DNA of 64,000 nucleotides from a virus (IMGVR_UViG_3300009149_000011:64001-128000); one strand, 5' to 3'; shown: positions 1-64,000, counted from the first letter of the stretch. The notes: generated from the sequence alone by a model not told the origin. Made by a program: numbers and translations.

Positions 1-9301: not shown

Positions 9302-9881
9302 CAGACAACCCTAAAGACTTCGCATACCTTGGAAGTCTGCAAGACCAATATCCTGGCTTTGTTTTATCATTTTTTTGTTCACAATTATGTCTATCAGCAA
9401 AAGCTTTCTTAGCTTTTGGATCTTTAAGCTTTACCGAGAGATTACCTCCACCATCTTTAGCTCCAAAAGAAACTTTTTTAACATTTCCAGATTTAGGATC
9501 CTTCACATAAACATAAAACTTCTTACTACCACCTCTTTTAGGCTTGTTGAGACTCACTTCTTTACCTTGGTACTCAGCTTCATTGATTTGATTCACATCC
9601 TCATAAATGAAGTCAAGATATACTTGCCCTACTTTTTTAAGCCTAATAGATTCTCCAGAAAATTCTTCAACAAGAACTTGATCATTCTCATTTAAGATGA
9701 CACTGCCCTCTCCATAAAGTTTTTTAGCTTCATTCATTAATGAAAAATGTTTTTCTGATCCATATCTAAAAACATTGTCTCCAAGAGGCATGTTATTATC
9801 GATATGATATTTAAGGTCTTCACTGACCTTAATATCACTCTCCGTAAGAGAAAGCTTTACTCCTATTTCCCAGGTATTCAT
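9282..9881 (-). CDS. phage hypothetical protein (KKFYVYVK..KKVSFG..RHNC..YWSC domain)
   Basis: ORF track; basic C-terminal domain of a type seen in large phages. Confidence 0.7.
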   Translation of the reverse strand: MNTWEIGVKLSLTESDIKVSEDLKYHIDNNMPLGDNVFRYGSEKHFSLMNEAKKLYGEGSVILNENDQVLVEEFSGESIRLKKVGQVYLDFIYEDVNQINEAEYQGKEVSLNKPKRGGSKKFYVYVKDPKSGNVKKVSFGAKDGGGNLSVKLKDPKAKKAFADRHNCEQKNDKTKPGYWSCRLPRYAKSLGLSGGGKWW

Positions 9882-9896
9882 ACCTATAAATAGAAC

Positions 9897-9929
9897 AAAA
9901 AACCCGTAGCCAATTTCTTAGCTACGGGT
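9897..9929 (-). terminator. intrinsic terminator
   Basis: aaaaaacccgtagc...gctacgggt. Confidence 0.7.
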
Positions 9930-10313
9930 CTTAAGCGTTTGTATATGGAAAGAAACGCGTATTAATCACAAGCTCTTATCAAACTTATGAATGAAGTTAA
10001 TGTATTAATAATATAAACTTTATCGCCAGAAAAGTCAACAATAAAAGTTATTTATATCACTTTTTAATAAACAAAACTTTATCACACTTGTATTCTCCGT
10101 CATGAAAATGTATATGAGGCTTGCCAGTTCTATTAATAACCTGTTCCAGCTCCATAATTTTCTATTTTAACACCAATTGTATTTTTTCATCTTTTTCCTT
10201 ATCCAACTCTCTTAGCCAAGAGCTTATGACATCATGAACACAATGTCTCATATCGTCCTCAAAATTGAATTGTATTTTTTAGCCTTTATAACCATGCGCT
10301 CACTTGTTATTTT

Positions 10314-10721
10314 CTACCCTTTTTTAGACTCTATTTCTTTACATGCATTACATTGAGTAGTGCATCCGTATTGAGGTATGTTAGGCCTATGAACTTCATA
10401 GCATTTTATCTTCTCAACCTCTTTTTCTTTTACGCGCTTGCCAGTTAACCCATATATAATATCCTTTATTCTTTCCAGAGTTATACATCCGCCATCGTAA
10501 TCATAATTATGTAACACAATTAAATCGGAAGGCACTACCGAATCTTTAGACTTCTGAGCAATGCATAACATTTCATTTGGCGTAGAAATACACCCTATAG
10601 TTAAATACCTCCCTCTAGGAAGTTGATAATTTAGAGAATTTGTAATGGTTTCGTGAGGTAACTCATGAAAGCCTATGTCAATTAAATCTTGTCTATTCAT
10701 CAATGATATGGAGCCGTGCAT
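10314..10721 (-). CDS. hypothetical protein
   Basis: ORF track. Confidence 0.6.
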   Translation of the reverse strand: MHGSISLMNRQDLIDIGFHELPHETITNSLNYQLPRGRYLTIGCISTPNEMLCIAQKSKDSVVPSDLIVLHNYDYDGGCITLERIKDIIYGLTGKRVKEKEVEKIKCYEVHRPNIPQYGCTTQCNACKEIESKKG

Positions 10722-10951
10722 TCAGTCCTTATGAATGTTTGATCCTCCTTTAAAGTTTTTTCAAATTTAGCTATTACAGCTGGAGTTACACCTAGCCCTT
10801 TATAAACGCATTTCCCGTCAACAAACAAAGCTCTTCCAAATCTTGTTGCTGTATTGTAATCGATATGCCCTTGCAAGTCTTCAGAGTCAACCCCATTCAC
10901 CTTATAGTCTCCACTAGGATATAACCCTACGGTTGTGTGTATTTTACTCAT
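10700..10951 (-). CDS. hypothetical protein
   Basis: ORF track. Confidence 0.6.
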   Translation of the reverse strand: MSKIHTTVGLYPSGDYKVNGVDSEDLQGHIDYNTATRFGRALFVDGKCVYKGLGVTPAVIAKFEKTLKEDQTFIRTECTAPYH

Positions 10952-10954
10952 AAA

Positions 10955-11296
10955 TTATAAATTAGATAAAATTGCCATTTTTTTTACGATCCCTATTTTC
11001 TTACCAGCATCCATGATATCAAATTCACCTTTTTCATTTGGAATTAACATACCTTTGGCTTGAAGAGCTCTTACTTCAAATGCGTATTTAGGTTCATACT
11101 GAAGCATTCTCCCTTTAAACCTTATCATAAGCTCATTATAAGCTAATTCATCTGCCATTTTACTATTTTGAGTATTGATGTATTTTTTATAATAAATCAA
11201 ATTACACAAATGGCTATGATCCATCTCACAAAATTTAACCTTTATCCCGCGAGCGGTTTCAAACTCTAAACTTCTTAATTCTTCAGCTATCTCCAT
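10955..11296 (-). CDS. hypothetical protein
   Basis: ORF track; preceded by GCAAC-N17-CGTTA motif. Confidence 0.6.
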   Translation of the reverse strand: MEIAEELRSLEFETARGIKVKFCEMDHSHLCNLIYYKKYINTQNSKMADELAYNELMIRFKGRMLQYEPKYAFEVRALQAKGMLIPNEKGEFDIMDAGKKIGIVKKMAILSNL

Positions 11297-11340
11297 AATT
11301 AGATAACGAATAAAAACAAAAATTTGTTGCTTTTATTTCT

Positions 11341-12153
11341 TTAAATCTCATCTAAAGGATTACTCAGTCCCAAAAGCCACCTCTTGTATAACTCTGTATT
11401 TTCTTCTTTCCACGCATTGAAAGTTGTTTTATTCCTACCTCTATGCTCTGGGTATAACAACCAGCATTGAGTTGATTGCGTATATTCCTTTGAGTCAATA
11501 TCCATAATTGATAGAGATCCATCATAGGTAGCTCCAGTATCCATGGCCCAGAAGTTTTGCCATTTCTGAGGAGTGTCATATTCTCTACCAAACCCTATGG
11601 TTGGCGTATGCCCTACATATATCTCTTCCCACCTGCCGTCTGATAGCATGCCATTTTCTTTATCTTTATTATTAAAAGCGTGCTTTATCTTGTCTCTAGG
11701 CCATAGGAAATGATAATCGTCAGCAAGATCTAATTTTATAGCTACATGAGGAGGCCCAGCATGAGCAAAGAATTTAGTGTTGTCATCAATTATATGATAA
11801 AGTTTGCCCTCTTCTAGGAATTTTAAATATTTAGGATCTATATCCTCTGGATTCTTACCTAATGATTTAAGAGTAGCCTCCCCACCTTGTTCAAACCATG
11901 CCCCATAAGGGCCTTGTTTCATTTCTTTTTTATAAAACTGAAGACTCCACTCATCGTGATTACCTCTAAGGTTGGTAAATTTTTTAATCTTAAGCAATTC
12001 ATCAATACACTCTTTCACCTCTGGTTAACCATCGCACACGTCCCCTAGCCCAATTAGCTCATCATTATCATAATCAAAACCAACTTTATTAAGAACTTGT
12101 ATTAAAGCTTTATAAGCTCCATGAATGTCTCCTATAACGTATCTTTTAGCCAT
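11341..12153 (-). pseudogene. calcineurin-like Ser/Thr phosphatase (metallophosphoesterase) with in-frame TAA at codon 43
   Basis: MAKRYVIGDIHG...LGDVCDG*PEV...LRGNHDE...HAG...GHTP...DTGA; TAA at 12027-12025; ORF track shows only the part after the stop. Confidence 0.8.
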
Positions 12154-12583
12154 TTTTACCAAAATAATTATTAGCCTTTTGTTTTAATTCTGTAATTTTA
12201 TTGTTAAAAGTATCATCAAGAACTTTTTCCCTAAGATTCAAATATTTTAAAACTATTTCTGAAATATCAATCTTACCTATCTCAATGGATGGTTTTGAAT
12301 TTTGTTTGAATGCATCATGGCCAGAAGGCACAAAGCTGGTCTCACCCCCTAAGTAAACTGTGACATGAAAAAATTTTTTAGAAACTTCTTCAAAAGGCAT
12401 GTCTTCCTTTACTATAAACTGCTTATCATTGCTAATAAAAAAAGCATACAAACCCTTATCAAGCCTTAATTGTACCATACCTTGATATGTGTATACAGAT
12501 ACTTTACCCGTATACAAATCGGTATCATCCACTACAGTTTCTACAGCGTTAACGAGATCTTGTTTTATTTTTTCTAAATCCAT
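12146..12583 (-). CDS. hypothetical protein
   Basis: ORF track. Confidence 0.6.
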   Translation of the reverse strand: MDLEKIKQDLVNAVETVVDDTDLYTGKVSVYTYQGMVQLRLDKGLYAFFISNDKQFIVKEDMPFEEVSKKFFHVTVYLGGETSFVPSGHDAFKQNSKPSIEIGKIDISEIVLKYLNLREKVLDDTFNNKITELKQKANNYFGKNG

Positions 12584-12626
12584 AAATCAATTTAAACAAA
12601 AAAGTGTATAAAAACAAAAAGAGAGC

Positions 12627-12926
12627 TTAAAGCTCTCTTTTTTCAATCCATGCATCACCTGAAGCGATTAATTGGTCAATGTATCCCATTGGCGAATTTC
12701 CTGGCGGCAAGGTTTTGATGTTCTTAAAACCATTTTCTTCTTTGATGATAGAATCATCTGGATGTACTGCGCCAGGATTCTTGCTTCCATATGATCCAGT
12801 AAACTTTTTAGTTATTGGATCATAATCTCCCCACAACTTCTTTTTACCGACATAGGGATCAATCGGTTCTACACAAAAAAGTCTCCCCTCTTTTGTGCGT
12901 ACATAATACCTTCCTGTTACGCTCAT
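12627..12926 (-). CDS. hypothetical protein
   Basis: ORF track. Confidence 0.65.
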   Translation of the reverse strand: MSVTGRYYVRTKEGRLFCVEPIDPYVGKKKLWGDYDPITKKFTGSYGSKNPGAVHPDDSIIKEENGFKNIKTLPPGNSPMGYIDQLIASGDAWIEKREL

Positions 12927-12927
12927 C

Positions 12928-13185
12928 TTATTTATCTTTTTGGTCTTTCAACCAATATTGTTTCTGCTGACGTACATATTTGTTATCTCCGCTGCACATC
13001 CAGCAATTACACGGATTAAGAGTAGTTCTTAAAAATGTACAATCCTTTCCGCTGTACACATCTTTAATATACTGTTCTTTACTTGTTGAGCTATACACCC
13101 AACTAAATTGAGTCCAAATCCTTACTCTCCTTCTGAATTTAGTCTCCGAGATTTTTCTTCTCTTTGCTTTTTTATAATCTTTCAT
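12928..13185 (-). CDS. small basic protein with PCNCWMC (CxCxxC) motif
   Basis: ORF track; Lys/Arg-rich N-terminus. Confidence 0.65.
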   Translation of the reverse strand: MKDYKKAKRRKISETKFRRRVRIWTQFSWVYSSTSKEQYIKDVYSGKDCTFLRTTLNPCNCWMCSGDNKYVRQQKQYWLKDQKDK

Positions 13186-13265
13186 GACTTATCAGGTTAT
13201 GGCCATTATCCCTAAGCTGGGATAACGACTCGTTACCTGAACAAGTCTTTATCTTTATTCTTCAT
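13186..13265 (-). promoter_or_regulatory. uORF (MKNKDKDLFR*) plus long hairpin abutting next start codon
   Basis: GACTT/AAGTC, TCAGGT/ACCTGA and GTCGTTATCCC/GGGATAATGGC pairings. Confidence 0.55.
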
Positions 13266-13270
13266 AAACA

Positions 13271-13969
13271 CTAATTTATAATTCCATATTTTTTTGCCCA
13301 TTTCCTAACAGCATTATCACTAACTCCATACTTTTTACCAACCGCAACAAAAGACGTTTCACCCAACATCTTTCTCAACTCTTTTTCAGTGGGTCTATTT
13401 TTTACTTTTCTATAAAACACTGTTCTCAATTTCTTTGTTTCATTAGAACAGGTTTTACATTTTTTAGCCTTTTTTGTTTTTATGTTTCCACAATCACAAA
13501 AATACTTAATTTTAGTATTTCCCCCTGCGAAAGTTGTAGTCTGACTATGACAATTCGGACATAAGAGACTTAGATTTCCCAACCTATTATCATTATTAAC
13601 GCCATTTTTATGCTCTAACTGCAAAGATATTGGTTTATTATTCCATTCTTTTATACCGCACTCTTCACATCTATACTTCAAAACTCCTTCGTTTACCAAC
13701 CTCCTCTTAAGACTAGATCTATTTTGATATGTTGAATTCGCTATCAAAATATCTTCTAAAGGCATTTTATCAGAAGTACTAAAAGAAAATCTTCCATTTG
13801 TTTTAAACTTTGGAAGATGTACACCTATTCTATCGCAATGAATCCTAAGAGTTTTATAAGCTCCAGACCCATTAGAGTTTACACCAATACTTTCTAGCAT
13901 TTGCCTTATGGACGAATGCTTGGAGATTAGATCTTCTATCTGATCTTTAGTTAAATCTGCAATTTTCAT
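13271..13969 (-). CDS. HNH homing endonuclease
   Basis: CEECG..WNNKPISLQLEHKNGVNNDNRLGNLSLLCPNCHSQT; C-terminal HTH. Confidence 0.88.
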   Translation of the reverse strand: MKIADLTKDQIEDLISKHSSIRQMLESIGVNSNGSGAYKTLRIHCDRIGVHLPKFKTNGRFSFSTSDKMPLEDILIANSTYQNRSSLKRRLVNEGVLKYRCEECGIKEWNNKPISLQLEHKNGVNNDNRLGNLSLLCPNCHSQTTTFAGGNTKIKYFCDCGNIKTKKAKKCKTCSNETKKLRTVFYRKVKNRPTEKELRKMLGETSFVAVGKKYGVSDNAVRKWAKKYGIIN

Positions 13970-14017
13970 TTTTCTCTATAAATAGTGAGAAAAACTCGAA
14001 CCTTGCAAATGGTTTTG

Positions 14018-14092
14018 CACACCCGATAGGACTCGAACCTATAACCTTCGCTTTTGGAGGGCGCTGCTCTGACGCAATTGAGCTACGGATGC
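14018..14092 (-). tRNA. tRNA-Trp(CCA), weak anticodon stem
   Basis: GCGCC CT CCA AA AGCGA; T-arm ATAGG TTCGAGT CCTAT. Confidence 0.8.
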
Positions 14093-14098
14093 ATATTG

Positions 14099-14185
14099 TA
14101 GAGAGTATGGGATTCGAACCCATGTATCGCTTTCGCGATAACACGCTTTCCAAGCGTGCGCCTTAAACCACTCGGCCAACTCTCT
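14099..14185 (-). tRNA. tRNA-Ser(GGA)
   Basis: CACGC TT GGA AA GCGTG, long variable arm. Confidence 0.92.
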
Positions 14186-14190
14186 AAGTA

Positions 14191-14294
14191 AGAGAAGTAA
14201 GGGTAGCGTGTACTTTGCATCCTTACTTTCGATTTCCTTCCGCATGCCAAACGCCCTTTATCAGGAACGAAGACCTCCAGTCACCTATCTCTCT
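14191..14294 (-). ncRNA. candidate structured RNA inside tRNA array
   Basis: ends pair (AGAGA/TCTCT); internal helices GAC/GTC, TTCG-TTCCT/AGGAA-CGAA, AAGTAAGG/CCTTACTT. Confidence 0.4.
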
Positions 14295-14295
14295 G

Positions 14296-14381
14296 CGGAG
14301 AGGGTGGGGTTCGAACCCACGCAGCTTTTACACCCTAACGATTTAGCAAAATGTCCCCTTTAACCACTTGGGTACCTCTCC
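14296..14381 (-). tRNA. tRNA-Ser(GCT), two anticodon-stem mismatches
   Basis: ACATT TT GCT AA ATCGT, long variable arm. Confidence 0.82.
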
Positions 14382-14409
14382 GTAATAAAGCTTTCGCTTT
14401 AAATATTTG

Positions 14410-14483
14410 TGACCCAGAGAGGATTCGAACCTCTAACGATTCGGGTAGAAGCCGAACATTCTATCCAGTTGAATTACTGGGCC
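14410..14483 (-). tRNA. tRNA-Arg(TCT)
   Basis: TTCGG CT TCT AC CCGAA. Confidence 0.92.
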
Positions 14484-14489
14484 ATTTAG

Positions 14490-14563
14490 TACCGATGGAG
14501 GGACTCGAACCCCCGACACTTCCCTGATGAGGGGAACGCTCTACGCAACTGAGCTACATCGGC
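14490..14563 (-). tRNA. tRNA with CAT anticodon (Met or Ile2), atypical C37
   Basis: TTCCC CT CAT CA GGGAA. Confidence 0.8.
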
Positions 14564-14568
14564 AAATA

Positions 14569-14647
14569 AAGAAAGACTGGGATTCGAACCCAGGGACCTC
14601 AGTCACCGCGTTTCGCGCGGCACAATCAACCACTCTGTCACCTTTCT
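14569..14647 (-). tRNA. Ser-type tRNA-like gene with 5-nt anticodon loop (probable Ser(CGA) derivative)
   Basis: CCGCG CGAAA CGCGG; Ser-like acceptor/D arm, short variable hairpin, intact T arm. Confidence 0.65.
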
Positions 14648-14649
14648 AG

Positions 14650-14737
14650 CAGAGGATTTGGGACTCGAACCCAAACGGCTTTTACACCCAACGGTTTTCA
14701 AGACCGCGACCCGTAGACCAACTTGGTTTAACCCTCT
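14650..14737 (-). tRNA. tRNA-Ser(TGA)
   Basis: GCGGT CT TGA AA ACCGT, long variable arm. Confidence 0.92.
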
Positions 14738-14755
14738 GTATTAATTCTTAAGCAT

Positions 14756-14787
14756 AAAAAAACCCCGACCAATTAAGGCCAGGGTTT
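14756..14787 (-). terminator. attenuator terminator directly upstream of tRNA array
   Basis: AAACCCTGGCC TTAATT GGTCGGGG TTTTTTT. Confidence 0.85.
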
Positions 14788-14813
14788 CTGTAAATGTTTT
14801 ATTTCTTATGCTC

Positions 14814-14915
14814 TTAGAAAATAACACATACCCCAGCCGTTGAACTTGATCTACTAGACCAAGATCTCGATCTTGACGATCTTGACATGTTGTTGTATGT
14901 AATTGTTGTTTTCAT
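14814..14915 (-). CDS. attenuator leader peptide (33 aa, Ser/Arg/Trp/Met block)
   Basis: MKTTITYNNMSRSSRSRSWSSRSSSTAGVCVIF*; codons 10-25 all match the anticodons of the downstream tRNAs. Confidence 0.8.
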   Translation of the reverse strand: MKTTITYNNMSRSSRSRSWSSRSSSTAGVCVIF

Positions 14916-14919
14916 TTCG

Positions 14920-14982
14920 TATAAATAGTTAAACTTTTAACAAACTTAATAACTCTAACGTTAAAACGCAAGAAAATGTTAC
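14920..14982 (-). promoter_or_regulatory. stacked promoter motifs for leader/tRNA operon
   Basis: GTAAC-N17-CGTTAG (14982-14955), TTG-N20-TAAGTTTG Bacteroidota-type (14971-14941), CTATTTATA (14928-14920). Confidence 0.6.
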
Positions 14983-15200
14983 TTTTTTTTATTTTTATCT
15001 TTCTTTTTTTTATCAAAAAAGAATGCTACGTGATAAATAATTGTTAATATAGTGGTTATATATAGCCCTGTAGCGCTTCCACTGTAGTAATAGCTTCTTG
15101 AAGAAATAAAATAAGCTCCCAGCATAACTGCAAGTAAAATTATTGACTTTGGCCCCATTGAAGTATAAATGTGCTTATAAAAATCTGATATCTTTTTCAT
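14979..15200 (-). CDS. small membrane protein
   Basis: two TM segments, basic tail. Confidence 0.55.
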   Translation of the reverse strand: MKKISDFYKHIYTSMGPKSIILLAVMLGAYFISSRSYYYSGSATGLYITTILTIIYHVAFFFDKKKKDKNKKK

Positions 15201-15234
15201 AGTCTTTTTATATAAATAGAAAATAATATCGTTT

Positions 15235-16158
15235 TTATGATCCTATAGATTTGGACGCGCCACCTACATATGTTTGTATTCTTCCATATATTTCTTGAAC
15301 TGACGTATTTCTTATGTTGCTCTGAACTACTGAGAAATGATGGTTTGAATGTGGGTGAAACATTAAGTTTAGATGATTGTCCTCCATGTTGTTATAAACG
15401 TCTTCATCCCAAACCGCTTTATCAACAAGTATAGTATCTCCCTCGTTATAGTAATCGTATAGACCTTTTTCTTTAATTACGAAAAGCCAATATAGACAAT
15501 ACTCAGTCCATCTAATTTTTGAATCACCTGCCGAATTAGGGCATAATTTTGACAATTCTTCTACCCAATTTTTATCTTTAAAAACTTTTACGCATAAATG
15601 CTCCATCAACTCCTTAACTAGAGAGGTGTGGAGTATTTGAGGGGTGCAGCCTGGAACTCTCTCCTTGAGATCATAATCTATTTCATACCCCATGATCTCG
15701 GCAGTATTTTCCCACCAGTCTTGATGTGTATGATATGGTATGGTTCCAATTTTCGCCTTCCCATTAACTATTAAATCGCTAAATGAAGTATGTCTTGTTG
15801 CAAACATATCAGCGTCTAGCAGTATATAATGATCAGTTTCTATATGCTCTGATACTTTTAATTTAAGGATTTGCTGTTTAAACCATCCTGAAGAGAAGTT
15901 GATGCTGTTATCAATTAATTGACTGTCAGGTATCAATCTAATGTTTAAGGGGGAGCTTTTAAGCGATTCCATATGTTCCAAGTCGTTGTCTGGACATATA
16001 TATATCACCTCATGCAGAGAGTCTCTATCCACAAACTTTTCAAGAGAAGGGCTAAGCATCATATGAACTCTTGCCAGGTCATTTATCTTGTGCCCTTCCC
16101 AATCTTCTCTACTAGCCCTACTTACAGCTATTACGAATGTAATTTTATTATTCACCAT
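15235..16158 (-). CDS. putative glycosyltransferase (GT-A fold, DUF6492-like)
   Basis: GWFKQQILKL, YILLDADM (DxD), WTEY. Confidence 0.6.
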   Translation of the reverse strand: MVNNKITFVIAVSRASREDWEGHKINDLARVHMMLSPSLEKFVDRDSLHEVIYICPDNDLEHMESLKSSPLNIRLIPDSQLIDNSINFSSGWFKQQILKLKVSEHIETDHYILLDADMFATRHTSFSDLIVNGKAKIGTIPYHTHQDWWENTAEIMGYEIDYDLKERVPGCTPQILHTSLVKELMEHLCVKVFKDKNWVEELSKLCPNSAGDSKIRWTEYCLYWLFVIKEKGLYDYYNEGDTILVDKAVWDEDVYNNMEDNHLNLMFHPHSNHHFSVVQSNIRNTSVQEIYGRIQTYVGGASKSIGS

Positions 16159-16900
16159 CTAACATCCACTCATATTTAGTTCCAGATATCCCTTCAGCTA
16201 CTTCATCGTAGTTTTCTAAAATTTCTCTCAAAGGAAATGGGTTTGTCTTTTTTAAATAAAAACAAGGCTCCTGTTCAGACTCAAGGTTTACAAACTTCAA
16301 AACCTTATCATAAGCTATTCTAGGATCATCTTTAATATCTTCTTCATAAGATATCTTAAGTAAATCATCATCCTTTAGTATTTCGCTCATTTCTAAATAC
16401 CACTCATCCATAGCTGGGAACAACGTGTTAACTATCCAATTTACATCACCTAGATCAATCTTAGTAATGTTATTCACCTCTGTGTTTGAATGCCAGTATC
16501 CATTTTTCTTAGCAACCATAGCTGAAACATATCTTCTTAGGTAATTTTTTCTATCCATAATAATGAATTTATTAATTCCCGCTTTACCTTTAATAGTATC
16601 AATATACTCTCTAGGAGTCATGTTTCTCACCTCATCACTCATATGCACATTACTGTACTTAAATGGCATTGTTTCAAAAAAATAAGCCTTTTTTTTATAT
16701 GCAGTGGATACCTGAATTCTACTTACCAAGTAAGGGAATATAGGCGTATCCATCGGCTTTGTAAATATATCCAAATCATGTTCGACATTACTTGGGTTGT
16801 ATAACTTTATTGTATTATTAATCAAATGGCTCCCACATCTACCTAGATGTAGAACAGCCACTTTTTCAATATCACCACCGCCTAAGTTAACCGTAACCAT
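16148..16900 (-). CDS. sulfotransferase, Stf0-like
   Basis: GRCGSHL (PSB loop), IMDRKNYLRRYVS..A...GYWH, ISYEEDI. Confidence 0.7.
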   Translation of the reverse strand: MVTVNLGGGDIEKVAVLHLGRCGSHLINNTIKLYNPSNVEHDLDIFTKPMDTPIFPYLVSRIQVSTAYKKKAYFFETMPFKYSNVHMSDEVRNMTPREYIDTIKGKAGINKFIIMDRKNYLRRYVSAMVAKKNGYWHSNTEVNNITKIDLGDVNWIVNTLFPAMDEWYLEMSEILKDDDLLKISYEEDIKDDPRIAYDKVLKFVNLESEQEPCFYLKKTNPFPLREILENYDEVAEGISGTKYEWMLDGE

Positions 16901-16901
16901 A

Positions 16902-17249
16902 TTACGATAATAATTTCTTTAAAGAATCTTTATCATCATTGATTGATGATATCATTGCATCAAATTCAGCTAGTTTTTGTTCCCAGAAACCCTCAGATTG
17001 TTCTTCTCCCATTTTATACCAAGTAGTCTCCTTAAATTCTACCCCGTCCATTTCAGTGAAATAGTCATCAAACATATCCCTTGCTTCAAATTGAGCAATA
17101 GGAAATCCCATTCCACCTGGAGTCTCCATAGATTCTGGATAAAACAACCCAGGCTTATCTCCATATTCTATAAACACTTCATCCTTTACAAATAAAGATC
17201 CGATCGTTACAAGATCTTTTTTTAATTGTACCTTTCTTACTTTTCCCAT
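16902..17249 (-). CDS. hypothetical protein
   Basis: ORF track. Confidence 0.6.
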   Translation of the reverse strand: MGKVRKVQLKKDLVTIGSLFVKDEVFIEYGDKPGLFYPESMETPGGMGFPIAQFEARDMFDDYFTEMDGVEFKETTWYKMGEEQSEGFWEQKLAEFDAMISSINDDKDSLKKLLS

Positions 17250-17253
17250 TTTT

Positions 17254-17526
17254 TTATGCTTTTCCTGTTAATATTTGTTTAAGCTCCCACTCTTCTTCAG
17301 TGAAATCTATAATACGAGTTTCGTTTTTGTCAAAATAATTTTTTATAGACGCAGCCTTGTCATATTCTTCTATATCAGAAAAATATTCCAATGCATTATC
17401 GATCATAAAACTAGGAGTTTTAAATTTCTCTAGCTCGACACTTTTCTTACTTGCATAAACAAATAAAGCGTAAAACTTAACAATTTCTTTCTCACTAAAC
17501 CTTCTAGTAACGTCTTTCATTTTCAA
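17254..17526 (-). CDS. hypothetical protein
   Basis: ORF track; ALEYF..IEEYDKAA UVR-like helix; TATATTTG upstream. Confidence 0.6.
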   Translation of the reverse strand: MKMKDVTRRFSEKEIVKFYALFVYASKKSVELEKFKTPSFMIDNALEYFSDIEEYDKAASIKNYFDKNETRIIDFTEEEWELKQILTGKA

Positions 17527-17593
17527 TCTTTATTCCCATATCAAATATAAACATTCTTAAGTACAAAAAAAAGTATTTGAAATACTTTATAGT

Positions 17594-18523
17594 TTATTCG
17601 AAAATGGTAAAATACTCTAAATTATCAATATTTATATCTAAATCTAACTCCCATAAAGTCTCATTCTCTCTCATGGGTATAGTCTTTTTAATTGAACAAT
17701 TTCTCCAGTCTTTACCTTTGGTGCTACATAATATTTTATTGTGAGGTATATCGATGTAAGAAAACACTTTTATATTTCCATTGAAAGAGCCTTCTAATCT
17801 AACCAGCTCTTCATTAGAATGAGCTAATTCAAAACTTATCTCTTTAAACTGTTGAGCGTGATATTTATTTCTAAACTCATTAAAAAACCCTCTATTTACA
17901 TGCAATTCATATACTCCCCCTTCTTTTGACTTAATTATCATAAACTTTATGAACATGTACCATTCCTGATCCTCTAATATGCTCGGCATGTTCTCAGCCT
18001 TGATCTCGCTTCTAAAGCTATACAAAAAATCTATTGAAAGTACCTGATTCTTTATAATATCTTTTATATCCATGAACTCTACCCATTCTTCTATAAACTT
18101 TTCTTCTAGAATATAGTTCCTACATAAACTATCCCATCCGTGCCTGTTTATGTGATCCACGATTTCAGCTTTACTTAATGATGAAGTCTTATGCTCCAGA
18201 TAATCCTCCACCCTGACTGTTCTTTCGCCCATTACAGACACAGCTCTTTGAGTTGTATTATTGACAAAGCTAGTTATTATGTATCTGCATTTAGCCTCCT
18301 GCTCTTGTTCCAAAGATTCTACAGAACCAGAATATAAATATGGAGCCAATTGAAGTGTTTCTTTCAACCCTCCTTCAACTTCTCCCACACCTGGCAAACT
18401 TGTGAGAATTAAATCAATATCTAACTGGTTTAACTTAGATTTGCCTAGATTAATTCCAGGGTATGGATTATAAAACATATCCAATTCTTCAAGGGACGGA
18501 ATCCTATTTCCAAAATTTTTCAT
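17594..18523 (-). CDS. hypothetical protein
   Basis: ORF track. Confidence 0.65.
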   Translation of the reverse strand: MKNFGNRIPSLEELDMFYNPYPGINLGKSKLNQLDIDLILTSLPGVGEVEGGLKETLQLAPYLYSGSVESLEQEQEAKCRYIITSFVNNTTQRAVSVMGERTVRVEDYLEHKTSSLSKAEIVDHINRHGWDSLCRNYILEEKFIEEWVEFMDIKDIIKNQVLSIDFLYSFRSEIKAENMPSILEDQEWYMFIKFMIIKSKEGGVYELHVNRGFFNEFRNKYHAQQFKEISFELAHSNEELVRLEGSFNGNIKVFSYIDIPHNKILCSTKGKDWRNCSIKKTIPMRENETLWELDLDINIDNLEYFTIFE

Positions 18524-18563
18524 TTACACTACTATTTATAGCAAATAATTAAAAACTAAAGCT

Positions 18564-18959
18564 ATGTTTAAAACGTTAAAAAATCTCATCCCATCCTCTG
18601 TTAAAGATGCCGCAATGAGAACCTCATCCACAAGGATTCAGTCTTATTTAATAGTGCCTCTTATTTACATATTTGCACTATTTACAGTAATATCAGAAGG
18701 TGTTTTGTTATTCCATGCTATGAATCTGGATCAAGACCATGCTCTATCAGCTCAGTTTATAACTGTGTTCATTTCAATACTTACTCATCACTTAGCATTA
18801 CTTGGTATTAACAAGAACTCTAAATCTGAACCAAAGTATTCCGAACTTAACGGATTTTCTCAAGAAGCAAAGATGGAAGGTGGGGAGAAAACCCTCCTTC
18901 AGGAATCTAATAAAAAAGTGAACAAAGATCAAGGCTATTCAGAAGAGGATATGATTTAA
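18564..18959 (+). CDS. membrane protein
   Basis: two TM segments; CTATTTATA upstream. Confidence 0.6.
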   Translation: MFKTLKNLIPSSVKDAAMRTSSTRIQSYLIVPLIYIFALFTVISEGVLLFHAMNLDQDHALSAQFITVFISILTHHLALLGINKNSKSEPKYSELNGFSQEAKMEGGEKTLLQESNKKVNKDQGYSEEDMI

Positions 18960-18970
18960 TCATACCCTCT

Positions 18971-19717
18971 CTATAGCTTATCCTTGCTTAATTCATAGAA
19001 TTCATCAATATTTAAGAGTTTAAACTCAGTCTCTTTATACGGTGTGCTATGAGTGCTGTGGAAGTGTCCGTAAATATATTTTTTAGGGGCACACTCCATT
19101 TCCTCATCAATAGTCTTATAGAAATTGGTAACATTAGCTCTTTCATGATCTAGGTCTCTAATTAGATCCAAATCATTTTTAGCATAACTGTAAACAATGC
19201 TGCCCATAGTCTGAGGCCATGCAAACTCTGGAGATGTATGAGCTACTATAATATCTAAATTTTTCAAATCAAGAGACATTAACTTATCCTTATCAAAGTT
19301 AAAACCCTCCCCTTCCCAATAACTAGGAACGCTCCCAGGTTTGTGACCTTGAATTCTAGGTTTTCTATTAATAGACAAAGCCCCTCCTACAAATAACATC
19401 TTCATTCCATCTATTTCCTTAACAGTATAGTCTGGAATGAATTTAACATTTGAAAATTTTAAAGGAGTGTTACCTAAAGGGTCTTCTTTAAAGAAGTCTG
19501 GGTCATCATGATTACCTCGAATAGCATATAAATTGATAAATCTATCTGCAAGAAATTGATTTAACCCACCAATCATATCTCTATCCTTTTCGAAAGATTG
19601 AAATCCTATACCAAAGTCGCCAACTTGTATAATGTTAACCCCTGTAATATCTTTACTTTCTATTCTTTTTATAAGACGATGGAAAGCTCCATGAATATCT
19701 CCTAAAAACAGTGTCAT
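18971..19717 (-). CDS. metallophosphoesterase
   Basis: GDIHG, VGDFG, RGNHDD, GGA, HTSP, YGHFH. Confidence 0.88.
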   Translation of the reverse strand: MTLFLGDIHGAFHRLIKRIESKDITGVNIIQVGDFGIGFQSFEKDRDMIGGLNQFLADRFINLYAIRGNHDDPDFFKEDPLGNTPLKFSNVKFIPDYTVKEIDGMKMLFVGGALSINRKPRIQGHKPGSVPSYWEGEGFNFDKDKLMSLDLKNLDIIVAHTSPEFAWPQTMGSIVYSYAKNDLDLIRDLDHERANVTNFYKTIDEEMECAPKKYIYGHFHSTHSTPYKETEFKLLNIDEFYELSKDKL

Positions 19718-19738
19718 ATCGTTTAATTTAATTGTAAT

Positions 19739-20080
19739 CTAAAATAGCTTATCTATATCTAATGTTGAGTTTTCTTTAAGGATTTTAATGTTATCGTCTA
19801 TTTTTTTACATTCCCCCATAAAAGATTCAATCTCCAATGGTCCCAAACAAAACCATTCACCAACTAACCCTTCCCCATCCTGATCTTCTTTAGAAGAAGC
19901 GAAATGCCTATGCATAACCCCTTCAATCTTAGTGGCATACATGGAAGGGTATGCATATATAATCTCTACCTTATAAGGGCATCCAACTTGAATCCCTATT
20001 AATCTGGCATTCAAATCTTTAGTATGTCCTATTTTGAATAGGCTTTTGTTTTTATTGCCTATAAGATAAGTATAAGTCAT
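19739..20080 (-). CDS. GIY-YIG (T5orf172-like) domain protein
   Basis: YTYLIG..FKIGHT..R...IQVGCP..E..MH..F...GEWF. Confidence 0.8.
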   Translation of the reverse strand: MTYTYLIGNKNKSLFKIGHTKDLNARLIGIQVGCPYKVEIIYAYPSMYATKIEGVMHRHFASSKEDQDGEGLVGEWFCLGPLEIESFMGECKKIDDNIKILKENSTLDIDKLF

Positions 20081-20160
20081 ATTTTAATGTATTAATTGAA
20101 TTTGACAAACTCAATTATTATTACATTAAAATTGTATATATTTATATTAAATCACTACCC

Positions 20161-20394
20161 ATGGATAAATCGGAAAATTTTGATATTGAAGATAGTCTGG
20201 ATCCGCAAAGAAATGTTACTGACTTTGTGGAGTTAGTAGTTTGTATAATGGAATACTATGGGACTGAGGCCAGAAAAACTGAGTCTGAAGAAGTTTGGAA
20301 GAGAGGTTCTCAATATGAAACTAAAAACATCCCTGATAATATCAACGACCTTGTGGAAGGAGCTTTTATTACTCAACTTAAAAAGTTTAACTAA
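20161..20394 (+). CDS. hypothetical protein
   Basis: ORF track; stop overlaps the next ATG. Confidence 0.55.
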   Translation: MDKSENFDIEDSLDPQRNVTDFVELVVCIMEYYGTEARKTESEEVWKRGSQYETKNIPDNINDLVEGAFITQLKKFN

Positions 20395-21227
20395 TGTTAC
20401 TAGGCACCTATTTATTGTACGTACTAGGGGCCATACTCCCTGCATTTTTATTTCTAATGCTATTCTTTTCAATAGCAAGACCTGTAGAATTTAATTACAA
20501 ATTTTTAGGAAGAGCATTTTTAATTTCAACTTTCTCCACTCAACTAGTATTATTAATGCACATTATATTTCCTCACTATAACGATGTAATGTTTAGCGAG
20601 AAAGTTGTGCATGTATTCTTCTTATCTTTTGTGCAAGTGGCCATGACTGAAGAGGTAGCTAAATATATAACCTTTAGATTTACTATACCTAGCAAAAAAC
20701 ACTCAATACAACCTATAACCATCATGTTGATATCTATGATATCGGCTGCGGCGTTTGCCACAATGGAGAACCTACTTTATCTTCAAAGCGCTATTAACGC
20801 CCTAGAGTCCAGTAAAAATTCATTTATGATGGTTAGTGTTAATATAGAAAAAGGCATATGGGAAATGCTTGCTGGAAGAGCTGCATTTGCTGTGCTAACT
20901 CATCTTTTTTGCGGAGCGGCTATTGGATACTTCACTTCTATAGGGATGACTCAAAACCCTAATCTGACAAACTGGTTTGATAAATTTGTTAATAAAAACA
21001 GGAATAGGAGAGTGCTTTTATATTCTTTATATGGAATATTTATAGCCGTAATGATACATGGAGCTTATGATTTTAACATTTTCATAGCAAAAGAAGGTTT
21101 ATCTTCAGTAGCTAAAATGAAGCAATACATGTATATTATGAGCGGTATAGGGTTGTTTATGATTAGGAATATGATATTAACTCTAAGAGATATGACTAAT
21201 CAATCTAAAGGCGAGATTCCTCGATAG
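20394..21227 (+). CDS. prsW: PrsW-family intramembrane metalloprotease
   Basis: TEEVAK, FATMEN, THL, IHGAYD in a multi-TM protein. Confidence 0.82.
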   Translation: MLLGTYLLYVLGAILPAFLFLMLFFSIARPVEFNYKFLGRAFLISTFSTQLVLLMHIIFPHYNDVMFSEKVVHVFFLSFVQVAMTEEVAKYITFRFTIPSKKHSIQPITIMLISMISAAAFATMENLLYLQSAINALESSKNSFMMVSVNIEKGIWEMLAGRAAFAVLTHLFCGAAIGYFTSIGMTQNPNLTNWFDKFVNKNRNRRVLLYSLYGIFIAVMIHGAYDFNIFIAKEGLSSVAKMKQYMYIMSGIGLFMIRNMILTLRDMTNQSKGEIPR

Positions 21228-21813
21228 AATATATTAAATCCGTAAGAAAAGCTTCCATTAAATCTAATAAAGTAAATTCCATTTTATATTCACCTTGAAT
21301 TCTTGGGTTTAAATCTTTTTCGCTATCTAAATCAAGCCCTTCCATTAGTTTTTCAATATCCGCGCTTATATCATCTTGTTGTATGACAAGCTGATTTTCT
21401 AGAGACACTGGTATCTGAGATAAAAAGTCTGGCCTATTATTCTTATGTATATGTTCTTCCGAATATTTTACGAAGTCTACACAGGGCTCTATAAAAATAT
21501 AACCCCTGTCTACAGTAAGCTTCTTAAAAACTTTTACTTCTAAATATTTTTTACCTACCTGCTGACTGCTTATCATTGCTTGATATCTATCATAATAGTC
21601 ATTAAAATATTCGTAAATAAAATCTCTTGATAATGCAAAAAATTGCATTATATCTTCTACAGTAAGCCCTTCTTCCAACATAACACTCTGGCTTAAGCAA
21701 GATGTTACAAATTTGTTAGGGTCTACCTTATTGAAATCTACCAAGACTGGCTCCATTTCAGGATTAACATCGTCCAGGGTATATACTTGTTTATTTTTAC
21801 AGATTTTAATCAC
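21205..21813 (-). CDS. hypothetical protein
   Basis: ORF track. Confidence 0.6.
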   Translation of the reverse strand: MIKICKNKQVYTLDDVNPEMEPVLVDFNKVDPNKFVTSCLSQSVMLEEGLTVEDIMQFFALSRDFIYEYFNDYYDRYQAMISSQQVGKKYLEVKVFKKLTVDRGYIFIEPCVDFVKYSEEHIHKNNRPDFLSQIPVSLENQLVIQQDDISADIEKLMEGLDLDSEKDLNPRIQGEYKMEFTLLDLMEAFLTDLIYSIEESRL

Positions 21814-21869
21814 GATTATCTCTTTTTATACTACAATGTAAACATAATTTAAAAAAAATTAAACTGGAT

Positions 21870-22142
21870 CTACCTTTTTGAGACCCAGTTTACAAATTTA
21901 ATAACCTTTGGATGAGATAATAACAACTCTATTGTATGATAGAGCCTAGCCATATCCTTTTCAGACACAAGCCTGTGAATGTTTTTGTGGCAATCAACAC
22001 AAAGATCAACGGTGAAATTCCGTTGATCTTTGATGAATAGCTTCTTGCACTAATTTCTTCGATGCTGACTTTTTGGCGCAAGATGGTGTCGAGTTGTTTC
22101 CAACTCTTCACGATCACAAAGTTTACATTTATTTTTTAGCAA
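21870..22142 (-). CDS. small HNH nuclease (YisB-like) with in-frame TAG at codon 31
   Basis: (TTG)LKNKCKLCDREELETTRHHLAPKSQHRRN*CKKLF..TVDLCVDCHKNIH..EKDMARLYHTIELLLSHPKVIKFVNWVSKR; TAG at 22052-22050. Confidence 0.75.
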
Positions 22143-24282
22143 CCTTAACAATTACATCTCCCGATTTATTAAGGTCAATAGTAATCTTGTCGCCATCCTT
22201 AACTTCTTTCTTCATGATAGACATAGAAAGAGTATTCTCAACATATTTGGAGATCATTCTCTTTAAAGGTCTAGCTCCATATCGATGGTCATACCCTTTT
22301 TCAGCAAGAAGGCTAACTACAGCATCAGTTACCTTAATTGTAATTTCTCTATCAAGCAACATCCTCTTTTTAAGAATATCAAGTTGAATATTCACAATCT
22401 CCTTGATACCTGCTTCTGAAAGAGTTTTGAATACAACTACCTCATCTATTCTATTGATAAATTCTGGTGTTGTCATCTTATGCTTTTCAAGCTCTCCCAT
22501 TACAGCAGACTCCATTTCGTCTTGAGTTAATTTTTCAGAACTAGAGAAACCAATACTATCGCTTTGAACAATTTTATTTGTCCCAATGTTAGAAGTCATT
22601 ATAATGATAGTATTTTTAAAATCTACATCTCTACCCTTTGAATCCGTCAACCTACCTTCATCAAGTATTTGTAACAGATAGTTTTTAAGGTCTTCATGAG
22701 CTTTTTCAATCTCATCAAACAATATGATTGAATAAGGTTTTTGCTTAACTTTCTCCGTAAGCTGACCACCTTCTTCATGGCCAACAAATCCTGGAGGAGA
22801 TCCAATCAACTTAGCAGCTTCATGCTTCATTGAATATTCACTCATATCCATTCTAATTATATTCTCTTGATTTCCAAAAAGGAATTCAGACAATTGTTTA
22901 GACATCTCAGTTTTACCAACACCAGTTGGCCCTAAGAATAAGAAAGATCCGATTGGTTTTTTAGGGTCTCTAACGCCAGTCTTTGCTCTTTGTATAGCAG
23001 TAACTATCTTGTCAACAGCCTCATCTTGACCTACGATCTTCTCTTTCAATTCATCTGGCATAGTAAGAAGGCGATCGTTTTCTTCATCAGTAAGATTGTT
23101 AATTGGAATACCTGTATTATTAGAAATAATTGTAGCTACGTTCTCAAGAGTTACTTCAGTTTTCTCTATGTTCTTCTTATCTTCTTCATAAGAGTTCTTT
23201 AGAGCTTCTAATTCTTCCTCTAAACGCTTTTCTTTATCCTTGATCTTAGCGGCTTCTTCAAACTCTTGACCATCAACAGCTATCTTCTTACTCTTACCAA
23301 CTTCAATAAGCTCTTTTTCTTTGTCCTTGATATTCTCTGGAACAGGAGGTGCATTGTTTATTTTAATACTAGCTCCAACTTCATCCATTAAATCTATCGC
23401 TTTATCTGGATTATTTTTAGATGGAACATATCTCTCAGACCAGTCAACTATTTTGACTAAAATGTCATCAGGATAACTTACCCCATGATGATCTTCGTAC
23501 TTATCTTTGATGTTTGTAAGTATTTCTAAAACCTCTTCTCTCTTTGGGTGAGGAACCTTAACTGGCTGAAACCTTCTTTCCAAAGCTTTGTCACTTTCGA
23601 TGTGTTTTTGATATTCTTCATAAGTAGTTGCTCCAATCACTTTCATTTCACCCCTAGCTAAAGCTGGCTTTAAAATGTTTGATGCATCCATTGCTCCTGA
23701 AGAACTTCCTGCTCCCATTATGTTGTGAAGCTCATCAATGAATATTATAATGTCTGGATTCTCAGAAGCTTCCTTCATAATAGCTTCCATTCTCTCTTCG
23801 AATTGACCTCTGTATTTTGTTCCCGCAACAATAGAAGTTAAGCTAAGCTCTATAATTTTTACATTTAAAAGGCTAGAGTCAATATCTTTACTAGCTATTT
23901 TCTGAGCAAGACCTTCAACTACTGCAGTTTTTCCAATACCAGCATCACCAATAAGGACTGCGTTATTTTTCTTTCTTTTGCTAAGAATTCTAACCAACTG
24001 GTCAATCTCTTTCTGCCTACCTACAACTGGGTCTAAACCCCCATCAATAGCTTTTTGAGTCAAATCTCTACCAAAGTGATCTAAAACTGGAGTCTTAGAT
24101 TTATCGGATTTAGACTTACCTTTAGCTTTGTCCATTTGATAGTCTTTCTCTTCATCATCTTGAGGAGAATACCCATCCCCGCCAGCGTTGCGAGGATTTT
24201 CACCTCTAGGACCCGCTCCTGGGATTTTATTTTCATCGTCTTCGTCCTCGTATCTTCCGAACCCTTTTTTGTCTTTACTCAT
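22129..24282 (-). CDS. clpC: ClpC-like AAA+ ATPase lacking the N-terminal Clp domains
   Basis: two Walker A motifs (GDAGIGKT, GPTGVGKT), GTKYRGQFEER, UVR-like M domain, IGF loop. Confidence 0.9.
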   Translation of the reverse strand: MSKDKKGFGRYEDEDDENKIPGAGPRGENPRNAGGDGYSPQDDEEKDYQMDKAKGKSKSDKSKTPVLDHFGRDLTQKAIDGGLDPVVGRQKEIDQLVRILSKRKKNNAVLIGDAGIGKTAVVEGLAQKIASKDIDSSLLNVKIIELSLTSIVAGTKYRGQFEERMEAIMKEASENPDIIIFIDELHNIMGAGSSSGAMDASNILKPALARGEMKVIGATTYEEYQKHIESDKALERRFQPVKVPHPKREEVLEILTNIKDKYEDHHGVSYPDDILVKIVDWSERYVPSKNNPDKAIDLMDEVGASIKINNAPPVPENIKDKEKELIEVGKSKKIAVDGQEFEEAAKIKDKEKRLEEELEALKNSYEEDKKNIEKTEVTLENVATIISNNTGIPINNLTDEENDRLLTMPDELKEKIVGQDEAVDKIVTAIQRAKTGVRDPKKPIGSFLFLGPTGVGKTEMSKQLSEFLFGNQENIIRMDMSEYSMKHEAAKLIGSPPGFVGHEEGGQLTEKVKQKPYSIILFDEIEKAHEDLKNYLLQILDEGRLTDSKGRDVDFKNTIIIMTSNIGTNKIVQSDSIGFSSSEKLTQDEMESAVMGELEKHKMTTPEFINRIDEVVVFKTLSEAGIKEIVNIQLDILKKRMLLDREITIKVTDAVVSLLAEKGYDHRYGARPLKRMISKYVENTLSMSIMKKEVKDGDKITIDLNKSGDVIVKVAKK

Positions 24283-24288
24283 AATAAT

Positions 24289-24597
24289 TTAGGTTTTAGA
24301 AAGCTTATGCCTCCATTTATTCATTAACTCTTTTGTTGCTGTAAATTTAACTCTATTCCTTTTAATATAAAAAGAATCGGAGTGAGAAAAAAGGTTAAAG
24401 ACATTATTTTCTAAAGATCCGATGTATCCATCTTCTCCGTAAATACTAACTTTAACATCATAAGGTGTTTCAGTGAAGATAAACTTTACCCTATCTGTAT
24501 CTCCCCAGTAGTGAAATAACACGTATTCATCTGGAGATTTCTGAACCTTAACATCTCTACCTTGGTAGTCTTTAAACACCTTTGGGTACATAGACAT
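24289..24597 (-). CDS. hypothetical protein
   Basis: ORF track; TATATTTG upstream. Confidence 0.6.
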   Translation of the reverse strand: MSMYPKVFKDYQGRDVKVQKSPDEYVLFHYWGDTDRVKFIFTETPYDVKVSIYGEDGYIGSLENNVFNLFSHSDSFYIKRNRVKFTATKELMNKWRHKLSKT

Positions 24598-24666
24598 CTT
24601 ATTTCCTTTTTTACTAACAATAGCAAATATAGGGAAGGGTAATCAAATAAAAAAGAAAATATAGAT

Positions 24667-24867
24667 CTAATTTTTGACTTTATTTTTTTTCAAGTCAAAC
24701 TCTACGAACATAGACTTGTCTTCGTCGGTGATACTGAAGAGGTTATATGTAGCATCTGGATAATAAAATCTTACTTCATCCCAAAGGTGGTCAAAGCCAA
24801 CTTCCTTCAATTTAGACTTTTTAATTTCTAACACTACTTTTTTTGGAGTTTTTGTAATCAATTTCAT
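24667..24867 (-). CDS. hypothetical protein
   Basis: ORF track. Confidence 0.55.
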   Translation of the reverse strand: MKLITKTPKKVVLEIKKSKLKEVGFDHLWDEVRFYYPDATYNLFSITDEDKSMFVEFDLKKNKVKN

Positions 24868-24869
24868 AG

Positions 24870-25301
24870 CTACTTCTTTTTTGTTTCAGGACCATAATTA
24901 GTTGCATCCTGTTGTATTTTCCCCGCATCAAATTTTTCACCTTCTTGATCACTGCTAAACAGTTTGCTATAAAACTGTGAATCGTCTTTCAGGTTGCTAA
25001 TAACAATATCGGCTACATCAAAGTGATTCAACTTAGGGTTCTTTGCTTTCTCAAGCTTAAGCCCCTTCTTCAGTTCATCAAAAGGAAACTTATCTTTGTC
25101 AAGATCTTGATTAGTAGATGAAGATTGAAATTGGAGATATTCGTTTGCTTTATCGATTTCTTCAGGTCTTTTGAAATAGTCCTGATCGAGCATTGGAAAC
25201 TCGGCGCCGCTCTCTGGATAATTAACAAACATTGTTCCGTTAGCAACTTCGTTTATTATTATCTCCTCTCGTATGATTTGCTGTAATCTTTGCTTGTTCA
25301 T
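24870..25301 (-). CDS. hypothetical protein with N-terminal IIREEI motif
   Basis: ORF track; CTATTTATA upstream. Confidence 0.65.
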   Translation of the reverse strand: MNKQRLQQIIREEIIINEVANGTMFVNYPESGAEFPMLDQDYFKRPEEIDKANEYLQFQSSSTNQDLDKDKFPFDELKKGLKLEKAKNPKLNHFDVADIVISNLKDDSQFYSKLFSSDQEGEKFDAGKIQQDATNYGPETKKK

Positions 25302-25452
25302 ATCGCGCCTATCTTTAGATATAAATAGCAGAATAATTTAAGTTTCACCCCAGTTGAAAACTTATATTTATAAAAGTAAGTTTACTTTAAACAACACAAG
25401 AGCCAAATTATTGGCTCTTGCATTACTTATTGATAATATGTTACATTGATGA

Positions 25453-25938
25453 TTAAGCGTTCAATATCTTGTAAAACATTGTCCCGACTTTTGCGTACAA
25501 TACATCCCACGCGTCTCTCAATAAAGTTCCGCATAACCAAGTTATAGCTGATATAGGGAATAAAAACCACCATCTGAAAACGCTGCTTTTAAGATCATAC
25601 TCTTTCTTAAATTGTTCTAAAGATTGTGTAGGGTTTTTATGACTACCTATCCCAACATTATACTTTTTAGTCAACTCTTTACCTTTAAAGTATGTTCTTA
25701 ATATTGCAAACAGTAACCCTATAAATACATACATTCCAATCAGCTGCCAGGATATATAGGATTCAATAGGGAAATTGCCCCAAAAATAATTCAAACCAAT
25801 AAAGATACCTGCTGAAACCGTTGCTCCAGTTCCAACTTCAGCTATATCGAATGCGATAAAAGCTATAAATAAAGCTACTACTGCTACAATAAACAGTGAA
25901 GCGTATCCAAATAATGTAAATGCTGTTAATAATTCCAT
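25453..25938 (-). CDS. membrane protein
   Basis: about 4 TM segments. Confidence 0.65.
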   Translation of the reverse strand: MELLTAFTLFGYASLFIVAVVALFIAFIAFDIAEVGTGATVSAGIFIGLNYFWGNFPIESYISWQLIGMYVFIGLLFAILRTYFKGKELTKKYNVGIGSHKNPTQSLEQFKKEYDLKSSVFRWWFLFPISAITWLCGTLLRDAWDVLYAKVGTMFYKILNA

Positions 25939-25977
25939 GATTTTCTAAATGAGTTTTTAAGCCGCTCAAGCTATTTT

Positions 25978-26442
25978 TTAATAATGCAAATAGCATATTG
26001 TAAAATTGAATATGGTGTGCGTTATTGATGTTATTGTCAATGCGAATGGATGGTTTACAGACAAACCTTTTATATACATTAAAGATAACCCTATTCCGCC
26101 AAAACCTTGAATTAATACATGTTCCCACCCACCATGAAGATACCCGAATAAGCATGAGACTATGACCATTACAGGAATAGTGTACTTTTCAAAGTATTTA
26201 ACAAGTATATAGATTGGTATAAATCTAAACGCTACTTCTTCCAAAACAGCCATCAAAGGTATAATTAAAAACAAGAAAACATTAATTCCAACCTTTTCAA
26301 CTAAAGCATCTAAATCGCTACTATCAACACTTTCACTATTAAGCAATATGTATCCTATTGTAATTGACACCGCACATAACGTTACATATATAATAGAGAC
26401 CTTTAAATAAGACCACCCTTTTATCTTCTGTACATTTACCAT
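25978..26442 (-). CDS. CPBP/CAAX (Abi) intramembrane protease
   Basis: LEEVAFR, LFGYLH, H...N. Confidence 0.75.
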   Translation of the reverse strand: MVNVQKIKGWSYLKVSIIYVTLCAVSITIGYILLNSESVDSSDLDALVEKVGINVFLFLIIPLMAVLEEVAFRFIPIYILVKYFEKYTIPVMVIVSCLFGYLHGGWEHVLIQGFGGIGLSLMYIKGLSVNHPFALTITSITHTIFNFTICYLHY

Positions 26443-26443
26443 A

Positions 26444-26971
26444 TTATTTAAAACCTATTTTTAGACCCATCTCTTTCATCGCTAGGAGAGCTTCTGCGTT
26501 ACCTTTAGCGTCATCCAAAGCATTATGTGTATGCTTCGTTTTTCTTAGCTTACGCTTCCACTCATGGTTCTTAGACGCATCCTTTACTAAACCGCAATAT
26601 AAATCACCTAACCTTCTTGCAGAGAACCCCATAGGATTACTTTCCGTGAAGAAGTGAAAATAGTAATTGATCCATTGCCAGTCAAATGCTGGATTATCAG
26701 AAATCATAGTAGGTCTTCCTTTTGAGTTTTCATTAAGCCATTCGGAAAATTCTATCATTGCCTGTAAAGGGTCTCCGAAAGATTCATGCTCCTCTCTTGA
26801 ATAACCCGACACTGCTAGAGCGTCTGGTATCCATTTTTCGGATATTGGCTTAACTTCCCTGTAGAAAGTTTTAGTCAACCCTTCTTCAACTATAACGGCC
26901 CCAAAGGAAACCATTGAATAGACTCCAGGTATTGGACCGTCTGCTTCTACATCGATTGATATAAAGCTCAT
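26444..26971 (-). CDS. DEDDh 3'-5' exoribonuclease (RNase AS-like)
   Basis: SIDVEADGP, DNPAFDW, HNALDDA. Confidence 0.8.
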   Translation of the reverse strand: MSFISIDVEADGPIPGVYSMVSFGAVIVEEGLTKTFYREVKPISEKWIPDALAVSGYSREEHESFGDPLQAMIEFSEWLNENSKGRPTMISDNPAFDWQWINYYFHFFTESNPMGFSARRLGDLYCGLVKDASKNHEWKRKLRKTKHTHNALDDAKGNAEALLAMKEMGLKIGFK

Positions 26972-27267
26972 CTTTTTCTACCAGTTTCTTTCATGCTTTT
27001 CTCAATTATTGTCTTAGCTTTTATGTTTCTCCTAAATACAGGATCTGCATAAAATCTACGCAAATTAATAATCCCTATTATCAAAAACAGAGATAACAAT
27101 ATAACAGCCGTCCAAACCAATCTCATATATTCATTTGGAACATAGTGTTGCGGGTTGTTATAATAATATACCCTAAGAGCAATTAGTAGTGAGGCAAATA
27201 TGCCTAATAAAATATAAGTTTGTTTACTCTTTGCTATTTGAACTATAGCTTTCCTTGTTGCTTTCAT
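26968..27267 (-). CDS. membrane protein
   Basis: two TM segments. Confidence 0.55.
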   Translation of the reverse strand: MKATRKAIVQIAKSKQTYILLGIFASLLIALRVYYYNNPQHYVPNEYMRLVWTAVILLSLFLIIGIINLRRFYADPVFRRNIKAKTIIEKSMKETGRKR

Positions 27268-27269
27268 TT

Positions 27270-27905
27270 TTAATTCTTTAATTTATTCATTGCTTCATCC
27301 CTTAATGGGAGATACTTTTTTATTTTCTCTTTTGTAAAGACTCCTTTATCCAATAACATCTTTTCCCATAATTCATTTGATGCTTGGAAATTTACTATTT
27401 TTTGATGTTCTTTTATTTGAAGCCCTAACTCCAATATTCTAAGGGTGTGGAATATGCCTTTCTCAGCTTGCTCATAGTTCTCGTAACTAGACGCTTTAGA
27501 AGCTATATGCCACGAAGATGAGGCTTTGGTTATAATTGCCTTAATCATTTGCTTCTCTTCGTATTTTCGCACCTTAAAAGGCCATTTATTCTTTATAACC
27601 TTTTCATCTGGCAAAGATAAACATTCCCAAGCTGCAATTTCATAGTTATTAATTGCATCTATAAAACCTCCCCTTGAATAACACACTCCTTGTATACTGC
27701 CATCTTCTGATGATATAGCATTATTTTTAAACCCTGCTCTACCATCCCTGGACTTGATCATAGAACTTTTAAATACTATAATGAAATCATCATCCGAGAA
27801 CTCATCATCGGTCCCGTACACTCTAGATCCATAAGGGTAGATATTTACGACCTCCTCTTCATTGATACCTAAAGCGTCACAAATGCTCTTAGCGTTTAAT
27901 TCCAT
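27270..27905 (-). CDS. Pol-beta superfamily nucleotidyltransferase
   Basis: YGSRVYGT..SDDDF; KGIFHTLR. Confidence 0.75.
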   Translation of the reverse strand: MELNAKSICDALGINEEEVVNIYPYGSRVYGTDDEFSDDDFIIVFKSSMIKSRDGRAGFKNNAISSEDGSIQGVCYSRGGFIDAINNYEIAAWECLSLPDEKVIKNKWPFKVRKYEEKQMIKAIITKASSSWHIASKASSYENYEQAEKGIFHTLRILELGLQIKEHQKIVNFQASNELWEKMLLDKGVFTKEKIKKYLPLRDEAMNKLKN

Positions 27906-27939
27906 ATCGCAAATATATGACTTATTATTATAAAATACA

Positions 27940-27968
27940 AATGACGCCCTTTTGAGGCGTCATTTTTA
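27940..27968. terminator. intrinsic terminator
   Basis: aaatgacgcc ctttt gaggcgtcatttt. Confidence 0.65.
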
Positions 27969-28898
27969 TTAAGCGGAAACTAGACCATTTTCTTTTGTTA
28001 ATCTATCAACTAATTGCATTACTGCTATAGTTACTTCCATTTCTGAAGTTGCTCCTGAATTTTGAACCTCTTTGACACCTGCGTTGAATTGTGCTTTGAA
28101 CGTTTGGTAATTTGCGTGGTTCTTATTTAGTGTAGAAACAAACCCTTGAACTACATTGTTAACCGCATCCATTACTGTTTTAGTTACAGCTCTTGAAGAC
28201 CACTCATCTTCAGTAAAGAAAACCATAGAGTCGGTAGAAAATTCATAATACAATTTGATTTTAGTATCTCCTTTTCTGTTTTTTGTCCAAGTAAGAGTTC
28301 TCTCATCTTTAGCTTGATCAAAATCCATGTGCATGTGAGCATCAAACATGTGCTTGATTGTATTCTTGCCTTCGAAAGAACCATCTTTGTTAACGTGACC
28401 GATAACGAATAAGATAGCATTATTTTTACTAGTCCAATCTCTTAAGTCAGCAATAAGGTTCCATAAATCATCAGCAGCGCTCTCTCCGTTACAATCTTCT
28501 TGCAATAACACTTGCAAAGAATCTATTATAACTATTTTTGGCTTAGAGATATCGATTGCTTTGATGAACTCTCCAACATTTGCACAATCATCCTTATCAG
28601 CTATAAGAGCGTTTCTGTGGTCAATTCCGAATCTCTCAGTTTGCTCCTTAACATCACACGCTGGCATTTCACGAGAATAAAGTGCAGACACTTCATTTTT
28701 AAACAATTTCTGTAAAAAGATTGCAAAAGAAGTTTTCCCTGCTCCAGAAGTTCCTGTAAAGAAAACAGCTGAACCTATAACAAATCCATTCTTGTTAGAA
28801 GCAAAGTTGTCAATTCTACTTTCCCCTACAAGCATTGTTGGAGTGTTTCTAGTTTCTACGTCTACGTATGTTTGTAATGCTGAGTTAGAGTTCGTCAT
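27969..28898 (-). CDS. RadA/Sms-like RecA-family ATPase (no Zn finger or Lon-like domain)
   Basis: GTSGAGKT, IIDSLQ, IGHVNKDG..G..TIKHMFD, KNR.G. Confidence 0.75.
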   Translation of the reverse strand: MTNSNSALQTYVDVETRNTPTMLVGESRIDNFASNKNGFVIGSAVFFTGTSGAGKTSFAIFLQKLFKNEVSALYSREMPACDVKEQTERFGIDHRNALIADKDDCANVGEFIKAIDISKPKIVIIDSLQVLLQEDCNGESAADDLWNLIADLRDWTSKNNAILFVIGHVNKDGSFEGKNTIKHMFDAHMHMDFDQAKDERTLTWTKNRKGDTKIKLYYEFSTDSMVFFTEDEWSSRAVTKTVMDAVNNVVQGFVSTLNKNHANYQTFKAQFNAGVKEVQNSGATSEMEVTIAVMQLVDRLTKENGLVSA

Positions 28899-28979
28899 AG
28901 TTGTATAGTTTGTGTTATACTTATCTAACGAACAAATTTGCTAAATGTTTCCATTTTGGAAACTTTTTTACAATAAACT

Positions 28980-30395
28980 TTAAATATTGGACACTAGAGC
29001 CTTAGCAACGCTATAATCTTTAAGGACAGTTCTCTTATTTTTATCTGTTTTTATAATCTTTAGAAGATTACAAATTAAAAAGAAGTCTTGAAGATCCTTT
29101 TCTGAATAATCCACCTTAGCTTCTTGAAGCTTTGTTTTTAATTCTTGAAAAGATGGGATCTGATCTCCAGCTGACAATTCTCCTTTATTAAATACGAATT
29201 CTAGAAAGTTTAAATAAATAGATTCTTTATCATTGCTGAAATCTATAACCTCTTTTTCTGATCCAGACTTTAACTCGTTTAACTTTTCTGTAAATTCCTT
29301 ATTTCTTTCTTCTTTTTTTTCGAAAAATTCTTTCACCTTTTCTTTCACGTCCCCATCTTCTCCTAATCCAGAATATACTACATTACCAATTTCTTCAGGC
29401 TCAGGCTCAACCTTATTTTCCCCATTCATATCTAAGTCTACCTTATTTTCATTAGGAAATAACTCAACTTCTTCTAAATTCTCTATTTCATCACTTAAAG
29501 GATTTGGCTCTATCGTATCGTTAAAAGCCTCAATTTCTATCCTAGCTTTAATTCTATCAAATGATCTGTTAGCAGCCAAAAGCAACACTATCGCAAAAGG
29601 ATCAAACACAAGCATAATCACCATTATAAGATAATTAACAATTAGATCCATATTAATTCCAGTAACATTAGAAAGATACAATAAAGGTCCAACTTCTCCA
29701 ACAGCGGAACCATTAGAGACTTCTATTTTCTCTACTTCTAATTTAGTAATTTCATCTCTTATAACTTGAATTGTTGAATCTGACTTAGAAACAGATTTCG
29801 TTAATCTGATTATTTCAGCATTTGATTCATCTATCTGCTTTCTTGTCGCATTTACCGAACTCCACCACCTTCTAGCATAAAGAGAATCTAATCTTACCTC
29901 AAGAGCTCCTCTTTGTTCATTTAGAGTAGTTATTCTTACAGTGCTTGTTTCCTTAGCTCCTTCAAAATTTGTAATGCTTTCATTTTTAGATTCTATCTTC
30001 TTATCTAATAACTCTATCTCCTTATTACTTTTAGAAAGTTGATTAGCTGTGGCCATGTATCCATGGGAAAGAAATCCGTAGATCCCAAAACTAGTAATAG
30101 CCATTACAACTACAACCATAATAGACATAACGATACTTAATGATTTTTGTTTCAATTTATTAAAGAAACCTTTCACGCTCTCTTCAGCCGTTTGTCTATG
30201 TATCCATGTTGTAGCTACGAATTTTCCAGCTTCAATAAGGGACATCAAAATTATCATGGTAATTCCTGCTCCAGGAAAAGTTTTAGCCATACCAGATACG
30301 GACACGTAACCAGCGGCAATCCCTAAACCTAATGCAATGGATAACACCACTATAGGAAAAAAGTAAACTCCAATTTTCTTTAGTAACAACTTCAT
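28980..30395 (-). CDS. membrane-anchored coiled-coil protein
   Basis: N-terminal TMs (IEAGK, TSFGIYGFLS), coiled coil, GEVGPLLYL..VFDPFAI. Confidence 0.7.
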   Translation of the reverse strand: MKLLLKKIGVYFFPIVVLSIALGLGIAAGYVSVSGMAKTFPGAGITMIILMSLIEAGKFVATTWIHRQTAEESVKGFFNKLKQKSLSIVMSIMVVVVMAITSFGIYGFLSHGYMATANQLSKSNKEIELLDKKIESKNESITNFEGAKETSTVRITTLNEQRGALEVRLDSLYARRWWSSVNATRKQIDESNAEIIRLTKSVSKSDSTIQVIRDEITKLEVEKIEVSNGSAVGEVGPLLYLSNVTGINMDLIVNYLIMVIMLVFDPFAIVLLLAANRSFDRIKARIEIEAFNDTIEPNPLSDEIENLEEVELFPNENKVDLDMNGENKVEPEPEEIGNVVYSGLGEDGDVKEKVKEFFEKKEERNKEFTEKLNELKSGSEKEVIDFSNDKESIYLNFLEFVFNKGELSAGDQIPSFQELKTKLQEAKVDYSEKDLQDFFLICNLLKIIKTDKNKRTVLKDYSVAKALVSNI

Positions 30396-30432
30396 GATAC
30401 AAATTTAATAAATTATAAGAGAAAAATAAAGA

Positions 30433-30906
30433 TTATTTTTCCCCAGGCTTTAACTCAGTATGAGTAAGGTCAACACCTTTCTTTTTCATGAAATCAGACA
30501 CAGTTTTTTTCATCCAGTGCTTTGGTTTTCCCGCTGTCTTTCCTGGGTCTAAATCAGCTAAATGTTTTTTAGTCCAAACGTTAACAGTTCCGTCAGCGTT
30601 TAATTTATCATCAGTGTTATGATACCACTTGTTGTCCTTGTATAGATAAAGAGGATGATTTCTATCATAAGAGAATACAACATACATATCACCAAAGCCT
30701 CCAAGATCCTCTCCAAAAGTATGGCTTCCTACAAAATTTTCTCTGTCCTTTACTTTAACAACAGCATCATCATGTGCCATTCTTTCTTCTTCAAAAGTCT
30801 CTTCTGAGAGACTTTTGTTACTGTTTTCCTTGAAAATTCCGCTTTCTTGAAGGTATTTTTTTAGAATTGAACGTACAATTTTCCTTGTTTCTTCCTTGTT
30901 TTCCAT
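30433..30906 (-). CDS. hypothetical protein
   Basis: ORF track; TATTTATA upstream. Confidence 0.65.
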   Translation of the reverse strand: MENKEETRKIVRSILKKYLQESGIFKENSNKSLSEETFEEERMAHDDAVVKVKDRENFVGSHTFGEDLGGFGDMYVVFSYDRNHPLYLYKDNKWYHNTDDKLNADGTVNVWTKKHLADLDPGKTAGKPKHWMKKTVSDFMKKKGVDLTHTELKPGEK

Positions 30907-31023
30907 GATTGGGATGCAATTTATTATAAATATCTTGAAAAAAGATCAAAAAATCAATAATTTACATATTTAGATTAGTGTTCGAAAATCGGACACGTAT
31001 ATGTTTCACCAAATAAACTTATT

Positions 31024-31845
31024 ATGGGAACATGGAAAAGGGTAAAGTTAACAACAATTTTTACATTATCGTTTGTGGTAGCAATGTTTGCTTACAACAT
31101 CGATCACATCAACAAAAACAATAGCAAACAAGTTATTGAAATTCACGAAACACACTCCATATCTAGTAGTCCAGATCTCAAAAAAGAAATAGAAGAGATC
31201 AAGATAAAGAACAAAAAATCACTAGATAAAGCAATTCAGCTAAAAAATAAGGAGAATTCAATTTACGTAAGATTCACATCAAAAAACCGAAGGTTAGACA
31301 AAAAACTGGCTCAAGAGTTTCTGAAAGCAGCTAAAGCTTTTGAGCTAGATGTATATGACAGAGATTTGAGCATGTTCATTTCTCAACTGCTTTATGAATC
31401 AAATGGGTACCAATACTATCCTAAAGACCATAAAAGTAAATCTAACCAATTAGTAGTTGGGACATCTGGAGAAATAGGGATTGGTCAAATAATGCCAAGA
31501 ACGGCTCACTTCCTGATGAAGAGACATATGCCTATAGATGTTCGTAAAAAGATGCTTTTAGCTGGAGCTGATAATTTTGACCACTTAAGTAATCAAAAAG
31601 ATTATACAGATAAAACAAAGACTCAAATGATTAAATGGCTTTCTAATAGGGAAAATAATTTAGCTATGTGGTCTTATGTGGTAACATATTATACTAAAGC
31701 TAATCAGGGAAACTTGACTCGCGGACTTGTTGCCTATAATAGAGGTCAGGGAGGGTTAAATAAATATGTGAGAAATGGAGGAATCCCTTCTCAATATATA
31801 TATTATAAAGCAATCAAAAAAATTCATAAAGAAATATCTATATAA
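31024..31845 (+). CDS. lytic transglycosylase (SLT) with N-terminal TM/signal
   Basis: YES, GEIGIGQIMP.TA, LVAYNRG. Confidence 0.8.
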   Translation: MGTWKRVKLTTIFTLSFVVAMFAYNIDHINKNNSKQVIEIHETHSISSSPDLKKEIEEIKIKNKKSLDKAIQLKNKENSIYVRFTSKNRRLDKKLAQEFLKAAKAFELDVYDRDLSMFISQLLYESNGYQYYPKDHKSKSNQLVVGTSGEIGIGQIMPRTAHFLMKRHMPIDVRKKMLLAGADNFDHLSNQKDYTDKTKTQMIKWLSNRENNLAMWSYVVTYYTKANQGNLTRGLVAYNRGQGGLNKYVRNGGIPSQYIYYKAIKKIHKEISI

Positions 31846-31879
31846 CTTATTCTAATACGTGAATAACAAATTAATAAAT

Positions 31880-31911
31880 AAAAAAGGGATGCTTATAAAG
31901 CATCCCTTTTT
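31880..31911. terminator. bidirectional terminator between convergent SLT and ssb
   Basis: aaaaagggatgctt ata aagcatccctttttt. Confidence 0.8.
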
Positions 31912-31934
31912 TGTTTGTGTGTTTTTCACCAGTC

Positions 31935-32426
31935 TTAGAATGGCAAATCGTCGTCCTCACTTTGAGTCCAGTCAGCTGATGCAGTAGCTGCAGGTTGTGC
32001 AGGTTGTGCTGGAGCTGCCGCTGCTGCAGGTTGTTTTGTGTAATCCTGAGTATTCTGACTTGCTTGCGCAACTGGAGATGCTTCAGAATCATCTTTCTTT
32101 CCACCAGGTAGGAATTGAAGGTCACGGATTTTTACTTTGACAGCAGTACGGCTGTTACCGTCTTTGTCATCGTATTTGTCCATTGCTAATGTTCCTTGAA
32201 CATAAACATTGCTACCCTTCTTAACGTATTGTTCGATTAGACCAGCAAGACCAGCCCAAGCTTCACAATTAAACCAGTGAGTGTTTTGAACTTTCTCACC
32301 TTGTTTGTTTTTGTACTCTTCATTTACAGCAATAGAAAACGTTGCTACTTTGCTGTTTCCAGCTTCTCTGATTACTGGGTCCTGTCCTACAGAACCTCCT
32401 AGAGTTACTAAATTGATACCTCTCAT
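31935..32426 (-). CDS. ssb: single-stranded DNA-binding protein
   Basis: OB-fold motifs, C-terminal DDDLPF. Confidence 0.95.
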   Translation of the reverse strand: MRGINLVTLGGSVGQDPVIREAGNSKVATFSIAVNEEYKNKQGEKVQNTHWFNCEAWAGLAGLIEQYVKKGSNVYVQGTLAMDKYDDKDGNSRTAVKVKIRDLQFLPGGKKDDSEASPVAQASQNTQDYTKQPAAAAAPAQPAQPAATASADWTQSEDDDLPF

Positions 32427-32553
32427 TTTTCTTTTTTTTGTTTTACTTACTTTACTAAACTTATAGTTATCATATATAATATAATAATTATAGAGGCAAA
32501 TATAAAGCGAATTTTTGGTTTTTTCAAGGTATTTATATAAAAATCTTTTTTAT

Positions 32554-35500
32554 ATGAATTCGAAAGACAAGAGAGTACTACAAGAGGTACAAAAAATGCT
32601 TTTTTTAGCTGAGACTACCAGAAAAGGTGCTCAAGAAAAGTCTGTTTCAGAGAAGCCAGTTCAAGGCCCTTTTTCAGATTATAAGTCAAGTAGCGAAAAG
32701 GACATTCTTCCTTTCCCTATGAAGTACGCTATGGTTAGCAGGGGAGGAGAGAGCTTTAAAGAAGATATGGCTTACGCTTTTCTTTCTTTAAAAGAAGCAG
32801 GTAAAAGCACTGAAGAGGCTATTTCTATATTAGCTCCACAATTAAAAGGAGACCAAAACTTTAAAGGGTTTATTCAATCCTTAGAACAAGCGCAAGAACA
32901 ATCTGGCATCAAAAGCCCAAATCAAGCCGCAGAACTTATTTTTCAAATCCCTGAGGAAATGAAACAATATGGAGACGCTGCTAAGAAAAGATATTTTGAA
33001 CATGCTTTCGGTGATGAAAAAAGTATGATATCATACAACTGGTCTAATGGAAAGCTTTCACCTAGAGGATACTGGCAATTACAATACCTAGCTAGATTAG
33101 CTTCAGGTAAACCATCTTCTCCAGAAGAAAATGCAATATTATCAAGTAGAAGATCTGACCTATATAAAAGGAGAGCTGAAGACACGTTAAGAAGCTTCTA
33201 TAAAAAAGCTATTCTTCCTATAGCTATACCTCTTATGGGTAGAGATGCTAAAGACATTGAAATAGCTGATAGAGATATTGATTTCAAAATTTCTATTGAA
33301 GATGCTGTTGATAAAATGATCGATAACATTGGTCAGTACGATGCTAATAAAAACAACATTGGAGCATGGGCTTTAACTGTAATGAAAAATCAGTTGAAAG
33401 ATACCCTTAAGAAATTTACCACTCAAAAGCTTAGGGCTGGAATAGATACTAAATCGGGCATCAGTATTTCTGACGCGTTTGAAAACAACAATTGGATAGA
33501 CTGGAGATCTACTTTAGATCCAGAGACTTCTATGGGAGAAAATGGTGGTATAGATCAAGATGGAATTGCTTCTGTTAAAGAGGTGGCTGAAGGTGTTTGG
33601 AACTATAAATTTAAGTCTCCATCAGAAGCATATATAGAATTTTCTGAAGCTGCAGAGGGTGAGGCAAACAATATATTCAATAAAGGAAATCTTGTAAAAT
33701 CTGACATTCAAAAACTAAAAGACGTTGGAGCTTTCTTATCTGTTAAAAAAGATGTTGGCTTTGAAGACCCTGGATCATCTAAACAGCCAGATATAGCTGA
33801 TGATTCTAATCAGGATGACAAAGAAAGCATGAGCGATGTAGACGCAAATGAATCTTATGAAGATGTGTTTGAAGAGCTATTATCTGCAGATGAAAATCTT
33901 GGAGCGCAAATTAAAAATAAGCTTAGCGCTTATTTAAGTAAAAATGGAACAGAAGAAATCGGGAGAGCTATTTTTCACTTCATTCAAGACTTCGATTACA
34001 AATTCTTTAAAAATAGAGATACGAAAATTAGTAGATCTGATTTTGAAAAAATTGTTTCTGCTGGTAGAGATAAATATGATAAAGATTGGAAAAATTTTCC
34101 AAAAGAAAAGTTTGGACAATCTTTAGGTAAAAAATATACAAATGACGAAGGGGATATCTATCCAGAGTTAGAGCCTTATGTTTTATCTAAGATGGTAAAA
34201 AGAGGTCAAGAAGGTGGCGGATCTGGAGCTGGTACAAAAATATCAAGAGAAGACTTCGAAGCTGATCAAAAAGAAAGAGGAGTTGATGCTCTTAAAAAAG
34301 ATCAACTTGACGTTTTAGCTGGAGCTGCTGGTAAAGCGCTTAAAGATGGAGTTGGTAGAAACACTAAACTAGGAAAGACGATTGAAAAACTCTTCAATTA
34401 TGAAAGGGGAAATTTAGATGAAAATATGAATAAGAACTTAAATAGCGTTATTAAAGAAGCAATACAAGAAGTGCTGTCTGAAATGAAGCCAAAAACAGTT
34501 GAGCTAAAGGCTATGTCTAAAGTTAACATGTTAAGGCATATATTAGCTCCAAAGTTAGTAAAAGAAGGCTTTACTGCATCTTCAATAAAGGAAGACTTCA
34601 AAGTTAAAAGTGATGGCTCTTTTGCTGGAAACATAAAGAAAGAATATGAAGATGTTATTTTTGAAAATGTTGGTCTTAAAAAAGTTTATGATTTAATAGT
34701 TCACAATTTAGGGTCTGCTCACGTTATATCTGAGGCTACTTCTGAAGAATGGTCTTCACACTATAAGGATAGATGGACTGGGGAGGGGGCAAAATGGCCA
34801 CTAAGTCAAGAGGAAGTTCAGCAAGTAGAAAATGAAATATCACTTGCCGCTCAAGGCAAATCATCATTTGGAGACCTTTCTAAATGGATGAGAGAATATA
34901 ATAATGGTAAAGGTTCTAAAAAAATTACATACGCTCTTAATAGAGCGGTAGAGGAATATCAAAAAACTGGTAACTCTAATTTTTATACTTACTTAATTAC
35001 TTTTTATTCAATAGACCCTACTATAAAAGATGGCTATGTTGGTGGTTTAAGAAAAAGGTATGGCTTAGAAACCGTAGATGATGACTCATTGGGTGAAATT
35101 GTTGATAATGCTATTATGAACAAGATGGAATTAATGATTCAGAATTACAATCCTGCAGACAGTGGCGCTGGAGACTTCTTTTCTTATACATTCGCTCCAA
35201 GAGTTTCTAATATTCTAAGAGATGTACAGACTCAGATAGAAAAGAAGTATGATGAAGACTTAACTGGTGGAGCGTCTAGCAGTGATGATGATGAAAGATC
35301 TAGCTTAAACAAGCAAGCAGTCGCTCAACATCAATCTGATTCTAGCACCACTTTTTCTGATCAAGCTGATGATTTAAAAAAAGGTGTTTATAACAATCTT
35401 AAATCAACTGCTGGAGAAGCTGTGGCAAATGCTTATTATGATTACTTTATTAAAGGCGCACCTCAATGGACTGATTTAGTAGAAGATTCTGAAGATTGGG

Positions 35501-36012
35501 AAAGATATGGTATTAGAGGTAGAGGTAAAAACCAACTTGCTAATAAAGTGCTTATGCCTGGATTAGTAAAAAAAGGAATGAACGCTTCTGAAGTTAAAAA
35601 AGATTTCAGCGTAAACAAAGACACTGGAGCTCTAGCTGCAATTCCTAATGATAGAAAAATTGCATATGAAGCAGCAATAGCTGACGATAGAGTTCTTAAA
35701 AGAATCTACGACTTCATAGTTAACGATCAAGACTTAAACTTTAGGGATCCAAATACAGTGCCTTTGAGTTACATATGGAATAAAGGAGCTAATTCTCCTA
35801 ATCCTTCTGAAAAAAGTCAGGGATTCATTGGAAACATAGAAGCCATTCTCTCAAAGAAATTCAAAGAGAAGTGGGAGCCAATTATCGCTAAAGTAGATGC
35901 TAAATATCCAGGTATAGGAAAAGTGCTATTAAGCAATCCTTACAAAGGGCAAGCAACAAAGCCCGTCAGTCATAAAACTGATTGGAGAGCGGATATGGTT
36001 TTCGATAAATAA
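32554..36012 (+). CDS. large hypothetical protein with two sigma-region-2-like segments and an internal repeat
   Basis: ORF track (1165 aa from TTG 32515; ATG 32554 follows TATTTATA). Confidence 0.75.
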   Translation: MNSKDKRVLQEVQKMLFLAETTRKGAQEKSVSEKPVQGPFSDYKSSSEKDILPFPMKYAMVSRGGESFKEDMAYAFLSLKEAGKSTEEAISILAPQLKGDQNFKGFIQSLEQAQEQSGIKSPNQAAELIFQIPEEMKQYGDAAKKRYFEHAFGDEKSMISYNWSNGKLSPRGYWQLQYLARLASGKPSSPEENAILSSRRSDLYKRRAEDTLRSFYKKAILPIAIPLMGRDAKDIEIADRDIDFKISIEDAVDKMIDNIGQYDANKNNIGAWALTVMKNQLKDTLKKFTTQKLRAGIDTKSGISISDAFENNNWIDWRSTLDPETSMGENGGIDQDGIASVKEVAEGVWNYKFKSPSEAYIEFSEAAEGEANNIFNKGNLVKSDIQKLKDVGAFLSVKKDVGFEDPGSSKQPDIADDSNQDDKESMSDVDANESYEDVFEELLSADENLGAQIKNKLSAYLSKNGTEEIGRAIFHFIQDFDYKFFKNRDTKISRSDFEKIVSAGRDKYDKDWKNFPKEKFGQSLGKKYTNDEGDIYPELEPYVLSKMVKRGQEGGGSGAGTKISREDFEADQKERGVDALKKDQLDVLAGAAGKALKDGVGRNTKLGKTIEKLFNYERGNLDENMNKNLNSVIKEAIQEVLSEMKPKTVELKAMSKVNMLRHILAPKLVKEGFTASSIKEDFKVKSDGSFAGNIKKEYEDVIFENVGLKKVYDLIVHNLGSAHVISEATSEEWSSHYKDRWTGEGAKWPLSQEEVQQVENEISLAAQGKSSFGDLSKWMREYNNGKGSKKITYALNRAVEEYQKTGNSNFYTYLITFYSIDPTIKDGYVGGLRKRYGLETVDDDSLGEIVDNAIMNKMELMIQNYNPADSGAGDFFSYTFAPRVSNILRDVQTQIEKKYDEDLTGGASSSDDDERSSLNKQAVAQHQSDSSTTFSDQADDLKKGVYNNLKSTAGEAVANAYYDYFIKGAPQWTDLVEDSEDWERYGIRGRGKNQLANKVLMPGLVKKGMNASEVKKDFSVNKDTGALAAIPNDRKIAYEAAIADDRVLKRIYDFIVNDQDLNFRDPNTVPLSYIWNKGANSPNPSEKSQGFIGNIEAILSKKFKEKWEPIIAKVDAKYPGIGKVLLSNPYKGQATKPVSHKTDWRADMVFDK

Positions 36013-36019
36013 TAAAAGT

Positions 36020-36049
36020 AAAAAAGACGGTTTAATCACCGTCTTTTTT
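36020..36049 (+). terminator. intrinsic terminator
   Basis: aaaaagacggt ttaatc accgtctttttt. Confidence 0.75.
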
Positions 36050-36092
36050 GTTTTACACTCAATTATATGAAAACATTCATCTATTTATTTAT

Positions 36093-36791
36093 ATGAAAAC
36101 ACTAGATAAAAATTGGTTTTCGGAGGGGTGGATAGACTTTGAGTACAAACAATATATATTGCTTGATTATCTAAAGCAATCAGAAAAGTTTTATCAAGAA
36201 AATAAAATATACCCCTTTTTATCAGATCTACTGGATAGATATAATGAACTTGTGGATTATAAAAATAATCTTAATTCAATAGAAGAGTCATTTCCAAAAA
36301 AGATCATTGGAATAAATCTAAAAAGCAAATCATTCATTTATAAAAGACGAACAAAAAGAGAAATGCCATCTCTTGATGTCATACAGGAAATTGTTGATTT
36401 TTCTATTTCAGAAATGCAGAAAGTAATTAATAGAGGTAAAGATCTGTATAGAAAATTAGAAGATGGAATAGTTTTTCAATCTGTAGGAACAATTCCTAAT
36501 AATAGAGAAGAAGGGTACATATTGGTTAGGTGTCAAAAGAAAGTACACGCTTATAGATATAGATTCTCTATGGTAGAGTCTAGAAACCATCTATCGGTAT
36601 TTCCAGTTAGAACTTTCACATCCACCTTAACTAATACTCCAGGTAAAATAAAAGAAAGATTAAAAAGTAGATATCAGGATATATTAAATCCAGCCGTATA
36701 CTACGTGGACATAAATACAGATGCTCCCTTAGAAGAAACTCTTATGCCCATCATAAAGAGACGGTTCACTAAAGATTTTAGAGGACTCTAA
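36093..36791 (+). CDS. hypothetical protein
   Basis: MKTLDKNWFSEGWIDFEYKQYILL; likely start at ATG 36093. Confidence 0.65.
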   Translation: MKTLDKNWFSEGWIDFEYKQYILLDYLKQSEKFYQENKIYPFLSDLLDRYNELVDYKNNLNSIEESFPKKIIGINLKSKSFIYKRRTKREMPSLDVIQEIVDFSISEMQKVINRGKDLYRKLEDGIVFQSVGTIPNNREEGYILVRCQKKVHAYRYRFSMVESRNHLSVFPVRTFTSTLTNTPGKIKERLKSRYQDILNPAVYYVDINTDAPLEETLMPIIKRRFTKDFRGL

Positions 36792-37039
36792 AATTCAGCC
36801 TCCATTAAATCTTCATAATCTTTTTTTATGTTTTTGTAACGTTTGTAAAAATCTGTGTCAGCCTCATTGTCTTCCAAAGATTTTTCTACCATCTTAAAAT
36901 AAGTTTCCATAGTTGAGATATATATCTGCGTACCTGACTCGCTTAAAACTTCTGGATATTTTTCTGAAAATTCAAGAAATAAAGTGCTGAAATCTCTTTT
37001 AACTTTATACCCTATCCAAAACCTCTTTCTTGTTTTCAT
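36788..37039 (-). CDS. hypothetical protein
   Basis: ORF track. Confidence 0.55.
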   Translation of the reverse strand: MKTRKRFWIGYKVKRDFSTLFLEFSEKYPEVLSESGTQIYISTMETYFKMVEKSLEDNEADTDFYKRYKNIKKDYEDLMEAEF

Positions 37040-37047
37040 GTTTTTTA

Positions 37048-37512
37048 TTATTTATAAAACTCATCCAACCTATCTTTAGCCAACTTTTCGCTATTAGTTC
37101 TAATTAGTGAATGAATGTTCTTGTATTCATAAGAATCGCTATATAAAAAATCTTCACCATGCTCCCTAAAAAAATTTGGAGTAAATTTATAATAAGCTGT
37201 TGTTTTTTTAAATATGTCCTTATTCATAACCCACGCAGTAAACCCTATAACTTTCCTATACTTCATTAGATCTACCGCTGTAACCATAATAGTCTCAAAA
37301 GTTCTCTCAGACTTCTGTTGTCTATATCTTTTTTTAAAATCTAATTTCCACTCCCATAAAAATTTCCATGAAAGAATACCATGCCTCTGACTATAGATAC
37401 CCTCCTTTAATTTCTTATAATGTATAACCATTATATCTTCACCATTCCAGCAAAAATATATATTACCAATCCTTTTGTAACTATAAGGGTTTAGTGTTCT
37501 GTGCTTCTTCAT
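37048..37512 (-). CDS. hypothetical protein
   Basis: ORF track. Confidence 0.55.
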   Translation of the reverse strand: MKKHRTLNPYSYKRIGNIYFCWNGEDIMVIHYKKLKEGIYSQRHGILSWKFLWEWKLDFKKRYRQQKSERTFETIMVTAVDLMKYRKVIGFTAWVMNKDIFKKTTAYYKFTPNFFREHGEDFLYSDSYEYKNIHSLIRTNSEKLAKDRLDEFYK

Positions 37513-37666
37513 CGTCTTCTGAATTTTCGTAATTACCTAGCGCAATTAATTCTGAGATTATTTCCCTATTAATCTCCTGAGTCAAGCTGTCAACTAACTC
37601 TGATACTAACTCATGTTCATAAGGGGGAACGTATTTATTATATGCAAAATAGAATCTTTTACGCAT
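37481..37666 (-). CDS. hypothetical protein
   Basis: ORF track. Confidence 0.5.
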   Translation of the reverse strand: MRKRFYFAYNKYVPPYEHELVSELVDSLTQEINREIISELIALGNYENSEDDEEAQNTKPL

Positions 37667-37674
37667 ACTAAAAC

Positions 37675-38157
37675 TTAAGCATTAGAACAGTAGTAATCAA
37701 TTATTCTTTTAATGACAATGGATTTATCCACAATAGCCTCTTTTAGACCTGGGATCATATTAGCTTCTGGTTGTGAACAGATCTCTTCAAGAGTAAACCA
37801 TCCATAATCTAAATGCTCCTGACTATGCTTATCATCTCCAGAAACATAAGGAACAAATTCTTCTTGAAATATTCCTACAAAAGTATAATACGTATTGTGA
37901 TTTGTTGATTGAATATAGAGTGGTTTATCTGATATTGTGTAAGGCTTGCCGCACTTAGTTTCTTCATAAAACTCTCTCTTAGCCGTCACTTTAGGTTGAT
38001 TATCCTCATCTTCATAAGTTCCTCCAAAAAGCCCCCAACAATTAGGGAAAGTATGTTGTGGTCCAAAACTCCTTCTTCCCAAAAGAATTCTTCCCGTTGA
38101 TTTGGCTATAGGCAGTATGCCTGCGCCAACGTGTTGATTATCCACCATATTCATCAT
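37675..38157 (-). CDS. NUDIX hydrolase
   Basis: WGLFGG......TAKREFYEET. Confidence 0.85.
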   Translation of the reverse strand: MMNMVDNQHVGAGILPIAKSTGRILLGRRSFGPQHTFPNCWGLFGGTYEDEDNQPKVTAKREFYEETKCGKPYTISDKPLYIQSTNHNTYYTFVGIFQEEFVPYVSGDDKHSQEHLDYGWFTLEEICSQPEANMIPGLKEAIVDKSIVIKRIIDYYCSNA

Positions 38158-38185
38158 GTATATAAATATGGAATAATTATAGCAA

Positions 38186-38419
38186 TCAAAACCAAGCTTT
38201 ATAGAAAAAGTCTCTTAGATCTTTTTTTAAAAGAGACGCTAAAACAAAAAATAAAGATGCCCACCCTACAATTGTTAACACTAAAAAATCTTGAATTGTT
38301 TGTGACCAATGCTTGCGACTAAGCTCTCCACCTTTTTTTACATACATAAAACTACTCACTTGTAAAAACGTCCAAGTAACAACTCCTACTCCGAAATGTA
38401 TTTTTGTATCTAGAGTCAT
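38186..38419 (-). CDS. small membrane protein
   Basis: two hydrophobic segments. Confidence 0.5.
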   Translation of the reverse strand: MTLDTKIHFGVGVVTWTFLQVSSFMYVKKGGELSRKHWSQTIQDFLVLTIVGWASLFFVLASLLKKDLRDFFYKAWF

Positions 38420-38913
38420 TTTTTCTTAATTATAGTATCAGCATAACAACATAGGTCCAGAGTCTTAACCTGAGTCATTAGATCACTTCTACCTTTTCTT
38501 GAGTACAACTTATACATAGCATCTCTTGCTGAGTCAGCAGTCTCCTTACTTGCGCACTTGTCTGAAACAAGTTGCTGCAAGCTTTCTTTCTTCACAATTA
38601 CCCAGTAATCGATAGTCTCAAAAGCAAAGTAATCAACCTCTGTAGCATAAGCCCATCCAACCTTTCCTTGTACATTCTTTATCTCAATCCAATGAATGTT
38701 CTCATTTGGTTCCTGATCGCTTCTCTGGCTCTTCTTAAGACCTTTGACATCTATCTTCAACTCAGACACTATCTTTATGTCCCAGTGCTCTCTCATGTCC
38801 TGTGAAGGCGTTGCTTCATCTACTTTGGCCCCATTCTTTTCCAGCAACTGTATTAAATCAGCTTCCTTCACTTTCCCTTTCTTGAGAAATTCTTGTATTG
38901 TATTCTGTATCAT
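38416..38913 (-). CDS. PD-(D/E)XK nuclease-like protein
   Basis: G..KE, HWD, IDVKG, WIEIKNVQGKVGW. Confidence 0.6.
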   Translation of the reverse strand: MIQNTIQEFLKKGKVKEADLIQLLEKNGAKVDEATPSQDMREHWDIKIVSELKIDVKGLKKSQRSDQEPNENIHWIEIKNVQGKVGWAYATEVDYFAFETIDYWVIVKKESLQQLVSDKCASKETADSARDAMYKLYSRKGRSDLMTQVKTLDLCCYADTIIKKK

Positions 38914-38922
38914 TTTTTTATA

Positions 38923-40404
38923 TTAAATATCATACATCATAAAGTATAGCGAGTGCTTACTTCTCGTTACAGCAACGTAATGTATTCTTTGAGCCTCTTG
39001 ATCATCTGGATCATTCATAAGGAATGAAGCTCTCTCCAACTGCTTATTAGTCATGTTGTCATAAACATCATTATCCTGAAGAGTTTCTTCTGAAATTGAA
39101 TTTACCACAATGCATGTATCATATTCTCTACCTTTACTTTTATGTATAGAAGTAAAATACTTTCTACTTCCCTCGTTTGCCTTTATAAATGAAATTACAT
39201 TAGCTTCAGCTCCACCGAAATACTTTTTAACTCGATCGAGCTTTGCCTTAGTTCTTGGGTTTTTATCCTTTTGATAAGCTTTCAGCTCAGATGGGGTAAT
39301 GTAATTAAAATACTTGATTGGTATTTGTCTCTGTAGGAATTCTCTCTCCAATCTTCTGATTGTAGCATTTGTTCTAACCAAGCCAACAACCTCACCTTGC
39401 CCTTTAAACATATCGACCAAATCATCAAGAGTGAATATTATCCCATGATTCACATCTCCATGTTTATCGCTATTTGCTGTAGCTTCTAAATCAGTATATT
39501 TATTTGAATTTTCTACAATAGATTGATCGCTCCTAAAGTTTATTGTGAGGTTCATTCTCTCCACAGTCCTACGCTTTTCAAGCATAGCTTCTATCTTCTC
39601 ACAATTAGCTCCAGAGTAGCCATATATACTTTGAGCCGCATCTCCAACTAAATAGTAATATTTAGCGTTTAGAGAAAGTAATGTTTCCATTTGAATAGCG
39701 CTTGTATCTTGGTACTCATCTACAAAAATGTAATCATAACTACCTTTGAATACTTTCAAGTATCTGTCTTCTCTAAATAGGTCACGTACTTCAATAAGCA
39801 TATCAGAGAAATCTCTCGCCTTCTTTTCATAAAGGAATGACTTATATTCACTCCAGTATTTAGGAGCATGAGTTTTGACTCCTACAGCGTTTTGCAATTT
39901 ATAGGCCCCAATTTGAGATGAGTAATATTCACCTTCTGAATAAAGATCGTTAATCAACGCTTCAAACTCATGACTCTCCGAAGGGGTTGCGTACCTACTT
40001 GGTCTATACTTACCTCTGTACCAATCGATAAATTCATAGAATGTTGCTACATTCTTGTATTTATTCAGCCTCCCTAACACGCTCATACAATAAGCATGTA
40101 TGGTGGTGATTTTAATATCATCATTACCAACACGCTTTTGTAATTCTTCTACAGCAGTCTTAGTAAAAGAAAAGAAGATAATCTTTTTGGGATCTACACC
40201 TCTCTTAAGCAACTCCTTCAATCTATGAACACATGAATGTGTCTTTCCTGAGCCAGCTGTTGCTTTAAGTAGTATAGAGTCTTCCCCATCATAGAAGACA
40301 TATTCCCCTTGTTCATCAGTAAGACCATGAGACTTCTTTTGTTCCACGGCTCCGAATAGGCTAATCTGATTTTCACTTGCTACTTCTTTTACTTTTTTTG
40401 CCAT
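38923..40404 (-). CDS. UvrD/Rep SF1 helicase
   Basis: ATAGSGKT, FVDEYQD, VGDAAQSIYGY, NFRS, SIHKSKGREY, YVAVTR. Confidence 0.92.
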   Translation of the reverse strand: MAKKVKEVASENQISLFGAVEQKKSHGLTDEQGEYVFYDGEDSILLKATAGSGKTHSCVHRLKELLKRGVDPKKIIFFSFTKTAVEELQKRVGNDDIKITTIHAYCMSVLGRLNKYKNVATFYEFIDWYRGKYRPSRYATPSESHEFEALINDLYSEGEYYSSQIGAYKLQNAVGVKTHAPKYWSEYKSFLYEKKARDFSDMLIEVRDLFREDRYLKVFKGSYDYIFVDEYQDTSAIQMETLLSLNAKYYYLVGDAAQSIYGYSGANCEKIEAMLEKRRTVERMNLTINFRSDQSIVENSNKYTDLEATANSDKHGDVNHGIIFTLDDLVDMFKGQGEVVGLVRTNATIRRLEREFLQRQIPIKYFNYITPSELKAYQKDKNPRTKAKLDRVKKYFGGAEANVISFIKANEGSRKYFTSIHKSKGREYDTCIVVNSISEETLQDNDVYDNMTNKQLERASFLMNDPDDQEAQRIHYVAVTRSKHSLYFMMYDI

Positions 40405-40409
40405 CTAAT

Positions 40410-41231
40410 TTAAGCGATTTGAGTGTTTGAGTTTGCTTCTGATACCAATTTCTCAATTATCTGCCTAACATCTTCCTCAAGCTTATCTGCTGAATGTAAT
40501 AACCAGCTTTGATAACTCTTATCTCCTTCAAGCGATTCAACAATAGACTTACCTTTATATTTACCAAAATTAAAAGTAGGAACACCTTGTGCGTTAAGAT
40601 AAATCTTACCCTCAAGGTCCATGTTAGTTTTTCTATTGTTACAAAGCTTTCCAAGCGAATGGATGTCTGCTGTTACTTTTCCGCCATTGTCCAACACTTC
40701 TCCCTTATGTGTGTTAATTAATGCGTTTAACAGAGCGATATTTGTAGTTATTGTATCTTGAGAGGTAGGCTGCTCTGGATGAAATTTACCCAAATATTTT
40801 CTAGAAACCGCCTTTAAACTTCTTGGTTCTATCTTTTGATGCAACTGCATCAAGTCAACAATGTTTCGATCGTAAGTTAAAAATGATAATCCTGACCTAC
40901 TGAATTCATGAGTTAAGAATTTCAAATCGAAATCTTTAATTGAGAATCCAATAAAATCACAGCCCTCAAAGAAGGCTAGTAACCCTTTAGCTTTTGCTTC
41001 AAAGGTTGGAGCATTTTTAACATGTTCGTTTGTTATGCCATTTATGGCAGTTGAAGCCTCTGATATGTCAATACCAGGGTTAATCTTTGTTATGGCTACA
41101 ATTTCTTTTTCCTCCCCAGGAAACCTCTTTACAACCGCAATTTCTATAATCCTATCTTCTTTAGGATTAAGGCCAGTCGTTTGTATTTTTACAAAGCATA
41201 CAGGTCTTTCAAGTTCTGTTGATAATTTCAT
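40410..41231 (-). CDS. DnaQ/epsilon-like exonuclease with degenerate catalytic residues
   Basis: VKIQTTG..DRIIEIA, INPG..I, FD; C-terminal FNFGKYKG. Confidence 0.75.
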   Translation of the reverse strand: MKLSTELERPVCFVKIQTTGLNPKEDRIIEIAVVKRFPGEEKEIVAITKINPGIDISEASTAINGITNEHVKNAPTFEAKAKGLLAFFEGCDFIGFSIKDFDLKFLTHEFSRSGLSFLTYDRNIVDLMQLHQKIEPRSLKAVSRKYLGKFHPEQPTSQDTITTNIALLNALINTHKGEVLDNGGKVTADIHSLGKLCNNRKTNMDLEGKIYLNAQGVPTFNFGKYKGKSIVESLEGDKSYQSWLLHSADKLEEDVRQIIEKLVSEANSNTQIA

Positions 41232-41278
41232 TATAATTAGATTTATACTTATTTACTTCAACAGTAAAGTTATAAGCT

Positions 41279-41593
41279 TTATATCCAATCTCCAAGAACT
41301 TTTCCTTTTATTTTGCTTAAATCTTGCGTGGAGAATGTTTTAGTTACATTCTCTATAAAATCAAATTCATTAGGATTAACCCAAAAAACAACTCCAGACA
41401 TTTCACCGTCTGAGTTCAAAGTTTCAACCTGATGATCCGATCCATCAACTGAAAGCACCATTAATCTAGCGCCTGAATCAATAACATAACCATCCTTCAT
41501 TTCCTTAGAAATGGAAAGCGAGCAGAGAGACACTTGTAGCTCTTGCTCGCTTTCTATGACAGCATTAAAATCAAATTTAATTAATTGAATCAT
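41279..41593 (-). CDS. hypothetical protein
   Basis: ORF track. Confidence 0.55.
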   Translation of the reverse strand: MIQLIKFDFNAVIESEQELQVSLCSLSISKEMKDGYVIDSGARLMVLSVDGSDHQVETLNSDGEMSGVVFWVNPNEFDFIENVTKTFSTQDLSKIKGKVLGDWI

Positions 41594-42434
41594 TTAGATA
41601 TTCTTTTAATCTAGAGCTTTTCCCATGACTTCTAAGCTTCCTTTTGGCCAATTCTTTAATTTGCCTAACTCGCTCATTAGTTAAGCTTAATACGTCACCA
41701 ATCTCTCTTAAAGTTTTTGGCTCATTACCATTTAACCCATAGTACATACTAAGAATATCGGCTTCTCTTTCTGAAAGTTGTTTAAATATACTATTTATCT
41801 CTGTAGCTAAAGATTCTCTGTTGATAGCGTTCTCCATCTGATCATAAGAATCATTTTGCAAAAAATCTACTAAAGAATATTCTGAATCTTCAGAAACTTT
41901 ATTTTCCAAAGAAACGCTTTTGTTTACATCTGGACTTGAGGATATTACCTCACTCTCTTCTATGCAGGCTTTGTCAATCATCTCTTCCAATGTAGGCTCT
42001 CGACTTAGTTCCTGAACCAGTTTTTCTCTGGCTTTGTTTAATTTGTTTTGCGCGTTTATCTTATTAACGGGCAGTCTAACAGTTTCAGTGTTGTCGTATA
42101 TTGACGCCATTATAGCTTGTCTTATCCACCATACTGCATAAGATAAAAATCTTATATTCTTAGATGCGTCAAACTTATTTATAGCCCTAATCATCCCTAT
42201 ATTACCTTCATTTATCAGGTCGTTAAGTTCCAATCTATCATTTCTGTACTCTTTAGCTACAGATACAATAAACCTTTGATTGCACTCAATAAGTTTTTCT
42301 CTTGCAATTTCGTCACCATTTTGAGCTAGAACTGCAAGTTCTATTTGCTTATTTGCACTCAATTGGTCAAATTTTCTAATTTCTCTAAAATAATTTTTTC
42401 TAGAAAAAGAATCTTCTTGATCGTTTCTTTCCAT
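41577..42434 (-). CDS. RNA polymerase sigma70 factor (RpoD-like, no region 1.1)
   Basis: DLINEGNIG, KFD..RFLSYAVWWIRQAI, VRLPVN, TLREIG..LTNERVRQI. Confidence 0.93.
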   Translation of the reverse strand: MERNDQEDSFSRKNYFREIRKFDQLSANKQIELAVLAQNGDEIAREKLIECNQRFIVSVAKEYRNDRLELNDLINEGNIGMIRAINKFDASKNIRFLSYAVWWIRQAIMASIYDNTETVRLPVNKINAQNKLNKAREKLVQELSREPTLEEMIDKACIEESEVISSSPDVNKSVSLENKVSEDSEYSLVDFLQNDSYDQMENAINRESLATEINSIFKQLSEREADILSMYYGLNGNEPKTLREIGDVLSLTNERVRQIKELAKRKLRSHGKSSRLKEYLNDSIN

Positions 42435-42472
42435 TTTCGCTTAATTCACTTTTTTTTAGCCCTCTGGGAGGC

Positions 42473-42796
42473 TTACTTGTCCCATTCAAGTTGAGTGAAA
42501 AAACTCTTCAACTTCTCAAATTCCTCTTTTGTGTTCACCACTTTAATAGCATACTGATTCGGTCGTGACGGATCAGTTATATTGTGTCCACTAAGTTCAA
42601 TTTTTAGAAACCTTTCTTCTTTTCCCTTTTGCCTAACATATACTAAATCCATTTCAATAAGTGAGTCGTTTTGATCTTCATCATTCCCCACACTTACAAA
42701 TGTACTCATAGAAGCCTTATTGTTAGCAGTCATTATAGACTGCGTAACATCAGCTTTTTTATTACTGGCTACTGGTTGTTCTTTCACTTCTCCCAT
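42473..42796 (-). CDS. hypothetical protein
   Basis: ORF track; TAGATTTG upstream. Confidence 0.55.
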   Translation of the reverse strand: MGEVKEQPVASNKKADVTQSIMTANNKASMSTFVSVGNDEDQNDSLIEMDLVYVRQKGKEERFLKIELSGHNITDPSRPNQYAIKVVNTKEEFEKLKSFFTQLEWDK

Positions 42797-42927
42797 TGTG
42801 ATAATACTTTAACTTATTTCTTTCATAACAAATCTACTAAAAAATATCAAGAAAATCAAGTAAAAAGTGAAAAGAAAATAGGGGGCGAAATACCCCCTTT
42901 AATACTGTTTAATGAGCTAAAAGTCAG

Positions 42928-43326
42928 TTATTTAACTTTGATACTAAAGCTCTTCTTCTTGCCTTCTTCAGTCTTGGGGATAACAACCTTTAAAACACCG
43001 TCTTTATAAGATGCGTCAATGCTTTCTATATCAAATCTCCTAGACAGTTTAAACGTCTTTTTAAACGGTTGGATTGGTTGCTTTTTCTTGTGATACTTAT
43101 ATCCTTCTTCAGATTTAACTGCATCCCCTTCATATGAAACAATAAATAGATCTCCATCGATTTTAATATCGAAGTCACTCTTTTTAGCTCCAGATAAATA
43201 TAAATCTAATCTATACTCATTATCACTTTCTAGTATGTCATATTGAGAATATGATTCATGCTCTAAAACCGTGTTAAAGATGTCTCCAAAAATTTCATTC
43301 AATTCTTTGTTAAATGTGCTTTTCAT
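42928..43326 (-). CDS. Hsp20/alpha-crystallin small heat-shock protein
   Basis: FKKTFKL...IDASYKDGVLKVVIPK. Confidence 0.9.
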   Translation of the reverse strand: MKSTFNKELNEIFGDIFNTVLEHESYSQYDILESDNEYRLDLYLSGAKKSDFDIKIDGDLFIVSYEGDAVKSEEGYKYHKKKQPIQPFKKTFKLSRRFDIESIDASYKDGVLKVVIPKTEEGKKKSFSIKVK

Positions 43327-43463
43327 GTTTTTTGATTTATGCTTTAAACTATAGCTCTAGTATAGTCCAAATTCGTACCAATATAGAAAATGCTAAAATC
43401 CCTGACAGAATTTCCTTTTTTCTTCAATAACAATAAAATAAATAAGACAATTTGTCGTATATG

Positions 43464-43859
43464 CTAGAATCTATCCTCGTACTTAAGAATTTTCTGCATT
43501 TTAACTGGTGTAAGCTCCAATCCTTCTCCGCCACTTAATTTAATGTGGAAATCCTTGGAAATTGCATACTTAAGAAGGTCAAAATTCAACCTAGTACCAT
43601 CAACGTCAAACCCTCTTTCTGAAAATGTAACAGAATAAGGATTGTCAGTATCTTTGTCGAATATAACCCTAGCTTTCTTCTTAGGTTTCTCAGAGACTGG
43701 CTCTTGAGATGGTGCTGGAGATTGAGCTACAGCTCTCATAGCCTTTTGTTCTATACCTGGAACAGAAGAAGGGTCTATACCTTGCTCTTCTAGCAAGGAA
43801 TAAAGCTCTGTCTTTATAATTTCCTGTAACTGATTTGGTTGTGTTTTACCTGCTCCCAT
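43464..43859 (-). CDS. hypothetical protein with LQEIIKTEL motif
   Basis: ORF track; CTATTTATA upstream. Confidence 0.65.
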   Translation of the reverse strand: MGAGKTQPNQLQEIIKTELYSLLEEQGIDPSSVPGIEQKAMRAVAQSPAPSQEPVSEKPKKKARVIFDKDTDNPYSVTFSERGFDVDGTRLNFDLLKYAISKDFHIKLSGGEGLELTPVKMQKILKYEDRF

Positions 43860-43922
43860 AAATAGACTATTTCATATAAATAGGTGTTTTTTTTAAAAAG
43901 CAGACCCTTTTAATGGCCTACT

Positions 43923-44117
43923 TTATTGCATTTCTTGCTTCTTTTTCGCTATGATAGCTTCGAATTTACTTTTGAACTCTGCTTCTAATTTTGCTTTTTT
44001 AGCTTTTAATTTAGCGGTTCTTTCAATGCTTCTCTTAGCGCTAGTGCTAGCTCTTTTTGCTGATTTCTTAGCTCTATTTTTAGCTTGAGCCTTTTTGTTC
44101 TTATTTGATTTTTTCAT
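43923..44117 (-). CDS. small Lys/Ala-rich basic protein
   Basis: composition. Confidence 0.55.
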   Translation of the reverse strand: MKKSNKNKKAQAKNRAKKSAKRASTSAKRSIERTAKLKAKKAKLEAEFKSKFEAIIAKKKQEMQ

Positions 44118-44391
44118 TTTCGCTTTGTTTTTCTGCTGCTTGTAAAACTTTATTTAACCTTTCCATTGAAGTGTTGAAAATCTCCTTAGATTCTTCATCT
44201 GTAACTAAAACTGGATTAATGCACTCTATTTTCGAGTTATTTCCACTTATTGGGACAAAGAATGCTACGGCGCCATTATCTGTAAAAAGTTGCGCATTAG
44301 CCTTTTTAATACTCTCTACATGAGCTGGGATATCATTCTGGTCCATATCACCAACGCCAACATAAAAACAAATAATTAACTGATTCTTCAT
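44101..44391 (-). CDS. hypothetical protein
   Basis: ORF track. Confidence 0.6.
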   Translation of the reverse strand: MKNQLIICFYVGVGDMDQNDIPAHVESIKKANAQLFTDNGAVAFFVPISGNNSKIECINPVLVTDEESKEIFNTSMERLNKVLQAAEKQSENEKIK

Positions 44392-44494
44392 AAATTATAT
44401 TTTTAAAAAACTTAATCAAAAATTTACATAAAACAAAATAAAAAAGCCTATAACAATTAAGTTATAGGCTTTTTTATTGCATGATTTATATTTA

Positions 44495-45487
44495 TTAAAA
44501 TTCAGCGTCAAAATTAAAGTCGTTCTCACTATCTCTCTTTCCAGCTCTCTTATATTCAGCAACCCTCTTTTCAAAAAAGTTAGTTTTACCCTCTAAAGAA
44601 ATCATATCCATAAAATCAAAAGGGTTAGGCGTGTTATACACTTTTTCGCAACGCAATTCATTTAGCCAGAAATCAGCAACAAACTCAATGTACTCAGACA
44701 TCAACTTTGAATTCATTCCTATTAAGGACACAGGGATTGATTCAGTTATGAACTCCTTCTCAATGTCTACGGCAGATACAATTATTTCAGTGATAGTCTT
44801 TTTATCCACTTTGTTAACCACGTGATCATTATGCAGTAAACATGCAAACTCACAATGCTTCCCTTCATCTCTTGAGATTAGCTCATTAGAGAAAGTAAGC
44901 CCAGGCATTAAACCTCTCTTTTTCAACCAGAACAATGCGCAGAAGCTACCAGAAAAGAAGATTCCTTCTACAGCGCAAAATGCAATCAATCTTTCTTGAA
45001 ATGTTCCGTTATCAATCCATCTTAATGCCCAATCAGCTTTTTTCTTAACACAAGCTATTGTGTCAATAGCGTTAAATAGCCTATCTTTTTCAGCTTCATC
45101 TTTAATGTAAGTGTCTATTAATAATGAATATGTCTCACTATGAACATTCTCCATCATAATTTGGAATCCGTAATAGAATTGAGCTTCAGCGTATTGAACA
45201 TCCGCTAGCATGTTGTTTGCTAGATTTTCGTTAACAATACCGTCTGATGCAGCAAAGAATGCGAGGATGTTTTTAATGAAATGCTTTTCATCATCATTTA
45301 ACTTATTATCCCAATCAGCTAAGTCTGGAGATAAATCTAACTCTTCAGCCGTCCATATCATTTCCTGAGTAACTTTATATTGATTCCAAATATCAGGATG
45401 TTTTATGGGAAAAATAACATATCGATTAGGGTTATCAACCAATATAGGCTCTATTTCTTGCCCCTCTTTCTTTATATCTTCACTCAT
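44495..45487 (-). CDS. nrdB: ribonucleotide reductase class Ia beta subunit
   Basis: [47 protein letters not shown]. Confidence 0.96.
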
Positions 45488-45585
45488 ATTATATACTTTT
45501 TAATTTCTTCTAATGGTCGTAAAAATAAAAAACCCTGCTCAATTAAGCAAGGTTTTTCTAAACTTTATTTTCGTTCTAGTAATAA

Positions 45586-45795
45586 TTAAAGTATTTCTGT
45601 AATATCTTTTTCCGAGACGTATCCTCGTTTCCCCACTATAAGGTAATTGTAGATACACCTACCAAATAACCTATCCACATAAGCTCCTGAATTTATCGTG
45701 CCTAAATTTGTAATAGTACCTTCTCCTAGTGGGTGGGTTATTCCATTAACCACCTTTACTTTATGCCCTCTATCAATAGCTTTTTGATCCTTCAT
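45586..45795 (-). CDS. hypothetical protein
   Basis: ORF track. Confidence 0.5.
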   Translation of the reverse strand: MKDQKAIDRGHKVKVVNGITHPLGEGTITNLGTINSGAYVDRLFGRCIYNYLIVGKRGYVSEKDITEIL

Positions 45796-45812
45796 ATTCT
45801 TGTGTTCTTGGT

Positions 45813-46076
45813 CTATGAGGTGATTTTAGGTACAATTACTGAGCATTTATCCGAATTGACAACGAATCCACAAGTATCAAGTTCTGGATTATCTTCCCTA
45901 TAATCCTCAATCTCTTTATGGCCTTTTTTATTGGTTTTTATCACATCTTTATATAAGACTGTAAACGTCTTCTTACCGCCAATCTCACTAACTCTACCAA
46001 TTACTGGTTGAGATGGAGAGTGCATAAAAAACACTTTTGTTCCAACATTTATTTCTACTCCATTAAAATCTTTCAT
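45813..46076 (-). CDS. hypothetical protein
   Basis: ORF track. Confidence 0.55.
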   Translation of the reverse strand: MKDFNGVEINVGTKVFFMHSPSQPVIGRVSEIGGKKTFTVLYKDVIKTNKKGHKEIEDYREDNPELDTCGFVVNSDKCSVIVPKITS

Positions 46077-46087
46077 AATAAATAAAT

Positions 46088-46390
46088 TTAAACTTCATGT
46101 ATAATATATGAACCTTCCTCGATGTGCCCATCATGCAACAAAGTTAGCAATACTTCATATATGCCGCTGACATTGCTATAGTTTCCAGAAGCAATCTCTT
46201 TTGATAACTCTTCTTTATGTTTATATGAGTGAACATCTTCTTTTACAATATCCTCACTTACGGTACCATCTCCATCCCCCTCTTCAATTAGGGACACAGA
46301 TAAATCTCCACCATAAGTTTTGTTCACAAACGACTCAAGCGCATGTGATGATGTTTCTAAAATTACTTTTTTGTTAAATACACTTTCCAT
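46088..46390 (-). CDS. hypothetical protein
   Basis: ORF track; GCAAC-N16-CGTT upstream. Confidence 0.55.
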   Translation of the reverse strand: MESVFNKKVILETSSHALESFVNKTYGGDLSVSLIEEGDGDGTVSEDIVKEDVHSYKHKEELSKEIASGNYSNVSGIYEVLLTLLHDGHIEEGSYIIHEV

Positions 46391-46522
46391 ATCATGATTA
46401 TTAAGTTATAAATTATACCTCTGATAACTTAAACGTAAATTTATAAAATTTGTTGCATAAAAAAAAACCATACTATTAATAATAGTATGGAATTCCTAAA
46501 ACGACAACTATAAGCTAATTAG

Positions 46523-49063
46523 CTACGAGCCGCATGCTTCGCAATCTTCCCCATTTTGCATTGCCTCGATGGAACAACTTATTGCCTCCTCTTCAGTATA
46601 AACCTTAGCTTCAACCTTCTTAGTGTCAACTGTGAATTTAACCGCATCAGCTGCAGCTTTCGTCCTTAAGTAATACATTCCAGTCTTCAAAGCACTCTCT
46701 GGAGTCTTGCCATACTTGGCTTTGTTTTCCAAAAGACTTTTTTGTTTTACAATATCTCCAGATAACTCACCTTCTATTTTAGAAATTTCTTCTAAGAACA
46801 GATCTAATTCTTCCTGAGCTCCTTCTGATACTGTTACTCCCCCTCCCCATCCAAAGAAATGCATGGCAGTTAAACTACCAAAATTTGGTTGAGCCATGTG
46901 AATATTCATTGACTGAGTTTGATCTATATAAGCTCCTCTTCCAGCGTACATGTTGATGATGTCCTTTTGAGAAATCTCCCAAGTAGTTCTATACTTGTGT
47001 TTTAGATTTTCAGGGATTTCATCGATAGCTTGAACGCTACCATTATTAGACATTATCTGACTTTTAATCCCATTACTCCATATGCCAAGATCACACAACT
47101 CTCTAACCAAGTGTTTGTTAACAATGATGAACTCACCGCTTAAAACTCGTCTTAAATACATATTGCTTTGCTGAGCTTCAGCTGCAGCTTCATTTCCAAA
47201 TATACTAGCTGTAGAAGCGGTAGGCATTGAACATGTTGTTAAAGAGTTTCTTAGACCGTATTTTATTATGTCCGCTCTTAACCCTTCCCAATCATACCTA
47301 TCAGATGGAGTTACTCCCCACATGTCAAATTGTAATATGCCTTCAGATGCTGGAGATCCTTTGAATGTGCTGTATGACCCTTCTTTCTTAGCAAGATCAT
47401 TAGACGCTTTTAAAGAAGCGTAATATATTGTTTCGTATATTTTCTTATTCAAATCTGCAGACTTAGCGTCACCATATGACATATCCATTAAAAAGAATAC
47501 ATCAGCTAAACCTTGAGTTCCTAAACCGATTGGTCTATGCTTAAAGTTTGAATTACTTGCAGTCTCTACAGGGTAGAAATTAATATCAATAACTTTATTC
47601 AAGTTTATTGTCGCTCTATAAGATACTTGCTCTAATTTTTCGAAGTCAAACTTCTTATTTTTTCTACCTTTAACAAAATTAGGAAGACAAATACTAGCAA
47701 GATTACAAACGGCAGTTTCTTCTGGAGATGTAAATTCAATTATCTCAGCACATAAATTTGAACACTTGATTGTACCTAGATTCTTTTGGTTTGACTTAAC
47801 GTTACACGCATCTTTATAAAGCATATAAGGGCCGCCAGTCTCCATTTGAGACTCTAACATTTTAGTCCAAAGCTCTCTAGCTTTAATCTTTCTAATGTAC
47901 TTACCTTCAGCTTCATATTTTTCATACAACTCAACAAACTTTTCAGAATAAACCTCATCTAAACCAGGGCATTCTTTAGGGTCCATTAAAGCCCAGTCTT
48001 GATCGTTCTCCACTCTTTGCATGAACAAGTCAGGTAACCACATTGCATAGAACAAATCTCTTGCTCTCATTTCTTCTTTACCATGATTTTTCTTCATTTC
48101 CAATAAATCGAAAATATCTCCATGCCATGGCTCTATATAAATAGCAATTGACCCTTTTCTCTTGCCTCCACCTTGATCTACATATCTAGCAGTCTCATTG
48201 AACACCTTAAGCATAGGTACAATTCCATTCGAAGTCCCGTTAGTCCCTTTTATGTAAGACCCTTTAGTTCTTATATTGTGTATACTTAAGCCTATACCTC
48301 CAGCCGATTGAGAAATGTCTGCGCATTCAGATAAGGTATCGTAAATACCTTTTATTGAATCATCCTTTGCTTGAAGTAAAAAACAGCTAGACATCTGAGG
48401 CTTATTGGTTCCAGCGTTGAATAATGTTGGGGTAGCATGTGTGAAATACTTTTCAGTCATCATGTCGTAAGTCTCCAGAGCGCTCTCTATGTCGTTTCCA
48501 TGAATGCCTATAGCAACTCTCATGAATACATATTGAGGGGTCTCAGTAATTTCTAGAGCTTTCTTCTTCTCATTATATGTTTTAAGTAAATAGCTCTTCT
48601 CAAGAGTCTTGTACCCGAATATATCAAAAGTAAAATCTCTTGACTTTATGATTGCAGAATTTAATTCGTCCGAGTTTTCTACTACTGTTTTATAATATTC
48701 TTCAGATACTAGTGGAGCTCTTTCTCCAGTTTCTGGATCAATGTTGTTGTAAAGTTTGTCAGTTGCTTTTGAGAAACTTCTTTCAGTTGTCTTGTGTAAA
48801 GATGATATCGCTAACCTTCCAGCTAACACCGCGTAATCAGGGTGTTGTGCAGTAAGAGCAGCCGCAGTCTCTACAGCTAAATTATCTAATGCTTCAGTAG
48901 TTACTCCATCGTAAATACCTTCAATAACTTTCTTGGCAATATCAAAAGGCTTTATCCAACTTGGATCCAACTTATAAGATTGCTTTTCTATTCTAGAAAG
49001 AACCTTTTCCAATTTCACAGGCTCTTTCTTTCCAGTCCTTTTAGTTACATAAACTTCGTTCAT
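46523..49063 (-). CDS. nrdA: ribonucleotide reductase class Ia alpha subunit
   Basis: ATP cone, HATPTLFNAG, SSCFL, SNLCAEI, CNLAS, LKTGMYY, C-terminal CEACGS. Confidence 0.96.
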   Translation of the reverse strand: MNEVYVTKRTGKKEPVKLEKVLSRIEKQSYKLDPSWIKPFDIAKKVIEGIYDGVTTEALDNLAVETAAALTAQHPDYAVLAGRLAISSLHKTTERSFSKATDKLYNNIDPETGERAPLVSEEYYKTVVENSDELNSAIIKSRDFTFDIFGYKTLEKSYLLKTYNEKKKALEITETPQYVFMRVAIGIHGNDIESALETYDMMTEKYFTHATPTLFNAGTNKPQMSSCFLLQAKDDSIKGIYDTLSECADISQSAGGIGLSIHNIRTKGSYIKGTNGTSNGIVPMLKVFNETARYVDQGGGKRKGSIAIYIEPWHGDIFDLLEMKKNHGKEEMRARDLFYAMWLPDLFMQRVENDQDWALMDPKECPGLDEVYSEKFVELYEKYEAEGKYIRKIKARELWTKMLESQMETGGPYMLYKDACNVKSNQKNLGTIKCSNLCAEIIEFTSPEETAVCNLASICLPNFVKGRKNKKFDFEKLEQVSYRATINLNKVIDINFYPVETASNSNFKHRPIGLGTQGLADVFFLMDMSYGDAKSADLNKKIYETIYYASLKASNDLAKKEGSYSTFKGSPASEGILQFDMWGVTPSDRYDWEGLRADIIKYGLRNSLTTCSMPTASTASIFGNEAAAEAQQSNMYLRRVLSGEFIIVNKHLVRELCDLGIWSNGIKSQIMSNNGSVQAIDEIPENLKHKYRTTWEISQKDIINMYAGRGAYIDQTQSMNIHMAQPNFGSLTAMHFFGWGGGVTVSEGAQEELDLFLEEISKIEGELSGDIVKQKSLLENKAKYGKTPESALKTGMYYLRTKAAADAVKFTVDTKKVEAKVYTEEEAISCSIEAMQNGEDCEACGS

Positions 49064-49091
49064 TTGTTGTTTTTTTTGTTAATTAAATATT

Positions 49092-49679
49092 TTATAAAAT
49101 GCATGAAAGTAATAAGTCCTTATTGCAAGATTTCATGTGGTAATCTCTTACAACATGATCAACGTCATATTTCCAAGTATGTAGAGATTGTCTCAATATA
49201 TAATACTGAACTCTCTCTACTGTTTTATCACCTACCATCCCAAGCTCTTTCGAGATCTTCTTGAAGGTTTTTAAATCATAATTGAAATCTCTATCTCCAA
49301 CTATACAGTTGTCTAGAGACGTCTTGTTCTCTTTGATGAATTCATACACTTCATCACTAATTTTATTGTTGTCATGCAACAATTTCATACTAGAGGAAAA
49401 TTTACTCCTAGTATCTTTGTGTAAATTTGACACTGCAACTCTCGCTGCAAGCGCTTCTATTTGCTTATTCTCGTCAATATTTTCTTCTAAAACCTGAAGC
49501 AATATATCATCGATTTTTCTTGTGGTAATATTTTCATAACATTTGCCCAAAACTTTTCCTGATATCATCTGAATGATCTCATCCTCTATATCAAGTCCTG
49601 GTGTCATTTTCTCAATTCTTTTAGAGATTTTCCCTAAATTTATACTCTCTTTTTTACCACTCTTTTTTACCACAAACAT
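49092..49679 (-). CDS. stand-alone ATP-cone protein, paralog of the NrdA N-terminus
   Basis: MFVVKKSGKKE..KISKRI, LAARVAVSNLHKDT, RDF.YD..F. Confidence 0.75.
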   Translation of the reverse strand: MFVVKKSGKKESINLGKISKRIEKMTPGLDIEDEIIQMISGKVLGKCYENITTRKIDDILLQVLEENIDENKQIEALAARVAVSNLHKDTRSKFSSSMKLLHDNNKISDEVYEFIKENKTSLDNCIVGDRDFNYDLKTFKKISKELGMVGDKTVERVQYYILRQSLHTWKYDVDHVVRDYHMKSCNKDLLLSCIL

Positions 49680-49900
49680 GCTAGAAAACCTTTAAATTTA
49701 CCTATTTACCACTTTTTTGAGACAAAGATTCCCTAGAGCAATTTTTGATCGCCCTTAAATTCGTTTAAAATTTAATCAGGGAGTGTTTACAGCGAAGTTA
49801 TATTTTTCTTCTGTTTTTGACAAATATATTTCTATTTTTTTTGCCTTTTAATCGCTGCTTTGTATAATAATAAATAACAATAAATTTACAATATTCGGAC

Positions 49901-51331
49901 TTAACTAATCCTGTTTTTATTAGCATAAGCTTCCATTTCTTTCATCACGTCAACATTGCCTGGATTTTGATCTGAAATCGTTGGTGTAACTCCTGGGATT
50001 GGTGGAAAATTTTGTGTATTTTTTTTCGGGAAACTAATGTAAACTCGACTTGTGTCGAATTCAACATCCTCCAAAAAGAAACCATCTGCTCCAAGTCTAC
50101 TTTTTATAACACCTACTATAGCCTCATTTTTGCTCTTCTGTTCTTCCGTTCTAGCAACGGAAATAAGAAGGTCTAACTCCGCAGCTTTAGCATATGAATC
50201 AGCAATAGAGTCGATGCCTATTTTCTCTTCTTTAGCCCCGCCTCTATTTGTTTGAGTAGCTGTCCAAACAGGTACTTCAAACTCTTCAGCTAAACCCCTT
50301 ACTTGTCGATACAACTTCTGCAGCATATGTCTATGTTCTAAACCATGCTCTGTTGGTTCCATTATATCTACATAATCAATGAAAATAACATCTGGAACAA
50401 AGTTCTCATTTCTTTTAATGGTTGCCAAGTGAGCTTTAAGAGTGTTTACTGTTGCTACTCCAGATTTATATTTTTTAATCTTAAGAACTCCGCCTCTCTC
50501 TTTTATTTCTTTAGCAGTCTGTATAATCTTAGGTTTCTGATATAATACCTCATTAAGCAATACGTTATTTAATGCGGCATGAAATCTCTTACTTACATCC
50601 TTGTGACTTAATTCTAGAGTATAATATAAAACTTTTCTACCTGCAGCGAAAGCGTTTGCAGCCATAGCGACAAGCATCATTGACTTACCTCCGCCAGTGG
50701 GAGCCATGACAACAGCCATCTCTCCAGAGGAAACTCCGCCACCTATCTTTTCATCAAGGCCAGGCATGCACGCAACTGGCTTACGGAAATCCTCTTTTAA
50801 CGTTTCCTCAATATCATCAATATAATCATGCCCTGTGTCTTTTGGTTCACCAGCTCTTAATGCCTCCACTATAGGTTCTTGAATGCTGTCAAAATCATTT
50901 TTAGCCCATGAAGCGACAGATTTCTTAATCGCTAAAGCTAATGATCTCTTCTTAAAAAATTCATAAGCTGTATCATGTATCGCTTCTACTGATTTTACCT
51001 CTATTTTCTGCACCTTCTCAGTTACCCCGTGAAGATATTCAGCAACACTAAATTTCTCGGTTTTATTTATTATACTTTGAATATCGCTATAACCTGGCCT
51101 AACTCCGTATTGATTTATAAACTTAATGATATGGTTTACATATATCCTTTGGTATTCATCAAAATATTCAGGGACTATAATATCCATAAGTTGCTCATAG
51201 AACTTATTGTCCTCCAAGAAACATTTTATGAACTTTGTCTGGTACTCTGGGTCAAAAACGGCTTTTATTCTCGTTTCATCTTCCGTCAGCACCGAATTAA
51301 GATCTAATTCTTCATTTTTTTCTTCTCCCAT
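49901..51331 (-). CDS. replicative DnaB-like (SF4) helicase
   Basis: APTGGGKS, YYTLEL, FIDYVD, WTATQTNR, KSRLG. Confidence 0.9.
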   Translation of the reverse strand: MGEEKNEELDLNSVLTEDETRIKAVFDPEYQTKFIKCFLEDNKFYEQLMDIIVPEYFDEYQRIYVNHIIKFINQYGVRPGYSDIQSIINKTEKFSVAEYLHGVTEKVQKIEVKSVEAIHDTAYEFFKKRSLALAIKKSVASWAKNDFDSIQEPIVEALRAGEPKDTGHDYIDDIEETLKEDFRKPVACMPGLDEKIGGGVSSGEMAVVMAPTGGGKSMMLVAMAANAFAAGRKVLYYTLELSHKDVSKRFHAALNNVLLNEVLYQKPKIIQTAKEIKERGGVLKIKKYKSGVATVNTLKAHLATIKRNENFVPDVIFIDYVDIMEPTEHGLEHRHMLQKLYRQVRGLAEEFEVPVWTATQTNRGGAKEEKIGIDSIADSYAKAAELDLLISVARTEEQKSKNEAIVGVIKSRLGADGFFLEDVEFDTSRVYISFPKKNTQNFPPIPGVTPTISDQNPGNVDVMKEMEAYANKNRIS

Positions 51332-51372
51332 TTTATTTATTCTTTACAAATGTATCGTTTTTTAATTAAACG

Positions 51373-52416
51373 TTACTTATTTGATTCTTTTGTATACTCC
51401 GCTTCTTGAGACTTTAGCCTGTAGAAAGGGGAAAGAAAATTATCCACGTTAATCCTCTCAGCTTCCATCATATTTAGGAATCCTTGTTTTTTCATGCCCA
51501 AAACAGCGCGACTAATACTTCTATCATCATCTATTGGCTCATTTAACATTTGAGTAACATCATTTATTGCTATTTTAGAAATAAATGGCTTTTTCAAATT
51601 CATAAGTTTAGCATTTCTATACAAAACCTCTTCAGCCTCAATTATCTTGTCTAAAGTTTTAGACTTTTTGTATTTCTTCTCCTTTTTTAGCTCAAGGCAC
51701 TCATGCTTTATTTCTTTATAAGTGTATTTTCTGTCAATTATATCTGGAAAGAATTTTATTAGAGTATTTCTAGTAACCCCTTTCACTCCAGCAATATTAT
51801 CTGATGTATCACCCTCGAAACACTTAAACATTAACTCATTTTCTAGAGTATGACCCATTTTTTGCTTAAAGTTATCTTTAGTAATCAATCCAATACTGTC
51901 AGGATTCATAACGGATACTAATTCAGAAATAAGTTGATAATAGTCTTTGTCTCTGCTAAAAATTATGATCTCTTCCTCTAGACCCAACTCTTCACTCATT
52001 ATACAGTACTGAGCTATTAAATCATCTCCCTCAATATAATCAGCTTCAATCTGTCTTATGTACAAGTCTTCTATTATGTTCTTAGCTCTAATTTTTTGCA
52101 TTAAAACCTCGTACCGCTCTTTGCTTTCAGGGTCATTCATCCCCTCTTCTATAATTGCGCACTCTTCAATGTCCCAATCCTTCTTACGATTTGCTTTATA
52201 AGGTTTATATAGTTCGTATCTCAGCTTTCCAGACTTTATTCCATCCCAGCAACATACGACCCTGTTAGGCAGTACTTTGCGAACAGCAGTAGAAAGGCTT
52301 ATTAAAAATCCATACGTCCCACTACACCTCTCTCCATACGCGTCTAGCGCTGTTGACCTGTGGTGATTACGCTTAAGGTTCCAATTACCATCTATTAGGA
52401 AAGTTTTTCTTGGCAT
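51373..52416 (-). CDS. 5'-3' exonuclease / flap endonuclease
   Basis: LIDGN, WDG, R..LY..YKANR, EGDDLI, SRDKDY.QL, GDTSDNI.GVKG; start MPRKTF. Confidence 0.9.
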   Translation of the reverse strand: MPRKTFLIDGNWNLKRNHHRSTALDAYGERCSGTYGFLISLSTAVRKVLPNRVVCCWDGIKSGKLRYELYKPYKANRKKDWDIEECAIIEEGMNDPESKERYEVLMQKIRAKNIIEDLYIRQIEADYIEGDDLIAQYCIMSEELGLEEEIIIFSRDKDYYQLISELVSVMNPDSIGLITKDNFKQKMGHTLENELMFKCFEGDTSDNIAGVKGVTRNTLIKFFPDIIDRKYTYKEIKHECLELKKEKKYKKSKTLDKIIEAEEVLYRNAKLMNLKKPFISKIAINDVTQMLNEPIDDDRSISRAVLGMKKQGFLNMMEAERINVDNFLSPFYRLKSQEAEYTKESNK

Positions 52417-52543
52417 AACTATTTTTCTTCTTAACAACAAATATATAGTATTGAGTTTAAAAAAGCACTTAAAAGGGGGAAAAAAAAACCTCCCATAAGG
52501 AGGTTTTTTATATTCACACAACAATAAAATGTATTACATCTTA

Positions 52544-53593
52544 TTAACTGTCTTCCGTATTAAATTCTATTACAGCTTCCAGGTCTCCTACTTCAACTTG
52601 CCATTCTTTCTTGTATTGATCCTTGTACTTGTTGATTTCAGTAGGTAATATGAAACCATGAGCAGCGCAAATAATTTTACCCTTAAGAGCTAATTCTGAA
52701 ATGTGATTCTTCTCTACTGCAAGATCACTCTCGATAGCAAATACAACCGTTTTCTTTTGATGTGTAGCTTTATGTTTTCTAGCTCCAGACTTAATACCTC
52801 CCATTCTTAAAACTAATGAAGAACAGTAATAAATTCCTTCTCCACCGTTTGGAACCAGCTTAGGTTGACCCATTGGGCTATCTGGAGGAGATGTATACCC
52901 CTGATTTAACATCAATAAAGTGTTTTTGTAAGGATAATCGGCTTTTCTAGTGTTTGTAATCTTGTGAGAAAGATATCTACCAACCTGTTCCTTTAGGACT
53001 CTAGACGCTAGCATCATTCCACCACCAGATTCACCTTTTTCTGCTTTTTCCCACTCAGCTCTTGCTGGCGTCCCACCAACAGAATCCCATAAGAATACAA
53101 GATCAAAATCTAATTCACCCTCTTCCTGCTCCTTAATATGAGCTTTCATAATATCAATACAATCCTCAAGGCATTCAACCTCATCATGCATGATTACAAA
53201 GTCTTCAGAAAACCCCATTGTCTCAGCTCTTTCCCAAGACCATTTCTTTTCAGTGATGATCAATACAGGTAATTTACCTTGAGCTTGAGCCGCAGCTGCA
53301 GCTTTAATTAAAATACTTGTCTTACCAACATCCGACTTACCATACACCATTGTAACATGACTTTCAGGAATCCCAGGTAAACCCGTAATCTCTTGGAAAG
53401 CATCACCTAAACTTAACCAAGTTTGAGGCTTGGTATCATTCTTAACATAGTTAATCTTCTTTTTGTAATCATCAAGTTTGCTAACTCTTTTAGACACTTT
53501 AACTTCGTCCTTTTTTCCAATAACTTCTCCAGTAGCAGTGTCTACTTTGTAGTCACCCACTTCTTTGACTGTTTCGTTTTTCTTTTTCGCCAT
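52544..53593 (-). CDS. RecA/UvsX-like recombinase
   Basis: GKSDVGKT, WDSVG, LNQ, GG.G..Y. Confidence 0.85.
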   Translation of the reverse strand: MAKKKNETVKEVGDYKVDTATGEVIGKKDEVKVSKRVSKLDDYKKKINYVKNDTKPQTWLSLGDAFQEITGLPGIPESHVTMVYGKSDVGKTSILIKAAAAAQAQGKLPVLIITEKKWSWERAETMGFSEDFVIMHDEVECLEDCIDIMKAHIKEQEEGELDFDLVFLWDSVGGTPARAEWEKAEKGESGGGMMLASRVLKEQVGRYLSHKITNTRKADYPYKNTLLMLNQGYTSPPDSPMGQPKLVPNGGEGIYYCSSLVLRMGGIKSGARKHKATHQKKTVVFAIESDLAVEKNHISELALKGKIICAAHGFILPTEINKYKDQYKKEWQVEVGDLEAVIEFNTEDS

Positions 53594-53615
53594 TTCCTTC
53601 TTTTTAAACGTTTAA

Positions 53616-53954
53616 TTAATTTTTAGACTCGTACACTTTCCAATCGAGCTCTTTCTTTCCAGGTTCTGTTGCAGAATCTCTTAATCGAGGATAGAAGATA
53701 TCCTTAGCTTTCTTTTGTTGGCCAAAATTTAATGTAGCCTTACAACCACCGCATCTAACATAAACGTATTCAAACTGCTCTTCTCCCGCAATGTGAGAAT
53801 CAAGTTTTAGGTTGTCGCTCCCACAACATCCACATTTATAGATTGAATCGAATGATATTTTTTTGGAGTCCTGAACCATTTCGAAAAGGTTATCTCCTTC
53901 GGAAACAAACGTATGAGTTTCTTTTCCGATCTTTCTCTTAAAATAATATTTCAT
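53616..53954 (-). CDS. hypothetical Zn-binding protein
   Basis: CGCCG...CGGC. Confidence 0.6.
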   Translation of the reverse strand: MKYYFKRKIGKETHTFVSEGDNLFEMVQDSKKISFDSIYKCGCCGSDNLKLDSHIAGEEQFEYVYVRCGGCKATLNFGQQKKAKDIFYPRLRDSATEPGKKELDWKVYESKN

Positions 53955-54035
53955 TTTTTGTAATAATTATAAGTTTGATTATCGTCGCATAAAAAATATA
54001 GTCATAGCGAACTCAAAAATCAAGCTTATATGGAA

Positions 54036-55694
54036 TTATTTATCTGAATAAATGAAGAATTTCTTCTCACCTAAATCAGCATAATTAACCCCAATCCTAT
54101 AGCCAAGAGCAAAGGATGCATTCCTTAGCTTTGAAAGGGTTTTTAGAATTTCCTCTATAAGTTTTTGTTCAGTAGGATGAACATCAAAAATTAAAGAGTC
54201 ATGTATTTGAAATAAAAATTTACTCTTTTTTGTTTTAAGCAATTCTCTAATTTCAAACAATTTATCCGTCATTATTTCAGCGGCTGTAGATTGAATCAGA
54301 TTATTAAATGCTGCGTAGTCTTTTTCTGGATATATAATAGAGCCTTTATGTGTTTTTATCTTTTGAGAAAGCTTTACTTCCTTTATTAGCTTTTCAGAAA
54401 ATTCAATAATAGGCTTTAACATCTGCTTCGCATAATACAACCCTAGCTCTGGATCAGCCATATGGCTAGATAGCATGTCTACCAACCTTTTATGAGAAGC
54501 TCCATATAACATAGTATGACTTAAGCCTTTAGCTGTGCTACGCTCGCCATTAGTTATAATTTCTTTCTGAAATATCTCTTTACCTAATTCGTAATGAATA
54601 TCTTTATTGTTAAAGTCTTCTATAAACTTCTTATCTCTACTAAGGTGCATAGAGATTCTAGTTTCAAAAGAAGTGTAATCACACACAAATATACGACCAC
54701 CTCTAAACCTACTAATAATACTAGCTCTTATAGGACTGTCTTTTGGAAGATTTTGTATATTGAATTTATCCTTAGATACAATACGGCCAGTGATAGTTCT
54801 CTTATTTGAATAATTGAACTTGGCAAACTTTCTATTATCTCTAGTTTGGAAGTCAATAGAATCATGCTCGAAAGTATTATGGAAACAAACATCCTGATTT
54901 GATATCCAAGTTGTTATACGATCCTTCTCCTGCATTCTTTTGAGAAACACCTTCTGCTCTTCGTTTAAGTCTAGATCAGCTATTAGGCTCAAAAAGAACG
55001 GTACGTACTTATGGTAATCCATTCCAGGGACTACATTAAAGTAAGTCTTCTCGTCAAGCTCTGCCCCATTCTTTATCCAGAACACATTTTCAACGGTAAC
55101 TAAATCCAATGCTTCAATATCAATAACTGGGTCTATATTGAGATAAGAAAAAGGTAATAAATCATACTTTCCCAGAATACGTGTCAACTCGCCCTTAAAG
55201 TCCTCCATGTAGTACTTTAAACTTTCAATATTAACAATGAAGTCTTTATCCATGTTTCGGAGATATAATGCTCCACCATGATAATAAATGTAAATAGGAT
55301 GTAATGGGGCTATATTCTTCTCTAGAAACCCTTCTAAATCTCCCTCTATGAACGCGTCATATTCGATATGATCAGATGGGAGCCATTCCATAACGGACTT
55401 AGTAACAAAGTCTTTAATATCATCAAAGAATTCGTTTTTGTTTTCCGTATGAGTGTGTGTCCAGCAAACTTTATTGTTTACTTCTTTATCAAGTATGTTA
55501 TGTTTCGGAAAATATTCTTTAAGATTTGGCCATCCAACTATTTGTATAGGAGTATCGTCCACTTCACACGGAATACTCGTGGGAAGTGTTGCTGAGATAT
55601 GTACAGGGAATTTCTTTAAATACTCCTTTAATACCTCGAAACTCTCTTTTTCTGGAGAATAAATCTCACAAACTCTAAAACTAGTTGTCGCCAT
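54036..55694 (-). CDS. family A DNA polymerase (polymerase domain, divergent N-terminus)
   Basis: TITGR, NIQNLP, motif A DYTSFETR, motif B RSTAKGLSHTMLYG, N..IQSTAA, motif C IHDS. Confidence 0.85.
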   Translation of the reverse strand: MATTSFRVCEIYSPEKESFEVLKEYLKKFPVHISATLPTSIPCEVDDTPIQIVGWPNLKEYFPKHNILDKEVNNKVCWTHTHTENKNEFFDDIKDFVTKSVMEWLPSDHIEYDAFIEGDLEGFLEKNIAPLHPIYIYYHGGALYLRNMDKDFIVNIESLKYYMEDFKGELTRILGKYDLLPFSYLNIDPVIDIEALDLVTVENVFWIKNGAELDEKTYFNVVPGMDYHKYVPFFLSLIADLDLNEEQKVFLKRMQEKDRITTWISNQDVCFHNTFEHDSIDFQTRDNRKFAKFNYSNKRTITGRIVSKDKFNIQNLPKDSPIRASIISRFRGGRIFVCDYTSFETRISMHLSRDKKFIEDFNNKDIHYELGKEIFQKEIITNGERSTAKGLSHTMLYGASHKRLVDMLSSHMADPELGLYYAKQMLKPIIEFSEKLIKEVKLSQKIKTHKGSIIYPEKDYAAFNNLIQSTAAEIMTDKLFEIRELLKTKKSKFLFQIHDSLIFDVHPTEQKLIEEILKTLSKLRNASFALGYRIGVNYADLGEKKFFIYSDK

Positions 55695-55715
55695 TGAATG
55701 GCAAATATAATAGTT

Positions 55716-64000: not shown

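Follow-up and report, generated by a model that had tools for sequence, protein, structure and literature searches.

A probable leader-peptide attenuator in front of a phage tRNA array, with a leader that lists the amino acids of the array's own tRNAs

Introduction

Our analysis implies that a block of phage tRNA genes is probably controlled by a ribosome-mediated leader-peptide transcription attenuator, which would decide on read-through into this tRNA sub-operon according to how the codons of a short leader are decoded. The element lies in a stretch of 64,000 nucleotides (the window), which corresponds to bases 64001-128000 of a virus record of 149,006 bp with 34.5% G+C. The genes behind it are seven tRNA genes and not the amino-acid biosynthesis or synthetase genes that are typical of all described leader-peptide attenuators. 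The element is new in having tRNA genes as the regulated genes, and it differs from the known attenuators also in listing the content of a whole array and in a predicted default-on logic. Phage tRNA genes are usually discussed as a fixed cargo set against codon bias or against tRNA-targeting defences, and no description of an attenuator in front of tRNA genes was found in the literature searched.

Results

Anatomy of the cassette in the window

An earlier note on this DNA had placed a 33-codon open reading frame on the minus strand (14915-14814) just upstream of seven tRNA genes. The frame is present and ARAGORN finds all seven genes. The features are listed from upstream to downstream:

14916..14990, minus strand: promoter-like region before the leader, where three cassettes of the same genome align
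about 14927-14920, minus strand: 8-nt box TATTTATA, its last base 4 nt ahead of the leader ATG
14814..14915, minus strand: leader ORF of 33 codons plus TAA, read in the sequence
14841..14888, minus strand: roster (sensor) block, leader codons 10-25 (Met, ten Ser, four Arg, Trp), 16/16 codons decodable by the array
14816..14838, minus strand: predicted 5' strand of the antiterminator (region 2), leader codons 26-33 into the stop codon, pairing with 14805-14777 in nascent-RNA folds
14777..14805, minus strand: predicted 3' strand of the antiterminator (region 3), its last part being the terminator 5' arm (nascent-RNA folds, shuffles, 6x6 energy matrix)
14756..14789, minus strand: intrinsic terminator, hairpin 14789..14758 with 13 pairs and -17.7 kcal/mol, then seven T at 14762-14756
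14649..14737, minus strand: tRNA-Ser (UGA), ARAGORN
14569..14647, minus strand: atypical tRNA-like gene of 79 nt, called Phe-GAA by ARAGORN, with C33 and a 10-nt variable loop
14489..14563, minus strand: tRNA-Met (CAU), ARAGORN and Rfam
14409..14483, minus strand: tRNA-Arg (UCU), ARAGORN and Rfam
14295..14381, minus strand: tRNA-Ser (GCU), ARAGORN and Rfam
14098..14185, minus strand: tRNA-Ser (GGA), ARAGORN and Rfam
14017..14092, minus strand: tRNA-Trp (CCA), the last gene of the array, ARAGORN and Rfam

Rfam supports five of the seven genes as tRNAs with 48-62 bits, and the Ser-UGA gene is matched only as a tRNA-Sec-like RNA with a long arm (34.9 bits). The stretch 14569-14647 has no Rfam match on the minus (tRNA) strand and only a chance-level match of 20 bits on the opposite strand. 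The earlier note had assigned the TCG codons to a Ser-CGA-like or UGA tRNA; the anticodon that ARAGORN gives for the atypical gene is GAA, not that of Ser-CGA. The terminator that had been proposed between the leader and the first tRNA is there, and the first tRNA gene begins about 18 nt beyond its T tract.

Re-reading of the sequence gave exactly the codons that had been listed for positions 10-25 of the leader, namely ATG, TCA (four times), TCG (twice), TCT (twice), AGT (twice), AGA (four times) and TGG. Each of these 16 codons can be decoded under strict wobble by a tRNA of the array, in agreement with the earlier claim. The reverse claim, that each tRNA has a codon in the block, is true for six of the seven tRNAs but not for the atypical GAA tRNA, the only codon of which is the last codon of the leader, TTC, outside the roster. 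The roster of the window is also of low complexity, with a repeated 9-mer and AGA/TCT palindromes, and the block folds as an 8-bp hairpin because AGA and TCT are reverse complements.

The region 14916..14990 presumably acts as a promoter. The upstream regions of three cassettes of this genome align, with a common box 4-12 nt ahead of the ATG. The box TATTTATA has 60 copies in the genome, of which 48% are followed within 40 nt by an ATG ORF of at least 25 codons, compared with 20% for random positions. Since the core 8-mer is thus over-represented directly ahead of the starts of ordinary genes, the leaders are positioned like genes.

Genomic setting

The gene content of the window is that of phage replication and nucleotide metabolism (ribonucleotide reductase, DnaB-like helicase, DNA polymerase, tRNA nucleotidyltransferase), and ARAGORN finds 30 tRNA genes in the 149,006-bp genome, in several clusters on the minus strand. 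A genome-wide recoding of TAG is not supported: TAG ends 22 of 151 long ORFs, and reading it as a sense codon brings no special gain.

The tRNA-Ser(UGA) of the window is about 80% identical to a tRNA-Ser of Cellulophaga phages of the genus Callevirus, and therefore a Bacteroidota host is indicated. No close cultured relative was present in a phage collection of 50,697 records, and no cassette-bearing close relative was found there by blastn, where positions 13000-17000 and the second array matched only tRNA and HNH pieces. Within IMG/VR, the neighbouring 307-aa protein had no relative, a search with the helicase gave two fragments, both without tRNAs, and a pattern scan did not find the exact DNA of the roster. 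The conserved start of the leader, used as a pattern, recovered only the Calleviruses again, and in metagenome contigs it gave 11 chance matches, none with tRNAs.

Recurrence of the cassette

The same order of parts, that is a promoter-like box, a short ORF, a terminator and tRNA genes, was found at five more places. Two of these are in the same genome, where the cassettes were found by reading upstream of every tRNA cluster and by a genome scan for terminators behind short ORFs. Three are in the Cellulophaga phage Calle_1 (MT732432; locus L003), each behind an identical promoter-like repeat that, by our own reading, seems to resemble the Bacteroidota TAnnTTTG element. The five leaders are:

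genome 41209..41096: leader of 37 codons, rich in Ala, Asn, Tyr, Pro and Asp; then a terminator and tRNAs for Pro, Asn, Asp, Ala and Tyr
genome 26412..26323: leader of 29 codons; then a terminator and a cluster of Gly, Ile-GAU, Gln, Ile-UAU, Arg-ACG, Val and Met tRNAs
L003 4469..4392: leader of Calle_1 cassette 1, with a roster of Lys, Thr, Ile, Met, Asp, Arg, Gly and Val and exactly those tRNAs downstream
L003 2889..2800: leader of Calle_1 cassette 2, with 16 consecutive codons for Tyr, Asn, Phe, Ser, Trp and Cys; tRNAs Tyr, Ser, Ser, Asn, Trp, Phe and Cys
L003 1649..1560: leader of Calle_1 cassette 3, with 14 consecutive codons for Arg, Leu, His, Gln, Glu and Pro; tRNAs Pro, Glu, Gln, His, Leu and Arg

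The terminators of the three Calle_1 cassettes lie at about 4340, 2720 and 1510 of L003. The roster of the leader at 26412 names Ile (ATA and ATT), Arg (CGC), Gly, Gln and Val, and CGC makes up 1% of the Arg codons in this genome. Codons 7-20 of this leader include 12 that are decodable under strict wobble and 13 at the level of amino acids, and a 55-codon ORF and about 800 nt lie between its terminator and the first confident tRNA.

The same three cassettes as in Calle_1 are present in its relatives phi38:1 and phi40:1, and the roster of cassette 3 is unchanged between Calle_1 and phi40:1 while the codons on either side of it differ. The first nine residues of the leader of Calle_1 cassette 2 are almost exactly those of the window leader. 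Therefore, these cassettes are related by descent, and the divergence of their rosters has gone along with that of the arrays. All six are probably paralogues or homologues and thus not fully independent of each other.

Uncultured phages of IMG/VR that carry the same tRNA-Ser gene (L025-L032) have leaders of 40-51 codons upstream of arrays of 11-24 tRNAs, with terminators that end 57-104 nt ahead of the arrays; in L030 a leader of 57 codons lies 14 nt ahead of an array of 8 tRNAs. The predicted hand-over of the antiterminator as the ribosome advances is seen in most of these loci, not in all. The matching of rosters is not discriminating here, because the arrays cover nearly all amino acids.

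Each leader matches its own array

The earlier note had suggested that leader codons should co-vary with the anticodons downstream, and such covariation is seen among the six cassettes, which come from two phages of unrelated size. The 16-codon window of the roster that is fully decodable by the array (16/16) is unique among the 118,191 stop-free windows of 16 codons in the six frames of the 149,006-bp genome. Since the roster is of low complexity, this uniqueness alone is insufficient against chance, and it is the recurrence in the other cassettes that settles the question.

When each of the six leaders was scored against each of the six arrays, every row of the matrix had its maximum on the diagonal. 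Among 720 permutations, the true pairing of leaders and arrays was the unique best for the strict-codon count, the amino-acid count and both run lengths (p = 0.0014, the smallest value that a design with 720 permutations permits). Some of the Calle_1 tRNAs appear only under relaxed ARAGORN settings or in Rfam, and for this reason the tests were run with the default calls too: the strict-codon score was 64 compared with a permutation mean of 30 under the default ARAGORN calls, and the leader-array score was 70 compared with a mean of 33 under the relaxed tRNA calls.

The rosters thus demonstrably list amino acids. At the level of synonymous codons, 88 of 103 codons are decodable over the six cassettes, where the codon usage of the respective phages would predict 81.9 (p about 0.03). 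As this test is only marginal, we do not claim codon-exact tuning; tuning to isoacceptors, for example of AGA with Arg-UCU or of CGC or CGA with Arg-ACG, is only suggested. The earlier wording that the leader encodes "exactly the codons" of its tRNAs is right for the cassette in the window, but as a sign of codon choice it says little, with 15 observed and 14.5 expected from amino-acid matching and phage codon preference.

Each leader matches its own terminator

The pairing of 14838-14816 with 14805-14777, the core of which had been proposed in the earlier note as an antiterminator, is exactly the minimum-energy fold of the nascent RNA at the stage when the 3' arm of the terminator is still missing, and it beats 299 of 300 shuffles. 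Over the six cassettes, the energy of pairing with the terminator arm was not better than that of 1, 5, 1, 6, 4 and 0 of 300 shuffles. When the leader segments and terminator arms of the six cassettes were combined in a 6x6 energy matrix, the diagonal was best in every row and the true assignment was the unique best of 720 permutations, with a total of -65.5 kcal/mol for pairing with the own arm and a permutation mean of -35.1 kcal/mol. Six different terminators, each with a predicted decoy copy of its own in its own leader, is whole-helix covariation.

The note had also proposed to fold the RNA for two states. In the model, all RNA as far as 14 nt beyond the A-site codon was treated as blocked by the ribosome, a footprint that is an assumption. 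The outcome was divided: folds of the nascent RNA switch with the position of the ribosome, but with the complete terminator the equilibrium favours termination in most cassettes. Of the five cassettes first tested, four have the terminator in the fold of the whole leader, and in four of the five tested with the complete terminator its probability at equilibrium is at least 0.9 at nearly every ribosome position, the exceptions being in Calle_1 cassette 2 a dip to 0.38 at one codon and 0.70 at two others. In the window cassette the equilibrium fold favours termination wherever the ribosome stands. Only Calle_1 cassette 1 switches at equilibrium, from a terminator probability of 0.00-0.06 to 1.0 at codon 15-16. 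Therefore, the switch must be kinetic. In the trp attenuator of E. coli, likewise, the 3:4 hairpin is more stable than the 2:3 hairpin, and the device works kinetically.

Because thermodynamics alone does not demonstrate a switch, we used folds of the nascent RNA, that is of the RNA before the 3' arm of the terminator is made. While the A site lies within the roster, the 5' arm of the terminator is paired in all six cassettes (probability 0.69-1.0) with the segment directly behind the roster, and it is freed (mostly below 0.1-0.5) as the ribosome nears the stop codon; in each cassette the hand-over precedes the end of the roster by 0-5 codons. In the window the arm is paired with a probability of 0.83 up to A-site codon 21 and of 0.08-0.48 from codon 23 to the stop, so that the hand-over falls at codons 22-24, past which region 2 is masked. 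The untranslated nascent RNA folds as the antiterminator in most cassettes. Thus the default would be on, and only a brisk translation of the leader would turn the array off.

Discussion

A model for the control of the tRNA array

The locus has the architecture of a trp/his-type attenuator, as the earlier note had stated. Behind its recurrent anatomy and its matching of codons to anticodons and of leader to terminator, we infer a translated leader, a kinetic competition ruled by timing, a direction of control and a physiological trigger. Transcription would start somewhere between a few bases and some tens of bases ahead of the leader ATG, and a ribosome would translate the 33-codon leader as the RNA polymerase proceeds. 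Slow decoding of the Met, Ser, Arg and Trp codons 10-25 would make the ribosome lag and leave 14838-14816 free to pair with 14805-14777, including the 5' arm of the terminator, so that the terminator would be blocked and the polymerase would enter the seven tRNA genes. With fast decoding, the ribosome at the stop codon would cover 14838-14816, the terminator would form and transcription would stop. The tRNAs produced would relieve the stall, which would amount to a negative feedback on the supply of tRNAs for exactly these codons; the loop would be self-limiting, since what it yields are the very tRNAs by which the roster is decoded. As phi38:1 is reported to rely on the host RNA polymerase (PMC5335546), an intrinsic terminator of the host type makes sense in that phage.

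As for the trigger, the data say only that the sensed variable would be the speed at which the roster codons are decoded. An ordinary mismatch between the codon demand of the phage and the tRNA pool of the host would suffice. The depletion of tRNAs by an anticodon nuclease, the idea of the earlier note, is compatible with the mechanism but speculative; a device that responds to how fast particular codons are translated would also turn on the replacement tRNAs under attack by a host anticodon nuclease or under starvation.

Alternative explanations

One would argue that the cassette is a real cis element that reads the translation of its roster, but that it acts in another way (RNA stability, tRNA processing, Rho, pausing) or on another signal (amino-acid starvation, synthetase capacity). 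The matching of codons and anticodons shows that decoding matters, not which step of it is limiting; the preference for the terminator at equilibrium in four of five cassettes and the 57-104 nt between terminator and first tRNA in the uncultured relatives speak for such an action as well. However, a segment matched to the own terminator arm stands right behind the roster, where a terminator/antiterminator switch needs it and the alternatives do not, and thus we regard this explanation as unlikely, though it is the most serious of those considered.

It is quite improbable that the short ORFs are small proteins with functions of their own, the terminator being the end of a small gene or of an upstream operon and the tRNAs coming from leaky read-through or from other promoters. 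The leaders do stand behind the same box as many ordinary genes, and the phi40:1 annotation lists two of the Callevirus leaders as hypothetical proteins. Yet the six leader peptides have no common sequence past their first residues, while the composition of each reflects the amino acids served by the array behind it, and the gap of about 18 nt in the window leaves no room for another promoter between the T tract and the first tRNA.

Still less probable is a coincidence, in which a low-complexity Ser/Arg repeat or a palindromic site for a binding protein happens to lie in an open frame near Ser and Arg tRNA genes and an ordinary terminator. The block of the window, with its repeated 9-mer and the hairpin of its AGA and TCT triplets, would suit such a reading, but the genome has no second window like that of the roster, and five other cassettes with different, non-repetitive rosters match their own arrays and terminators. 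Equally slight is the probability of a ribosome-free, T-box-like leader, in which triplets pair directly with tRNA anticodons and the binding of tRNA sets the choice between terminator and antiterminator: this logic and a specificity for tRNAs are both present, but there is no Rfam T-box match and no Stem I-like platform, and the 14-16 contiguous in-frame triplets, the ATG behind a gene-start box and the stop codon inside the antiterminator strand speak against it.

Relation to known systems

The leader-peptide attenuator is the preferred explanation. Several such attenuators of enterobacteria are multivalent, as those of ilvGMEDA (Ile/Leu/Val) and thr (Thr/Ile), and others are trp, his, leu and pheA. 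The present element shares with them a leader ORF with regulatory codons, translated in their case and presumably here, an intrinsic terminator, an antiterminator that uses the 5' arm of the terminator, a stop codon sited so that a ribosome that has finished would mask the antiterminator, and the sensing of several amino acids together. The pheL leader has been reviewed (PMC3082878). Unlike the enterobacterial attenuators, the present element regulates tRNA genes instead of biosynthetic enzymes, and because the roster lists the tRNAs of its own array, the product would feed back directly on the sensor. The untranslated RNA also differs: it adopts a 1:2 plus 3:4 state in the enterobacterial systems, whereas here it is predicted to fold as the antiterminator, so that the default would be on. 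No leader family (Trp, His, Thr, Leu and similar) was matched by Rfam at E of at most 1 in 13500-15500, and the T-box model was not matched there either at this threshold.

The pheST attenuator of E. coli, with its pheM leader, is a further case of leader-peptide attenuation; it regulates a part of the decoding apparatus in response to the supply of charged tRNA for its leader codons. There, however, a host synthetase gene is controlled by one amino acid, while in the present cassettes the tRNAs themselves would be controlled by four to nine amino acids. T-box riboswitches are similar in that a terminator/antiterminator switch reads the status of tRNA and controls translation-related genes, but they bind one uncharged tRNA with no ribosome involved and are marked by conserved Stem I and T-box sequences, whereas the present element has an ORF of many codons. 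The Bacteroid-trp predicted leader, an Rfam motif upstream of trp operons of Bacteroidota, suggests that leader-peptide attenuation exists in the phylum of the probable host; it is, however, a Trp-only leader of a biosynthetic operon and has no match in the window. The tRNA clusters of phages T4 and T5 are likewise arrays interspersed with homing endonucleases and small ORFs, and we are not aware that a codon-matched leader or an attenuator has been reported in these clusters.

Meaning for phage biology

The proposed control is directly testable, because the cassettes occur in the cultured phages phi38:1, phi40:1 and Calle_1, for which hosts and infection transcriptomes exist; the transcriptome paper on phi38:1 makes no mention of the leaders (PMC5335546). 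As a tentative generalization, which we hold as possible rather than probable, the cassettes could represent a widespread and so far undescribed class of multi-codon sensors of decoding speed, by which tRNA sub-operons would be expressed on demand, with rosters evolving together with their arrays, and which would serve as a self-limiting counter-defence. If the attenuator model is right, the supply of tRNAs in such phages would be a closed feedback loop on decoding speed, working block by block, and the splitting of arrays into sub-operons would be explained. The codons that limit the translation of a phage in a given host would become predictable, and nature would have provided a modular sensor for the availability of chosen tRNAs that could be used in engineering.

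Cassettes in the same genome and in related phages

The genome that contains the window holds two further cassettes of the same kind, i.e., a box, a short leader ORF, an intrinsic terminator and tRNA genes, both located outside the window:

L007 (second cassette), 3540-3800, genome 41040-41300
L036 (third cassette), 110-290, genome 26260-26440

In the second cassette the box is followed by a leader of 37 codons, rich in Ala, Asn, Tyr, Pro and Asp, then by the terminator and by Pro, Asn, Asp, Ala and Tyr tRNAs; judging by relaxed ARAGORN calls, one Asp-like gene of this array may carry an insertion of ~94 nt. The third cassette consists of a leader of 29 codons with an Ile/Arg/Gly/Gln/Val roster of codons matching array tRNAs, and a terminator; behind the latter lie a coiled-coil-like ORF of 55 codons and pieces resembling tRNAs, and the cassette's cluster of Gly, Ile, Gln, Arg, Val and Met tRNAs starts ~800 nt downstream.

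Codon-matched leader/terminator cassettes are also present in the cultured Cellulophaga phage Calle_1 (locus L003):

L003, 1560-1649
L003, 2800-2889
L003, 4392-4469

The same three were observed in phages phi40:1 (L004) and phi38:1 (L005), and the phi40:1 annotation lists two of these leaders as the hypothetical proteins gp066 and gp070, with alternative starts upstream. The GenBank annotation lacks several of the tRNAs in these arrays, namely Tyr, Cys, Ile-UAU and a Leu-like one. For L003, the feature-table coordinates exceed by ~53 nt the tRNA positions that ARAGORN and Rfam concordantly give in the locus sequence; the coordinates used here are derived from the sequence and not from the feature table.

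Longer leaders with terminators were found in uncultured IMG/VR phages:

L025, 525-720
L026, 2827-3001
L027, 517-720
L028, 11659-11874
L030, 3643-3872
L031, 4342-4543
L032, 1348-1523

These leaders span 40-57 codons, and the arrays behind the terminators comprise up to 24 tRNAs (only three in L028). The first tRNA is separated from the terminator by 57-104 nt that include promoter-like A/T-rich sequence, or by 14 nt in L030.

Atypical parts of the window array

Two parts of the array deserve a separate description:

14569-14647 (-), atypical tRNA-like gene of 79 nt, ARAGORN cloverleaf
14186-14294 (-), 109-nt spacer

According to ARAGORN, the first has the anticodon GAA, and its position 33 is C rather than U; its variable loop of 10 nt is unpaired, and the Rfam tRNA model does not recognise the gene on the minus strand. 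The spacer gave no tRNA calls even with relaxed settings and no Rfam matches, and together with its flanks it folds moderately (-29 kcal/mol).

Unusual tRNAs and tRNA-associated genes

Several other features were recorded:

genome 62265-62338, second CUA tRNA
genome 63655-63812, two tRNA-like genes immediately ahead of the window
291-364 (-), amber suppressor-type tRNA (anticodon CUA)
832-1227 (-), 131-codon ORF
5425-6720 (-), tRNA nucleotidyltransferase of the CCA-adding enzyme family (PHROG 2244, E 2e-65)
13271-13969 (-), HNH homing-endonuclease gene adjoining the tRNA genes

The CUA tRNA of the window lies near the 131-codon ORF, which is open only with readthrough of an in-frame TAG, its codon 5; there was no sign that TAG is recoded genome-wide. 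The two tRNA-like genes have unusual anticodon loops, since ARAGORN reports a four-base anticodon (cgca).

HNH homing-endonuclease genes occur immediately 3' of tRNA genes or among them, in other arrays as well (L007). The one in the window carries ahead of its ATG the box TATTTATA, the same as that of the main-cassette leader. Finally, a tRNA nucleotidyltransferase encoded by the phage itself is consistent with its large tRNA complement.
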